A stretch of DNA of 64,000 nucleotides from Methyloceanibacter sp. (GTDB lineage Bacteria; Pseudomonadota; Alphaproteobacteria; Rhizobiales; Methyloligellaceae): NCBI GenBank assembly GCA_014380485.1, contig JACMJU010000111.1, positions 24,818-88,817 on the forward strand. The letters run 5' to 3'. The position numbers and the translations under genes were made by a program. The notes beneath the pieces are model-generated. The model was not told the DNA's origin. It saw nothing but the letters and a program-made list of their open reading frames with translations, and made no database searches. Positions 1 to 64,000 of the stretch are shown here, piece by piece (the stretch's first letter is position 1; each line of letters opens with the position of its first letter).

Positions 1-573
1 CGCTTTGCGGGATCGGGAGCGGTAGGCGTCGGCGAGGCGCTCGTCGCGTGAAGCAACCAGCAATCCCTCCTCACTGAGGTTCTCAAGTTGGAGGAGCCGG
101 TCCTCGGCCTCGCCATGGGTCATGACCGCGCCAGATGCAAGAATATGCCTGACATCGGCTCCGGCCTCCACCAAAGCGCGACCGACCAGTAGGCATCGAT
201 GGCAGTGAAGAGGGTCGGCCTCGGAGCACATCACGGCCAAACGGTGCCGCGCGGCGGCTTCCACAAGCCGGTCCAGCCCGACCCGAAATTCCGGCGACGC
301 GGCCATCTTCTCGTAGTCAGCCACGCCCTCCGTATACAACTCCGGGCGTTGCGGGCGTCCGCCAAGCTCCTTGCCGAGAAAGATGTAAGCGATATTTCGC
401 GCAGGCAGCGCGGCCGCCAAATTGCTCTTGTTGAAGTGGGGCGAGAAGCGCGACCGCGGCGCGGAGCGGATATCGGCCACGGCTTCCACGCCCGCCTCGG
501 CAAGGAGCGCCGTGAAATGCTGCCAAGGGTGCCGCGAATGACCAATCGTCAGGATCGGGTGGGGCAGCGCCAT
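1..573 (-). CDS. DUF488 family protein (3' end runs off the window; not in ORF track)
   Basis: Manual translation from ATG at 573: MALPHPILTIGHS...VADIRSAPRSRF...YIFLGKELGGRP...VMCSEADPLHCHRCLLV; TIGHS, DIRS, LGGR and CxExxxxxCHR are DUF488 motifs; frame open to position 1. Confidence 0.85.
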   Translation of the reverse strand, partial: MALPHPILTIGHSRHPWQHFTALLAEAGVEAVADIRSAPRSRFSPHFNKSNLAAALPARNIAYIFLGKELGGRPQRPELYTEGVADYEKMAASPEFRVGLDRLVEAAARHRLAVMCSEADPLHCHRCLLVGRALVEAGADVRHILASGAVMTHGEAEDRLLQLENLSEEGLLVASRDERLADAYRSRSRKA

Positions 574-585
574 AACGGTGTCGGG

Positions 586-2535
586 CTAGGCGACCTTGGT
601 CCCGACCGTCTCACGCAAATCGGGCGGCACCGCCTCGTCGGCGAGCATGCGGACGGCTGCATCGAGCGTCATCACCCGCTGCTCCTGACCGCCGAGCCGC
701 CGCACCGACACCGTTCGCTCTTCCGTCTCACGCTTTCCCACCACGAGCAGCACCGGCACTTTGGCGAGCGAATGCTCGCGGACCTTGTAATTGATCTTCT
801 CGTTGCGGAGATCGGCCTCGGCGCGGAGCCCTGCCGCCTGAAGCGCGCCGAGCACCTCGCCGGCATAGGCATCCGCGTCCGACACGATGGTCGTCACGAT
901 GGCCTGGGTCGGAGCGAGCCAGAGCGGCAGGTGCCCGGCATAATGCTCGATGAGAATGCCGGTAAAGCGCTCGAGCGATCCGAACATGGCGCGATGGATC
1001 ATCACCGGCACCCGCTTATCCCCGTCGGGCCCGATATAGAAAGCGCCGAGCCGCGCGGGCAGATTGAGGTCGACCTGGATCGTGCCGCATTGCCAGTCGC
1101 GGCCGATCGTATCGCGCAACACATATTCGAGCTTGGGGCCGTAAAAGGCCCCCTCTCCCGGATTGAAGGCGTAGTCCAACCCTGCCGCCTCGACGGCCCG
1201 CTTCAGCGCCGCCTCGGCCTTGTCCCAGACTGCGTCGGCCCCGACCCGTTTCTCCGGCCGGTCGGAGAATTTGATGCGGACATCGGTGAAGCCGAAATCG
1301 CGGTAGATCGCGAGCATCTGCTCGTTAAGCTTCACGCACTCCTCGGTAATCTGGTCCTCGGTGCAGAAGATATGCGCATCGTCTTGCGTGAAATGGCGCA
1401 CGCGCAACAGCCCGTGCAGCGCCCCTGACGGCTCATAGCGGTGCACCTTGCCGAATTCGGCGATGCGCAAAGGCAGGTCGCGATAACTCTTGAGACCATG
1501 TTTGAAGATCTGCACATGGCCGGGGCAGTTCATGGGCTTGCAACAATAAATGCGCTCGTCCGGGGTCTCGGTGACGTACATGAGGTCGCCGAACTTCTCC
1601 CAATGGCCGGACTGCTCCCACAGCGTGCGCTCCATCATGTCGGGCGAATTGACCTCGACATAGTCCCACGCCTGCTGGCGGCGGCGCATATAGGCGATCA
1701 GCGCGGTGAACAGCGCCCAGCCCTTGGGATGCCAGAACACCGCGCCCGGCGCCTCTTCCTGGAAATGGAACAGATCCATCTCGCGGCCCAAGCGGCGATG
1801 ATCGCGTTTCTCGGCCTCTTCGAGCTGGTGGAGATAGGCCTTGAGATCCTCCTCGCTCGCCCACGCCGTGCCGTAGATGCGCTGGAGCATGGGCTTGGTG
1901 GAATCCCCGCGCCAATAGGCGCCGGCGATCTTGAGCAGCTTGAAGCCCTTCCCGACTTTCCCCGTCGAGTTCATATGCGGCCCGCGGCAGAGATCGAGCC
2001 ATTCGGCTTGCGAGTAGATTTTGATTTCCTCGCCCTCGGGAATGGCGTCGATCAGCTCGAGCTTGAAGGTCTCGCCCTTGTCGCGGAACAGCTTCTTCGC
2101 CGCCTTGCGGTCCATCACCTCGCAGGCAAAGGGTGCATTGCGAGCGATGATCTCGTGCATCTTGGATTCGATCTTGGGCAGATCGTCGGGCGTGAAGGGC
2201 TGATCGCGCGCGAAGTCGTAATAGAAGCCGTTCTCGATGACCGGCCCGATGGTGACTTGCGTCCCCGGGTAAAGCGCCTGCACGGCCTCGGCCATCACAT
2301 GCGCCGCGTCGTGGCGGATGAGTTCGAGCGCTTCGGGATCCTCGCGGGTGAGAATGCGGATGCGCGCGTCCGCCTTGATCGGCTCGGCGAGGTCGCGCGT
2401 CTTGCCGTCGAGCTGAACCGCCACCGCCTTCTTGCCGAGCGACTTTGAGATCTGTTCGGCAATTTCGCGTCCCGTGACCCCGGCATTGAAACCGCGGGCC
2501 GAACCATCGGGAAATGTCAGGGAGATTTGCGCCAT
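586..2535 (-). CDS. thrS: Threonine--tRNA ligase
   Basis: 649 aa; TGS N-terminus, DLCRGPH editing motif, KPMNCP, class II motifs (HRYEPSG, GSLERF), anticodon domain. Confidence 0.99.
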
Positions 2536-2545
2536 AGGCTTGCTC

Positions 2546-2577
2546 CTCTCACTCCTGCGTACAGGTGCAGGTAAGAG
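2546..2577 (-). promoter_or_regulatory. Putative thrS translational operator hairpin with a Thr anticodon (UGU) in the loop
   Basis: Minus strand CUCUUAC-CUGC-[ACCUGUAC]-GCAG-GA-GUGAGAG, overlapping the GAGGAG SD just upstream of the thrS ATG. Confidence 0.55.
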
Positions 2578-2601
2578 ATCGTTCGGTTGTGCACCGTGCT
2601 T

Positions 2602-2952
2602 TTACCGGGAATCGGGCGCCTCGTCACGGGAGTAAATCCGCCATCGTCCGTAGCGCCAGGGCGCGAAGGGGTGACGGGCGTCGCGCAAATCGGGCACCGG
2701 ATCGAGGCCATGGCTGCCCCACGGATGGCAACGGCAAAGCCTGGCGAGCGTGAGCCAGGTGCCTTTCCAAGCGCCGTTCTTCTCGATTGCCTCGCGCGCA
2801 TAGTCCGAGCAGGAGGGCAGATGCCGGCAGTTGACGCCGAGCAGCGGCGCGATGGCGAAACGGTACAGCGCAATCGGGGCCAGCAGTAGAGCCTTGGCGA
2901 TCCGCCCACCGATTGGCATGCCCTCCCCGTTCTGGCGAATAACCTTAGACAT
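2602..2952 (-). CDS. yidD: Membrane protein insertion efficiency factor
   Basis: [15 protein letters not shown]...RLCRCHPWG motifs; start uncertain (2952 or 2919). Confidence 0.93.
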
Positions 2953-3421
2953 GTTCCGCCGGCCGGGAAGCCTGCGTCGCGGCGGCACGGCTCGCCTCGA
3001 TTTTGGCGATCGCCTCCTCGACCGCGTCGAACACGAGAAGGGTCGAGGCATGGCGGGCCTTGTAGTCGCGCACCGGCTCCAACACGGCGAGATCGCTCCA
3101 CCGGCCTTCGGGGGGAGGCCCTCCCGCTTTCAGCATCTTGCGCATGGCGGCGCCGACTTGACGCAACTCTTCCGCGCTCGAGCCTATGATTTCCCGTCCC
3201 ATCACCGAAGCCGAGGATTGACCCAACAGGCAGGCCTTCACGCTCTGGCCATAATCGCTGACGGTGTCGCCGGCCATGGTCAGATCGACCGTCACCCTGC
3301 TGCCGCAGAGCTTGGAATGGGCCATCGCCGTGGCCTCGGGCGCGGTGAGCCTTGCCGTCCGCGGCAACGCGGCGGCAAGTTCGAGGATGCGCTGGCTATA
3401 AATGTCTTCCGGCAGTGTCAT
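2945..3421 (-). CDS. IscU/NifU-like Fe-S cluster scaffold protein
   Basis: [16 protein letters not shown] and RHASTLL motifs of the alphaproteobacterial NifU_N-like family. Confidence 0.88.
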
Positions 3422-3609
3422 GCGCTTAGGTTCGTCCAGGCCCGCCTTGCGGGCGGTATTTCCGCATTATATATGCAGCCGGGCTTAAGCATGTGAGGGG
3501 CCTTACGGCGCGACCAAGGTTGACGATCGGGGTATACTGACCCCAATTGAAAGAGGTTGAACGCACCAAGGGGCGTTTGGCGTTAAGACAAGGAAAGTTT
3601 CGAGATCGC

Positions 3610-4254
3610 ATGGAAGCCACCGTTAAGAAACTGCGGACGAGGCCGCAAGCCGAAATCGGCCGCGAGCCCGGCATTGTACGGCCCTCGCGCGAGGAAGCCG
3701 AGGAGGCGGTGCGCACGCTGATCGCCTATGCCGGCGACGATCCCGGCCGCGAGGGCTTGCGCGAAACGCCGCGCCGCGTCACCTCGGCCTATGACGAGTT
3801 CTTTTCCGGCTATCGCGAGGACCCGCTCGAAGTGCTGTCGCGCACCTTCGACGAGGTGGCGGGCTATGACGACATCGTCATGCTCCGCGACATCGAGCTT
3901 CACTCACATTGCGAGCACCACATGATCCCCTTCGTCGGCAAGGCCCATGTCGCCTATTTCCCGACCGACCGCGTGGTGGGGATCTCCAAGCTTGCCCGCG
4001 TGGTCGAGGTGTTCGCGCGCCGCTTGCAGACGCAGGAGACCATGACCGCCCAGATCGCCGAGACCATCGACAAGGCGCTGAAGCCGAAAGGCGTGGCGGT
4101 GATGATCGAGGCCGTGCATCAATGCATGTCGATCCGCGGCGTGAAGAAACCCAACGTCGCCACCATCACCACGCAGTTCACCGGCATCTTCAAGGAAGAC
4201 CCGGCGCAGCAGGCGCGCTTCATGCTGCTTGCGACCGAACGCGGCCGCGGCTGA
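3610..4254 (+). CDS. folE: GTP cyclohydrolase I
   Basis: [39 protein letters not shown]. Confidence 0.97.
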
Positions 4255-4279
4255 CGCGCGCCTGCCGAGGAATATCACC

Positions 4280-4708
4280 GTGAGCAAGGACGCCTTCCCC
4301 GCTCCTGAGAGCAAGACCGCGCGTGAAGAAGGCACCGTCTTCGCGCCGCGTTTCGGCGAAGACGGCCTTATCCCGGTGGTCGCCACCTCGGCCAAGACCG
4401 GCGAGGTGCTGATGCTCGCCTACATGAATGAAGAGGCGCTTGCTCGCACCATCGCGACCGGGGAGGCGCATTACTGGTCGCGCTCGCGGGCGCGGCTTTG
4501 GCGCAAAGGCGAGGAAAGCGGCAACACGCAGCGCGTCGTGGAGATGCGCACCGACTGCGACCAGGACGCTCTCTGGCTGCTGGTCGAGACCGGGGGTGCC
4601 GAGGCCGCCTGTCACACCGGACGCAAATCCTGTTTCTATCGCGCCGTCCCTCTGGACTCTGACCCCGGCGGCGCTCTGTCGCTGCGCTTCGTCGACGCCG
4701 AGCGGTAA
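4280..4708 (+). CDS. hisI: Phosphoribosyl-AMP cyclohydrolase
   Basis: [30 protein letters not shown]; GTG start at 4280. Confidence 0.96.
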
Positions 4709-4840
4709 TTCGACCCCGCGACGGCCTACCGTCATGCTGGTGCCGCAAAGGGAACCTTAAAGAGTTCGGGGTAACCTTCGGGGCTCGCTCGCATCCGATC
4801 ATGCTGATGAGCGCAGGCCCCTGCGGCATGGATTTGACCC

Positions 4841-5770
4841 ATGGTGAGTACGGGACGACCGACGATTGGCCTAGCTCTGGGCGGCGGGGCGGCCCGCGGC
4901 TGGGCCCATATCGGCGTGCTGAAAAGCCTGGTCGCCGCCGGACTTTTGCCCGACATCGTCGCCGGCACCTCCATGGGGGCAGTGGCCGGCGCCTGTTACG
5001 TCACCGGGAGGCTTGCGGCGCTTGAGGAGTTCGCCACCGGCCTCACGCGCCGTCGCCTGTTTGGCTTTCTCGACTTCAATTTCGCCGGCTCGGGCCTCAT
5101 CTCCGGGCAACGCCTGAGCGCGCGGCTCGACCGCCATTTGCGGCAATTTGAGATCGAACGATTGGAGCGGAAATTCGTGGCGGTCGCCACCGAGCTCGGC
5201 ACCGGACACGAGGTATGGCTCAATAAGGGCAGCCTGGTGAATGCGCTGAAGGCGTCGTTCGCTCTCCCCGGCATCTTTCGCCCGGTTCAGATCAACGGCC
5301 GCTGGTTGATCGACGGCGCCCTGGTCAATCCGATCCCGGTTTCCGTCTGCCGCGCGCTTGGCGCCCGCATCGTCATTGCCGTTAATCTGAGCAGTGACCC
5401 CTTCGGCAGAGGCGCCGTCATCCACGATCAAGAAGCCTTGGCCGAACCCACCGCGACGGTCGAGGATGCCGAGCTTCTCGGCACCAACGGCCGCGCCGCG
5501 GTGCATTTGCTGCACCGGCAGATTTTCGGCAGGAGCAACGGCGCGCCCGGCATGTCGGCGGTGATGATGGACGCCATCAATATCACCCAGGATCGCATCG
5601 CCCGGTCGCGGCTCGCCGGCGACCCGCCCGATATCACCATCACGCCGAAGACCGGTGGCATCGGTCTGTTCGAGTTCCACCGCGCTTACGAAGCGATCGA
5701 ACTCGGCGTCAAGGCTGCCGAGAAGCAGATCGACGAGATCAAGATCGCCGTGCGGGCCCTCGCCGCCTGA
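4841..5770 (+). CDS. Patatin-like phospholipase (RssA-like)
   Basis: GGGAARG, GTSMG nucleophile elbow, DGA motif. Confidence 0.93.
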   Translation: MVSTGRPTIGLALGGGAARGWAHIGVLKSLVAAGLLPDIVAGTSMGAVAGACYVTGRLAALEEFATGLTRRRLFGFLDFNFAGSGLISGQRLSARLDRHLRQFEIERLERKFVAVATELGTGHEVWLNKGSLVNALKASFALPGIFRPVQINGRWLIDGALVNPIPVSVCRALGARIVIAVNLSSDPFGRGAVIHDQEALAEPTATVEDAELLGTNGRAAVHLLHRQIFGRSNGAPGMSAVMMDAINITQDRIARSRLAGDPPDITITPKTGGIGLFEFHRAYEAIELGVKAAEKQIDEIKIAVRALAA

Positions 5771-5774
5771 GCCG

Positions 5775-6206
5775 TTAGCCGGTGGCGATGTATTCGCGCA
5801 TCGCGGCAGCTTCCATTTCCGCTTCGGCAATACGCATCTTCACCACGTCGCCGATCGAAACGAGCCCGATCAGCCGGCCGCGCTCGACTACGGGCATGTG
5901 CCGGAACCGATGCGCCGTCATCTCCGCCATCAGCCAGTCGATGGTGTCGGCCTCGCGGCAAGTCACCACCGCCTTGCTCATGCACTGCTCGACCGGCTCC
6001 TTGAGCACCTTCGATCCCGCCCGCGAGATTTCGCGCACGATATCGCGCTCGGAGACGATACCAATGACCTTGCCGTCTGAGCCGGTAATGACAATGCAGC
6101 CGATGCCGTGCATGCCGAGCAGCTTGGCAATTTCAAGCAGCGACGTATCGGGCGTCGTGGCGAACACGCCCCGCCCCTTCTGTTTCAGGATTGCAGCGAC
6201 ATTCAT
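5775..6206 (-). CDS. CBS domain protein
   Basis: MNVAAILKQKG...GIVSERDIV...RFRHMPV...SIGDVVK. Confidence 0.93.
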   Translation of the reverse strand: MNVAAILKQKGRGVFATTPDTSLLEIAKLLGMHGIGCIVITGSDGKVIGIVSERDIVREISRAGSKVLKEPVEQCMSKAVVTCREADTIDWLMAEMTAHRFRHMPVVERGRLIGLVSIGDVVKMRIAEAEMEAAAMREYIATG

Positions 6207-6306
6207 GCGCGTTTCCTCCAGCCCGGGAGCTTTCCTCCCGTTGACTGCGACATTCTGTCCCGGACCCGGAGGCCGCGCAAGAGGAGGGGAGAAAGGGAGA
6301 GAAGAC

Positions 6307-7035
6307 TCAGTCACCAAAAGCCGGGGCAGCCCCCTCTTCGCAAGGCTTGCCTTTGTCGAAGGCGCCAAAAATGAGCAAACCGCAGAGAAAACCGCCGATA
6401 TGGGCTTCCCAGGCGATCCCGCCCGCCTCGCCCCCGATCCTGACGGCGCCGAGGCCAAAAGCGGCGTTAAGCGCGATCCAAATAACGAGGATCGCGAGAA
6501 AACGCTTGTCGCTCAGGGCCTGGCCAAGGCTCATGCGCGGTGCGCCGAGAAAATCCGGCATCCGCTGTCCTGGCAGAGGCTGCGCCCTGAGGATGAATCT
6601 CAGAGCGCCGGCCATCTGGCCCGAGATTGCGGCCGAGGCGCCGACGACCGGTGCCATTTCGCCCAGATGGAACAGAAGATGCGTGAACGCGCCGGCGATC
6701 CCGCACAACACCGAAAAATAGAGAAATCCGAGATCGCCCATGCGACGGGCCACGGCGCTGCCGAAGGCAAGCATCCAAAGCAGATTCACCACGAGGTGCA
6801 CCCATCCGGCATGCACAATCATGTAGGTCACGAATGACGTGACCGCGGTGAGATATCCCCCGGGAAGCTCGAGCGCGGCGCCGCTATAGCGCGCCGGAAT
6901 GAAGGCAAGGGCAAGCAGAAGGGTGATATCCGTTTCGTCGGGCAAAAACCCCCTGACGACTTGGACGCCGGTCAGGAGCCCCGCGACGCCTGCCACGCTG
7001 CGGGGGACATTGAGGACGGGCTCAGAGGGGGTCAT
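6307..7035 (-). CDS. Rhomboid family intramembrane serine protease
   Basis: HAGWVHLVVN, GASAA catalytic Ser motif, AHIGG His motif, several TM segments. Confidence 0.95.
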   Translation of the reverse strand: MTPSEPVLNVPRSVAGVAGLLTGVQVVRGFLPDETDITLLLALAFIPARYSGAALELPGGYLTAVTSFVTYMIVHAGWVHLVVNLLWMLAFGSAVARRMGDLGFLYFSVLCGIAGAFTHLLFHLGEMAPVVGASAAISGQMAGALRFILRAQPLPGQRMPDFLGAPRMSLGQALSDKRFLAILVIWIALNAAFGLGAVRIGGEAGGIAWEAHIGGFLCGLLIFGAFDKGKPCEEGAAPAFGD

Positions 7036-7324
7036 GGTCGAAACCGGAGAGGAACTGCGAAGGAGTCGAGTCGGAGTAACCCTAACGGCCGATCATGAAG
7101 CTTGCCAGCTTCCGCTTCCGCGGCGTCGAGCGGAGCCGCGACCCAAGAACGGCGAATATCGTTCGCTTCGCGAGATTCCCAAAATATTAACCAACGCCGG
7201 AACGTTCAGGTTCGGTTAGGTCTCGCTAAAAAAATCCTACCAATACTCCTTCAAACTGATCTCCGCTCTTATCCGGATCTCAAAGTCTCCCTGCGATACT
7301 GCACTCAACAATACGGGGGGTGCA

Positions 7325-7978
7325 ATGAAACAGTTTATCGTAGGCTCTGCCTTCTTGATGTTCATATCGTCCATGCCGGCGGACGCCACCAACGATCATG
7401 CGATCAGCCTGGTGCCGGCGCCGCGGGTGCAGAAGATCGTGTTCATGTCGTCGTTTGGCGATACCTTGCCGCCGATCGGCTATGTGGCGTTCTGCCGGGA
7501 CCATCAGCCCGAGTGCCGTCCGGGGCGCCGTTTCGCCGACCGGATCCAGCTCACGGCGACGAAATTACAAGAGATCGAAGAGGTGAACAGCGCCGTGAAC
7601 ACCGCCGTCGCACCGACCACCGATCTCGAACTCTATGGCAAGCCCGAGATGTGGGCCTATCCCAGCAACGCCAAGGGCGATTGCGAAGATTATGTGCTGC
7701 TCAAGCGCCGCACGCTCATCGAGCGCGACTTTCCCGGGAGCGCCCTCCTGATCACCGTCGTTCGCGACGAGAACAACGAGGGCCACGCCGTGCTGACGGT
7801 CCGCACCGACCGTGGCGACCTCATTCTCGATAACAAGCGCAGCGAGGTGATGCGTTGGGCCGAAACGCCCTACACCTTCGTCAAGCGGCAGTCCGAGAAA
7901 AATCCGCTGGTGTGGATTTCGCTCCTGCCTCCCAACACCGCTCCGCAGACCGCGATGTCAGCCTCCAACAGCCACTAG
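7325..7978 (+). CDS. Transglutaminase-like cysteine peptidase (BTLCP/LapG-like)
   Basis: Signal peptide; GDCEDY, GHAVL, LDN catalytic triad motifs. Confidence 0.93.
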   Translation: MKQFIVGSAFLMFISSMPADATNDHAISLVPAPRVQKIVFMSSFGDTLPPIGYVAFCRDHQPECRPGRRFADRIQLTATKLQEIEEVNSAVNTAVAPTTDLELYGKPEMWAYPSNAKGDCEDYVLLKRRTLIERDFPGSALLITVVRDENNEGHAVLTVRTDRGDLILDNKRSEVMRWAETPYTFVKRQSEKNPLVWISLLPPNTAPQTAMSASNSH

Positions 7979-8067
7979 CAGGAGCGACCCGGATCCCCAA
8001 ACCGGGGACGATTTTTTAGGCCCGGTGACCATCCCCCACCCATCCCCGACTCAACGGGCCTATACTC

Positions 8068-8102
8068 GAGCCGGCCTCGCCAAGAGGCCGGCTCCTTTTT
8101 TT
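8068..8102 (+). terminator. Intrinsic terminator
   Basis: gagccggcctc-gccaa-gaggccggctc perfect 11-bp stem followed by C and a T7 tract. Confidence 0.85.
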
Positions 8103-8122
8103 GAGCTGGCGCGCCCTGCGAG

Positions 8123-8335
8123 CTAGTCTGCGAGATCGAAGTCGAGGATCGCCATCTGGAACTGGTAGGCGGTCTCGCCTTCGTCGTCGTCGCGGAACAG
8201 GATGCCGATGAACTCCTCGCCGATAAAGACCTCGGCGGAGTCCTCCTTCCTAGGGCGTTGGCGTACCTGGAGTTCAGGCAGCCGGAACACCTTCTTGAGG
8301 TAGCGTTCGAGCTTGAGGATCTCTTCCCGGGTCAA
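8123..8335 (-). CDS. DUF3126 family protein
   Basis: EILKLERYLKKVF...DSAEVFIGEEFIG...YQFQMAILDFDL. Confidence 0.85.
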   Translation of the reverse strand: MTREEILKLERYLKKVFRLPELQVRQRPRKEDSAEVFIGEEFIGILFRDDDEGETAYQFQMAILDFDLAD

Positions 8336-8386
8336 GCCAATTCCCCCCAAGCCCGCAACGTCGAGCTTTTCCTGAGCCGCCAGCGC

Positions 8387-9223
8387 TTAGTCGTGGCTGG
8401 TTTCGCCATCGCCGACGAACATCTGATCCATGGCGAGCGCGGGCTCTTCGCAACCGGCAAAGCCGATCTCGCGCGCCGGCACCCCTGCCACGGTCCGTCT
8501 CGGGGCGACATCGTTCAGCACGACGCTCCCCGCCGCAACCCTGGCGCAGTCGCCAACCTTGATATTTCCAAGGATCTTGGCGCCGGCGCCGACCATGACG
8601 CCACGTCCGATCTTGGGATGGCGGTCGCCTCTCTCGTTGCCGGTGCCGCCGAGGGTCACGCCGTGAAGCATGGAGCAATTGTCGCCGATCACCGCGGTCT
8701 CGCCGATGACGATCCCGGTGGCGTGGTCGAACATGATGCCTCTGCCGATCTCGGCGGCCGGATGGATATCGACCTGGAGGAAGCGCGATGTGAGGCTCTG
8801 GAGATAGAGAGCGAAGTCCTTGCGCCCTGCCTTCCACAGCGCGTGGGCGATGCGATAGGTCTCAAGGGCGTGGAAGCCTTTGAAATAGAGCAAGGGCTCG
8901 ATCAGACGGCTGCAAGCCGGATCGCGCTTGGCCACCGCCATCAGGTCGGCGCGGAATGCATCGCCGAGCGAAGGGTTGGCCGTGAGCACCTCGCCGAACA
9001 ATTTATGCAGCAGGCCGGTATCGAGAGTGGAGTGCTGGAGCCGGCGCGCGAGACGATGGCAGACGGCGTCCTCGAGCCGGGCGTGGTCCAGCACCGTCGC
9101 ATAGATGAAACCACCGAGTGCGGGCTCGGCCGCGCTGATCTCGTCGGCCTCGCGCCGCACCTGGCTCCAAATCGGATCGTGGCTCTTGATGTGCCGCTCC
9201 GCGGCGGTGAAGGATTTTTGCAT
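8387..9223 (-). CDS. cysE: Serine O-acetyltransferase
   Basis: RDPAC, YFKGFHAL, DIHPAA, DHATG, LGGTG...DRHPKI hexapeptide repeats. Confidence 0.97.
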   Translation of the reverse strand: MQKSFTAAERHIKSHDPIWSQVRREADEISAAEPALGGFIYATVLDHARLEDAVCHRLARRLQHSTLDTGLLHKLFGEVLTANPSLGDAFRADLMAVAKRDPACSRLIEPLLYFKGFHALETYRIAHALWKAGRKDFALYLQSLTSRFLQVDIHPAAEIGRGIMFDHATGIVIGETAVIGDNCSMLHGVTLGGTGNERGDRHPKIGRGVMVGAGAKILGNIKVGDCARVAAGSVVLNDVAPRRTVAGVPAREIGFAGCEEPALAMDQMFVGDGETSHD

Positions 9224-9286
9224 AGGAACCTCAAACCGCCCTTCAAGCAAAAGAAGGGGCTGACCGAACATGGGACTAGCACTCAA

Positions 9287-10039
9287 CTAAGCCCGCCTGG
9301 TTAAAAAGTCGAGCACGCCTTGCTTGAAGCGGGCGTCGCCAACCGCCTTCATATGATCTCGCCCTTCGATATCAAGGAGTTGGGCGCCGGGAATCAAGCT
9401 TGTCAACGCCCTGCCCGAGCCGGCAATCACGTCCTCGCTGCCGGTGGCGATGAGGGTCGGCACGGCGATGCGGGCCAGATCTTCGGCGCCGATCTTCTCG
9501 CGCGGGCCGCGCAGGCACGCGGCGAGCGCCTTCAAATCGCTCCCGGTCTGCTCGGCGAAGGCTCTGAAGCTACGAGCCGTGTCGTTGCTGACATCCGCGA
9601 TGCGGGGCGCTTCGAGCGCGCGGGCGATCGGGCCGGTTCCCACCATGCCGCGCACCAGATTGATGCCGGCTCCCGCCAGGATCAGGCTGCGCACGCGCTC
9701 TGGATGGGCAAGGACCAGAAAGGTAGCGATGCGCGCCCCCATCGAATAACCCATGACATCGGCGCGGCCGATACCGAGATGGTCGAGCAGGCGACGCGCG
9801 TCCTCGGCCATGATGGGCGCGCCGTAACGGCTCGGGTCGTAAAGCTTCTCGCTTCGCCCATGCCCGCGATTGTCGTAGGCGATGGTCCGATGCGACGCCT
9901 TCGTTAGCGTGCGCAGCCAATGGGTGTCGCGCCAATTTGTCGCGACATTGGAGGCAAAGCCGTGGATGAGGAGGATCGGGTCCCCTTCGCCCTCATCCGT
10001 ATACGCGATGCTCACGCCGTCGGACTCGAAGCTCTGCAT
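9287..10039 (-). CDS. Alpha/beta hydrolase
   Basis: HGFAS, DNRGHG, GYSMG, RDHM. Confidence 0.92.
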   Translation of the reverse strand: MQSFESDGVSIAYTDEGEGDPILLIHGFASNVATNWRDTHWLRTLTKASHRTIAYDNRGHGRSEKLYDPSRYGAPIMAEDARRLLDHLGIGRADVMGYSMGARIATFLVLAHPERVRSLILAGAGINLVRGMVGTGPIARALEAPRIADVSNDTARSFRAFAEQTGSDLKALAACLRGPREKIGAEDLARIAVPTLIATGSEDVIAGSGRALTSLIPGAQLLDIEGRDHMKAVGDARFKQGVLDFLTRRA

Positions 10040-10111
10040 TCTTGATCTACCGCTTTGCCTTCGGGGTCACTATGCTCGCCGCCACTTGCGACCGCGACAA
10101 GAACAGGACCT

Positions 10112-10375
10112 ATGGCTCAATCCCTCGTGCCTCATTTCGTGAATGACAAGGGCGTCGATCGTATCAGGATCGGCGTCAAGGAGTTCCAATGCATGGGGGC
10201 GGCGCCGCCCTTCGATCATCCGCATGTCTATCTCGATATGGGCGACGAGGCAGAGATCGTCTGCCCCTATTGCTCGACCTTGTTCGTGCATGACCGCGCG
10301 CTCAAGGCAGCCGAGAGCGACCCGCCCTCCTGCATCTTTGCGGTAACCGCCCCGCCTGGGGCGCCGGCAGCCTAG
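10112..10375 (+). CDS. zf-CHCC zinc-finger protein
   Basis: C...DHPHVYLDM...CPYC motif. Confidence 0.88.
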   Translation: MAQSLVPHFVNDKGVDRIRIGVKEFQCMGAAPPFDHPHVYLDMGDEAEIVCPYCSTLFVHDRALKAAESDPPSCIFAVTAPPGAPAA

Positions 10376-10387
10376 GCCGCCTCGCTC

Positions 10388-11575
10388 ATGCAGGGGGCCG
10401 GAGAGCAGGCGCTCATTGCCGGCGGCGGCATTGGCGGCCTCGCAGCGGCGATTGCGCTCGGGCGCCGGGGGATCGCGTGCGAAGTCCTCGAGCGCTCTCA
10501 TTTCGCCGAGGAGACCGGCGCCGGCATCCAGCTCGGTCCCAACGCCACGCGGGCCCTTGACGCGCTTGGCGTGCTCGATGCAATCGAGCCTTACGGTTTC
10601 AGGCCCGACGCGATCCTCGTCTATGACGGCCTCTCCGGCCGCAGGCTCGCCTCGCTTCCGCTTGGGACGGCCACGGTCGAGCGCTACGGCACCCCGTATG
10701 TGACGCTGCGCCGCGCCGATCTTCATGCCGCCTTGCGCGAGGCCTTGAACCGTCTCGCTCCGGTCGCCTTGAGGACGGGCTTCGAACTGAGCGCGATCGA
10801 TGCGCAGACGGGCGATGTCGTGGCACGCGCCGTCGATGGCAGCGAGGCCAAGGGCGCGTGCTTGATCGGCGCCGATGGATTGTGGTCGGCCCTCCGCCTC
10901 CTTATGGCGCCCGCGGCAAGCTTGTGGTTTACGGGCGCTACGGCATGGCGCGCGCAACTGCCGCGCGGCAACCTTCCCGCGCCCTTCGCCGCCCCCGTGG
11001 TCGGGCTCTGGCTCGGGCCACGAACGCATCTCGTCCATTATCCGGTCGGCGGCGGCGCCGATCTCAACATCGTCGCAGTCACCGAAGGCGGCGCGGCCCG
11101 TCAGGGCTGGAACCAGACAGGCAATGCCGCTTCTCTGCTCGCGAGTTTCGTGCCCTGGACGAAGGATTCGAAATCCTTGCTTGAACAGGTGGAATTCTGG
11201 CGCGGCTGGTCGCTCTACCGCCTCACTCGCCTCGAAAGCTGGGGCGCGGGTCCGGTCACGCTGCTCGGCGATGCCGCCCATCCGGTGTTGCCGTATCTGG
11301 CGCAAGGCGCCGGTCTCGCGCTCGAGGATGCCGTCGCGCTTGCCGCTTGCCTCGCGGCATCGCCGAGCGATCCGGCTGCCGCGTTTCGCCGCTATGAGCG
11401 ATTGCGCCGGCCACGCGCCGCGCGCGTTCAGCGCTCCTCGCGGCGCTTGGGCTGGCTCTACCATCTCGACGCCCCGTTAGCACTGGCACGCAATCTCATC
11501 CTTGCGCGAAGGAGCGAAGAGAAAGCCCTCCGGCGCTTCGACTGGCTCTACCGGCGCGAAGACGAAAGCCGATGA
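10388..11575 (+). CDS. FAD-dependent monooxygenase (salicylate hydroxylase-like)
   Basis: [27 protein letters not shown]. Confidence 0.92.
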
Positions 11576-12741
11576 GGGCCGGATCGCCGGCGCGAACCCA
11601 TGAGGACCGCGGCGCCGGCAAGGGCCGACAGCAACGAGCCGGTGAGCACCGCCAGCTTGGTCATGGCCTCGCGTTCGGCATCGGCAAAAGCGAGCAAGCC
11701 GATGAAAAGACTCATGGTGAAGCCGATGCCGCAGAGGAGTGCCACGCCCCAGATCGCGCGCCATGATGCGCCCGCCGGGAGGCGGGCGAGCCCCGTCCGG
11801 CTGGCGGCGAACACCGCGATCATGATGCCAATCTGCTTACCGAAAAAGAGACCGGCGACGATGCCGAGCGACAGCGGCGCCAGCAGCGCGTCCAGGCTCG
11901 TCCCGGCAAGCGGGACGCCGGCATTGGCAAAACCGAAGACCGGAAGCACGAGGAATGCGACCCACGAGCCGAGCCCGTCTTCGAGGCGGCAGAGCGGGGA
12001 ACTGGACTTGTTCTCCGCGCCTGCCGGGCCGAGCGGAATGCTCATGGCAAGAACGACACCGGCGAGCGTGTGGTGGATGCCCGAGAACAGCATCGCCGCC
12101 CAAAGCATGACGCCGAGCAAGAGATAGGGCGCCAGTCGCATGACCCCGAGCGCATTGAGACTGAAGAGCGCTGCCGTTGCGAGCGCGGCAGCGCCGAGAC
12201 CGGCGATGGAGAGGCCGGAGGCGTAGAAGATCGCGATGATGAGGATCGCACCGAGGTCGTCCACGATCGCGATAGAGGTCAAAAATACTTTGAGTGAGTT
12301 CGGAATTCTCGAACCGAGGAGCGACAACACGCCGAGCGCGAAGGCGATGTCGGTGGCGGTTGGAATTGCCCATCCCCGCCACGTCTCCGGCGTCCGCCAA
12401 TTAATCGCCAAGAAGATCAAAGCCGGGGCGATCATTCCCCCGAGAGCGGCGACCAGCGGAAGCGCTCGGCGCGGCCAGCTGTCGAGCTCGCCGGCAAGAA
12501 GCTCGCGCTTGATCTCGAGGCCGACCAGCAGAAAAAAAACCGCCATCAGCCCATCGTTGATCCAATGCAGCACGTCGAGGCCTGCCACTTTGGTATGGAG
12601 GAGTGCGGTGTAGCTGCCGGCGAGCGCCGAGTTGGCGACGATCATGCCGAACGCGGCACTCGCCATCAGTGCGAGTCCGCCAGAGGCTTCGGACTCGGCG
12701 AAACGCTGGAATGTCGAACGCGCTCGCCGAATGACGGGCAT
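11548..12741 (-). CDS. nhaA: Na+/H+ antiporter NhaA
   Basis: [37 protein letters not shown]. Confidence 0.96.
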
Positions 12742-12776
12742 GAAGCTCGGGCTGGCTACGTGGTAAAACCGCCGCC

Positions 12777-13268
12777 CTACTGCGGCAGTTTCTTCGCCTG
12801 TTCGAGATGCTGCTTGACGATTGGGAGGATATTGGCGGCGAATTGCTTTAGCGCGGGGGTGCCGCCTCCTTCGGCATAACGGTCAAAAAGTTCAACGGCC
12901 CGACGATGTGCCTTGACCTGCTGTTGGGCGTAGGTTTTGTCGAAATTCTCGGGCGTCGCCTCATTCAGCGCGTCGATCCGTTTTCGCTGCCTTTTGCTGG
13001 GCTTGACCGGCAGCTCCACCTTGAGGTTTTCGGCCTGCACAATGTTTTTAAGCTCCTCGTTGGCCTTGCTGTGGGCCTCGACCATCTCCCGCCCAAACTG
13101 CTTCACCGCCTCCGACTGTCCCTTCTCGTTCGCGATCTTGCCGGCCTCGACCTCATACAGGCTGAACTTGGCCGCCTTCTTCACAAAATCGGGCTCGCTG
13201 GGCGCGCCGCAGGAAGCGAACGCGACAGTGGCCAAAACAGCAAGCGCGGCCAATAAGCGGTTTCTCAT
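12777..13268 (-). CDS. DUF4142 domain lipoprotein (ferritin-like)
   Basis: Lipobox-like FASC; EV...VKQFG..MV.AH, FDKTY, HLEQAK. Confidence 0.88.
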
Positions 13269-13314
13269 CGTTTTGCTCCGGATCGTTGGGCGACGGCGGT
13301 AGGTCGTGGGCTAA

Positions 13315-13339
13315 GACGCGCCGTCAAGGTTCCAGTTTC
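13315..13339 (-). promoter_or_regulatory. Possible EcfG/sigmaT promoter for the DUF4142 gene
   Basis: GAAAC-N16-CGTC on the minus strand; degenerate match to GGAAC-N16/17-CGTT. Confidence 0.35.
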
Positions 13340-13345
13340 AACAGC

Positions 13346-13873
13346 CTAGTGGCCGGTCGGATCGCCGCGCCGGCTTGCCTCGTAGAGGAACCAGACGCGG
13401 CGCTCCGCCTGGTCGATCCACACCTCGATCAGGCTCGTGGTCGCCACATCGTTCTCCGCCTCGCACACCTCGTGCGTCTCGCGCAAGGAAGCGATGAGCG
13501 CCTGATTGTCGGATCGGAGTTCGGCCAGCATGTCGAGCGGATCGACGTAGTCGGCGTCATTGTCGGGAATGCGCTGGAGTCGGGCGATATTGCCGATCGA
13601 ATGCAAGGTGGTGCCGCCCACTTTACGCACCCGCTCGGCGACTTCGTCGGTGATGGCGAAAATTTGCTCGGCCTGTTCATCGAACAGAAGATGGTAGTCG
13701 CGGAAATGCGGTCCGCTCACATGCCAGTGGAAATTCTTGGTCTTGAGGTAGAGCGCGAAGACGTCAGCGAGCAGCGCATTGAGCGCGCCGGTGATGTCGC
13801 GGCGCGCGTTGTCGCCAAGATCGGTCGGTGTCTGAAGCGGCGCCTTGCGGCGCTCCTTAAGGTCTTTGCTCAT
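13346..13873 (-). CDS. dps: DNA starvation/stationary phase protection protein
   Basis: KTKNFHWHVSGPHFRDYHLLFDEQ, DEVAERVR, W at C-terminus. Confidence 0.95.
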   Translation of the reverse strand: MSKDLKERRKAPLQTPTDLGDNARRDITGALNALLADVFALYLKTKNFHWHVSGPHFRDYHLLFDEQAEQIFAITDEVAERVRKVGGTTLHSIGNIARLQRIPDNDADYVDPLDMLAELRSDNQALIASLRETHEVCEAENDVATTSLIEVWIDQAERRVWFLYEASRRGDPTGH

Positions 13874-13907
13874 GGGGCGGTCTCCTCGGCGGCTCGAACA
13901 TCACTAC

Positions 13908-13933
13908 AACGCGCCATACAGGCGCCCGTTTCC
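13908..13933 (-). promoter_or_regulatory. EcfG/sigmaT-type general stress promoter of dps
   Basis: GGAAAC-N16-CGTT ending ~35 nt upstream of the ATG. Confidence 0.6.
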
Positions 13934-14052
13934 CAAAAGTCTTATTGATGGCGGTCAATTGTCGCTACCGGAGCACCGCCGCTAGCGCTATGCCAAAGGT
14001 GGACCTGGAAACGGCCGCCCTCCAGCGCAGGAACGAACTCGGTCGACCTTTC

Positions 14053-16185
14053 TCAATTAACGCGGGCCACCTGGACGAGATTGTCGGAGAAAGTCGGCGC
14101 GCGGCCAAGCCCGCAGAACTCGGCCGAAGAGATCGAATTCACCGAGCCGTCGGAGCGATTGAGGCTTCGCCAATAGCCGAGCGTCGCCACGATCACGCCC
14201 TCGCGCACATCGTCGGTGACACGGGCAAGTCCTTCAAAGTCGCCGCGATCGTTATACACCCGCACCGGATCGCCCTCGCGGATGCTGCGCGCCGCCGCGT
14301 CTTTCGGACTGATCATCACGAATTGCTCGCCCTGCCCTTTGATCTTGTGCGGCTCGTTGGCATAGCAGGAATTGAGAAAGCCGTGGCTCTTCGGCGATAT
14401 CACGCTGAGCGGATAGCGCTCGGCAAGACGCGGGTTGGTGGCGACGCTCTCCCGCGGCGGCACATAGCCTGGCAGCGGGTCGACATCCTCGCCCGACTGC
14501 ATCGCCTCGTACATCATGCGGAAGGGCGGCGCGACGAAGTTCTTGGCGTCCTTGACCAGGAACTCGACTTTGCCAGACGGCGTCGGGAAGTTGCCGTTGG
14601 CATGCGGCAGCCGATCGTCGGGCGTACCCACGGCGAGATGGAAATAGCCGTGACGCCGGAAATAGGCCATGTCGGTGCCGGCCATCTGCGGCGCGTCCCA
14701 TTTCACGTAATGCTCGGCGAGCGCCATGTCGCTCATCTTGAACTGCGGATCGTCGAACGCGAACGAAGCCGCGAGCAGCCGGAAGATCTCAGCGTTCGAC
14801 TTGGCCTCGCCGCACGGCTTGATCGCCTGCTCGTTGATGGTGAGATAGAAGTGGCCCCAGGAGAACATCATATCGTCGTGCTCGCCCGCCATGGTTGCGG
14901 GCAGGACGATGTCGGCATAGGCCGCGGTGTCGGTGACGAAATGCTCGGCAATCACGAAGAAGAGATCCTCGCGGCTCAGCCCCTTCACGATCGTATTGGT
15001 CTCCGGTGCTTGGCTCACCGGATTGGTATTGTAGACGTAGAGGCCCATCACCGGCGGATCGAGCTTCATGTCGCCGACGAGCGCGCGCCCAAGCTGAAGA
15101 TTGTTTACCACACGCGTGCCGGGGCGGATGAAGTCGGGTCGCGAGACGCGCGCCCAGTCGATGGGAAACTCCCATAGCGGCATCTGCAACAAGCCCCCGC
15201 CGACATGGCGCCATGAACCTGCGAGCGCGGGGATGGCACACACGGCACGGATGGTCTGCCCGCCGCCGGCATGGCGCTCGAGCGCGACGCCGAGCCGGAT
15301 GACCGAAGGCTGAATGGTTGCGAATTCGCGCGCGAGCGTGGCGATGTCCTGCCCCGGGACGCCGGTCACCTGCTCGACATATTCAGGCGTGAAATCGGCC
15401 GCGCGGGCGGCGAGCTCGGGGAAGCCGACGGCATGTTTCTCCACCCACTCTTTGTCGACATGACCGTTCTCGATCATCGCGGCGATGATGCCCATGGCGA
15501 GCGCGCCGTCGGTGCCGGGCCTCGGCATGATGTGCCAATCGGCCTGCTTGGCGGTGCGTGAACGGTAGGAGTCGATCACCACCACCTTGGCACCGCGCTT
15601 CTGCGCTTCGAGCACGAACGGCCAGTGATGCAGATTGGTCGAGATCGAGTTGCAGGCCCAGATCACGATGTAGCGGGAATGGACGAAGCTCTCCGGATCG
15701 ACTCCGCCGGTGGGTCCGACGGTGAGGAGCCAAGCGGTCGATGAGCCCGAGGCGCAGAAAGTCTTCTCGTTGACGGTCGAGCCGAGGCGATTGAAGAAGG
15801 CATCTCCCGCCGTCAGCCCCTGCACCAGACCCTCGTTGCCGAGATAGGAGTACGGCATGATCGCCTGGCTGCCGTAGCGCGCGATGATGTCCTTCCAGCG
15901 CTGCGTGATTTCGGCGATGGCTTCGTCCCAACTGATGCGCGCAAATTGCCGCGAGCCTTTGGGGCCCACCCGGCGCAAGGGATAGAGCACGCGGTCGGGG
16001 TTGTAATGGTGGTCGTGATAGTCCTTCAGCTTGACGCATAGACCGCCGCGGGTCATGGGGTGTTCCTTATTGCCCCTGACCTCGACCAGCCTTCCGTCTT
16101 CCACCTCATAGATCATGGCGCAGGTGTCGGGGCAGTCATGGGGACATCCCCCGAAAAATTGCGTGCGCTGAGGCTGGTCGTTCAT
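14053..16185 (-). CDS. Molybdopterin oxidoreductase family protein (uncharacterised subfamily)
   Basis: CPHDCPDTC...GGLC 4Fe-4S motif, RVLYPLRR, ISWDEAI, ADIVLPA, C-terminal molybdopterin-binding domain; no Tat leader. Confidence 0.92.
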   Translation of the reverse strand: MNDQPQRTQFFGGCPHDCPDTCAMIYEVEDGRLVEVRGNKEHPMTRGGLCVKLKDYHDHHYNPDRVLYPLRRVGPKGSRQFARISWDEAIAEITQRWKDIIARYGSQAIMPYSYLGNEGLVQGLTAGDAFFNRLGSTVNEKTFCASGSSTAWLLTVGPTGGVDPESFVHSRYIVIWACNSISTNLHHWPFVLEAQKRGAKVVVIDSYRSRTAKQADWHIMPRPGTDGALAMGIIAAMIENGHVDKEWVEKHAVGFPELAARAADFTPEYVEQVTGVPGQDIATLAREFATIQPSVIRLGVALERHAGGGQTIRAVCAIPALAGSWRHVGGGLLQMPLWEFPIDWARVSRPDFIRPGTRVVNNLQLGRALVGDMKLDPPVMGLYVYNTNPVSQAPETNTIVKGLSREDLFFVIAEHFVTDTAAYADIVLPATMAGEHDDMMFSWGHFYLTINEQAIKPCGEAKSNAEIFRLLAASFAFDDPQFKMSDMALAEHYVKWDAPQMAGTDMAYFRRHGYFHLAVGTPDDRLPHANGNFPTPSGKVEFLVKDAKNFVAPPFRMMYEAMQSGEDVDPLPGYVPPRESVATNPRLAERYPLSVISPKSHGFLNSCYANEPHKIKGQGEQFVMISPKDAAARSIREGDPVRVYNDRGDFEGLARVTDDVREGVIVATLGYWRSLNRSDGSVNSISSAEFCGLGRAPTFSDNLVQVARVN

Positions 16186-16365
16186 CCCGCAAGTCCTCCC
16201 TGGCGATCCCGAGAAGTCTTTGACCGCGATCAACCTACGAGGCAAAGCCCCCCTTGTCGACCCGCCATCGCCGTCAGACCGAACGAGCGGAAGCCGCGTA
16301 GGACGCCAACTTGACAATTTCCAGGCCGACAGTCAGGTTTCGCCCCGTTACCTGAGCAAGGCCCC

Positions 16366-17268
16366 GTGCACGCCACAGCGACATTCAAAGTCTTGCGATC
16401 GATCTGCCGGCGTGGGTCCTTCCTTCCAGCCATCCTTGTGCTTGTCGCCGCGACAAGCGGCGCCCACGCGGCCGATCCCACCGCCGAAGTGGGCGCGATC
16501 AGCGACGTCGAGGGCGAGGCTGAGATTGTCTCGAGCGGTCAGAGCACGGGCGCAGTCGATGGTGCGACCGTGAATTTGAACGACGAGCTCAAGACGGGGG
16601 CCGACGGCCATCTGCAAGTGACCTTTCGCGACGACACGGTGTTGACGCTCAGCGAGGACGCGCGCGTCGTGATCGACCGCTACGTGTTCGATCCCGATCA
16701 GGGCCTGGGCGACGTCTTGCTGACAACGACCCAAGGGGCGTTCCGCTTCGCCACCGGACGGCTCAAAGAGTTGAAGGAGAAAAACATTACGGTCTCGACC
16801 CCCGTCGCCGAGATTGGTATCCGCGGAACCGAATTTTGGGGCGGCCCGGTCGACGGGGAATATAGCGTGCTGCTCCTTGCGGGCGAGATCAACGTTAAGA
16901 ATCAGGCCGGCACGGTGACGCTCAACACGCCGGGACTTGCCACCGTGATCCGCTCGCGGCTCCAGGCGCCGCTGCGCCCGAGCCTGTGGTCTGTTGACAG
17001 AATCGAACGCGCGCTTACGCGGACCGTGACGCGCAAAGGACTGAAACAGCTCGAGCGCGAGCTCCGCAACTTTAACCTCCCCGGCCTTCGCGACGGCAAA
17101 GACAAGCTACCGGACATGCTCAAGCCGAACGACAAGCTGAGAGACACTCTCAAGCCGAAAGATAAGCTGCGAGACAGTCTCAAGCCGAAAGATTGGAAGC
17201 CCAAGATCGGTCCGGGCGGTCCCCAAAAGCGCCTGCGCCAGCCTCAGCTGCCGAGACTCCCGTGGTAG
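16366..17268 (+). CDS. FecR-domain exported protein with repetitive basic tail
   Basis: Signal peptide; DELKTG...F.DDT.L.L, TPVAEIGIRGTEF. Confidence 0.85.
   Translation: MHATATFKVLRSICRRGSFLPAILVLVAATSGAHAADPTAEVGAISDVEGEAEIVSSGQSTGAVDGATVNLNDELKTGADGHLQVTFRDDTVLTLSEDARVVIDRYVFDPDQGLGDVLLTTTQGAFRFATGRLKELKEKNITVSTPVAEIGIRGTEFWGGPVDGEYSVLLLAGEINVKNQAGTVTLNTPGLATVIRSRLQAPLRPSLWSVDRIERALTRTVTRKGLKQLERELRNFNLPGLRDGKDKLPDMLKPNDKLRDTLKPKDKLRDSLKPKDWKPKIGPGGPQKRLRQPQLPRLPW
17119..17193 (+). repeat. 30-bp coding tandem repeat (LKPxDKLRDx, ~2.5 copies)
   Basis: ctcaagccgaacgacaagctgagagacact / ctcaagccgaaagataagctgcgagacagt / ctcaagccgaaagat. Confidence 0.85.
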
Positions 17269-17302
17269 CGCTGGGTGTCTTGAGCCGCGGCCATCGATAA
17301 AG

Positions 17303-17497
17303 TCACCGCAAGCGTAAGCAGATTTGCCCAATCACACCCTGTATCGCCTCGGCGGCAAGTAGCACGAAGGCAAACTCGCTCCCGGGGCCTAACAGCGGGC
17401 CAAGCCGCCAGGCGGTATCGCTATTCCGTCCCCCGCAGCGCGCGAACAAATATGGGAGGATGGCCCTGCGTGCTTTGACGATGATCATGAAGCGCAT
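17303..17497 (-). pseudogene. Chimeric remnant: YciI-family N-terminus joined to a Kef/CPA2 antiporter fragment
   Basis: Strong SD then MRFMIIVKA (YciI-like start), followed by LGPLLGPGSEFAFVLL (Kef-type EFAFVL motif) and an early stop. Confidence 0.6.
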
Positions 17498-17557
17498 GGT
17501 TGTTCTCCTTCTTTTCCGAGCCGCCGGACGGTCTCGACCCCCGCCCTCTATGATCAC

Positions 17558-17584
17558 GTCGAACGAATCTTCGTGAAATCGACA
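17558..17584 (-). promoter_or_regulatory. ECF42-like promoter upstream of the YciI remnant
   Basis: TGTCGA-N17-CGAC on the minus strand. Confidence 0.5.
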
Positions 17585-17773
17585 CGTCGAAGAGTTTTTT
17601 TTTGGAGATACGGGCCGGAGCCAGCGATACCGCCGCATCGACAAGCTCGGCGCATGTAACCGCGTATCCGCAGTCGTATTCGGCGTTTTGACATGCATTG
17701 AGCAGTCGGCAGCCGCCCAGCCAATATCGTCAACCACAAGGCCACTTGGGAGATCAAATAGGCCGACGTGAGA

Positions 17774-18184
17774 TTAGAGCGCGCCGAGCTGCCGAAACAG
17801 ATTGTACCTGTCGTATTCGACCCAGTCTTCCGCAAGCTTCTCGCCCTCAAACCGACCGATGATGATCACGGTCCACTTCGCCTTGCGACCGGTTGCGGGA
17901 ATTCCCTCCCACTTTTTGCGTTGCGTGGCCTGCCAGGTTCCCCGCCACACGCCTTTGTCGCCTGCGAAAAAGAGGTCGTTCAAGGCGTAGGCGGCGTCGG
18001 GAAAGGCGTCGAAGAAGTTGGCCATCGCCTCTCGCCACGCTTCCGGCCCATTCAAACTCCGGTCACCCAGCCAGTGCGAGACGAGATTTTCAGTCACATA
18101 TTTGTCGAGCGATTGTAGATTGTGACCGTTGAACACGTCCTCAAGATAGGCGCGAACCCAGGCATCACGCTGATCTGCCGACAT
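17774..18184 (-). CDS. SnoaL-like ester cyclase family protein
   Basis: AFPD, GDKGVWR, WEGIPATGRK, EDWVEYD...RQLG. Confidence 0.9.
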   Translation of the reverse strand: MSADQRDAWVRAYLEDVFNGHNLQSLDKYVTENLVSHWLGDRSLNGPEAWREAMANFFDAFPDAAYALNDLFFAGDKGVWRGTWQATQRKKWEGIPATGRKAKWTVIIIGRFEGEKLAEDWVEYDRYNLFRQLGAL

Positions 18185-18240
18185 CGAAGCCTCCCTTTTT
18201 CAAAGAGGGGCGAAGGATGATGCAACTTCGCGCCAACTGT

Positions 18241-18327
18241 TGGTGCGGACGCCGGGACTCGAACCCGGACGGGGTTTCCCCCACAGGATTTTAAGTCCTG
18301 TGTGTCTACCAGTTCCACCACGTCCGC
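18241..18327 (-). tRNA. tRNA-Leu(UAA)
   Basis: GCGGACG acceptor stem, D-loop TGGTAGA, CAGGA-CT-TAA-AA-TCCTG anticodon arm, long variable arm, GGTTCGAGTCC, encoded CCA. Confidence 0.97.
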
Positions 18328-18450
18328 TGGTGCCGGGAGCGCCGAAGCGACGGTGCCAGAAATCCACGGCCGAGGAAACGTCATCCTCGTGGATTGAAAT
18401 TGGAGCGTCGGGGGGCCTTCGCGCAAGCGAGGGGCGCGATCTCCTACGTG

Positions 18451-19368
18451 TTAAGTCGGGAAGAACGGCTTTCGCTCACCCTCTTTATCCGGCGCTTCGG
18501 TCTCCTCGTCCTCTCTCTCGGTCGCTGACGCGACCCTCTCCGCCAGCGGCTCTGGCGCGGGCGCGTCTTCCGCGGGGACGAACACAACCGGTGCTCCGGC
18601 GCGAGGTTCGAGAGTCTCGAACACAACGGGGATTGTCTCAGACCGGGTGACCGAACCCGGACCGCCTTCGAGGCTCGCCCGAAGCAGCAGGAAGAGGGCA
18701 AGCGCGTTCAGCACATGCCATGCGAAATGCGTGCCGACTTTGCGTCCTTCGAACACGGCCTTGTCGCAAAGCGCAAGATCCAGGGAACGAAGGGCGATGG
18801 AGAGGGCGAAGATGACAGCGGCCCAAAGGAGCCAAGGCGCCGCTTTATGCCCGCGCTCGGACAGGATCAAGCCGACCACCATCAGCGCCACCAAGGCCGG
18901 AAAATAGAAGAGACTGCCGTTCAGGCACGGCTTGACGCCCTCCACGCCAGAACCGGGAAAGCCGATGAAATCCTCGCCGCATCGCACCTGCATGGTGATC
19001 GCGACGATGGCGGCGAATCCGAGCACCGCCAATGTGGTCCACGCCGGAGGGACGCCAAGGAAGCGATTCAGCGCGAAGCCGAAATAGCCCAGCATGAACA
19101 GGGTGATCGGCACGACATCGGCAAGCGCCGTCCCGCGGTCGGCGTAGAGATGGAAGGCGAGGCTGCCGAGGCCGATAAAAAGGACCAGCACCGGGAGCAG
19201 AAACTGGTCGGCGTTCCGTTCCTCAGGCGGCCGCCGCAGCACGAGCAGAAACCCGGCCAGGGCCGCCAAGAGAAATGCGGCATTGCTGACGGCGTTGATC
19301 GGCTCGGCAAACAGCGCCTCGCTGGTGCCGCGCTCGCAATAGAGAAAGACACGCTCGCCGAAAGTCAT
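18451..19368 (-). CDS. Ceramidase-domain membrane protein
   Basis: YCER...AEPINAVSN, GSLAFH, GTHFAWHVLN; about 7 TM segments. Confidence 0.87.
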   Translation of the reverse strand: MTFGERVFLYCERGTSEALFAEPINAVSNAAFLLAALAGFLLVLRRPPEERNADQFLLPVLVLFIGLGSLAFHLYADRGTALADVVPITLFMLGYFGFALNRFLGVPPAWTTLAVLGFAAIVAITMQVRCGEDFIGFPGSGVEGVKPCLNGSLFYFPALVALMVVGLILSERGHKAAPWLLWAAVIFALSIALRSLDLALCDKAVFEGRKVGTHFAWHVLNALALFLLLRASLEGGPGSVTRSETIPVVFETLEPRAGAPVVFVPAEDAPAPEPLAERVASATEREDEETEAPDKEGERKPFFPT

Positions 19369-19642
19369 AATCCCTCTCCTTTCGCCCCCAGTTCAGGAAA
19401 GAGGCCTCCCACGCCTCGGGTTCCACCGCCTGACCCGCAACCCCCGCCTTTTGGGCTCCTGTTCTGAGAGCGCACCGCCGGGAATTCCATAACGGCCGTC
19501 GTGAAATCGTGTTGGCTCGCGGTTCGCGGCGCGCTCTCTTGCCGCGTGCATCCTTGCCGCTTGTGGGCAAAGGGACCGCAGAGAGTGCTGTGGCGCGCGG
19601 CTTCTTACCTGGCTGCTTCCCGGCGGACTGGCGCCGACCGCC

Positions 19643-20131
19643 CTATTCCGGCGGCGATCCGTCATCTTCCGCGGGGCCTTCCGCCGGGCCTTCCGCCGGA
19701 CCTTCTTCGTCCTCCGGCAAGAACTCTTCTTCGGGCAGCTCCTCTATGTCGGTGCCAACATCGGTCGGAAGCCCGAGGCTCTTCCTGCAACTATCCTCGT
19801 AGCTTTCATTTGCGTTCATCAAATCTTCGAGGGTGGGATAGCTCTCGACATCGGCGTCGCTGATCTCCTCATTATGCATCTTGGTCAGCATGTCGACGTC
19901 GTTCTGGCTGAGATTGTTCTTCTCGAGCTCGGCCGCCACGCACTCGCAATAGGCCTGTGGCGTCACCTTGCTCTCGTCGAAGCCCGGATCGTCGGTTACG
20001 CTCGAATCCTTGCTGCAAGCCGCGATGAAGTTGGCGGCGTTGAGCTTGGCAGCCTCGACCTTCGCCGCGCCAAGGCAGACAACGGCAAAAGCGCCAAGCG
20101 CGACAAGGCGCATGAAGGAACTCTCGTGCAT
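19643..20131 (-). CDS. Exported hypothetical protein, Cys-containing, with an acidic repeat tail
   Basis: Signal peptide, AAC...YCECV...SCR, EGPA x3 tail (12-bp repeat); start uncertain. Confidence 0.75.
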   Translation of the reverse strand: MHESSFMRLVALGAFAVVCLGAAKVEAAKLNAANFIAACSKDSSVTDDPGFDESKVTPQAYCECVAAELEKNNLSQNDVDMLTKMHNEEISDADVESYPTLEDLMNANESYEDSCRKSLGLPTDVGTDIEELPEEEFLPEDEEGPAEGPAEGPAEDDGSPPE

Positions 20132-20251
20132 GCCTGCCCCTCCCCTCGCCATTCGGATCTTATCACTTCGTGTTAGCGACCGCCGCCAAGAGTAAGGACT
20201 GGAATCGCCCCTTAGGCAACAGGTGGGGTGATCCCAAGGATTACCGATCGC

Positions 20252-22126
20252 TTAACCCTTAACCGGCGGCATAATTCGAAGATGCAGTTCTTTCAATTGC
20301 TTAGGCGACACCTCCGAGGGCGCGCCCATGAGCAGGTCCTCCGCCTGCTGGTTCATCGGAAACATGACGACCTGACGCAAATTCTCCTCGCCGCATAACA
20401 GCATCACCATGCGGTCGATACCCGGCGCGATGCCGCCATGCGGCGGGGCGCCATATTGGAGCGCGCGCAACATGCCGCCGAAGCGCTTCTCCAGCTCCTC
20501 TTTGGGATAGCCGGCAATGGCGAAGGCCTTCTCCATGATCTCGGGCTTATGGTTCCGAATGGCGCCCGACGAAAGCTCGACCCCGTTGCAGACGACATCG
20601 TACTGGTAGGCGAGAATATCGAGCGGGTCTTTGTTTTCGAGCGCCTCAAGGCCGCCCTGCGGCATAGAGAACGGATTGTGTGAGAAGTCGATCCGCTCTT
20701 CTTCGTCGTTCCACTCATACATCGGAAAGTCGACGATCCAGCAGAAGGCGAATTGATCCTTCGCCGTGAGCTTAAGCTCATCGCCGATCTTCACCCGCGC
20801 GCGGGCGGCGAAATCGGCAAATGCGTTGGGCAAGCCCGCCACGAAAAAAACGGCGTCGCCGTTTATAAGTCCGAGTTGACGACGAATGGCCTCAGTTCCC
20901 TCAGGCCCGATATTCTTGGCAACCGGACCACTACCAGCCATGTATGAGTTGGCCTTCAGTCGCTGATAAATGGACCCATCCCACTCTTGTTGCTTCCGAG
21001 AAATTCCGAGGAGCGTCTTATTCGAAACGTCGAATTGCTCTTCGCGAAAGAAGATGTAGCCGAGGCCGGGCTGCCCTTCCTCTTGCGCCCACGCATTCAT
21101 GCGGTCGCAGAAGGCGCGCGACCCGCCGCCTTTCGCCGGGATCGCCCAGATGCGCGTGTTCGCGTCCATCTCGATCATGCCCGCGAACAGTTTGAACCCC
21201 GAGCCGCGGAATTGCTCCGTCACGTCCTGCATTGCGATGGGATTGCGCAGATCCGGCTTGTCGGTGCCGTATTTGCGTATCGCTTCGGCATAGGGGATGC
21301 GCGGGAATTTCTTGGTGACGTGCTTGCCGCCCCCGAACTCCTCGAACAGGCCGCGTAAGATCGGCTCGACCGTGTCGAACACGTCCTCCTGAGTGACGAA
21401 GCTCATTTCGAGGTCGAGCTGGTAAAACTCGCCCGGCGAGCGGTCGGCGCGGGCGTCCTCATCGCGGAAGCAGGGCGCGATCTGGAAATAGCGGTCGAAG
21501 CCCGCGATCATGATGAGCTGCTTGAATTGCTGCGGCGCCTGCGGCAGGGCGTAGAACTTGCCGGGATGGACCCGGCTCGGCACCAGATAGTCGCGCGCGC
21601 CCTCGGGCGAGGATGCGGTGAGGATCGGCGTCTGGAATTCGTAGAAGCCCGCTTCGCGCATGCGATTGCGCAACGACCCGATGATCGCCTGCCGCTTCAT
21701 GACATTGGCATGCAGGGTGTCCCGGCGAAGATCGAGGAAGCGGTATTTGAGCCGCGTCTCCTCGGGATAGTCGGGCTCGCCGAATACCGGCAGCGGCAGC
21801 TCCTTCGCTTCCGACAGCACATCGAGACTTTTGATTCTGACCTCGACGGTGCCGGTCGGCAGATTGGGATTGACCGTCTCCGGCGTTCGGGCGACGACCT
21901 CGCCATCGACACGCACCACCCATTCGGGCTTCAGCTTCTCCGCTTCGGCGAAGGCCGGCGAAGCCGGGTCGGCGACAGCTTGAGTCAGGCCGTAATGATC
22001 GCGGAGGTCGATGAACAGGAGGCCGCCGTGATCCCTCACGCGGTGCACCCAACCCGAGAGACGAACAGTCTTGCCGACGTCGTCTTTGCGTAGCGCGCCG
22101 CAATTGTGAGTGCGATAGATGTGCAT
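20252..22126 (-). CDS. aspS: Aspartate--tRNA(Asp/Asn) ligase
   Basis: RTHNCG, RDHGG (His typical of non-discriminating type), [25 protein letters not shown]. Confidence 0.98.
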
Positions 22127-22354
22127 GCTATGCCGGGAAAGGAACGGAAAGTGCCGCGGAACAGCGCATGGGACACCCTTCCTTGTCAAGGCGAGCAGGT
22201 GCCCGGGAACCGGGCCGCAGGAAGCCCGAGCGCCGCGCTCGCCACGGGAGCCCCGAGGGCACCAGACCGAGACGCCCGAGCGGCGGATTGACGCTCATCT
22301 TTGCGCCTTTACGCCCTTGGCCTTGCGCGCGGCCTTGGGCTATACCCGCCCCTC

Positions 22355-23554
22355 ATGAACCTGATCTCTCGCACCGACGAACTTGCCGAAGCTTGCGCCC
22401 GGTTGGGAAGCGCACCCTTTGTCGCGGTCGACACCGAGTTCATGCGCGAGCAGACCTTCTGGCCGCGGCTCTGTCTCATCCAGATCGCTGCTGACGGGAC
22501 CGAGGTGCTGATCGACAGTATGGCGCCCGGCCTCGACCTCACGCCTTTCTTCGAGCTGATGATCTCCGAACGCGTGCTGAAAGTGTTTCACTCGGCGAGA
22601 CAAGATGTTGAAATTGTTCATCATTTGGCCCGGGTAATCCCCCACCCGATCTTCGACACCCAGGTTGCGGCCATGGTGTGCGGCTTCGGCGAGGCGGTGA
22701 GCTACTCGATGCTGGTGAAGCGGCTGCTCAACCGCAACCTGGACAAGACCTCGCGCTTCACCGATTGGAGCCGCCGTCCGCTCTCGGAGCGTCAGCTCAC
22801 CTATGCGCTGGGCGACGTCATCCATCTTCGTGACCTCTACCCCAAACTTCGGACTCAGCTCGACAAATCGGAGCGGGCGAGCTGGCTCAACGAAGAGATG
22901 GCGGTGCTGACCGACCCCGCCACCTACGAACTTCATCCCGAGCAAGCGTGGAAGCGGCTCAAGATGCGTATCAAGACGCCGAAGGCGCTCGCTGTGCTCA
23001 TGGAGCTTGCGGCCTGGCGCGAACGCGAGGCGCAGACCCAGGACGTGCCGCGTGCCCGCATCCTCAAAGACGAGGCGATGTACGACATTGCGAGCCAAGC
23101 GCCCCGCACGATCGAGGATTTGGGCTCCTTGCGCACGCTGCATAACGGCTTTGCCCGCTCAATGCGCGGCCGCGCCGTGCTCGAAGCGGTTGGGCGCGGC
23201 CTCGAACGCGATCCCGAGACCATCCCGCCGATCGAGCGGGGCGAGCCGATGCCGCCCGAGGCCCAGGCGGTGGTCGATCTGTTGCGGGTGCTGCTCAAGG
23301 CCAGAGCGGGAAGCCACGGCGTGGCCCCGAAGCTCATTGCCACGAGCGACGAACTCGAAGAGATCGCGCGGTCCGATGGACCCGACGCGCCGGTCCTGCG
23401 CGGCTGGCGCAAGAAACTGTTCGGCGACGATGCGCTGGCGCTGAAGCGCGGCGAGCTCGCGCTTGTCATCAGAAAGGGCGAAGTCGCGGTGATCGCGCCC
23501 GAGGGGGCTGCCCCCGATGCGTTAACGGCGAAAAAACCAGAAGACGAGGCTTAG
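22355..23554 (+). CDS. rnd: Ribonuclease D
   Basis: VDTEFMRE, FHSARQD, FDTQVAA, TDWSRRPL, YALGDV, HRDC region. Confidence 0.96.
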   Translation: MNLISRTDELAEACARLGSAPFVAVDTEFMREQTFWPRLCLIQIAADGTEVLIDSMAPGLDLTPFFELMISERVLKVFHSARQDVEIVHHLARVIPHPIFDTQVAAMVCGFGEAVSYSMLVKRLLNRNLDKTSRFTDWSRRPLSERQLTYALGDVIHLRDLYPKLRTQLDKSERASWLNEEMAVLTDPATYELHPEQAWKRLKMRIKTPKALAVLMELAAWREREAQTQDVPRARILKDEAMYDIASQAPRTIEDLGSLRTLHNGFARSMRGRAVLEAVGRGLERDPETIPPIERGEPMPPEAQAVVDLLRVLLKARAGSHGVAPKLIATSDELEEIARSDGPDAPVLRGWRKKLFGDDALALKRGELALVIRKGEVAVIAPEGAAPDALTAKKPEDEA

Positions 23555-23719
23555 CAAGACGCTGACGAGAACCGCCGTGGTGATCGGCAGATAGATCACC
23601 ACGCCGCCCCGGTCGATGACGAGATCGCCCGGAAGGCGCCCGAGGCCGTAGCGTACGCTGAGGAAGGTCAGAGCCGCCGCCGCCAGCAGAAAGATGACCG
23701 CGGCGCCGATGGTCTTCAT
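23522..23719 (-). CDS. DUF2905 family small membrane protein
   Basis: LGRLPGDLVI...IYLPITTAVLVS. Confidence 0.88.
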   Translation of the reverse strand: MKTIGAAVIFLLAAAALTFLSVRYGLGRLPGDLVIDRGGVVIYLPITTAVLVSVLLSLVFWFFRR

Positions 23720-24054
23720 CGCGCTCCGCCCTCTCTACTTCTTGTGATCCGCATCCTGACCGTGGCGCGAAGATCGGGCGGCATGTCTTCGAGCGCGTCG
23801 AGCAGGCCTTTGAGCTCGGCCCGGAGCCCATGGATCTGGTCGATCAGGCTGAGCAGAACCGGCACGTCCTCTTCGGCGAAGCCAAGCTCGTCCTCGAGAT
23901 TGCAGATGAGAGCCGCCCGCGCCAGGTCCGCCTCAGAGTAGTTCCGCGCCGCCTCGTCTACCGGCTTGATCCACCCTTGCGCCACCCACACCCTGAGCCT
24001 GGTGACGGTGAGGCGCTGCACGCGGGTCAGGAGATCGCGCTCGGAAAGCATCAC
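23716..24054 (-). CDS. Chaperone modulator CbpM-like
   Basis: MerR-like WVAQGWIKP, LIDQIHGLR; overlaps the cbpA-like stop. Confidence 0.85.
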   Translation of the reverse strand: MMLSERDLLTRVQRLTVTRLRVWVAQGWIKPVDEAARNYSEADLARAALICNLEDELGFAEEDVPVLLSLIDQIHGLRAELKGLLDALEDMPPDLRATVRMRITRSREGGAR

Positions 24055-24983
24055 GCCTGCTCCTTAAGCTTGCGCCGTGGATCGTAGCTGTGGTCCTGCC
24101 GCCATCGCTCGGCGAAGCTCTTGAGATCCTCGTCGATCCGCTCGGGCAGCACCACGCTGAGCTTGACCAGTTGATCGCCGGCCCCGCCCTTCGACTTGAT
24201 GCCGCGGCCCTTGAGCCTCAGGGTCTGTCCGGTGTTGGCGCCCGGGGGCACGGTGACCGACACCCGGCCGCCGATGGTCGGAACCTCGACTTTGCCGCCG
24301 AGCACCGCCTCGTCGAAAGTGATCGGCACCTCGACGACGATATCGTCGCCCTCCCGTTTGAACACGGGATGCGGTTTGACGCCAATTTCGATCAGCGCAT
24401 CGCCCGGTTCGCCTTCGCCCAAGCCGTGCCCCCCTTTGCCTCTCAGCCTCAGCACCTGGCCATCGGTAACCCCGGGCGGAATGGTGACGTCGAGCGTGCC
24501 TCCGTCGGGCAGCGTGATGCGCGTCTTGGTGCCGTTCACCGCATCGAGGAAATCGACCTCGAGGCGATATTGCGCGTCCTGCCCGCGCATGGAGAAGCGC
24601 CGCCCGCCGGCGCCGCGGCCCATCCCTCCCCGCTCGCCGAACAAATCGCCGAACAGGTCGCTGAAGGCGCCGATGTCCTCATAGCCCGCGGTCGAACGAT
24701 AACGCGCGCCCTCCTGGCCGCCGGCATATTCGCGGTAGTAGCGCTGCTGCGGCGTCTCCTGGCCGGATGCGTCGATCTCGCCGCGGTCGTAGCGCCCGCG
24801 CTTCTCCTCGTCTTTGAGGATGTCGTAGGCCGCGGTGATCGTCTTGAACCTCTCCTCAGCCGACTTGTCGCCGGGATTGAGGTCGGGATGAAGCTTCTTG
24901 GCAAGCTTGCGATAGGCCTTGGTGATGTCCGCGGCCTTCGCGGTCTTCGCGACGCCAAGGACGGAATAGAGATCTTCTGCCAT
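24051..24983 (-). CDS. DnaJ-class chaperone (CbpA-like)
   Basis: J domain with HPD, G/F region, DnaJ_C, no zinc finger. Confidence 0.93.
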   Translation of the reverse strand: MAEDLYSVLGVAKTAKAADITKAYRKLAKKLHPDLNPGDKSAEERFKTITAAYDILKDEEKRGRYDRGEIDASGQETPQQRYYREYAGGQEGARYRSTAGYEDIGAFSDLFGDLFGERGGMGRGAGGRRFSMRGQDAQYRLEVDFLDAVNGTKTRITLPDGGTLDVTIPPGVTDGQVLRLRGKGGHGLGEGEPGDALIEIGVKPHPVFKREGDDIVVEVPITFDEAVLGGKVEVPTIGGRVSVTVPPGANTGQTLRLKGRGIKSKGGAGDQLVKLSVVLPERIDEDLKSFAERWRQDHSYDPRRKLKEQA

Positions 24984-25115
24984 CGACAAATCTAGGGTTG
25001 GAGTGAAACGCAGGAGTCAAGCTTGCCGCTCAGGTGCGTGCCCCGGAAACGGCTAACGGTTCCCTAAAGCAGCATAGTCATTTGGGAAGGGAGTCCGCGT
25101 CCAGCAAGTCCGAGC

Positions 25116-26633
25116 TTAGCTTGCCGCGCGTTGGAACGACGAGCCGACCCTGATCTCCGCCTCGCGGTCGAGCAGTCCGGCCAGCACCTTGAAGCGCCGC
25201 TCGACCCGTTCCCCCTCGAGATTGGAATAGGGATCGGGCAAGGTCCACACTAGCCGGTTTCCCTCATACACGATCGGCGTATTGGTAAGAACCCCCGGCA
25301 TGGCGGCCGACACCATGTGAGCGGCGCGGAAGGCCGCACCCAGGATGCGGGCCCGTCTCAGCATGTCCTTATCGACAAGCTCGATCAGCCTCTGGCTTAG
25401 CTCGTCTTTGACCAGACCTTCATTCCGGTAATAGACGGTCAGCGCTAGGAAGGCCCGGCCGGGATGATCGACCCCGACAAAGGTGCCGTGAGCCACAAGG
25501 TTGAGGCTCTGAATGCCGCGATAGTCCGGATGCGCCCGCCAGCCGATATCGGACAGGAGGCAGGCCGCGTGTCGCAGCCGCCTCTGCTCCGGCGTTTCGG
25601 TCGGACCCGGCGCCTGGAACAGCGCATCGGTCCAGAAGCAAAGCTCATAGGCGCTGTCGACGGAGCGCGACTGCCTGCGGGCAATGTCGGTGCAGGCCGC
25701 GATCAGCGGATCTTTGCGCTTCTCTTCTTCGCGAAGCCGGCTGTACAGCAGACCCTCACGAATACCGAACACCGAGACGACGACGGAACGCGGCTTCATC
25801 TGTTTGATGAGCCGCTCCAGCACCAGCGCACCGTAAGGAAGCGTCTCGCGCCGCGCGCTCGAGATGTCGCGGATACCGGCAAGCGAGCTTTGCGATTGGT
25901 GATCTATCAAAGCGGCGAATCGGAGCGCATCGTCGGCGTTGATCCGATAGTTGTGCATGACGCTCAGAGGATAGTTGGTCTGCGTCATGTGGAGCCGCGC
26001 CAGCGCCCGCCACGTTCCGCCGATGGCATAGAAGTCGCGGCCCCGCCCCTTCTCCAGCCACTCGACCTTGGCAAGCTCGGTGTCGACGATTTCCCGCGCC
26101 TTTTTCAGGCTGCCGGAGGCGGCGTCGATCAGCCGCAAGCCCCCAAGCGGCAGGGTAGCGGCCTCCGAGGGCCTACCCCCTCTGACATCGATCAGCTCCA
26201 GGCTGCCGCCGCCCAAGTCGCCGGCAAAGCCGTCGGCCGCGTGAATTCCCGACACGACGCCAAGCGCGGCAAGCTCTGCCTCCCTGGTGCCGGAAAGCAC
26301 GGTGATCTCCCGGTCGAGGATGCGCTCGGCTTGGGCGATGAATTCAGGCCCGTTGACGGCCTCCCGCGCAGCCGCCGTGGCGATGACTTCGATCTGGTTC
26401 ACCCTGAGTTGGCCGATGAGCGCCCTGAACCGCCGCAATGCCCGCAGTGCGCGCTTCACCGCGTCAGGGTCGAGCCTGCCGGTCGACGCCAGCGAACGCC
26501 CCAATCCGCATAGAATCTTCTCATTGAAGATCGGCGCCGGCGCCCGGCCCGAATCCTCATAGACGATGAGGCGGACCGAGTTCGAGCCGATATCGACCAC
26601 CGCGACGGGGGCCAGCTCGTTGGTCAGGACCAT
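25116..26633 (-). CDS. ppx: Exopolyphosphatase Ppx/GppA family
   Basis: DIGSNSVRL, ATAAAREA, DLGGGSLE, GIREG, C-terminal helical domain; directly after ppk1. Confidence 0.94.
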   Translation of the reverse strand: MVLTNELAPVAVVDIGSNSVRLIVYEDSGRAPAPIFNEKILCGLGRSLASTGRLDPDAVKRALRALRRFRALIGQLRVNQIEVIATAAAREAVNGPEFIAQAERILDREITVLSGTREAELAALGVVSGIHAADGFAGDLGGGSLELIDVRGGRPSEAATLPLGGLRLIDAASGSLKKAREIVDTELAKVEWLEKGRGRDFYAIGGTWRALARLHMTQTNYPLSVMHNYRINADDALRFAALIDHQSQSSLAGIRDISSARRETLPYGALVLERLIKQMKPRSVVVSVFGIREGLLYSRLREEEKRKDPLIAACTDIARRQSRSVDSAYELCFWTDALFQAPGPTETPEQRRLRHAACLLSDIGWRAHPDYRGIQSLNLVAHGTFVGVDHPGRAFLALTVYYRNEGLVKDELSQRLIELVDKDMLRRARILGAAFRAAHMVSAAMPGVLTNTPIVYEGNRLVWTLPDPYSNLEGERVERRFKVLAGLLDREAEIRVGSSFQRAAS

Positions 26634-26650
26634 GGCGGCAGGCTGGACGC

Positions 26651-28831
26651 TTATCCCGTCTCGGCCAGGCGCGAGAAGCGCGGCGGCATGTTCTCGCTGA
26701 GAGACGTGCCGCGGCCGGACAGGCTCGGATTGGTCATGAAATAGTCCTGAGCACTGAAGGGTTCCTGGTCCTTTCCCGAATGGATCCGTTCTGAACTGCC
26801 GTCGGGCCGCACCCGCCAACTCTGCAAATTGTCCTTGAGATTTGCGACCATGATTTGATCGAGGATCTGCTCGTGCACGGTCGAGTTCTTGATCGGCACC
26901 ATGGCTTCCATGCGCCGGTCGAGGTTGCGCGGCATCAGGTCGGCAGAGCTGATATAGACCACCGCCTTACGATTCGGAAGACCGTGACCGGCGCCAAAGC
27001 AATAGATGCGCGAATGCTCGAGGAAGCGCCCCACGATGCTCTTGACGGTGATGGTCTCCGACAGATCGGGAACGCCGGGTCTCAAGCAGCAGATGCCGCG
27101 CACCACGAGGTCGATCTCCACCCCGGCCCGGCTCGCCTCGTATAGCGCGTCTATAATCTCGGCGTCGACGAGCGAGTTCATCTTCATCCAGATGGCGGCC
27201 GGCCTGCCGGCCTTGGCGTGGTACATCTCCTCGCGGATGTGGTCGAGGATGCGCGCCCGGATGCCGTGCGGCGACACCGCCATGGCCTCGAGCTCGGCCG
27301 GCTCGGCATAACCGGTCACATAGTTGAAGATGCGCGAGACGTCATGGCCGATGACGCGTTCGGCGGTGAAGAACGACAGGTCGGTGTAGATCTTGGCCGT
27401 GACCGAGTGATAATTGCCAGTCCCCACGTGGCAATAGGTGACGAGCTGGCCGCGTTCGCGTCTGACGATCAGGCTCAGCTTGGCGTGCGTCTTGAGCTCG
27501 ATGAAGCCATAGACCACCTGGACGCCGGCGCTTTCCAAGTCACGCGCCCATTTGATGTTGGCTTCCTCGTCGAAGCGCGCCTTGAGCTCGACCACAGCGG
27601 TGACGGACTTTCCGGCCTCGGCGGCCTCTTTCAACGCCTCGATGATCGGAGAGGTCTTGCCGGTGCGGTAGAGCGTCCATTTGATCGCCACCACGTCCGG
27701 GTCGGCGGCGGCCTGCTTCAGGAACTGCAACACCACGTCGAACGACTCGTAGGGATGATGGACGATGATGTCCTTCTTGTGGATGGCGGCGAAGCAATCG
27801 CCGTGATGTTCGCGGATGCGCTCCGGAAACCGGCTGACATAAGGCTGAAATTTTAGATCGGGACGGTCGGGGACGATCAACTGATTGGTATCGGTAAGCC
27901 CGATCAGACCCTTCTGCACGAAACTCTCGCCCTCGGAGACCTTGAGCTCCTGCATGACGAAGCGCTGCAGCCGCGACGGCATCGTGGCTTCCATTTCGAG
28001 CCTGATCACCGAGCCCCGCCGCCGCCGCTTGAGCGCCGATTCGAACAGCCGGACCAGATCCTCGGCCTCCTCCTGGACCTCGAGGTCGCTGTCGCGGAGA
28101 ACACGGAACGCGCCCTGGCTTCTCACCCGGTAGCCCGGGAACAGCCGGGAGACGAAGATGCCGACGACCGTCTCTAATCTGATGAACCGGATCGGTTCCT
28201 TGGGTTCGCCCTTGCTCGGCAAGCGGATGAAGCGGGCAAGCTGGGGCGGGATCGGCATGAGCGCGTGCATGGTGCGCAGCGACCCCTCGCGCACCAGTTC
28301 AAGTCCGAGCGTGAAGCCGAAATTCGGGATGAAGGGAAAGGGATGGGCGGGATCGACCGCGATCGGCGTCAGCACCGGAAAGAGATGCGCGAGAAAATGC
28401 TCCTCGAGCCAAGAGCGCTCGGCCTCCAAGAGCTGGTCGGCGCTCAACACGTGAATGCCGGCCTCGGCCAGCAGCGCTTCGAGGGTTACCCAGTTCTCCT
28501 GCTGCTCGGCGGTAAGCTCGGCGACGGAGCGGTTGATGCGATCGAGCTGCTCGAGCGGGGTCAGTCCGTCCACGCTTGGCGTCTCGATGCCGGCGAGCAC
28601 CTGCCCGCGCAAGCCCGCGACCCGCACCATGTAGAACTCGTCGAGGTTCGATGCCGAGATCGAGAGGAAGCGCAAGCGCTCGAGCAACGGGTGGCGCTCG
28701 TTCTCGGCTTCCTCGAGCACGCGCCGGTTGAAGTGGAGCCAGGACAGCTCGCGGTTGAAGAACCGGCTCGGGCCGAAGGCGGCAAGCCCTGGGCTTGCGT
28801 CGAGCCGCTCAACCTTCTCGGGCAAACTCAT
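26651..28831 (-). CDS. ppk1: Polyphosphate kinase 1
   Basis: [57 protein letters not shown]. Confidence 0.98.
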
Positions 28832-28951
28832 CGGTAACCTCTTGCCAATCCATCGTTTCTTCGCGGCTCGGGCGCCGGGTTGAATACGTTCCCGAATGTT
28901 ACCCCACCAACGGTATCACTTACGTTACAGCCAAGGCCAACGGGCCAGGTC

Positions 28952-29629
28952 CTAATCGGCGGGCACGGTTCCGGCAAGCGCCTCGATCACGAGCTGGCGG
29001 CTGATCTTGCGCCCGGTGGCGAGCGCCGCGCGATCGACCGCCGCCACGGCGGCGGCAGCGGCGGCCAGCGAGCGGTCCACATGCAGCGCAAGATATGTAA
29101 GCACTTTCGGTTCGATATCGAGCTGCCGGTCGGCGAAATGCTTGAGCATGACGGCCCCGATGAGCGCTTCGTCGGGAGGCCCGATCTCGACGGCAGGCAC
29201 GGCATTCAGGCGCGACAGCAGGTCCGGCAGCGAAATGGGCCAGCGGCTCGGCGCGCTCTGCGCCGTGAGCAGCACGAACAACCGGCTCTCCCGCGCCAGA
29301 TTGAGAAGATGGAACAGGACCTTCTCGTCATAGGCGCCGCGATCGGCATCCTCGATCACGATTGGAGTGCGCGCCCTCACGTCGTCGACGGCACCCATGC
29401 CAAGCGCATCGGGGCCGAGCGCCTCGGCTCCCGACCGCGCTTGCCACACGCGCGCCAGATGCGTCTTGCCGCTCGCGGCGGGGCCAATGAGAAGCTGGAC
29501 CTGGTCCGACCATTCGGGCCAGGCGTCGATCAGCTTGACCGCTGCGCGATTGCAATCGCTGACGAGAAAGTCCTCGGCGTCGAGCGCCGTGCGATGAGGC
29601 AGATCGAGCGTGAGCTGGGCGACCGTCAC
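28952..29629 (-). CDS. hdaA: DnaA regulatory inactivator HdaA
   Basis: QLTLDL clamp-binding motif, GPAASGKTHL, LFHLLN, DLLSRL; GTGA overlap with the upstream gene. Confidence 0.9.
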   Translation of the reverse strand: MTVAQLTLDLPHRTALDAEDFLVSDCNRAAVKLIDAWPEWSDQVQLLIGPAASGKTHLARVWQARSGAEALGPDALGMGAVDDVRARTPIVIEDADRGAYDEKVLFHLLNLARESRLFVLLTAQSAPSRWPISLPDLLSRLNAVPAVEIGPPDEALIGAVMLKHFADRQLDIEPKVLTYLALHVDRSLAAAAAAVAAVDRAALATGRKISRQLVIEALAGTVPAD

Positions 29630-30243
29630 GAGGCCCTGACCCGGGAGCGCTGCGGCTCGTCGAGTTTGGGCGCCTTTCTGTGGCGGGGCGGAAGCGGCGC
29701 AGGGGCGGGCTCGTAGCTTGCCATATGCCCGAGCCACTCCCAGAAATAGGCCGCCGCCGAGACGATGGTGAGGGTCCCGGTCACCCAGACGAGAACCTTC
29801 ACAAGTTGATGCAGGCCGAGGCCAAGACCGAGCTCGGCCAAAACCACGCCCGCCAGCACAATCTGCGCGAAGGTGTTGGCCTTGCTGATGAGCAGCGGCT
29901 GCATGATAAGCGGCCGCGACAACATCCATGACAGCACCACGGCCCCGACGATGAGGATGTCGCGGCTGACCACCGCGATCACGAGCCATACCGGCAAATG
30001 GCCCGCGAAACCAAGAGTGACATAGATGCTGACGAGCAGCGCCTTGTCGGCGATCGGGTCGAGATAGGCGCCGAGCTCGCTGCGCCACCCATAGCGCTTG
30101 GCGAGAAAACCGTCGGCCGCATCGGACAACCCCGCAAGCAGGAACATCACGAAAGCCGCAGTCATCTCGTGGGTGATGATCAGCCACACGATCAGCGGAA
30201 CGAGCACGATCCGCCCCAGCGTCAGGCTGTTGGGAATATTCAC
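29626..30243 (-). CDS. CDP-alcohol phosphatidyltransferase
   Basis: NIPNSLT, DAADGFLAK...GAYLDPIADK. Confidence 0.94.
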   Translation of the reverse strand: MNIPNSLTLGRIVLVPLIVWLIITHEMTAAFVMFLLAGLSDAADGFLAKRYGWRSELGAYLDPIADKALLVSIYVTLGFAGHLPVWLVIAVVSRDILIVGAVVLSWMLSRPLIMQPLLISKANTFAQIVLAGVVLAELGLGLGLHQLVKVLVWVTGTLTIVSAAAYFWEWLGHMASYEPAPAPLPPRHRKAPKLDEPQRSRVRAS

Positions 30244-30348
30244 GAGCGCTCCTCCCGGAGGCCGTTCGTCCCTTGCGCCACTGCGCCTCCATGCCGGGAG
30301 TTTAGCAGATTCGAGGATCGGGCGTGACCGGCGCTCCGAGCCCCCATC

Positions 30349-31506
30349 CTAGCGCGAGCGGAGCACAAAGATCCCCTCCCTTTCGTCGAAAGCGAACCCG
30401 TTTTGGTCGAGTTCCTGCTGCAAGCGGCCGAGCGAGCCGGCATAATCGAAGGTAATGGACGCCGCCCGGGCCGACAGCGAGTTGACCTCCAGCCCTTGGA
30501 TCCCGGCCAGTTTCATCAGCCGCCCGCGAATATCTTGCCAATCCTTGAGGCCCGAGAACTCGACCTGCGCCATGACGTTGCGCGGGACTTCGCCCTTTGG
30601 CGGCCCGCTTTGGCCGGCATCGGGCGCCGCCTCGGTGCCCTGCTCATAGTTCGCTTCGGTCGCCGGCGCGCCGCCGGCTTCAGTCGTTTTCCAGCGGTTT
30701 TCGATGATCCCAAATGCGATGGCGGCCGCCGCGCGCTGGGCGGCCTTGGGGTCGCCTCCCATCTTGTCGCTCTGCTCGAAAGCGATGGCGCCCACGGCGT
30801 CCGTCCCGGCAAGCCGCGTCACGAATGCGCCGCCGGCGGCCTCGCCCACGGCGATGACGAGGAGGCCATAGCCGTATTCGCCCTGCATCGCAGCCAAGGC
30901 TTGGGGGTCCCCCGCGAGCACGGCTTTGATGGTGTCGGGCTCAAGGTCCGGGCGCGGCCTCAAGATCGTGGCGGGCGTCACGCTATGGGAGAGATCGAGA
31001 TCGTCCCAGGCTTGGCGCCACCCTTCCGTGCCTTCGCTCGTCACGGCTCCTGCCGCGATCATCAAGGGCAGGATCGAGATCGGCTGGGCGCGCTCTTCGC
31101 TATAGGGAAGACTGTAATCTTGCAGGAGTTGCTTGATCGCCTGCTCGTTGACGCTGACATCGAGTGTTGCGACATAACGGGTTGTCGAGTTCTGTTCCTT
31201 ACGGATCGACACGCCGTTGACGAGGCCTTCGATGTCCTCCTTGGTGAGCCCGGGCAGGTCGGCGTCGACGCCTGAGGGAAGCAGGCGCTGCAGCACGATT
31301 CTGACGGCACGCGTCTCGGCTTCGGCCATGCCCGTCGCCCGCGCGGCGACGGCATTCTCGGCGGTGATGTCGACCGAAATCTTGGCCACGTCATAAAGGC
31401 TGTCGGCGGCGCCCGCAGCCGCGCTCCAGCCGGCGGCGAAGGCAAGAAGCGGCAGGAGGCGGAGCCCCGCACCAAGCGCATAAGGTCTCAGTCGCCGTGC
31501 TGCCAT
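30349..31506 (-). CDS. DUF2066-like exported protein
   Basis: Signal peptide, V..ISVDITAENAVAAR N-terminal motif; divergent from purM. Confidence 0.75.
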   Translation of the reverse strand: MAARRLRPYALGAGLRLLPLLAFAAGWSAAAGAADSLYDVAKISVDITAENAVAARATGMAEAETRAVRIVLQRLLPSGVDADLPGLTKEDIEGLVNGVSIRKEQNSTTRYVATLDVSVNEQAIKQLLQDYSLPYSEERAQPISILPLMIAAGAVTSEGTEGWRQAWDDLDLSHSVTPATILRPRPDLEPDTIKAVLAGDPQALAAMQGEYGYGLLVIAVGEAAGGAFVTRLAGTDAVGAIAFEQSDKMGGDPKAAQRAAAAIAFGIIENRWKTTEAGGAPATEANYEQGTEAAPDAGQSGPPKGEVPRNVMAQVEFSGLKDWQDIRGRLMKLAGIQGLEVNSLSARAASITFDYAGSLGRLQQELDQNGFAFDEREGIFVLRSR

Positions 31507-31626
31507 GTCCAACTCTGCCGAAACGCCCGACACATGAAAGCCGCTCCCGGCCGCCTGGTAAAGCTTGGGAATGTGGCGGACCCACGGCCTTTTGCGCCTT
31601 GACGGGCCTCGCCCGGCACGATTGTT

Positions 31627-32739
31627 ATGCCACATCGCTCGTTTCTGCACCCGAGTGGTCCGGTGCCCGCAACTCCCAAGGACAAGGCCAAAGTGACCTA
31701 TCGCGATGCCGGCGTCGACATCGACACCGGCAACGCCCTGGTTGAGGCGATCGGCCCGCTCGCGGCAAGCACCAGGCGCACGGGCGTGCTGGGGGCGCTC
31801 GGCGGGTTCGGAGGGCTGTTCGATCTCAAGGCTTGCGGCTTTACCGATCCCGTCCTGGTCGCCGCCACCGACGGGGTCGGCACCAAGCTCAAGCTGGCCA
31901 TCGAGACCGGCATCCATGACGGGATCGGTCTCGACCTCGTCGCCATGAACGTCAACGATATCGTGGTGCAGGGCGCCGAGCCCTTGTTCTTTCTCGACTA
32001 CTTCGCCGCCGGCAAGCTCGACCTTGGCGTGGCGACGGCGGTGGTCGGCAGCATCGCCAAGGGTTGCAAAGAAGCGGGCTGCGCGCTGATTGGCGGGGAG
32101 ACCGCCGAGATGCCGGGGCTTTATGCCCCTGGCGATTACGACCTCGCCGGCTTTGCCGTCGGCGCGGTCGAGCGCGACCAATTGCTGCCGCGAAACGATA
32201 TCGCCGCGGGCGACGTCATTCTTGCCCTTCCCTCCTCCGGCGTTCACGCCAACGGCTTCTCGTTGGTGCGCCGCATCGTCGAGGGCGCGGGCTTGAGGTG
32301 GAACGACCCCGCGCCATTTGCGCGTGAGGCGACACTCGGTGAGGTCCTGCTCACGCCGACTCGCATCTATGTCCGGCAGATCCTTGAAACGATTCGCCGA
32401 ACCGGCGCGGTCAAGGCGCTTGCCCATATCACCGGCGGCGGCCTCACCGACAACATCCCGCGCGTGCTGCCTCAGGCGCTCGCCGCCGAGATCGACCTTG
32501 CCGCGTTTGCTCTGCCCCCGGTCTTCGCCTGGCTCATGCGGGAAGCACGGCTCGCGCAGGACGAGATGCTTCGCACCTTCAATTGCGGCATCGGCATGAT
32601 CCTCATCGTCGGCCCCCAGGACGCGGAACGCGTGCTCCAGGCGCTCGACGAGGACGCGAAAATGATCGGTACCATCGGCGAACGCGGACGCGGCGCACCG
32701 ATCCGCTACGCCGGCGCGTTTGCGCGGAGTGCGTTGTGA
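31627..32739 (+). CDS. purM: Phosphoribosylformylglycinamidine cyclo-ligase
   Basis: [36 protein letters not shown]; start uncertain. Confidence 0.97.
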
Positions 32740-33398
32740 CGAAAACGCGCGCCGCCGTCCTCATCTCCGGTCGCGGCAGCAATTTGCGGGCGCTGATCGA
32801 GGCCTGCAAGGCCCAGGACTTTCCCGCCGAGATCGTGCTCGTGGTGTCGAACGTACTTGGCGCCGAAGGTCTTGCGCATGCCGATTCCGCCGCCATTCCG
32901 ACCCGCACCGTCGATCACAAGGGTTTTGCTTCCCGCGAAGCGTTCGATGCGGCGCTGAGCGAGGTGCTGGACGAGGCGCGGGTCGAGTTGCTCTGCAACG
33001 CAGGGTTCATGCGTCTCCACACCGAGGGCTTCGTTCGGCACTGGTGGAACCGGCATCTCAACATTCACCCGTCTCTCCTGCCCGCGTTCCCGGGCTTGCA
33101 TACTCATGCTCGCGTTCTGGAGGGAGGCGCCAAGATCAGCGGCTGCACCGTGCATTTCGTGCGCCCCCAGATGGACACCGGTCCGATCGTCGCTCAGGCC
33201 GCCATTCCCGTGCTGCCGGGAGACACCGAGGACAGCCTTGCCGCCCGCGTGCTCGCCGCCGAGCACCGCCTCTACCCCCACGCGCTTCGCCTTGTCGCTT
33301 CCGGCGCGGTCCGGGTCGAGGGCGAGAGTGTCGTGGGGCTCAGCCGGGTCAGAGATCAAGCCGCCCTGTTCTCGCCGCCCCTAAACGAAGGGCTTTGA
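32736..33398 (+). CDS. purN: Phosphoribosylglycinamide formyltransferase
   Basis: [27 protein letters not shown]; GTGA overlap with purM. Confidence 0.97.
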
Positions 33399-33638
33399 TT
33401 GAAATTGTTAACGGCCGTAAGATCAGGGCCTGGACGGGGCGGTATGTCGCACCGCAGAATGTGCGCGGTGCCGCTGATGGACAATGCCAACGGCCAGATG
33501 CTAGAGACTGGCTCAATCCGACGCAGTTCGCGTCTAATTTCCCAGCGAAAGGCCGCTTTCCTGATCCTGGCGGCCCGGCGCAAGGAACAGGCCGGTGGCC
33601 CCCGGAACCGACGGCAGAGAGCCAGGGGCAAGGCGTAA

Positions 33639-35003
33639 ATGGCGGATATGACAGTCGCCTATTCTCCATCGCATGGGCTCGGCGAAGAGCAGAGCATTTG
33701 GTTCAAGCTGACGCCGCTCCTGAACCAGGAGAACCCTATGCAGGTTCTCATGGCGCTCAGCGACAAATATGGCGGCGTGGTTCCCATCAATCTCAAGAAC
33801 CAACGCATCATGCTGCTATCCGAGCCGGCGCATGCCGAGCGCGTGCTGGTCTCGAACGCAGACAATTACGTGAAGTATTTCGACGGGCTTCGCCCCATCT
33901 TCGGCAAGAGCATGATCACCGTCGACGGCGCGCTGTGGCAGAAGATCCGCGCGCCCCAGCAGCCCGCCTTCCATCCGCACATGTTCGAGGCCTACTTCCC
34001 CTATCTGATGTCGGCCATCGACTCCAAGATGGCGCGGTGGGCGAAGTTCGCCTCAACCGGCGAGACCATCGAGATGGTGGAAGAGACCTGGACGCTTGCC
34101 GCCGAAATGGTGTGCAGGGCGCTGTTCGACCGCGAGATGCCGTTCAACCCGCATTTCGTGTTCGGCCAGGTCAAGACCTATACCGACGTGATGAACCACA
34201 AGTCGATCCGGCTCAGGAACGTGCGCGGTCAGCTCGAGGAGATCACCCAGGAAGACGCCGCCAAGGCCATGGAGGTGTGGGGCCAGATCCCCGAGACGGT
34301 GACGGGGGCAGGCGTGCTCGATCATCGCGAGAAGACGTTGCTCAAAATGTTGGAGGCGGCCGAAGCCGATCCCAATTTCCCCGAATTCGATCGCCAGCAG
34401 GTGATCGATGAGATGAAGCAATATCTGTGGGCCGGAACCGAGACCACCGCACTTACCTTGGCGTGGTCACTCTATCTCCTCTCGCAACACCCCGAGGCGC
34501 TCGAGCGCATCCGGGCCGAGGCCCGCGCCGTGTGCGGCGAACGCGATCCGCAATGGAACGAGATCCAGCAGCTGACCTATACGCGCATGGTGATCCAGGA
34601 AACGATGCGGCTGTTCCCGCCGATCTGGGCTCTCATTCGGATCGCGGCCGACGATGACGAGATCGAGGGCCACAAGATCAAGGCCGGGGACAAGGTGGTG
34701 ATCCTCGCCTATGTCATGCACCATAGCCCGCGATATTGGGACGCGCCGGAAAGCTTCGACCCCGAGCGTTTCGCGCCCGAGCGCGCCAAGAAGCGGGTGA
34801 AGTACAGCTATCTTCCCTTCGCCGCCGGCAAGCGCTCCTGCATCGGCGGCGCGCTGTCGCAGATCGAGAACACGCTCGCTCTGGTGCAGCTGCTGCGTCG
34901 CTTCACCCCCGAATATGCGGGTCCGGTGCCGGCGAAAATCCATGCGACCGTGACCCTCAGCCCCAAAGGCGGCCTCCCCTTCCGCATCCGCGCCTTGAGC
35001 TGA
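33639..35003 (+). CDS. Cytochrome P450
   Basis: AGTETTA I-helix, ETMR (ExxR), PERF, PFAAGKRSCIG heme motif. Confidence 0.96.
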   Translation: MADMTVAYSPSHGLGEEQSIWFKLTPLLNQENPMQVLMALSDKYGGVVPINLKNQRIMLLSEPAHAERVLVSNADNYVKYFDGLRPIFGKSMITVDGALWQKIRAPQQPAFHPHMFEAYFPYLMSAIDSKMARWAKFASTGETIEMVEETWTLAAEMVCRALFDREMPFNPHFVFGQVKTYTDVMNHKSIRLRNVRGQLEEITQEDAAKAMEVWGQIPETVTGAGVLDHREKTLLKMLEAAEADPNFPEFDRQQVIDEMKQYLWAGTETTALTLAWSLYLLSQHPEALERIRAEARAVCGERDPQWNEIQQLTYTRMVIQETMRLFPPIWALIRIAADDDEIEGHKIKAGDKVVILAYVMHHSPRYWDAPESFDPERFAPERAKKRVKYSYLPFAAGKRSCIGGALSQIENTLALVQLLRRFTPEYAGPVPAKIHATVTLSPKGGLPFRIRALS

Positions 35004-35072
35004 CGCGCCGCCTCGGCCTGGCGAATTAAGGGGTCTTAGGCCTTCGCAGATCAAGACCGCTCTGGGACTGGG

Positions 35073-36629
35073 TCAGAAGCTCGCTTCGAACACCTGAAAT
35101 CGCCGTTCCAATTCCCATTCTTGCGCCGCCTTCTCGCTCGCTGCGAGAAAGGACGCGCATGGCGAAGACGGTTCGCCGCCGCCCGGCGTCTCGTTCCGGC
35201 ATTCGACGGCAAAGCGCGAATAGTCGCCCTTGCCAGCCCACAGACTCGCGCCAGGCAGGAAACTATGGTCGAGGCTGTTGCGCACGATGTCCTTGAGGTC
35301 GGCGTAGGTAAGCGCATAGTCCGCGACCGCGCGGACATATTCATGGGTGAGGTCGATGCGTTCGATGCCGGCGTCGTCGGTCGAGAGCGCAACCGGCACG
35401 CCGAACTTGCGATAGGTGGCGAACGGGTGCCGATCGCCGCTGATGCCGAGAATGATGTCGTTGCTGGTGAGATTGATTTCGACCAGCACGCCCTTGTCGG
35501 CCATGGTCTTCAACAGTTCGTAAGGATGGTCTTCGTACATCACGTCGACGCCATGGCCGATGCGCTCGGTTCCGGCCTGCTCAACGGCAAGTCTGATGTG
35601 GCAGCACAAGCCCTCAGGCGGCACCAGCCCCGGCGCAAGTTCGCCGGCGTGCAGGCTGACGCGAATTCGCGGATAGAGCCCGCGCAAGAAGCCGACCATG
35701 CGCATGTGCTCTTCATAGTCGGTCATGGCGTCGTGCCCGTCCTCTTCCCCCACAAAATTGATGGCCACCACGCGCGGATCGGCTGAGGCCAGTTCGAAGC
35801 CGAACAACGCCTGTGCGAACACCAGCTCCTTCGGATTGTTGCGGAAGATCTCGTAGATATAGCGGAGCGCAACCTTGCATCCGGCGTCTTCGTCCTGTTC
35901 GCCGCAACGCCCCAGCGCCTTGCGTTTGGCCTCGGCCCTGTCCCAGAATTCGCGCGCGGCAGGGATATCGTCGGCCAAGCCCTTGCCGAGAAGCTCCTGG
36001 CGCAGGCCCTGCAAGTCATCGCGCCATGCCACATCCTTGGTGATGGAATTGAGACGGTTCCACGTCGGCGTGGCCATCAACTCCAGATACTGCGTGTTCT
36101 GGCGGGCGGCACGGTCGGCAACTTCATCGAGCCATTCGCCGGTATGGCTTGGATCGACGCCACCGAATTTCTTGAAGGCGCCAAAGAAATGGTCATGGCC
36201 GGTGTCGCCTTCGGACGGGACGAAGCCGCGCATAGAAAAGGCGTCGATCAACCCATCATAGAGCCGCTGGTCCTTGTAGACCGACGCGGCGGGAACGGCG
36301 CCCTCCCCGCACACCGGCGCATCGCCTGCCGCACTTTGCGGCTTCGCAAAAGCATGCGCCGTTCCGTCGACGCAGAGCTTATCGTCAATAGCGTCGCGGA
36401 TAAGCGTCTCGGCGAATACGGCGCTGTGAAGATGACTATGAAGCTCGCCGCCCTTCGGCATGCGCTTGAGGAAATCGTGCAGAGCAAGGGGATCGCCGCG
36501 AACTGCATCGAGCGCCTTGGCGGCGCGCAGCTCGGCTTGGCTGGGTTCACCCTCGGCGGCCGCCAGCGTTGATACGGCGAGGGCAGCGACGAGCGCGGCA
36601 ATGGCGGCTATGGTTCGCGCAATCCGCAT
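35073..36629 (-). CDS. Exported adenosine/AMP deaminase family protein
   Basis: Signal peptide; PKGGELHSHL, HAGE, RIGHG, STDD; start 36629 or 36638. Confidence 0.9.
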   Translation of the reverse strand: MRIARTIAAIAALVAALAVSTLAAAEGEPSQAELRAAKALDAVRGDPLALHDFLKRMPKGGELHSHLHSAVFAETLIRDAIDDKLCVDGTAHAFAKPQSAAGDAPVCGEGAVPAASVYKDQRLYDGLIDAFSMRGFVPSEGDTGHDHFFGAFKKFGGVDPSHTGEWLDEVADRAARQNTQYLELMATPTWNRLNSITKDVAWRDDLQGLRQELLGKGLADDIPAAREFWDRAEAKRKALGRCGEQDEDAGCKVALRYIYEIFRNNPKELVFAQALFGFELASADPRVVAINFVGEEDGHDAMTDYEEHMRMVGFLRGLYPRIRVSLHAGELAPGLVPPEGLCCHIRLAVEQAGTERIGHGVDVMYEDHPYELLKTMADKGVLVEINLTSNDIILGISGDRHPFATYRKFGVPVALSTDDAGIERIDLTHEYVRAVADYALTYADLKDIVRNSLDHSFLPGASLWAGKGDYSRFAVECRNETPGGGEPSSPCASFLAASEKAAQEWELERRFQVFEASF

Positions 36630-36653
36630 GGCGGCCATACATAGCACGAAGGC

Positions 36654-37076
36654 CTAACCCACGATCTCGCTCTTCTTGAAGCAAAGCGCGATCTCGCGCT
36701 TGGCTGTGGCGGCGCTGTCGGAGCCATGCACGGAGTTCCGCTGCAAGTTCACGCCGAAATCCTTGCGGATCGAGCCCGGCGCCGCATCGACCGGATTGGT
36801 CGCACCCATCGCCTCGCGATTCTTGGCGATGGCATCCTCGCCCTCAAGCACCTGCAACACGATCGGACCCGAGGTCATGAAGGCGATGAGACCCTTGAAG
36901 AAAGGCTGGTCCTTATGGATGTCGTAGAATTTCCTGGCGTCCTTCTTCTTCCACCACACGCGTTTCTGGGCGATCACGCGGAGGCCCGCGCCTTCGAGCC
37001 GCGCGATGATCTGCCCGGTAAGGTTTCGCTCGGTAGCGTCGGGCTTGATGATCGAAAGCGTGCGCTCGCTAGCCAT
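36654..37076 (-). CDS. ndk: Nucleoside diphosphate kinase
   Basis: [24 protein letters not shown]. Confidence 0.98.
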
Positions 37077-37166
37077 AGGCAACGGTCCCTCTTGTATTGG
37101 AATCAGGGGCTTATAGCGGCCGTCGATGACAGCGACAAGGCGAATGGCGCTAAGGCGCGATTTGCC

Positions 37167-37631
37167 TCATGCTTTCTGATGCCAGCGCCCATTGGCATCC
37201 TGCTGCCAATAACTGACGGCGTCTCCTCGTGCTTTGGCGTCCTGCCAGACTTCCCGCGCGCGTGCGACCGCCGCCTGATCGCGGCCGTCCAACACATAGG
37301 CGACCCTCAGATAGGGCGAGGTGTCCGCGAGCGTGGCGCCATCGACGAGGAAGCGCACCTGCGCCGCATTCGGATTTTCGTCGCCCGCGGTCAGATAGAC
37401 GGGTTGCGAGGAGGCGCGGCCCTCACCCGCCGTTCCATGGGGAAGAAAGCTCTCGTCCCGATAGGTCCATAACAGCGTATCCAGCGCCTCGACGCGCTCC
37501 TCGCTCGCAGCCTGGACGGCGGCGCGCCAGCCGCGCTCGAGCGACAGCTCGAGCAATTTCGGCAGCACGTCATCGAGCGTCCGCCGCTCAAGATGGTAGA
37601 AATAAACTTCCGTGCCGCCGCTCTCGCCCAT
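37167..37631 (-). CDS. holC: DNA polymerase III chi subunit
   Basis: VYFYHL, LWTYRDESFLPHG, YWQQ...GRW. Confidence 0.93.
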   Translation of the reverse strand: MGESGGTEVYFYHLERRTLDDVLPKLLELSLERGWRAAVQAASEERVEALDTLLWTYRDESFLPHGTAGEGRASSQPVYLTAGDENPNAAQVRFLVDGATLADTSPYLRVAYVLDGRDQAAVARAREVWQDAKARGDAVSYWQQDANGRWHQKA

Positions 37632-37641
37632 TGTGCAATCC

Positions 37642-38991
37642 TCAGGCAAACGGATTATCGCCTTTGCGCAGGTTCAGTCTCACCGGTACCCCCGGCATGT
37701 CGAAGCTCTCGCGCAAGGAATTCACCAGATAGCGCGAATAGGACTCCGGCAGCGCCTTGGGGCGCGAGCAGAACAGCACGAAGGTGGGCGGCCGCGCATT
37801 GGCCTGGGTGATATATCGGAGCTTGATGCGCCGGCCGGAGACGGCTGGAGGCGGATGCGCCTCGACCGCCGCCCCCAGCCATTGATTCAGTGCGCGCGTC
37901 GGCAGTCTGCGGTTCCATAACGCGTCGGCGGCGAGGATCGCCTCCATCAACTTGTCGAGCCCGGTTCCGGCCGTCGCCGAGACCGGAACCAGCGCCACGC
38001 CCTTGACTTGCGGCAAGAGCCGCTGGCAGGTCTCGCGCAAGGCGGCCAGACGCTTCTCGCGATCGCGTACAAGGTCCCACTTGTTGACGGCGATGACGAG
38101 AGCCCGTCCCTCCTCGGCGATCAGGTGCGCAATCTGGAGATCTTGTTTCTCGAAGGGATGCTCGGCGTCGAGAAGCAGCACGACGATTTCGGCGAAACGG
38201 ATCGCCTTGAGCGCGTCGCCGACCGAAAGCTCCTCGGCCCGACCTTCGACGCGCATCTTGCGCCTCAGCCCCGCGGTGTCGAACAGGAGCAAGGAGCGGC
38301 CGTTCCACTCAAGGCCCGAGGCGATCGAATCGCGGGTAATGCCGGCCTCGGGGCCTGTAATCATGCGCTCCTCACCGAGCAACACGTTGATGAGGGTGGA
38401 TTTGCCGACATTCGGTCGTCCCACGATGGCGATCCGCAAAGGATGCGGGCTCACCGCCTCGATCCCCTCCTCGCGCGGCACCTCCGTCGCGCCGACCCGT
38501 TCCCGACAAACCCGTTCGATCGTCTCGGTGAGATCGCCGATGCCGATATTATGCTCGGCCGATACCGGCAGCGGCTCGCCGAGGCCGAGCGCATAGGCCT
38601 CGTAGATCGTAGGCTCGGCCGCGCGGCCCTCGCATTTGTTGACGGCGAGAATCACGTCCTTGCCGGCGCTGCGCACAACGTCGGCGAAAATCTCGTCGGC
38701 GGCCACCACGCCCGCCCGCCCGTCGATGACGAACAGCACGAGGTCGGCACTCGCGATAGCCGCTTCCGTCTGCTGACGCAGGCGCGCCGTAAGTCCCCGG
38801 TCCCCGGGCTCGAGCCCGGCGGTATCGATGAGCCTGACAACGCAGGACCCAAGCGTTGCCTCGGCCTCGCGCCGGTCGCGCGTCAAGCCCGGCTGGTCGT
38901 CGACGAGGGCCAACCGTTTGCCTGCCAGCCTGTTGAACAGGGTGGACTTGCCGACATTCGGCCGTCCAACAATGGCGACGGTGAAGGACAT
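37642..38991 (-). CDS. der: Ribosome biogenesis GTPase Der
   Basis: Two [10 protein letters not shown]-loops, DTAG, NKxD/E, C-terminal KH-like domain. Confidence 0.98.
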
Positions 38992-39023
38992 CGGTGCCGT
39001 GGCTACGGACGTTTAGGCGGGTC

Positions 39024-40406
39024 TCAATTGAGGGCAATGAGCGAAGCGTTATCGGCCAGGATATACATGCGCCCGCCGGCCACAACAGGCGCCACGAAGA
39101 CCGGCGTGCCAAGATCGACCTGAGTTGCGAGCTGGCCCGTCCGCGCATCGGCGCCCACCAGGAGACCCTCCCCGGAGACCAGCCAGAGCTTGCCGCCGGC
39201 GAGCACCGGCCCGCTCCAACGTGCGCCGCTGGGTAGATCCGCTACCCATCGCACCTTGCCGTCGGCCCGGGCCAGCGCAATGAGCTTGCCGGCGAGATCG
39301 ACGACATAGACCGTGTCGCCCGCGATCCACGGCATCTGCGTGCCGGCGATATTTCGCGTCCATAACCGCTCGCCGGACGATTCCGACATGGCGATCATCT
39401 TGCCGCCATGGCTGACCACGAACACCACCCCGCGATCGATCACCGGCCGCGCCGGATCGCCGAGAACGGCGGCAGCCGAGGTCTCGCTCGACCGCGCCAA
39501 GGATTCGCGCCAGGTCGCCTTGCCGCTGCCGCTTTCGAAGGCGGCCACGTCGCCGGACGGAAAGGGCGCAACCACGAGGCCGCCGCTGACCGCGGGACTG
39601 ACATTGCTGAGGAGCGTCGCCGCTTGCGGCAGGCCGCGCGAGGTCCATAGCTGTTGGCCGTCTTGGTCGTTGAGGGCGTAGAGGATATTGCCGGCCGAGA
39701 CGAAATAGATCTTGCCGCCAGCGGCCGTGGGCGCGCTGCGAATGGGTTCGCCGATCCGCTTCGACCACACCACGGCGCCATTGCCGGGATCGATGGCAAC
39801 GACGGTGCCAAAGCCGGTCGCCGCATAGAGGCGGCCTCCGTCCATGGCGAGCCCGCCGCCGAAGCCTTCCTTGCGCTTCTCGTTGTCGGGGGTTACGTCC
39901 GCCGCCCACAGCCTGCCACCGCTGGCGGAGGAAAAGGCCGACACGGTTCCCCCCGCATCGAGGGTGAAGACCTTGCCGTCGGCCACCAGTGGCACCGCAC
40001 TCAAGCGTCCGCTCGACGATGACCCGGTCCCGGCGTCGGCCGACCAAACTTTGCGCACCTCCCCGCTCAGAGCGAGGTGGCCGAGATTATTGGAAGGCGA
40101 GCCGCCCGGCTGCGACCAGGACGCATTGGCCTGAGGCGGCGGGAGCTGAACCGGCCTCCCCGCTTCGGCCGGGTCGACATTGACCAAGGTCGGATCGGTG
40201 ATGACGGCAATGCGTTCGCCCGGAAGCGGCACTTCCTTCTTGGCGAAAGGATTCTTGATGGTCCGCTGAAGGGAGTCCAGGGAGGTGCCGCCGCACCCGG
40301 CTAGAACCATGGCCACAGCGGCTGCAAGCCCCGCGCAGAGGAGGCGATGACCAATTCCCCGTGTTCGACCCGAGCGCAACTTCGAGCCACCCCTCGCTAC
40401 AAGCAA
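39024..40406 (-). CDS. PQQ-like beta-propeller lipoprotein (BamB-like)
   Basis: LAGC lipobox, repeated G..LW propeller motifs, yfgM-bamB-der order; start uncertain. Confidence 0.88.
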   Translation of the reverse strand: MLVARGGSKLRSGRTRGIGHRLLCAGLAAAVAMVLAGCGGTSLDSLQRTIKNPFAKKEVPLPGERIAVITDPTLVNVDPAEAGRPVQLPPPQANASWSQPGGSPSNNLGHLALSGEVRKVWSADAGTGSSSSGRLSAVPLVADGKVFTLDAGGTVSAFSSASGGRLWAADVTPDNEKRKEGFGGGLAMDGGRLYAATGFGTVVAIDPGNGAVVWSKRIGEPIRSAPTAAGGKIYFVSAGNILYALNDQDGQQLWTSRGLPQAATLLSNVSPAVSGGLVVAPFPSGDVAAFESGSGKATWRESLARSSETSAAAVLGDPARPVIDRGVVFVVSHGGKMIAMSESSGERLWTRNIAGTQMPWIAGDTVYVVDLAGKLIALARADGKVRWVADLPSGARWSGPVLAGGKLWLVSGEGLLVGADARTGQLATQVDLGTPVFVAPVVAGGRMYILADNASLIALN

Positions 40407-40407
40407 G

Positions 40408-41088
40408 CTATTTTGCCGTGGTGCTCAAGGCCTGCGGCGCTCCCACGATCAGCGCCAGCATCATGTCGGCACGTTCCCGCATATTCGGCGGTGTTCCCTG
40501 GTCCCCGACCAGCACGCTGAATTGCCTCTCGGCCTCGCGCATGTCCTTCAGCCGGTAGGCCGACAGCCCCAGCAGCTCGTGCGCGGAAAAACGCCAGGCG
40601 CTGTTGGAATCGAGGAGGCCTTTGAGACGCTGCTCCATTTCCGCATAATCGGCCTTGTCCAGTCTGAGGGCCGCCGCCTGGAGCGTGGCGTGGCCTTGCA
40701 GGATTGGATCGACGCTCGGATCATTGGCGAGCGCGTCGTAATCGGCAACGGCTTTGCCGGTTTCACCCGCTTTCGCCTCAGCCGCAGCGAGCTGAAAGCG
40801 CGCCAGCACGCGGTAGCCTCCCGGCCCCTGCTCGGCCAAAGCGGTCAAGCTCTCGCGAGCCTTACCGGCGTCGGCGCCGTTCTCCATGCTCAAGGCTTCG
40901 GAGAATTTTGCGCCGGCGTCCGCGGCTCTCTTTTCCTGCCAAGCCAACCAGCCGTTGTAGCCGGCGACGGCGACGACCAAGGCCGCGGCGCCGCCGAGCG
41001 CGTAAACACCGTATCGGTCCCACAGCTGCTGGTACTTGTCGTGGCGGACGGCCTCGTCCACCTCGCGAAAGAAATCACGGTCGCTCAT
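40408..41088 (-). CDS. YfgM-like TPR membrane protein
   Basis: FFREVDEAVR...LWDRYG, single TM, TPR-like helices. Confidence 0.88.
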   Translation of the reverse strand: MSDRDFFREVDEAVRHDKYQQLWDRYGVYALGGAAALVVAVAGYNGWLAWQEKRAADAGAKFSEALSMENGADAGKARESLTALAEQGPGGYRVLARFQLAAAEAKAGETGKAVADYDALANDPSVDPILQGHATLQAAALRLDKADYAEMEQRLKGLLDSNSAWRFSAHELLGLSAYRLKDMREAERQFSVLVGDQGTPPNMRERADMMLALIVGAPQALSTTAK

Positions 41089-41254
41089 TGGCAGCGGACT
41101 CTTCTTGCCAAGCGGTTATGACGAGACCAGGCGGCCGGTCCTTGCGGGCCTCAGACCGTCCTCCTGCCGCCGTATAGTGAAGGCGTCCCAGGGGCGCAAG
41201 TTAAAGCGCCCGGGACCGCCTCCGCACGGCGCCAAATGAGAGCCCGAATGCCGG

Positions 41255-42115
41255 CTAACTGCCTGTCATTTTGGTCTTTTTCGTGACTTCGGCGCCCTCG
41301 TCGCTCATCGGGTAAGTATGTTCCGCCGATGGGAAGGCGCGGGCGCGAACCTCGCTCGCGAAAGCCTCGACCGCGGCCTCGATGCCGGCGCCGAGCTGAG
41401 CATATTCCTTGACGAATTTCGGCACGCGGGGCGACAGCCCAAGCATGTCCTCGAGCACGAGGATCTGCCCGTCGCATTCCACCGAAGCCCCGATGCCGAT
41501 GGTCGGAATGTCGATCTGTTTGGTAATGCGCGCGGCCAGAAGCTCGGCGAGAGCCTCGAGCACGACCGCGAAGGCGCCGGCCTCGGCCACCGCTTTGGCA
41601 TCGGCCTCGAAGGCCGCCCACTCGGAACGCCGCCGACCACGCGGAGAGAAGCTACCGATGGTGTTGATGGCCTGGGGCGTCATGCCGATATGGCTCATCA
41701 CCGGGATGCCGCGCCCGGACAGATAGCGGATGGTCTCGGCCATTTGCAGACCGCCCTCGATCTTGATCGCGCCGCAGCCCGTTTCCTTGATCACCCGGGC
41801 GGCATTGCGGAAGGCGACCGGCGGGCTCTCCTCATACGAGCCGAACGGCATGTCGACGACGACCAGCGCCCTGGTCGAGCCGCGCACCACCGCTTGCGCG
41901 TGCATGATCATCAGCTCGAGCGGCACCGGCACCGTCGTTTCGTAGCCATGCATGACCATGCCAAGGGAATCGCCGACCAGCAGCATATCGACATGAGGGT
42001 CGATGATGCGCGCGGTATGGGCGTGATAGGCGGTGAGCGCCACGATCGGCGCGCCGCCCTTGCGGTTGCGGATGTCGGGTGCCGTCACCCGCCTCAAAGC
42101 AAAGTCCTGCGACAC
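41255..42115 (-). CDS. panB: 3-methyl-2-oxobutanoate hydroxymethyltransferase
   Basis: [38 protein letters not shown]. Confidence 0.97.
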
Positions 42116-42214
42116 GTCTGCTCGGCTCCTCAAGAGACCCCTCTGTCGATTTATGGCAGAAATATAGGGAGTTGTGCAGTGCAAAAAAAGCTGCCCGGAA
42201 ACCGCCCCATTTTG

Positions 42215-42787
42215 TCATTGGGCCAGTGGCGCCGTCCCGATCAGGAGCGGATGCAGCCAGACCAGGAACGCGGAATAGAGAACCACGCCCAGCGCGACGG
42301 CGGTAATGTCGTTGCGCGCGCTTTCCGGCCCCTGAACATCGACCAGGCCGGTCGGCTGGCGCCGCTTGAGCGCGATGCGGTCATAGACGGCATAGGCGAG
42401 GAAGGAGCCAAACAGGATCAGGGAGGCGAGGTCGCCATTGGCGATGAGATGGGCGAACGCCCAGGTCTTGATGGTGACCAGGAAGGGATGTTTGAGCTTG
42501 GCCTTGATCTGCCCCGGGAGGTAGGCCGCGACCAGGAAGATGAAGGCGGGCAGCATCAACACGATCGCCACCCATCGCGTCCATGATGGCGGCGACCAAA
42601 TCTGGACCACAGGCGCCTTGGCGAAACCATAGACGAGCAGGACCAGGCCCGCGATCGAGACCAGCGAGAAGGCCATTTTATAGCCCGTGTCGCCCAAACG
42701 TGCGGCGAGCCTTTCCCGCAAGCCGGAAACGGTCGGCAAGAGGTGTATGCCGAGAAAGACGACGATGCCGATGATGAGAAGCGTCAT
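42215..42787 (-). CDS. NnrU family membrane protein
   Basis: FLGIH, KHP, WAFAHLIANGDL, LFGSFL, HPLLIG. Confidence 0.92.
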   Translation of the reverse strand: MTLLIIGIVVFLGIHLLPTVSGLRERLAARLGDTGYKMAFSLVSIAGLVLLVYGFAKAPVVQIWSPPSWTRWVAIVLMLPAFIFLVAAYLPGQIKAKLKHPFLVTIKTWAFAHLIANGDLASLILFGSFLAYAVYDRIALKRRQPTGLVDVQGPESARNDITAVALGVVLYSAFLVWLHPLLIGTAPLAQ

Positions 42788-42820
42788 GGGTGCCCGACCC
42801 TTTCACCTGAATGATACACT

Positions 42821-42917
42821 ACCTCCCCCTCGTGGGGGGTCCGACAACGCCGAAGGCGGCGTCGGGGTGGGGCTGAATCAAAACGGGGCTCAATACCTCC
42901 CCTCGTGGGGAGGGATG
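42821..42917. repeat. CCTCCCC/GGGGAGG-type palindromic intergenic repeat
   Basis: Two hairpins acctccccctcgtggggggt and cctcccctcgtggggagg flanking an internal hairpin; similar to 57214-57328. Confidence 0.75.
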
Positions 42918-42967
42918 GAGTTTGACGTATTGTCACTCCAGAGATGCGGGCTCCTCGCCGGCGTCTT

Positions 42968-43252
42968 TTAGCTCGCGCGAGACCGCGGGACGCGCCGATG
43001 CTTCGAGATCGGAGCCTGCTCTCTTGCTCCGCGCAAATAGCGCCTGAATAGGCGCAGCAGTGAATCGGTCGGCGCGATCTTGCAGTTTTGCAAGAAGTCG
43101 AAGACCGCCGTCAGCGCCCGCGCCTCGGCCCTCACATCGACCTGTTCGCGAAGGTCCTCGTTCTCCGCCAGTTCCGCCTCGTGATCTTGTTCGATGGCGG
43201 CGAGCTTGGCTTCCAACAATCGCAGAGCTTCAAGTGTTTGCATGACGGCCAT
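42968..43252 (-). CDS. Hypothetical coiled-coil protein
   Basis: 94-aa ORF with helical composition in an otherwise empty intergenic space. Confidence 0.55.
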   Translation of the reverse strand: MAVMQTLEALRLLEAKLAAIEQDHEAELAENEDLREQVDVRAEARALTAVFDFLQNCKIAPTDSLLRLFRRYLRGAREQAPISKHRRVPRSRAS

Positions 43253-43371
43253 CCACGCAACATTGCCCCAGCAATGCCCTGTTCCCGCCCCGCTCCCAGA
43301 CCATTAAAACCAAATTCCTAGCGATGCTCGGCCTCTACGGGTGCTTGTTGTGAGTTCGAGGGAGCAATCGC

Positions 43372-43566
43372 ATGTCGAGCCAATCGAAACCCTATCGTCC
43401 CGAGCTGCACTATATGCGAGGTCCGGGCCCGAAGTGGCGTGAAAAAAACGGGGTGCCGGCGTTCACGGCTTCCGGCCGGAGAGCTGGGCTACGTTACGCC
43501 AGTTGGCTGATCCCCGCCGCCGCCGCCGCGCTGATGGCCACGGTCACGGCTTTGGTTTTAGCCTAG
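43372..43566 (+). CDS. Small membrane-anchored hypothetical protein
   Basis: SD gagggag, YRPELHYMRGPGPKW motif, C-terminal hydrophobic helix. Confidence 0.7.
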   Translation: MSSQSKPYRPELHYMRGPGPKWREKNGVPAFTASGRRAGLRYASWLIPAAAAALMATVTALVLA

Positions 43567-43616
43567 TGGACTTTGCTCACACGCCGATCGGGCTTTGCGG
43601 TCACGGCGGGAGCCGC

Positions 43617-45224
<1,608 letters not shown>

Positions 45225-45308
45225 GGCCGGTGGTTATAGCAGCGTCTTCGACCAAGCAACGATTCTCCGTCTCGTCATTCCGTCTTTAAACACATACCCT
45301 CGCCCGAA

Positions 45309-46334
45309 ATGACCGAGGGCCTTTCCGAGCAGAATGCGTTGGAAGAGCGGCTTCGCCTCAAGATCGAGGCCTATCACGACTCTGCGCTCCTCTATGCCGC
45401 AGTGAAGCTCGGCCTGCCCGAAACGATGAGGGCGCGGGCGTGGATGGCCGACGCTTTGGCGGGGGAGCTAGGCTTGTCGGCGCCGCATCTCCATCGCTTC
45501 TTGCGCGGCTTGACGAGCCTCGGCATCTGCACGGAGAATCAAGATGGGTCCTTCGCGCTCAGCGCCGCGGGTCAATCTCTGGTGCCGGGCTCGCCCTCGC
45601 GGCTTTGGCAAAAAGTGCAGATCGTCGTCGAGCAATATTGGCAGCCTTGGGCCAATCTCGTGACCACGGTCGAAACGGGCAAACCCGCCTTCACGCATGT
45701 CTTTGGCATGAATGTCGCGGACTGGCGCCGCGACAACGCCGAGCAAGGCGCGTTGTTCGACTCTTATTTGGCGCAAGAGACGTTCGCGCAGGCTCCCGCG
45801 ATCGTCGCGGCGCTGGACTTTTCGGGGGCGGGCACGGTCGCCGATATTGGCGGCGGCTATGGCGGATTGCTTGCCGCGATCCTGCAAGCTCATCCGCGCC
45901 TGACCGGCATCCTGTTCGATCGCCCGCATCGGATCGAGGCGGCGATGCCGTTCTTGCAGTCGCAAAGCGTCGCCGCTCGCGTCCAACGCATCGGCGGCGA
46001 TCTCCTGGATGCGATCCCTCTTGCTGCCGACCTCTATCTCCTGAACGGCGTGCTTCAGCAATGGGACGATGCAGGCGCCGGAGCGATCCTCCGCAATTGC
46101 CGTGCCGCGATGGCTGAAGGAGCGAAGCTCGTCATCGTCGAGCGGCCGTTGCCTGAGCGCGCTTCGGACGATCCCGCCGCCATCATGCTCGACCTTCACA
46201 TGATGGCCATCACCGGCGGCTGCGCGCGGAGCCGCGCCGAGTTTAAGGCGCTGCTGTCTCAAGCCGGTCTCGCGCTTGCGAAAACCACACCCGCAGGCTT
46301 GGGCCTTGTCATCATCGAGGGAGTGGCGGCGTAG
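45309..46334 (+). CDS. SAM-dependent O-methyltransferase family (Methyltransf_2)
   Basis: N-terminal dimerisation helices, VADIGGGYG, LFDRP, GDL, DLHMM. Confidence 0.9.
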   Translation: MTEGLSEQNALEERLRLKIEAYHDSALLYAAVKLGLPETMRARAWMADALAGELGLSAPHLHRFLRGLTSLGICTENQDGSFALSAAGQSLVPGSPSRLWQKVQIVVEQYWQPWANLVTTVETGKPAFTHVFGMNVADWRRDNAEQGALFDSYLAQETFAQAPAIVAALDFSGAGTVADIGGGYGGLLAAILQAHPRLTGILFDRPHRIEAAMPFLQSQSVAARVQRIGGDLLDAIPLAADLYLLNGVLQQWDDAGAGAILRNCRAAMAEGAKLVIVERPLPERASDDPAAIMLDLHMMAITGGCARSRAEFKALLSQAGLALAKTTPAGLGLVIIEGVAA

Positions 46335-46340
46335 ACCGGC

Positions 46341-47372
46341 TCACTTGGCCGGGCCGTCCATCACCACCATGCTCTTGTCGGTGCGTGTGTCGGGCGTCGC
46401 CGGCAGATCGGTCGTGACCAGAACCGTGCCGGGCTTCAGACGCTGCTTGGTGGCGTCCATCACCTGCTCCGAGCCCTCGATACGCTCGAGTACGGCGGAG
46501 TTCGGCGCGACCGCCCCCTCACCGTCGGGATGGAACCCCATCCCCGCCCAGCTCGAGCCGTTCTTGTCGCCGCCCTGCCAGATGAACACGTTGGAGCCGA
46601 TCGGCTTGGACGGGTCTTTGATATTCGCGTCTCCCTCGGCGACGATCGCGCCGCCTTGCAACACATAGATGCGATTGTCGGCACGCGACACCAGGATCGA
46701 GGTGACGGCATTGGCGCCGCCTGCCGCCTTCTTGCCGACTTTGGCGTCGATTTCCGCCTTAGCGCTCGAACCGAGAACGGGTCCGGGATCCTTCACCGCC
46801 TCAGGATCGGTATGGTCGCCGGCAATGATGACCGGCGTTCCGACATGCGTCGCCTCATAGAGGTCCTTGGCGAATTTGGGCGGAAGGCGCACGCAGCCGT
46901 GAGAGGCGGGATAGCCCGGCAACTTGCCCGCATGCAGCGCCACGCCCTGCCAGGTGAGCCGCTCCATAAACGGCATCGGCGCGTCATCGAACTCCTTCGA
47001 GTAATGCTCCTCGGCCTTCTCGAGAACGGTGAAGACGCCGGTCGGGGTCTCGAAGCCCTTCTTCCCGGTCGAACAGGTCGAGACGCCGATAAGAATCCCG
47101 TTGCGATAGACATAGACCCGCTGCTTCGGCACCGAGACGATGATGGCAACCGGCCCGCTCGGCGCGCGTTCGGGATGCCAGGTAAATCCGCCGGGCTTGA
47201 GGTTCTTGCCTTCCTCGGCGGGCGTAGCCGGGCCGCTGCTCCCCCTCCCCTTGGCTTTCCGCCGCGCGGCGCCTGCGGTGGCGAGGAAAAGGAGATTGCC
47301 TCCGCCCAGGACCGCTGCACCGACCAACAATTGCGCAACAACCGTCCGCCGGCTTAAACCTCGCCTTGGCAT
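46341..47372 (-). CDS. L,D-transpeptidase family protein, Tat-type leader
   Basis: SRRTVV, STGK...TPTG, ALHAG.LPGYPASHGCVRL. Confidence 0.92.
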   Translation of the reverse strand: MPRRGLSRRTVVAQLLVGAAVLGGGNLLFLATAGAARRKAKGRGSSGPATPAEEGKNLKPGGFTWHPERAPSGPVAIIVSVPKQRVYVYRNGILIGVSTCSTGKKGFETPTGVFTVLEKAEEHYSKEFDDAPMPFMERLTWQGVALHAGKLPGYPASHGCVRLPPKFAKDLYEATHVGTPVIIAGDHTDPEAVKDPGPVLGSSAKAEIDAKVGKKAAGGANAVTSILVSRADNRIYVLQGGAIVAEGDANIKDPSKPIGSNVFIWQGGDKNGSSWAGMGFHPDGEGAVAPNSAVLERIEGSEQVMDATKQRLKPGTVLVTTDLPATPDTRTDKSMVVMDGPAK

Positions 47373-47461
47373 GGCGATCCTCCTCGGGGCCGCGATTTTC
47401 GACCTCTAAGTCCGCGTCATTTCGAGCGCAAGCTGAAATTCATTGCGGTTAACCGGGCGTC

Positions 47462-48454
47462 TCATTTCCGCGGACTGTCCATTACCACGAGGTTGCCGCC
47501 GCTTCGCGTATCGGGCGTCGCCGGCAGGTCGGTGGTAATGAGCACCGTCCCCGGCTTGATCCGTGCCCGGACGGCGTCCATCACGCCGGGCGCGCCGTCG
47601 ATGCGTTGGAGCACGTCGGCGTTCGGGGTCGTAGCGAGGGCAGGATCGGCATGAAAGCCCATCGCCTCCCAGGCGGAACCCTTGGCGTCGCCGGCCCGCC
47701 AAACAAAGACGTTGGAGCCCAGCGGTTGGGATGGATTTGCGATGTTCGCCTCCCCCTCGGCGACGATATCCGCATTCTGGAGCACATAGATTTTCTTGTC
47801 GGCCCGCGAAACGAGAATCGAGGTGACCGCATCGGGGCTGGAGGGCGAGAACATCGCCTGCCCCACCTCAGACTCCATCTCCTCCTTGGCGGCCGTGCCG
47901 AGGATTGGTCCGGGATCGGCGACTGAAGCGGGATCGGTATGACCCCCGGCGATGATCACGGGCGTCCCGACTTGCGTGATTGCGTAGAGATCGTCGGCAA
48001 ACTCGCTCGGCAGGTGAACGCAGCCATGAGAGTCGGGATAGCCGGGGAGGTCGCCGACATGAAGCGCGATGCCCTTCCAGGTGAGCCGCTCCATGTCGGG
48101 CATGGGCTCACCATATTTGACCGAAGTATGGGTCTTGGCCTTCTCCAGAATCGTGAAAACCCCGGCGGGCGTCGAGTGACCCGGCTTGCCCGTCGAGCAG
48201 GTCGAAACGCCGATCAGAATCCCGTTGCGGTAAACGAACACACGTTGCTTCGGGATCGAGACGATGATCGCAACCGGCCCTTTGGGGGCGCGTTCGGGAT
48301 GCCAAGTGAACTGCCCCGGCTGAAGACTATCGATATCGTCGCCGGAACTCCCGCTGTCCTGGGCCAGCACCCGAGAGATGCAAAGGCCCATCCCCAGGCC
48401 CAACAGGGAGATGGCCGAGCGCCGGGTGAGCCACGCAGGCTCTCGATACGACAT
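47462..48454 (-). CDS. L,D-transpeptidase family protein, Tat-type leader (paralog)
   Basis: TRRSAI, STGK...TPAG, ALHVG.LPGYPDSHGCVHL; SD aggagg. Confidence 0.92.
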   Translation of the reverse strand: MSYREPAWLTRRSAISLLGLGMGLCISRVLAQDSGSSGDDIDSLQPGQFTWHPERAPKGPVAIIVSIPKQRVFVYRNGILIGVSTCSTGKPGHSTPAGVFTILEKAKTHTSVKYGEPMPDMERLTWKGIALHVGDLPGYPDSHGCVHLPSEFADDLYAITQVGTPVIIAGGHTDPASVADPGPILGTAAKEEMESEVGQAMFSPSSPDAVTSILVSRADKKIYVLQNADIVAEGEANIANPSQPLGSNVFVWRAGDAKGSAWEAMGFHADPALATTPNADVLQRIDGAPGVMDAVRARIKPGTVLITTDLPATPDTRSGGNLVVMDSPRK

Positions 48455-48561
48455 TGCGGTCCTCCTACCTGATCTTCGCGTGAAGATCCTGTGCCGCCCC
48501 AAGAGAGTCAACGACAGCCTCGCGTATGCCTTGCCTCATGGTGACCAGAAATAGCCTACTT

Positions 48562-50868
48562 TTACAAACCGTGTTCGGTGCGTGGAGGCGGGCTATCGGC
48601 GCCAAGCGCCCTCACATAGACGATCTTGCCGTCGCCCGGCGCATAGAAATCGGGAAGCCGCGCGCTCTCGCGGAAGCCCATGCGGCGATAGAAGTCGCGC
48701 GTGTCGGCGTATCGATCCGACGAAGAGGTATCGGCATAGATGCGCTTGGCGCCCGCTTTGGCCGCGGCGGCCTCGGCGCGGGTATAGAGCTGAGCGCCAA
48801 GCCCCTTTTTCTGCTCCTCGGGCGAAACGGCGATCCAATAAAGCTCGAATGAGTCTTGCGTTCCCGCGATCGGACCGTAACAGGCAAAGGCGACGAGGCT
48901 GGCGCCGCGCTCGGCCAGCACAAAGTGATAGCCCGATCGGATTCCTTTGGTGAGGCGCTCGGTGACGAGATCGGCCGCCACCTCCACCTCGGCCGCGTTG
49001 AAGAAACCGGTGCTTGCCACGAGCGAACGCACGCGCCCGACATCGTCGGCCATCACGGCGCTGCGCCAGTCAAGCCCGTTGCGAGCGACGCCCCTTCCCG
49101 GAGCTGCGTCTCGGGCGAGCGCCGGCGCCACCTGCCGGGCAGAAGAGTGGCCGGCAACCAGGCCCGAGAAAAAATTCCGGGCGTTGGTGCCGAGCGTGCG
49201 CACGCGGTAGCCGCCCTCTTGCACCACGAGCGTCGGGTAGCCGTGTTCGCCGATCATCCGCCCGAGCTGATCGAAATCCTTGCCCCGATTGGACCACGTG
49301 CCGGTGGGATCGCCGCGTGCGGTGTCGAAGCCGAGCGAGACCACGAAATAGGCCGGCGCGAAGCGTCTGACCCGCCGCAAGCCCTCGGCCACGGCGTTGC
49401 GGTGCTGCTCAGGGGTGATGTGCTCGGAGAGCGGAATGTTGAGATTGAAGCCCGCTCCGGGGCCGATCCCCGTCTCGTCGCGGAAGCCCGTAAAGTAAGG
49501 ATAGGCGAAGCTCGGATGGGCGTGGATCGACACGGTAAGCACGTCGGAGCGATTGTAGAAGATCTCCTGCTGGCCGTTGCCGTGGTGATAGTCGATATCG
49601 AGCATCGCCACCTTGCCGTAGCGCGCGAGTAGGTTTGCCGCGATCGCCGCATTGTTGAAGTAGCAGAAGCCGCCGAAGCTACGCGTCTCGGCGTGGTGCC
49701 CCGGAGGCCGCACCAGGGCGTAAGCGAGGCCTGCGCCCTCCAGCACCTTCTCCGCCGCGGTGAGCGCGCAGTCCACCGCCGAGCGCGCGGCGAGATAGGC
49801 GTTCTGATTGAGCGGCGTGAAGGTGTCGATGCAGTAATAGCCGGCGAGAACCGTCTCGTCCTTCGGCGCCCGCGCCGGATTGCGCAGCGGGAACACGTAA
49901 GGGTAGATCGACTTCTTGGGGCCGGCGATCAGGCAGGCTTTGCGGACATAGTCGACCAGCCTGCCGTCGTGCACGGCGCGGATATGCCGGTCGGAGTAGC
50001 GCTTGGCCGGCACCTGCTGGATCAGTCCCGAAGGATCGAGCTCGGCCATGATCGAGCGGATACGGACCGGCGCCTCGACATAGTCCCGGTCAGGGACGTG
50101 ATGGAGCGTATGCTCGTCGTTGAGCACGAGCGCGATGCGCGGCTCCGAGGCCGCGCGCAGCTCTCCCTTCATCGCCCGGCGCGTCTTGATGTAGCGGGGC
50201 TCGCGCAAGCGGACGGGATCGTCTTTGATCGACTCGACCACCATCTGCACGTAATCCGGGGGGCAGTCATATTTGCGCTCGAGGATGGCGCGCACGACTT
50301 TGCGCGCTTTGTCCCGGCTCGGCAGGTCGCCCGCGCCGAGCGGATCGAGCACGAGATAAGGCGGATCGACCCCCCCCGGCACCACTGGTGTCGCGTAGGC
50401 GGTGTTGACGATCGGCCGGGCGCCGTAGCGTTCGTAGAATTTCAGCCGGGCGGCATTGGCGGTCCTGACTTCGGGATTGGGGCTGAGCGCGGGATCGTCA
50501 GGCAGGGATTCGAAGTAAAGCTGGGTGCCGAGCGCCCGCGCCTCCTCCCGCACGCGCCCGTAAAGCGCCGCCCCAATTCCCCCCCCCATGCGGCCTGGCG
50601 CCGTGGAGATGATCTCGAGATAGGAGAAGCCGATATCCGGCGCATGGAGCAGAAGCGCCACGCCGAGCGTCTGATCGCGCTCATTCTCGGCCACGAACAG
50701 GCGCGACACGAATTTGTGCTTCAGTGGATTGCCGAGCTGATCCGGAAGCTTGGCGATATCCCGCTCGGGGATCGCCGGGAATTGCTCGCGCATGATCTTT
50801 TGCGCCGCTTCGATGGCCGAGCGGTTTACCGCCGTCGTGGCGTCGGCCACCTTGCGGATGCGGAGCAT
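48562..50868 (-). CDS. GNAT - HDAC/acetylpolyamine amidohydrolase - GNAT fusion protein
   Basis: N-GNAT (RMGGGIG, FYERYG); RPPGHHA, GFCYFNN, DIDYHHGNG, GFD...DP, EGGY; C-GNAT (WIAV...QKKGLG, FYRRMGF). Confidence 0.92.
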   Translation of the reverse strand: MLRIRKVADATTAVNRSAIEAAQKIMREQFPAIPERDIAKLPDQLGNPLKHKFVSRLFVAENERDQTLGVALLLHAPDIGFSYLEIISTAPGRMGGGIGAALYGRVREEARALGTQLYFESLPDDPALSPNPEVRTANAARLKFYERYGARPIVNTAYATPVVPGGVDPPYLVLDPLGAGDLPSRDKARKVVRAILERKYDCPPDYVQMVVESIKDDPVRLREPRYIKTRRAMKGELRAASEPRIALVLNDEHTLHHVPDRDYVEAPVRIRSIMAELDPSGLIQQVPAKRYSDRHIRAVHDGRLVDYVRKACLIAGPKKSIYPYVFPLRNPARAPKDETVLAGYYCIDTFTPLNQNAYLAARSAVDCALTAAEKVLEGAGLAYALVRPPGHHAETRSFGGFCYFNNAAIAANLLARYGKVAMLDIDYHHGNGQQEIFYNRSDVLTVSIHAHPSFAYPYFTGFRDETGIGPGAGFNLNIPLSEHITPEQHRNAVAEGLRRVRRFAPAYFVVSLGFDTARGDPTGTWSNRGKDFDQLGRMIGEHGYPTLVVQEGGYRVRTLGTNARNFFSGLVAGHSSARQVAPALARDAAPGRGVARNGLDWRSAVMADDVGRVRSLVASTGFFNAAEVEVAADLVTERLTKGIRSGYHFVLAERGASLVAFACYGPIAGTQDSFELYWIAVSPEEQKKGLGAQLYTRAEAAAAKAGAKRIYADTSSSDRYADTRDFYRRMGFRESARLPDFYAPGDGKIVYVRALGADSPPPRTEHGL

Positions 50869-50887
50869 GGACTAGATGCGAAGCACG

Positions 50888-51874
50888 TCAGGCAGTGGCT
50901 TGCAAGCGCCCGAGCGAGGCCTGGATAACGCGCGCGATCATCGCGTCGTAGTCGATCCCGGCCTCGAGCGCCGAAGCCGCGAACCCGGCGTCCGCGCTGA
51001 GGCACGGGTTCATGTTGACTTCGAGGATAAAGGGCGCCCCGGTGCGATCGACGCGGAAATCGACGCGCGCATAACCATCGAGATTGAACAATTCCCAGCA
51101 CGCCAACGCCAGCCGCGTCAGTTCGGCGGCGAGCTCAGGCGCATCCTCCTCGACCCCGAAGCGGCGCGGCGTGCCGACATAGGGCTGGCTCCCGGGCGTC
51201 CACTTGGCGTCGTAGTCGGTAATAAGCGGCTCGCCCTCGCCGAATCCGTGGAACAGCGTTTCGCTGATCGGGAGCACCTCGACGCCGTCCGGCTGCTCGA
51301 TCATCGCAATGGCAAATTCCCTTCCATCGATATAACGCTCCGCGAAATGCTCGGTACGCCAGCGGAGCGTTCGTTCGACAATCGCGCGCGCGGCGCCGGC
51401 GCCGCGCGTCACCGAGGCCGGATCGATGCCAAGCGAGCCGTGTTCCCATACCGGCTTGACGATAACGTGCGCGTCCGGATCGAATCCCGTCCCGTCTTGC
51501 GACCAATCCGGTGTAGGCAGGCCGGCATGCGCGAGCTTGAGCTTGGTGCCGATCTTGGAGAGCGTGTCGAGCCAGGCGCTGGTCCTGGCGCCGGTATAGT
51601 GGAGTGCAAGTGCGTCGAGTCGGGCCGGCACCATCGCCGCGAGCCGGCAATCTCCTCCCACGGCATCGACCAGGTTGAAGACAAGGAGGGGGCGGCGTGC
51701 GGCCAGCGCCTCGAGGCCTCCGAGGTCGGGGGCAAGCCCGATGATCTCGGTGGCGTAGCCGAGCCGCGCGAGCGCGCCCGCCACCGATTGAGCGGCGACG
51801 ATCGTATCGATCTCGTCGGGACGGCTTTGCGTCGCCGCATGCAGAACCGGGATGAAACCTGCCGTTCCCGTCAT
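50888..51874 (-). CDS. Ddl-like ATP-grasp ligase B
   Basis: IVKPVWEHGSLGI, ERYIDGREF, DYDAKW, ARVDFR, LEVNMNP. Confidence 0.9.
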   Translation of the reverse strand: MTGTAGFIPVLHAATQSRPDEIDTIVAAQSVAGALARLGYATEIIGLAPDLGGLEALAARRPLLVFNLVDAVGGDCRLAAMVPARLDALALHYTGARTSAWLDTLSKIGTKLKLAHAGLPTPDWSQDGTGFDPDAHVIVKPVWEHGSLGIDPASVTRGAGAARAIVERTLRWRTEHFAERYIDGREFAIAMIEQPDGVEVLPISETLFHGFGEGEPLITDYDAKWTPGSQPYVGTPRRFGVEEDAPELAAELTRLALACWELFNLDGYARVDFRVDRTGAPFILEVNMNPCLSADAGFAASALEAGIDYDAMIARVIQASLGRLQATA

Positions 51875-52887
51875 CAGGCGCGTTTCCGCCCCGGCTCCAG
51901 CGTCCTCCGGCTAAGCCCGTAGCGGGCCAGGCCGGCGTCGAGAATGATGCCGATGAGAGTTGTGAACGCGACCCCGTTCTGGGCGGCCAGGATCGGCAGG
52001 TCGGAGTGCCAAGGATTGAGGCCGGCGAGCGGATTAGCCTCGAGGAAATACGGGTCGCCCTTCGCATCGGAACGGAAATCGATGCGCGCGGTGTCGCGGC
52101 ATTGCAGCGCGCGGTAAGCCGCAAGCGCGCGGGCGCCGGCAAGGCGCGCCTCGCCGTCGGCAGCCGGGGCGTAGGTCACGAGCTCCTCGCACAGCTCCTT
52201 GTTATGAAGCGAATAGACATTCGCCTCGGCATTGGGCTTCAGCAAAATCTCGCAGACGCCGAGCACACGGGCCTCCTCGCCGTTGCCGACGATGCCCACC
52301 GTGAACTCGCGGCCGGGAAGGTATTGCTCGACCAAAGCCGGCTGCCGGTAGCGCGCGATGACGCGGGCAACCGCGGCCTGAAGAGCGGCTTCCGAATGCA
52401 CCAGAGAGGCCGCCTCGCAGCCTTTGCCGGTGCCTTCGGCGAGCGGCTTCACGAAAGCGGGGAAATCGGTCCAGTCGACAAGCTCGTTCGCACTCCCCTC
52501 CGCGACCGCAAAAGAGGGCGTCGGCACGCCGGCGTCGCGCACCAGGCGCTTGGCCACGGCCTTGTCGAGAGCCGCCGCTAGCGTGAGCGGGTCGGAGAAG
52601 AGATAAGGCTGATCGAACAGCTCGCAGAGCGCCGGCACCTGCGCCTCCCGCGAGCGCCCGGTCACGCCTTCGGCGATGGAAAAGACGATGTCGTAGCGCT
52701 CGCCTGCGACCAGCCGGGCCGCGAGCGCCTGCCCGCGTCCCACCCGGATCGCCTCGCAACCGAGCGCTTCCAGCGCGCCCGCCAGCGCATCGATCGTCTC
52801 GATCGAGTCGAACTCGGCCACCTCGTCCTCGGAGAGGCCGAGCGCGCGATAGTCGTCGCGGAGGTCGTAAACGAGAGCGACGCGCAT
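51874..52887 (-). CDS. Ddl-like ATP-grasp ligase A
   Basis: DKAVAK, FVKPLAEGTGKG, EQYLPGREFTV, ARIDFR, FLEANPLAGL. Confidence 0.9.
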   Translation of the reverse strand: MRVALVYDLRDDYRALGLSEDEVAEFDSIETIDALAGALEALGCEAIRVGRGQALAARLVAGERYDIVFSIAEGVTGRSREAQVPALCELFDQPYLFSDPLTLAAALDKAVAKRLVRDAGVPTPSFAVAEGSANELVDWTDFPAFVKPLAEGTGKGCEAASLVHSEAALQAAVARVIARYRQPALVEQYLPGREFTVGIVGNGEEARVLGVCEILLKPNAEANVYSLHNKELCEELVTYAPAADGEARLAGARALAAYRALQCRDTARIDFRSDAKGDPYFLEANPLAGLNPWHSDLPILAAQNGVAFTTLIGIILDAGLARYGLSRRTLEPGRKRA

Positions 52888-54224
52888 CAGACTTGCCCGA
52901 CGCCGGGAACCCGGTCGCCGCCGACGGTCCCATCGGGGTCGGCGTAGCGGTAGATGTTGCCCTCGAAGTTCCTCAAAATGAGGTCGTCGCCCTCGCGGCC
53001 CACGACATAGTCCGGAAGGAGCGGAATCTTGCCGCCGCCGCCCGGCGCATCGATCACATAGGTCGGCACGGCATAGCCCGTGGTATGGCCGCGCAGGCCC
53101 TGGATGATCTCGAGCCCCTTATCGACGCTGGTGCGGAAATGGGCCGAGCCCGAGATCGGATCGCATTGATAGAGGTAATAAGGCCTGACCCGCCGCATCA
53201 GGAGGCTATGGAAGAGGCCTTTGAGCGTCTCGACCTCATCGTTGATGCCCTTGAGCAGCACGGTCTGGCTGCCGAGCGGAATACCCGCATCGGCAAGCCG
53301 TGCGGTCGCCTCGTTGACTTCGGGGGTCAACTCGGAGGGATGGGTGAAGTGGAGGCTCATCCATAACGGATGATGCTTCTTGAGCACGCGGATCAAGGCG
53401 CGCGTCACCCGCATCGGCAAGACCACCGGCACTTTGGTGCCAAGCCGGACGAATTCGACATGCTTGATGGCCCGGAGCCGCCCGAGCAGATAGTCGAGCC
53501 GCTCGTCGGAGAGCGTCAACGGATCGCCGCCGGAAATCAACACGTCGCGGATCTCGGGATGCGCCGCGATATACTCGAGCGCCTCCTCCCATTGCGGCCG
53601 GCTGAAAGTATAGTCGCCGCCGGCCTCGCCCACCATGCGCGAGCGCGTGCAGTAGCGGCAATAGGTCGAGCAGAACCCGGTGGCGAGGAACAAGACGCGG
53701 TCGGGGTAGCGGTGCACCAGCCCCGGTACCGCGGTATGGCCATCCTCGCCGAGAGGATCGTCGGCCTCACCCGGCGTCTTGAGATATTCGGCGCCGACCG
53801 GGATATGGGTACGGCGGAGCGGCTCGGTTGCATCCTCCCGCGCCATGAGGCTCGCATAATAGGGCGTGATGCCGAGCGGCAGCGACCCCTGATGGCGGAC
53901 CACGGCGTCGCGCTCGTCCTCCGACAGCACGAAAATGCGCTCAAGCTCGGCGAGCGTGCGGATGCGTGAACGGGTCTGCCAGCGCCAATCGTTCCATTGG
54001 GCGGCATCCACTTCGGGGTAGTAGCGCTTGCGAAACGCGCGGGAAAGCGGCCCGATGGGGAAGCGTTCCATGCGCACCACGACCGCATCGAGCCGCGGCG
54101 GCTTCCCGGGGGAAGCCGGCGCGGGCAAGAGGGCGTTGATCGGGGGATGGGGTTTGATGAGGAGTCGAGATGTCGCCGGCGGGCGACTGGGCGGCTCTTC
54201 GGCCTCAACCTTAAGCAACTTCAT
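52887..54224 (-). CDS. kamA: KamA family radical SAM aminomutase (lysine 2,3-aminomutase-like)
   Basis: HRYPDRVL, CSTYCRYC, SGGDPL, YQCD, VIDAPGGGGKIP (PLP lysine); SD ggagggg before ATG 54224. Confidence 0.92.
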   Translation of the reverse strand: MKLLKVEAEEPPSRPPATSRLLIKPHPPINALLPAPASPGKPPRLDAVVVRMERFPIGPLSRAFRKRYYPEVDAAQWNDWRWQTRSRIRTLAELERIFVLSEDERDAVVRHQGSLPLGITPYYASLMAREDATEPLRRTHIPVGAEYLKTPGEADDPLGEDGHTAVPGLVHRYPDRVLFLATGFCSTYCRYCTRSRMVGEAGGDYTFSRPQWEEALEYIAAHPEIRDVLISGGDPLTLSDERLDYLLGRLRAIKHVEFVRLGTKVPVVLPMRVTRALIRVLKKHHPLWMSLHFTHPSELTPEVNEATARLADAGIPLGSQTVLLKGINDEVETLKGLFHSLLMRRVRPYYLYQCDPISGSAHFRTSVDKGLEIIQGLRGHTTGYAVPTYVIDAPGGGGKIPLLPDYVVGREGDDLILRNFEGNIYRYADPDGTVGGDRVPGVGQV

Positions 54225-54404
54225 GAGATCGGTGTCCCCTCCGGGCGCTCGACGGATCGGCCTTGGCGCCAACCGCCTGCTCTGGGTCCGTCAAAAGCGC
54301 GAGTCATTTCAGCGACCTCGCACTGGATTTCAAGTCATAAGTGGTCAAGCCCCCAATTTTTTTTGGAACGCATCCCGCAGGGAGACGCAAGCGCGATGCG
54401 ACCG

Positions 54405-55703
54405 TCAGCCCGAATGCTGCACCACGGCGACGAAGAAGCCATCGGTGCCGTGATCGCGCGGCGTCATCAGGAGCGTCTCGGCAGAGCCGTCCGCGGACGG
54501 CACCGGCGGATGCCCCGCCAGCGCCCGCTCCCAGAGTTCCGGCCAGGATACGAGCTTAAATTCGGGATGGCGGGCGAGAAAGAAGTCCACCTGATCGCGG
54601 TTCTCCGACGGCAAGACGGAGCAGGTGATATAGGCGAGACGGCCGCCGGGCTTGACGAGCCCGGCACCCTCGTCGAGCACGGCCCTCTGCTCGGCGAGGC
54701 GCGCCTCGAGCATCCCTGGCGAGAGGCGCCATTTGGCGTCGGGGCGACGCCGCCACACGCCCGAGCCGGTGCAGGGCGCGTCGATGAGCACGAGATCCAT
54801 TTTGCCGGCGAGCTTCGCCAAGGCCTCGCGTTCGCCCGGCGGCAGCACCTGGACGTTCCGCACCCCCGCCCGCTTCAGCCGCTCGAAGATCGGCCTGAGG
54901 CGCAAGGTATCGGCATCGTAAGCATAGAGCTGACCGGTATTCTCCATCAGCGCCGCCAAGCCCAGGGTCTTGCCGCCGGCCCCGGCGCAAAGATCGATGA
55001 CCTGTTGGCGCGGGCCCGCACCAGAAAGAAGCGTGGCGAGCTGCGAGCCCTCGTCCTGCACTTCGTACCAGCCTTTGCCGTGACCCGGCTCGGCCTCGAG
55101 ATGGGGAGTGCGGCCCGGGCCTTCGGCCGGCGCGATGCGGACACCGACCGGAGAGTGCGGCGTAGGCGTTGGCTCGAAGCGGCGCAGCGCCTTCAGCACC
55201 TTGTCGCGATCGGCCTTCAGCGTGTTCACCCTGAGATCGATGGGAGCGCGCCGCGCCAGCGCCGCTCCCTGTTCGGCCGCCCTTGCACCGAAAGCCCGCT
55301 CGAATTCAGGCCCGAGCCAATCGGGATAGTCTCCCTTCACGGGAGCGGGGGTATCGGGGGGAAGCTCACGCCTGAGCCCCGCCAGCTCCGCCTCGGAGAG
55401 CGGCTCGAGCGCATGGCGGCTGCCATCGGCAAGGGCGGCCGCCTCCTCCGGCGCGAGCCGCCAGTGGGTCACGAGGGTGCGCAGCACGAGCGCACGCGGG
55501 CTGGTCGCGCCCATGGCGAAGGCCGCCGACGCGCGGGCGCGCAAAGAGTCGAAGACGAGATTTCCGATCGCCGCCCGGTCGCTCGACCCGGCGAAGCGAT
55601 GGGACAGCCCCCAATCCTTCAACGCCTCGGCGGCGGGGCGCTTGCGCGCGTCGATATCGGTCAGCACCTCGACGGCAGCCGCCGCGCGCGCTCCTGGCGT
55701 CAT
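54405..55703 (-). CDS. RsmB/NOP family RNA m5C methyltransferase
   Basis: VQDEGSQ, DLCAGAGGKT, DAPCTGSG, YITCS, DGFF. Confidence 0.94.
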   Translation of the reverse strand: MTPGARAAAAVEVLTDIDARKRPAAEALKDWGLSHRFAGSSDRAAIGNLVFDSLRARASAAFAMGATSPRALVLRTLVTHWRLAPEEAAALADGSRHALEPLSEAELAGLRRELPPDTPAPVKGDYPDWLGPEFERAFGARAAEQGAALARRAPIDLRVNTLKADRDKVLKALRRFEPTPTPHSPVGVRIAPAEGPGRTPHLEAEPGHGKGWYEVQDEGSQLATLLSGAGPRQQVIDLCAGAGGKTLGLAALMENTGQLYAYDADTLRLRPIFERLKRAGVRNVQVLPPGEREALAKLAGKMDLVLIDAPCTGSGVWRRRPDAKWRLSPGMLEARLAEQRAVLDEGAGLVKPGGRLAYITCSVLPSENRDQVDFFLARHPEFKLVSWPELWERALAGHPPVPSADGSAETLLMTPRDHGTDGFFVAVVQHSG

Positions 55704-56131
55704 CAGGTCGAAGCTTGCAGCAGGAAGCGGGCGATGACGATCACCCACATGAGCAAGAGCGCGATGGCGCCGACCCCGAAGACCCCGGTGCGGCGATCGA
55801 GCCGGTTCGAGGTCACATGGACATAAGCGTGGACGAGCCGTGACAGCACGAACAGCCAGCTCAAGATCAACACCACCACGTCGAGCGTCTCGGTCTGAAG
55901 CGCGAGCAGCACCACCACGTAGAACAGGACCGGCAGTTCGAGTTGGTTGTGGAAGGCATTGCCGATCTGGACCACCCGCGCCGGCCAATTGGGCTCACGC
56001 AGCCGCACCTGTTGCGGATCGACCTGGCCCGTGCGGATGGCGCTCAAGCGAAGCGCTCCCATCCAAAACAGGAGCACGAAGGTGAGGCCCACCTGCACGA
56101 ACATCGGTATGAGAATAGCCTGGACCGACAT
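55703..56131 (-). CDS. MAPEG family membrane protein
   Basis: NQLELPVLFY, SRLVHAYVH. Confidence 0.92.
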   Translation of the reverse strand: MSVQAILIPMFVQVGLTFVLLFWMGALRLSAIRTGQVDPQQVRLREPNWPARVVQIGNAFHNQLELPVLFYVVVLLALQTETLDVVVLILSWLFVLSRLVHAYVHVTSNRLDRRTGVFGVGAIALLLMWVIVIARFLLQAST

Positions 56132-56367
56132 GTCGCCCTCCCCTTGTTGACATGCGCTATGCGACCGGCACGCACCGGAGGAGCTAGAGCAATGTCCACG
56201 CCATTAGGCAAGTCAATCGTGACCTTTGGCTTCACCTTGGCGGCGGTGCCCATCTGGCTCCGGCATCGCCCGGTAATCATGGACGGAAGTTCAATTGACG
56301 GGGGCCCGAAGCCCCCTCTAAACCTACCCGCAAAGACCCACGACCCGCGTTCCCAAGGAGGATTTCC

Positions 56368-57201
56368 ATGCGCGTTCGCGCCCCCTATGCCTTCTTCTGC
56401 GCCGCCCTTTCCGGCGCGCTCCTTTCCCCTGCCTGGTTCACCCCCGCCAGGGCTGAAGTGAGCAATCCCTGTTTCACCGGCGAGGGTTCGGTCAAGGAGG
56501 TGATCGATGCCTGCGCCGCCTTCATCGCCTCGGGCTCGACCGACAACACTCAGGTCATCAGGGCCCATAGCGTCCGCGCCATGGCGTTTTCGGCGGTAGG
56601 CGATCTCGACGCGGCGGTCGCCGAGATGGATGCAGCCGTGAAGATCGACGCCACCAAGCCCAATTCCTATTTCATGCGGGCGGCCGCCTACCAAGCCAAG
56701 CGGGACTACGACAAGGCCATCGCCGATCTCGACGAGGCCATTCGCCTCGATGGCAAGCAGGGCGATTACTTCCTGCTGCGTGGCATGGTTTACCGCGACA
56801 AAGGCGACCTCGACCGGGCGCTCTCCGAACTCAACGAGAAGGTCAAGCTCGATCCGGAGGCGTCGGTCGGCTACTCCAAGCGCGGCGACATTTACCGGCA
56901 GCGCAAGGAATACGATCTTGCCGTCGCCGACTTCGATCACGTGATTAAGTCCGATGCCAAAGACGCCAAGGCCTATATCGATCGCGGCTGGGCGTTCGTG
57001 CTCAAGAACGATCTTGACAGAGCGGGGGCCGATTTCGACAAGGCGCTCGAGTTGCAACAGAACGATCCTTCGGCCCTGGTCGGCCGCGGCCTGGTGAAGA
57101 GCCGCAAAGGAAAGCCCACCGACGGGAGCGCCGACCTCGCGCTCGCCAAGCAGCTCGAGCCCGGCATTTTCGACGAGATCCGGAAGCTCGGCGTCGAGTA
57201 G
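56368..57201 (+). CDS. Exported TPR repeat protein
   Basis: Signal peptide, about 6 TPRs (AIADLDEAIRLD pattern). Confidence 0.92.
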   Translation: MRVRAPYAFFCAALSGALLSPAWFTPARAEVSNPCFTGEGSVKEVIDACAAFIASGSTDNTQVIRAHSVRAMAFSAVGDLDAAVAEMDAAVKIDATKPNSYFMRAAAYQAKRDYDKAIADLDEAIRLDGKQGDYFLLRGMVYRDKGDLDRALSELNEKVKLDPEASVGYSKRGDIYRQRKEYDLAVADFDHVIKSDAKDAKAYIDRGWAFVLKNDLDRAGADFDKALELQQNDPSALVGRGLVKSRKGKPTDGSADLALAKQLEPGIFDEIRKLGVE

Positions 57202-57213
57202 GATCGCGACATG

Positions 57214-57328
57214 CCTCCCCCTTGCGGGGAGGCCCGACGTCGCTCTTGCGACGCTGGGGTGGGGGCGCGTCTTCACCCCGCCCGGGGCGCTCTAAGAGCG
57301 CACGACCCTCCCCATCGAGGGGAGGGAT
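57214..57328. repeat. CCTCCCC/GGGGAGG-type palindromic intergenic repeat
   Basis: cctcccccttgcggggagg...ggggtggggg...caccccgccc...ccctcccc-atcga-ggggaggg. Confidence 0.8.
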
Positions 57329-57371
57329 GAAGAGAGCCTGCTGCGATGACGAATGGATAGAATGAGAGCCC

Positions 57372-58958
<1,587 letters not shown>

Positions 58959-59104
58959 TTAGCACTTTGGGCCGGGTTTGGGAAGGCAATGGAGGAGCTA
59001 TTTGCCGAGGACGCAGCCGGGGCCTTGGCGCGACGCGACTAGCGCATCGCCGAGCTCGAAGCCGAGAATGCCCTCTTGCCGCGCTGTCCCCGCGGCGACC
59101 GGAA

Positions 59105-59791
59105 CTATTTGGTCTTGACGCTCGACGCCGCAGGCGCGGGGAACAGCCAGCCAAATAGATAGGCGGCGACCACCGCGCCGAGGATCTGGGCGACGATGAA
59201 AACCGGGGCATCGGCCGGAGCAATGCCTGAAAACGTGTCGCTGAGCGACCGGGCAATGGTCACCGCTGGGTTGGCGAAGGAGGTGGAAGACGTGAACCAA
59301 TAGGCAGAGCCGATATAGAGGCCGACCGACGCGGCAAGGGCTTCCGGCCTAAAACGGAGACAGCCGAGAATGGTCGCGATCAGCCCGAACGTTGCGATGA
59401 ATTCGCCGAGCCATTGGCCGGAGCCCGTCCGCGCCGTCGCCGAAAGCTGGATCGGCTCGAGGCCGAACATCAGATGCGCCGCCACCGCTCCGAGACACCC
59501 GCTCGCAATCTGCACCACGACATAGAGCAGCGCCGTACGGCCCTCGATATCGCCGCGGAGCAGCATCACCAACGTCACCGCCGGATTGAACTGGGCGCCC
59601 GAAACCGAAACGAAGATGGTGATGATGACGACCAGGATCGCGGCGGTGGCGACCGTGTTGCAGAGAAGCGCGAGCGCGACATTTCCCCCGGCCAGATTCT
59701 CGGCCATGATGCCCGAGCCGACCACCGCCATGACGAGAAAGAACGTGCCGAGCGCCTCGGCCGCCAGGCGCCGCGTCAGATCGATTTGCAT
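59105..59791 (-). CDS. MIP family aquaglyceroporin (AqpS-like)
   Basis: SGAQFNPAV and [18 protein letters not shown]. Confidence 0.9.
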
Positions 59792-59813
59792 TAGGCTCCT
59801 GCTCCCATTCCAT

Positions 59814-59910
59814 TGTCATTGCCCGGCTTGACCGGGCAATCCAGTAGGCCCGGCGCGCACGGATAGCGAAGGTCAGTGGTTACTGGATTCCCGCCTTCGC
59901 GGGAATGACA
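59814..59910. repeat. GTCA-type REP-like palindromic element
   Basis: tgtcattgcccggcttgaccgggcaatccagta...tactggattcccgccttcgcgggaatgaca: two inverted hairpin units. Confidence 0.85.
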
Positions 59911-59926
59911 GGGGCGGATAGCGTTC

Positions 59927-60982
59927 TCAACAACAACCGCCGCCCGCCTTGGCGGGCGCCCCTGCGGTCGCGGCGAAGGGGAGCGAGGTCCCGCAGCCGG
60001 GGAAGATGCCGTAATGGGTGGCAAAGTCGCCGATGAAATCGAAATGCGGGGCAAAGCGCGTATCGGCCAGCATGCGCCAGGTGTTGCCGCATACCGGGAA
60101 CACCTTGCCGCGTTCGATGAGGTGATGCCCGTCGAGCGCAAACGCGTCGGGCTGTTCCGGCACGGTCCCCTTATAGACCACGGCTTGACCGTAATCCTCG
60201 CACGCCGTCTCGAGCCCATCGAGCTTGAACAGCCGGTAGGTCGCCGAGAAGAACTGCGCCTGGCCGAGCTTGGCGCGCATCGCCGCGTTCTCGACCGTGA
60301 TGGGGCGGCTCGTCACCAGCCGCGGATCGAGGAAACCCGCCTGCTTGGCCATGGGCAGAAAGTCGTTCCAATAGAGCGCGCCGCCAAGGCACTCGCCGTA
60401 GAGCAGTGGATCGGCTCTGACCTGATCCGGGAGGCGCCGGTCGCAATAGACATCGGCGAAATAGAGCTCGCCGCCGGGCTTCAGCAGGTCGAAGGCGCCG
60501 CGCAGTACCGCGAGCTTGTCGATCGAGAGATTGATGACGCAGTTCGACACGATCACGTCGAAGCTCGCGGGCGGCAAGCCGAGCGCGCCGAGCTCCTCGA
60601 TATAGCCCTTGAGGAATCTCACGTTTCGGCGGCGATAGCCGAAACGACGCATGTGCCAATCGACATGGGCGTTCGCCGTTGCCAATTGCTCGTCGGTCAT
60701 GTCGACCCCGACGACTTCGCCCTCTCCTCCAACCAGCTGTGCGATGAGATAGACGTCGCGGCCCGAGCCCGAGCCGAGATCGAGGACGCGGGCACCTTCC
60801 ACGGCTTGCGGCACCACGAGGCCGCAACCGTAATATTTGGCGCGCACCTCCTCATGCACGTCGGCGAGCAACGCCTCGAGATGCGGAGGCGCCCCGCCCC
60901 CATCGCAGCAAGCTGAGGTCTTCAAATCCTCCGAGCTTTTCAGGACCTTGCCGTAATACTCCTTCACCACTTCGAGATTCAT
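59927..60982 (-). CDS. Arsenite methyltransferase-like SAM methyltransferase (ArsM/AS3MT family)
   Basis: KTSACC, YYGCG, LDLGSGSGRD, SNCVINL, GECLGG, C-terminal GGCC. Confidence 0.85.
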   Translation of the reverse strand: MNLEVVKEYYGKVLKSSEDLKTSACCDGGGAPPHLEALLADVHEEVRAKYYGCGLVVPQAVEGARVLDLGSGSGRDVYLIAQLVGGEGEVVGVDMTDEQLATANAHVDWHMRRFGYRRRNVRFLKGYIEELGALGLPPASFDVIVSNCVINLSIDKLAVLRGAFDLLKPGGELYFADVYCDRRLPDQVRADPLLYGECLGGALYWNDFLPMAKQAGFLDPRLVTSRPITVENAAMRAKLGQAQFFSATYRLFKLDGLETACEDYGQAVVYKGTVPEQPDAFALDGHHLIERGKVFPVCGNTWRMLADTRFAPHFDFIGDFATHYGIFPGCGTSLPFAATAGAPAKAGGGCC

Positions 60983-61048
60983 GGCGCTGCTCCTCACCAG
61001 AACAGGGAATTGGCTGGACATTAACAGTAACAGTGCGCGTGGTGCGGC

Positions 61049-61072
61049 GCAGCACAATAAGCAGCACAATAA
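61049..61072. repeat. 12-bp tandem direct repeat upstream of the arsM-like gene
   Basis: gcagcacaataa x2. Confidence 0.8.
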
Positions 61073-61094
61073 AATGCAAAGTCCCGTGAACGCC

Positions 61095-61811
61095 TCATGC
61101 CGCGCTCTCGACGCCGCGAAACCCGGTGGCCACCACATACATCTCGGCGGATTCGGCGCGGCTCGCTTTCGGTTTCACATGACGAACCTTGGCGAAGGAG
61201 CGGTTGAGCCGGGCGACCAGCTCGCGGCTCGCCCCGCCCTGGAGCACCTTGCAGAGGAAGGTGCCGCCCGGGGCGAGAATGTCCTCGGCGAGATCGAGCG
61301 CGGCCTCGGCCAGGCCCATGATGCGGAGATGGTCGGTGGATTTGTGCCCGGTCGCCGGCGTGTGCATGTCGGACAGCACCACATCCGCCTTCTCGCCGCC
61401 CAAGGCATCGCCGATGCTATCCGACGCCTCCGGATCGGTGAGGTCGAGCGTGAGTTCGACCACGCCCGAGATCGGCTCCATCGCCGCGAGGTCGACGGCG
61501 ACCACGCGACCCTGTCCCGCCATCACCCCCACTCTCTGCGCGGCGATCTGGCTCCACCCACCCGGCGCCGCGCCCAAATCGACCACGGTCATGCCCGGTC
61601 GCAGCAGACGGTGCTTGTCGTCGATCTCGGCGAGCTTGAAGGCGGCGCGGCTGCGATACCCTCGGCGCTTCGCCTCCTCGACATAGGGATCGTTGAGCTG
61701 GCGCTGGAGCCAGCGGGTCGAGGCGAGCTTCCGCCCCTTGGCGGTGCGGACTCTGACCGCGAGCTTGCGCCCCGGCCCCGATCCGTCGCGACCCTTCTTC
61801 GGCCTCACCAT
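61095..61811 (-). CDS. rlmE: 23S rRNA Um2552 methyltransferase
   Basis: WLQRQLNDPY, YRSRAAFKL, DLGAAPGGW, LSDM, KPKASR.ES.E. Confidence 0.97.
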   Translation of the reverse strand: MVRPKKGRDGSGPGRKLAVRVRTAKGRKLASTRWLQRQLNDPYVEEAKRRGYRSRAAFKLAEIDDKHRLLRPGMTVVDLGAAPGGWSQIAAQRVGVMAGQGRVVAVDLAAMEPISGVVELTLDLTDPEASDSIGDALGGEKADVVLSDMHTPATGHKSTDHLRIMGLAEAALDLAEDILAPGGTFLCKVLQGGASRELVARLNRSFAKVRHVKPKASRAESAEMYVVATGFRGVESAA

Positions 61812-61899
61812 ACGTTAGTCACCCGGTTTGCCGCCTGCGCTTGACGCTTGGGGCCGCTTGGCCCCATCACCACCTCGTCGCCGCTCCAACACCTGCCAC

Positions 61900-63315
61900 A
61901 TGCCCCGCTACTTCGTCACCCTTATCGTCGCCGTCGCCCTGTTCATGGAGCAGATGGACTCGACGGTGATCGCGACCTCGCTGCCGGCCATTGCCGCCGA
62001 TCTCCACGAGGATCCGGTCGCGCTCAAGCTGGCGCTCACCTCATATCTGTTGTCGCTTGCCGTGTTCATCCCGCTGAGCGGCTGGGTCGCCGACCGCTTC
62101 GGCGCCCGCACCGTCTTCCGCGCCGCCATCGTCGTCTTTACCTTGGGCTCGGCGGCCTGCGGCTTCGCCCAAGGGCTTCCCGATTTGGTCGCCTACCGCA
62201 TCGTTCAGGGTCTCGGCGGCGCCATGATGGTTCCGGTCGGCCGTCTCGTGATCTTGCGCTCGGTGCCGAAGGCGGAGCTGATCTCTGCGCTCGCCTGGCT
62301 CACCGTGCCGGCGCTCATGGGGCCGGTGATCGGCCCCCCACTCGGCGGCTTCATCACCACCTTCGCGTCATGGCGCTGGATCTTTTGGATCAATATCCCG
62401 ATCGGGATCGTCGGCATCATCCTCGCCACGCGCTACATCGCCAACATTCGCGAGGAGAGGCTGCCGCCCCTCGACGTCAAAGGCTTCATTCTCTCCAGTA
62501 TCGGGCTGGCCGGGCTCGCCTTCGGCATTACCAATATCGGCCAGGGGCTCTTCCCCTCAGCGGTGGTGCTTGCGCTTCTTGCCACGGGCGTCGTTGGCTG
62601 CTGGCTCTATGTGCGCCACGCCCGCGTGGCCACAGCCCCGTTGCTCGATCTCAATCTGCTCAAGGTCGATACCTTCTACGCCAGTGTTGTCGGCGGTTTT
62701 CTCTTTCGCATCGGCGTCGGCGCCGTTCCCTTCCTCCTGCCGCTCTTCCTCCAGCTCGGCTTCGGGCTCAGCCCGCTCCAATCCGGATTGCTTACTTTCG
62801 CCAGCGCCGTCGGTGCGATCGCCATGAAGACCACTGCGGCGCCGATCATTCGCCGGTTCGGCTTCAAGCGCATATTGGTGACAAATGCGGTGGTGAGCAG
62901 CCTGTTCCTCGCCGCCATTGCTCTCTTTACCGCCGGCACGCCTCACAGCGTCGTGCTCGCCGTGCTGCTCACCGGCGGCTTCTTCAAGTCGCTCCAATTC
63001 ACCGCCATCAATACGCTCGCCTACGCCGACATCGACGCACGCGCCATGAGCCGGGCAACCAGCTTCGCCAGCGTCGCCCAGCAGCTGTCGCACTCGGCCG
63101 GGGTCGCCGTGGGTGCGCTGGTGCTTGAGCTCGAGCGCATGGGGCGCCCCGATGCGAGCGTCGTTGCGGGAGATTTCCCGTTGGCCTTCATTCTCGTCGG
63201 GGCGATTGCCGCAAGCTCGGCGCTGGTGTTCATGGGGCTGTCCAAGGACGCCGGTGCGAGCCTATCGGCGCGGGCCCGACCCGTGGGGGAAGATCAATCG
63301 GCTCAGGCGTCTTAA
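61900..63315 (+). CDS. DHA2-type MFS transporter
   Basis: MDSTVIATSLP, GWVADRFG, QGLGGAMMVPVGR, GPPLGG, WRWIFWIN. Confidence 0.93.
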   Translation: MPRYFVTLIVAVALFMEQMDSTVIATSLPAIAADLHEDPVALKLALTSYLLSLAVFIPLSGWVADRFGARTVFRAAIVVFTLGSAACGFAQGLPDLVAYRIVQGLGGAMMVPVGRLVILRSVPKAELISALAWLTVPALMGPVIGPPLGGFITTFASWRWIFWINIPIGIVGIILATRYIANIREERLPPLDVKGFILSSIGLAGLAFGITNIGQGLFPSAVVLALLATGVVGCWLYVRHARVATAPLLDLNLLKVDTFYASVVGGFLFRIGVGAVPFLLPLFLQLGFGLSPLQSGLLTFASAVGAIAMKTTAAPIIRRFGFKRILVTNAVVSSLFLAAIALFTAGTPHSVVLAVLLTGGFFKSLQFTAINTLAYADIDARAMSRATSFASVAQQLSHSAGVAVGALVLELERMGRPDASVVAGDFPLAFILVGAIAASSALVFMGLSKDAGASLSARARPVGEDQSAQAS

Positions 63316-63318
63316 GCC

Positions 63319-64000
63319 CTAATTTCGGGGCGAACGCCCGCCTTGCGCCGCGCCGGGGCGATGGTGATTTGTCTGCCGCCAGCCGCGCCGGTCATGGCCG
63401 TCCTCGGCCATGAGCGTGGCGAGGATGCCCTCGCGCAACCCCCGGTCTGCCACGCGCAACCGCTGGCATGGCCAGATCCTGAGCAAGGCTTCGAGAATGG
63501 CGCAGCCCGCCAGCACGAGATCGGCGCGCTCATGCCCGATGCAAGGTTGCGCAGCGCGCTCGGCGTAGGTCATGGCGGTGAGATCGTTCGAGACCGTGCG
63601 CACATCGCGCGCGCTGAGCCAGCAGCCGTCCACGCGCGACCGCTCGTAGACCGGAAGTTTGAGGTGAATCCCGGAAATGGTCGTGACCGTGCCCGAGGTG
63701 CCGAGAAAATGCGCGCTGTTGCCGGCGATCCTGTCGCCGAAGCGATGCGTCTTTTCGAACGCGTCGATGCCCGCCATCACATCCGCCACCATGGCCTCGT
63801 AGCTGTCCGGCGTGACGTGGCGGCCGCCATGGCGCTCGGCGAGATTGACCACGCCGATCGGCAACGAAGTCCAGGCGGCGATGCAGCCCTGCACATCGAG
63901 CCGGTCATGGAGGGTGCGCCGCCAAGGCCGTCCGAGCCGCTTAAGATCGAGCCAGATCAGTTCCGAACTGCCGCCGCCGATATCGAATACCAGGGCCCAA
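63319..64000 (-). CDS. Ppx/GppA phosphatase family protein (5' end outside the window)
   Basis: VFDIGGGSSEL, GTSGTVTT, RADLVLAG, DRGLREG. Confidence 0.92.
   Translation of the reverse strand, partial: WALVFDIGGGSSELIWLDLKRLGRPWRRTLHDRLDVQGCIAAWTSLPIGVVNLAERHGGRHVTPDSYEAMVADVMAGIDAFEKTHRFGDRIAGNSAHFLGTSGTVTTISGIHLKLPVYERSRVDGCWLSARDVRTVSNDLTAMTYAERAAQPCIGHERADLVLAGCAILEALLRIWPCQRLRVADRGLREGILATLMAEDGHDRRGWRQTNHHRPGAAQGGRSPRN

What the first reader, a model, noticed from the sequence alone, without database searches (positions are those of the whole stretch)
48562..54224. Candidate uncharacterised pathway: KamA aminomutase, two Ddl-like ligases and a GNAT-deacetylase-GNAT fusion
Seen: four co-oriented genes; kamA/ligase A and ligase A/ligase B are joined by TGATG stop-start overlaps (52887, 51874), and the fusion gene starts 19 bp later. 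Established: KamA-type enzymes make beta-amino acids, ATP-grasp enzymes form amide bonds, GNATs add acyl groups and HDAC/APAH enzymes remove them. The known beta-lysine routes need other partners: AblB for N-epsilon-acetyl-beta-lysine, EpmA/EF-P, or KamDE fermentation. None uses two ligases, and efp, epmA and kamDE are not in this window. Inference: a self-contained pathway making a beta-lysine-containing, reversibly acylated peptide (osmolyte, storage or defence metabolite, or cell-wall building block). Similar kamA-ligase-ligase-GNAT neighbourhoods may be recorded by comparative genomics, but I know of no characterised product.
Basis: partly seen in the sequence, partly recalled or inferred. 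Interest (0 to 1): 0.88.

Follow-up and report, generated by a model that had tools for sequence, protein, structure and literature searches.

The report
Beta-lysine ligase operon with stall leader
Four tightly packed genes, kept together in many unrelated bacteria, likely turn lysine into beta-lysine and join it into a still unidentified, acetylated, polyamine-like small molecule, and the first gene opens with a conserved Glu-Pro-Pro signal followed by a C-rich tract that would let a stalled ribosome switch the operon off.

Summary
kamA, ligA, ligB and a GNAT-deacetylase-GNAT fusion are intact and coupled as described, in a Methyloceanibacter-like soil genome that has a separate housekeeping ddl. 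The conserved core is kamA-ligA-ligB-GNAT2. The GNAT1-deacetylase unit is optional but linked to the core in distant lineages (18 of 30 long metagenome loci hold all four core genes); the triple fusion is a local arrangement. Catalytic residues are intact in KamA, both ligases and the deacetylase. Both ligases replace Ddl's D-Ala-pocket His with Asp/Glu and differ at the acceptor site. GNAT2 is not AblB; the deacetylase is closest to acetylpolyamine amidohydrolases. Best reading: a cytoplasmic, acetylated, polyamine-like beta-lysyl amide; the product is inferred, not shown. Added here: kamA starts with an acidic Pro-Pro motif (14 of 14 in an independent set) followed by a C-rich, G-poor tract (12 of 14), resembling a ribosome-stall, Rho-dependent attenuator inside the gene. 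No paper describing the operon was found in ten searches. This scan has reported the operon many times on other DNA (99 notes), and the Pro-Pro motif once.

The parts
54306..54334 (-). Promoter-like element (CTTGAAA, 16 nt, TGAAAT) about 80 nt upstream of the kamA start
   Evidence: Present in 60 of 68 loci with enough upstream DNA (alignment). RNA-library contigs of three runs from one study end at 54290, 54286 and 54286 with no loose end, while a run of unrecorded library type continues through: a weak hint. The strict sigma-70 scan found no site.
52887..54224 (-). kamA, lysine 2,3-aminomutase-type radical SAM/PLP enzyme with a 60-residue N-terminal extension
   Evidence: E 4e-132 to PDB 2A5H; TIGR03820 479 bits (cut-off 525), EpmB 253 bits; cluster, substrate and PLP residues kept in 107-108 of 108 homologues.
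54186..54200 (-). Acidic Pro-Pro motif (codons 9-13, EEPPS), predicted ribosome stall or destabilisation signal
   Evidence: [ED]EPP in 61 of 66 close and 23 of 24 distant kamA genes; EPP in 14 of 14 in an independent set; first Pro codon biased to rare CCT/CCA.
54172..54187 (-). 6-bp mRNA hairpin directly behind the Pro-Pro codons (genus-level feature)
   Evidence: 99% of cells paired, 2 of 6 pairs with changes on both sides, in 34 sequences; not enriched in more distant groups.
54108..54167 (-). C-rich, G-poor, weakly folded 60-nt tract inside kamA, predicted Rho-loading (rut-like) site
   Evidence: 33 C and 8 G; 1 of 1051 long ORFs of the genome reaches this skew at the same offset; top 5% of kamA windows in 62 of 63 close loci and 12 of 14 independent loci; not in a distant metagenome lineage (1 of 22).
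51874..52887 (-). ligA, Ddl-fold ATP-grasp ligase with acidic donor and acceptor pockets
   Evidence: all ATP/Mg residues invariant; Glu73 in 121 of 121, Asp296 in 112 of 121.
50888..51874 (-). ligB, second Ddl-fold ATP-grasp ligase with an opened acceptor site
   Evidence: 28% identical to LigA; Asp/Glu70 in 113 of 113, Trp225 in 113 of 113, Gly297 in 112 of 113; naturally fused to LigA or to GNAT2.
50185..50868 (-). GNAT1 domain of the fusion (accessory, uncharacterised GNAT family)
   Evidence: Model pLDDT 94, GNAT fold, best match 3EY5 Z 16.0; followed by the deacetylase in 73 of 80 metagenome loci.
49153..50136 (-). Zn-dependent deacetylase domain, acetylpolyamine amidohydrolase-like (accessory)
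   Evidence: Best five PDB matches are acetylpolyamine amidohydrolases, E 2e-66 to 1e-59; catalytic His-His, Zn ligands and Tyr kept in at least 119 of 123.
48613..49080 (-). GNAT2 domain of the fusion (core acetyltransferase, RimI/N-terminal-acetyltransferase-like)
   Evidence: Profile matches PDB 2R7H at E 3e-56, then RimI and N-alpha-acetyltransferases at 5e-9 to 1e-5; no AblB match.

Best explanation
The four genes are an intact, widely conserved operon that likely converts L-lysine to beta-lysine, likely joins it through two ATP-driven amide bonds into a small cytoplasmic polycation, and likely caps that product with an acetyl group that the optional deacetylase would remove, while an acidic Pro-Pro motif and a C-rich tract at the start of kamA would shut transcription when ribosomes stall there. 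Steps: (1) KamA makes beta-lysine, predicted (S) by its closeness to clostridial KamA rather than EpmB. (2) LigA is predicted to activate beta-lysine (two acidic anchors, Glu25 and Glu73) and ligate it to a basic amino acid such as a second beta-lysine or lysine (carboxylate-binding Ser295 kept, Asp296 where Ddl has Leu). (3) GNAT2 is predicted to N-acetylate an intermediate or the product. (4) LigB is predicted to add a further unit to a bulkier acceptor or one without a carboxylate, such as the dipeptide or a polyamine (Ala/Ser-Gly at the acceptor site). LigA and LigB probably work as one two-site enzyme. (5) GNAT1-deacetylase, where present, would toggle a charged and a neutral form. (6) Stalling or drop-off at EEPP would bare the downstream tract to Rho, most simply as feedback from the cationic product. 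Shown: gene anatomy, conservation, residue patterns, the leader's sequence features. Inferred: every substrate, the product, the order of steps and the leader's action.
For: Co-conservation. Natural fusions in order of the proposed steps: 51 LigA-LigB of 120 long homologues, LigB-GNAT2, one LigA-LigB-GNAT2, six more LigB-GNAT2 frames, divergent KamA-ligase proteins. kamA-ligA alone in 7 of 8 genomes of one genus, with no ligB in 5 of 5 tested, ties LigA to beta-lysine. Active-site audit against the genome's own Ddl. Deacetylase closest to enzymes shown to act on acetylputrescine and acetylcadaverine (PMC11532494 passages). GNAT2 closest to N-terminal acetyltransferases. Leader; absent in both loci where kamA is not the first gene (L174, L224). 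Precedents: acidic-plus-Pro motifs within the first 30 codons destabilise ribosomes and control Rho termination at mgtL (PMC11282234, PMC12856214 passages); polyamines stall ribosomes at a Pro-Pro motif by competing with eIF5A (PMC8705083 passage). The genome has rho, efp and speD-speE.
Against: No product has been detected and no enzyme assayed. Pocket assignments rest on sequence alignment and recalled Ddl residue roles, not on docked models. The genome already has a spermidine route, so the operon does not replace polyamine synthesis. The deacetylase has PTG where PsApaH has PIS, and a short L1 region, so its substrate may differ. KamA is below the TIGR03820 cut-off. The C-rich tract is missing in the distant metagenome lineage (1 of 22) and weak in six other alphaproteobacteria (2 of 6); in the close loci synonymous C is lower, not higher, than in the gene body (39% against 50%), so a Pro/Ser-rich linker could explain part of the skew. 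The hairpin is genus-limited. The direction of control is not known.
Confidence: 0.5

Rival explanations
1. The operon makes a neutral or zwitterionic compatible solute, an acetylated beta-lysine dipeptide or amide extending the AblA/AblB theme.
For: KamA plus an acetyltransferase makes N-epsilon-acetyl-beta-lysine in methanogens, and an acetylated dipeptide osmolyte is known (PMC1224877 passages). No ectoine synthase was found in 25 genomes of this genus. A MarC-family transporter gene recurs in 10 of 93 loci examined.
Against: No AblB-family match in the fusion or the genome. Three near-complete genomes of the genus lack the operon and also ectC, so no trade-off is seen. A polyamine-type deacetylase and a stall leader are not features of the abl operon.
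Confidence: 0.2
2. The ligases attach beta-lysyl units to a macromolecule such as EF-P or a ribosomal protein, with the Pro-Pro motif reading out EF-P activity; or the EEPP peptide is itself the substrate or a docking site.
For: The genome has efp but no epmA over the cut-off. GNAT2 resembles protein N-terminal acetyltransferases. Pro-Pro motifs depend on EF-P (PMC12856214). The motif is conserved as peptide and is doubled in one lineage.
Against: No efp or other candidate target recurs beside the operon. A stall followed by a Rho site would turn the operon off when EF-P is weak, the wrong sign. The codon bias at the first Pro and the loss of the motif when kamA is not the first gene point to a role in translation. 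The ligases fold like Ddl, whose known substrates are small.
Confidence: 0.12
3. The product is a defence or antibiotic-like beta-lysyl compound, and acetylation protects the producer.
For: Beta-lysine chains occur in streptothricins, which are inactivated by acetylation (recalled). Very weak matches to streptothricin-type acetyltransferases appear (E 0.006; E 0.6). The distribution is patchy: 14 of 400 and 16 of 400 genomes.
Against: Those matches are at general GNAT level. No exporter, scaffold or tailoring genes are conserved around the core. The operon occurs in genomes as small as 1.7-2.1 Mb.
Confidence: 0.1
4. The ligases make an alternative peptidoglycan building block.
For: Ddl fold; two L,D-transpeptidase-family genes follow on the same strand in this window.
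Against: A true ddl sits between murB and ftsQ. The transpeptidase neighbour appears in only 15 of 80 close loci and in none of the distant sets. D-Ala pocket residues are changed in both ligases.
Confidence: 0.05

Closest known systems
AblA/AblB route to N-epsilon-acetyl-beta-lysine
   Same: A lysine 2,3-aminomutase and a GNAT in one operon (PMC1224877 passages).
   Different: Neither GNAT matches AblB; two ligases and a deacetylase are added.
D-Ala-D-Ala ligase family (Ddl, Van ligases)
   Same: Same fold and all ATP/Mg-binding residues.
   Different: Far below the family cut-offs; His of the first pocket is Asp/Glu; omega-loop Tyr is Glu/Arg or Trp; acceptor Leu is Asp or Gly; two paralogues, often fused; separate housekeeping ddl present.
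Acetylpolyamine amidohydrolases (ApaH, cluster 4 of PMC11532494)
   Same: Best PDB matches, intact catalytic set, aligned L2 region.
   Different: Fused behind an uncharacterised GNAT; PTG in place of PIS; short L1 region; substrate untested.
mgtL-mgtA attenuation (acidic/Pro leader plus Rho site)
   Same: Acidic residues with Pro in the first 20 codons, and a tract with rut-like composition nearby.
   Different: Here the motif is in frame inside the enzyme gene, and the tract lies just downstream, so a stall would expose rather than hide it; the signal is unknown.
EpmA/EpmB beta-lysylation of EF-P
   Same: Uses a KamA-family enzyme to supply beta-lysine for amide formation.
   Different: KamA scores 479 bits as KamA against 253 as EpmB; no epmA; not beside efp; ligases are ATP-grasp, not tRNA-synthetase-like.
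PDB 2R7H (Dde_3044, Desulfovibrio)
   Same: Direct homologue of GNAT2 (E 3e-56); its chain is named a putative D-alanine N-acetyltransferase, which suggests the depositors saw a Ddl-like neighbour.
   Different: No function was found in the papers searched.

Membership tests
Lysine 2,3-aminomutase (KamA) | CxxxCxxC cluster motif, carboxylate-binding Arg, two side-chain-binding Asp, PLP Lys | tested here: met
   C185/C189/C192, R194, D355, D392, K399 align with 2A5H and are kept in 107-108 of 108; residue roles recalled.
Lysine 2,3-aminomutase (KamA) | Score above the TIGR03820 equivalog cut-off | tested here: not met
   479 against 525.4 bits; still the best of six KamA-type models, above glutamate (413) and arginine (389) aminomutase.
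Lysine 2,3-aminomutase (KamA) | Converts L-lysine to beta-lysine | not testable with these tools
   Needs an anaerobic assay.
D-Ala-D-Ala ligase | ATP-grasp fold with ATP/Mg residues | tested here: met
D-Ala-D-Ala ligase | Family score and D-Ala pocket residues (His, Tyr, Ser-Leu) | tested here: not met
   135 and 98 bits against 243; His replaced by Glu/Asp, Tyr by Glu/Trp, Leu by Asp/Gly against the genome's own Ddl.
AblA/AblB osmolyte pathway | AblB-family acetyltransferase beside the aminomutase | tested here: not met
   TIGR03827 not listed for the fusion at E 0.01 and not found in the genome, with a working control.
EpmA/EpmB EF-P modification | EpmB-type mutase, epmA, linkage to efp | tested here: not met
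   the genome is 86% complete.
Lysine fermentation (KamA-KamDE) | kamD/kamE present | tested here: inconclusive
   No match in the genome, but the control rang nowhere.
Acetylpolyamine amidohydrolase (ApaH) | Zn ligands, His-His dyad, catalytic Tyr; nearest solved relatives are ApaH | tested here: met
Acetylpolyamine amidohydrolase (ApaH) | PIS motif and long L1/L2 loops that form the dimer lid | tested here: inconclusive
   L2 region aligns; PTG replaces PIS; L1 region looks short (alignments; PMC11532494). No model of this domain was made.
Translation-coupled Rho-dependent attenuator (mgtL-like) | Conserved early acidic/Pro motif and a C-rich, G-poor, unstructured tract; rho in the genome | tested here: met
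   the tract is not seen in one distant lineage.
Translation-coupled Rho-dependent attenuator (mgtL-like) | Stall-dependent, Rho-dependent premature termination | not testable with these tools
   Only assembled contigs were available for RNA runs; they cannot show levels or ends.

The most novel reading that the evidence does not exclude
A widespread, undescribed route to a new class of bacterial polyamine-like molecule, an oligo-beta-lysyl amide built by a two-site Ddl-type ligase pair and stored in acetylated form, whose level is sensed by the ribosome at an in-frame Glu-Pro-Pro stall that hands the transcript to Rho: a bacterial counterpart of polyamine sensing at Pro-Pro motifs in eukaryotes.
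Probability: 0.25. Interest if true: 0.88.

Novelty: new variant of a known kind. Interest (0 to 1): 0.64.

Why it matters
About 3-4% of the Pseudomonadota genomes sampled carry the cassette or part of it, and homologues are named from Myxococcales and Spirochaetota, yet these ligases are annotated as D-Ala-D-Ala ligases and no product is described in the papers searched. Identifying it would define a new beta-lysine metabolite, two new amide-ligase specificities useful for beta-amino acid coupling, and a function for structural-genomics protein 2R7H. The leader gives a cheap way in: a reporter fusion of the first 40 codons can be screened for the molecule that controls it, and would show a form of attenuation built into the coding sequence of an enzyme.

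Tried and rejected
Complex prediction of GNAT2 against LigA plus LigB gave no verdict (score 0.00). A model of a natural LigA-LigB fusion had good domains but pTM 0.56, so it says nothing on packing. Rfam found nothing meaningful in the window or in five distant loci. No terminator excess and no strict sigma-70 site. Trade-off tests were uninformative: ectC and homospermidine/carboxyspermidine-type dehydrogenases were not found in any of 25 genomes of the genus, with or without the operon. Plasmids gave two unrelated 38% matches; viral contigs gave eight distant ligases, two beside kamA. RNA runs of a second study covered the promoter and the upstream gene, so they behave like DNA and were set aside; contig depth cannot rank parts of the operon. 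KamA-LigA frames in two long-read genomes (L049, L066) and one LigA-LigB protein (P0122) look like frameshift errors and were not counted as support. Small ORFs behind ligA in the kamA-ligA-only genus were not conserved genes. Frameshifting at the Pro-Pro hairpin was considered; no slippery heptamer is visible. Dde_3047 in PMC8836040 is a phosphatase and irrelevant. The 2009 ATP-grasp survey by Iyer and colleagues, which from recall may mention this neighbourhood, is not held. A first promoter pattern was mis-specified and a first tract measurement for the window used the wrong Pro-Pro; both were redone.
Full report
Observation. Close relatives are titled Methyloceanibacter or uncultured Alphaproteobacteria. 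The genome (86% complete) has one KamA-family gene, a housekeeping ddl in the murC-murB-ddl-ftsQ-ftsA-ftsZ run, efp on another contig, no epmA or ablB match, speD-speE and rho, split over two contig ends.

Conservation. Of 80 ligA loci, ligB follows in 80, kamA precedes in 78 (the two misses are contig starts), GNAT2 follows in 75 and GNAT1-deacetylase in 67; 9 loci go straight from ligB to GNAT2. In the genus, 17 of 24 other genomes have ligA, and three near-complete ones lack it and kamA. In a draw of 400 Pseudomonadota, 14 have ligA: 6 with kamA-ligA-ligB and 8 of one genus with ligA but no ligB nearby. In 400 genomes of another class, 16 match; 14 hold kamA, ligA, ligB and GNAT2, and 4 add GNAT1-deacetylase. 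To test the accessory unit without bias I seeded a metagenome scan with a copy from a genome lacking the cassette. Of 80 loci, 48 had at least one core gene; of the 30 with 4.5 kb upstream, 19 had core genes, 18 all four, and 11 none. The accessory unit is thus linked but can stand alone. The triple fusion is one frame in 58 of the 80 close loci and 1 of the 16 in the other class, and was not seen in the metagenome set. Of 120 long LigA homologues, 50 are LigA-LigB, 1 LigA-LigB-GNAT2, 1 KamA-LigA and 68 another double ligase; source names include Spirochaetota, Myxococcales and Gammaproteobacteria. At 50% clustering, 751 representatives match LigA at E 1e-30 or better. I did not see archaeal loci myself.

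Enzymes. KamA matches 2A5H at E 4e-132 and keeps the cluster cysteines, Arg194, Asp355, Asp392 and Lys399 in 107-108 of 108 homologues; it scores best as lysine aminomutase but below the cut-off. Both ligases keep every ATP/Mg residue, so neither looks dead. Against the genome's own Ddl, the His of the first pocket is Glu in 121 of 121 LigA rows (one of which is a misassigned LigB) and Asp/Glu in 113 of 113 LigB rows, which fits a donor with an amine side chain. LigA keeps the acceptor Ser and has Asp next to it (112 of 121); LigB has Ala or Ser then Gly (112 of 113) and Trp in the omega loop. The roles of these Ddl positions are recalled, and no docked model was available. LigA and LigB types form separate clades in a quick tree rooted on the single Ddl. 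GNAT2 belongs with PDB 2R7H, then RimI and N-terminal acetyltransferases. GNAT1 is an uncharacterised GNAT. The deacetylase is catalytically intact and nearest to acetylpolyamine amidohydrolases, a group shown to deacetylate acetylputrescine and acetylcadaverine (PMC11532494, passages).

Leader. A promoter-like pair of boxes precedes kamA in 60 of 68 loci, and RNA-library contigs of three runs from one study stop 16-20 nt behind it; this is a weak hint only. KamA begins with a variable extension whose one fixed feature is an acidic Pro-Pro motif: [ED]EPP in 61 of 66 close, 3 of 6 other alphaproteobacterial (all six show EPP), 23 of 24 metagenome and 1 of 13 phylum-draw genes, where five more read DKPP and the seven kamA-ligA-only genes have none. 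Only 2 of 1051 long ORFs of the genome have it in their first 80 residues. The first Pro codon is CCA/CCT in 43 of 63 close genes against 11% in the gene body, and CCT in 34 of 38 distant motifs. A 6-bp hairpin with compensatory changes follows in the genus only. Next comes a C-rich, G-poor tract: top 5% of gene windows in 62 of 63 close, 5 of 6 phylum-draw, 2 of 6 other alphaproteobacterial and 1 of 22 metagenome genes. I then tested 14 genes fetched afterwards: EPP in 14, at codons 7-18 in the 11 with an in-frame ATG; skew in the top 5% in 12; weakest-folding 5% in 6; synonymous G 18% against 38%; first Pro CCT in 11. Kin are not independent, and a Pro/Ser-rich linker explains part of the skew. 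Early acidic residues with Pro destabilise ribosomes and govern Rho termination at mgtL (PMC11282234 and PMC12856214, passages), and polyamines stall ribosomes at a Pro-Pro motif by competing with eIF5A (PMC8705083, passage).

Mechanism. The simplest account is a cytoplasmic two-step amide synthesis on beta-lysine with N-acetyl capping, giving a polyamine-like product, with an optional acetyl cycle and feedback through the leader. My odds: a real functional unit 0.97; a small beta-lysyl amide of some kind 0.7; a polycation as described 0.4-0.5; the leader acting as an attenuator 0.55. Rivals are an osmolyte, a protein modification, a defence compound and a wall precursor.

What is known. Ten full-text searches listed no paper on this cassette; for most hits I saw only the listing, and for six papers only passages. 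The library lacks most subscription journals, and a 2009 comparative survey of ATP-grasp ligases that may mention the neighbourhood could not be read. Earlier notes of this scan describe the same cassette in at least 98 genomes; they are leads, not support.

Verdict. A real, widespread, uncharacterised pathway built from known enzyme families, with an unknown product and a testable regulatory signal inside its first gene: a new variant of a known kind, interest 0.64.

Noticed in passing
window 54265-54277 (-): Small hairpin in the 5' UTR of kamA, paired in 96% of cells across 34 sequences with one pair changed on both sides; no Rfam match.
   Followed up: partly
L111-L118: One genus (8 genomes) has kamA-ligA without ligB or GNAT2; its LigA has Gly instead of Asp at the acceptor site and its kamA lacks the Pro-Pro extension, suggesting a simpler one-ligase product.
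   Followed up: partly
P0158-P0240 (68 proteins): A second kind of double-ligase fusion, some named from Myxococcales, whose two halves form their own clades next to LigA; genomic context not seen.
   Followed up: partly
L144-L198: Distant metagenome lineage with kamA-ligA-ligB-GNAT2 then a separate GNAT1-deacetylase gene; a small HTH gene (17 loci) and a MarC-family transporter (10 loci) recur; EEPP is often doubled; LigB lacks the N-terminal Glu.
   Followed up: partly
P0381: A LigA homologue with an N-terminal extension carrying an acidic EPPS motif, a hint that the motif goes with the first gene of the operon.
   Followed up: no
P0374: LigA fused behind a Cys-rich domain of about 175 residues.
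   Followed up: no
window 46341-48454 (-): Two tandem YkuD L,D-transpeptidase-family genes with Tat-like starts follow the fusion after 107 nt; not a conserved part of the cassette.
   Followed up: yes
window 54405-55700 (-): RsmB/Sun-family methyltransferase is the upstream neighbour in 60 of 80 close loci, marking the insertion site in this genus.
   Followed up: partly
L127 (G217): GNAT1-deacetylase gene standing alone in a genome with no ligA match and only an EpmB-like aminomutase.
   Followed up: yes
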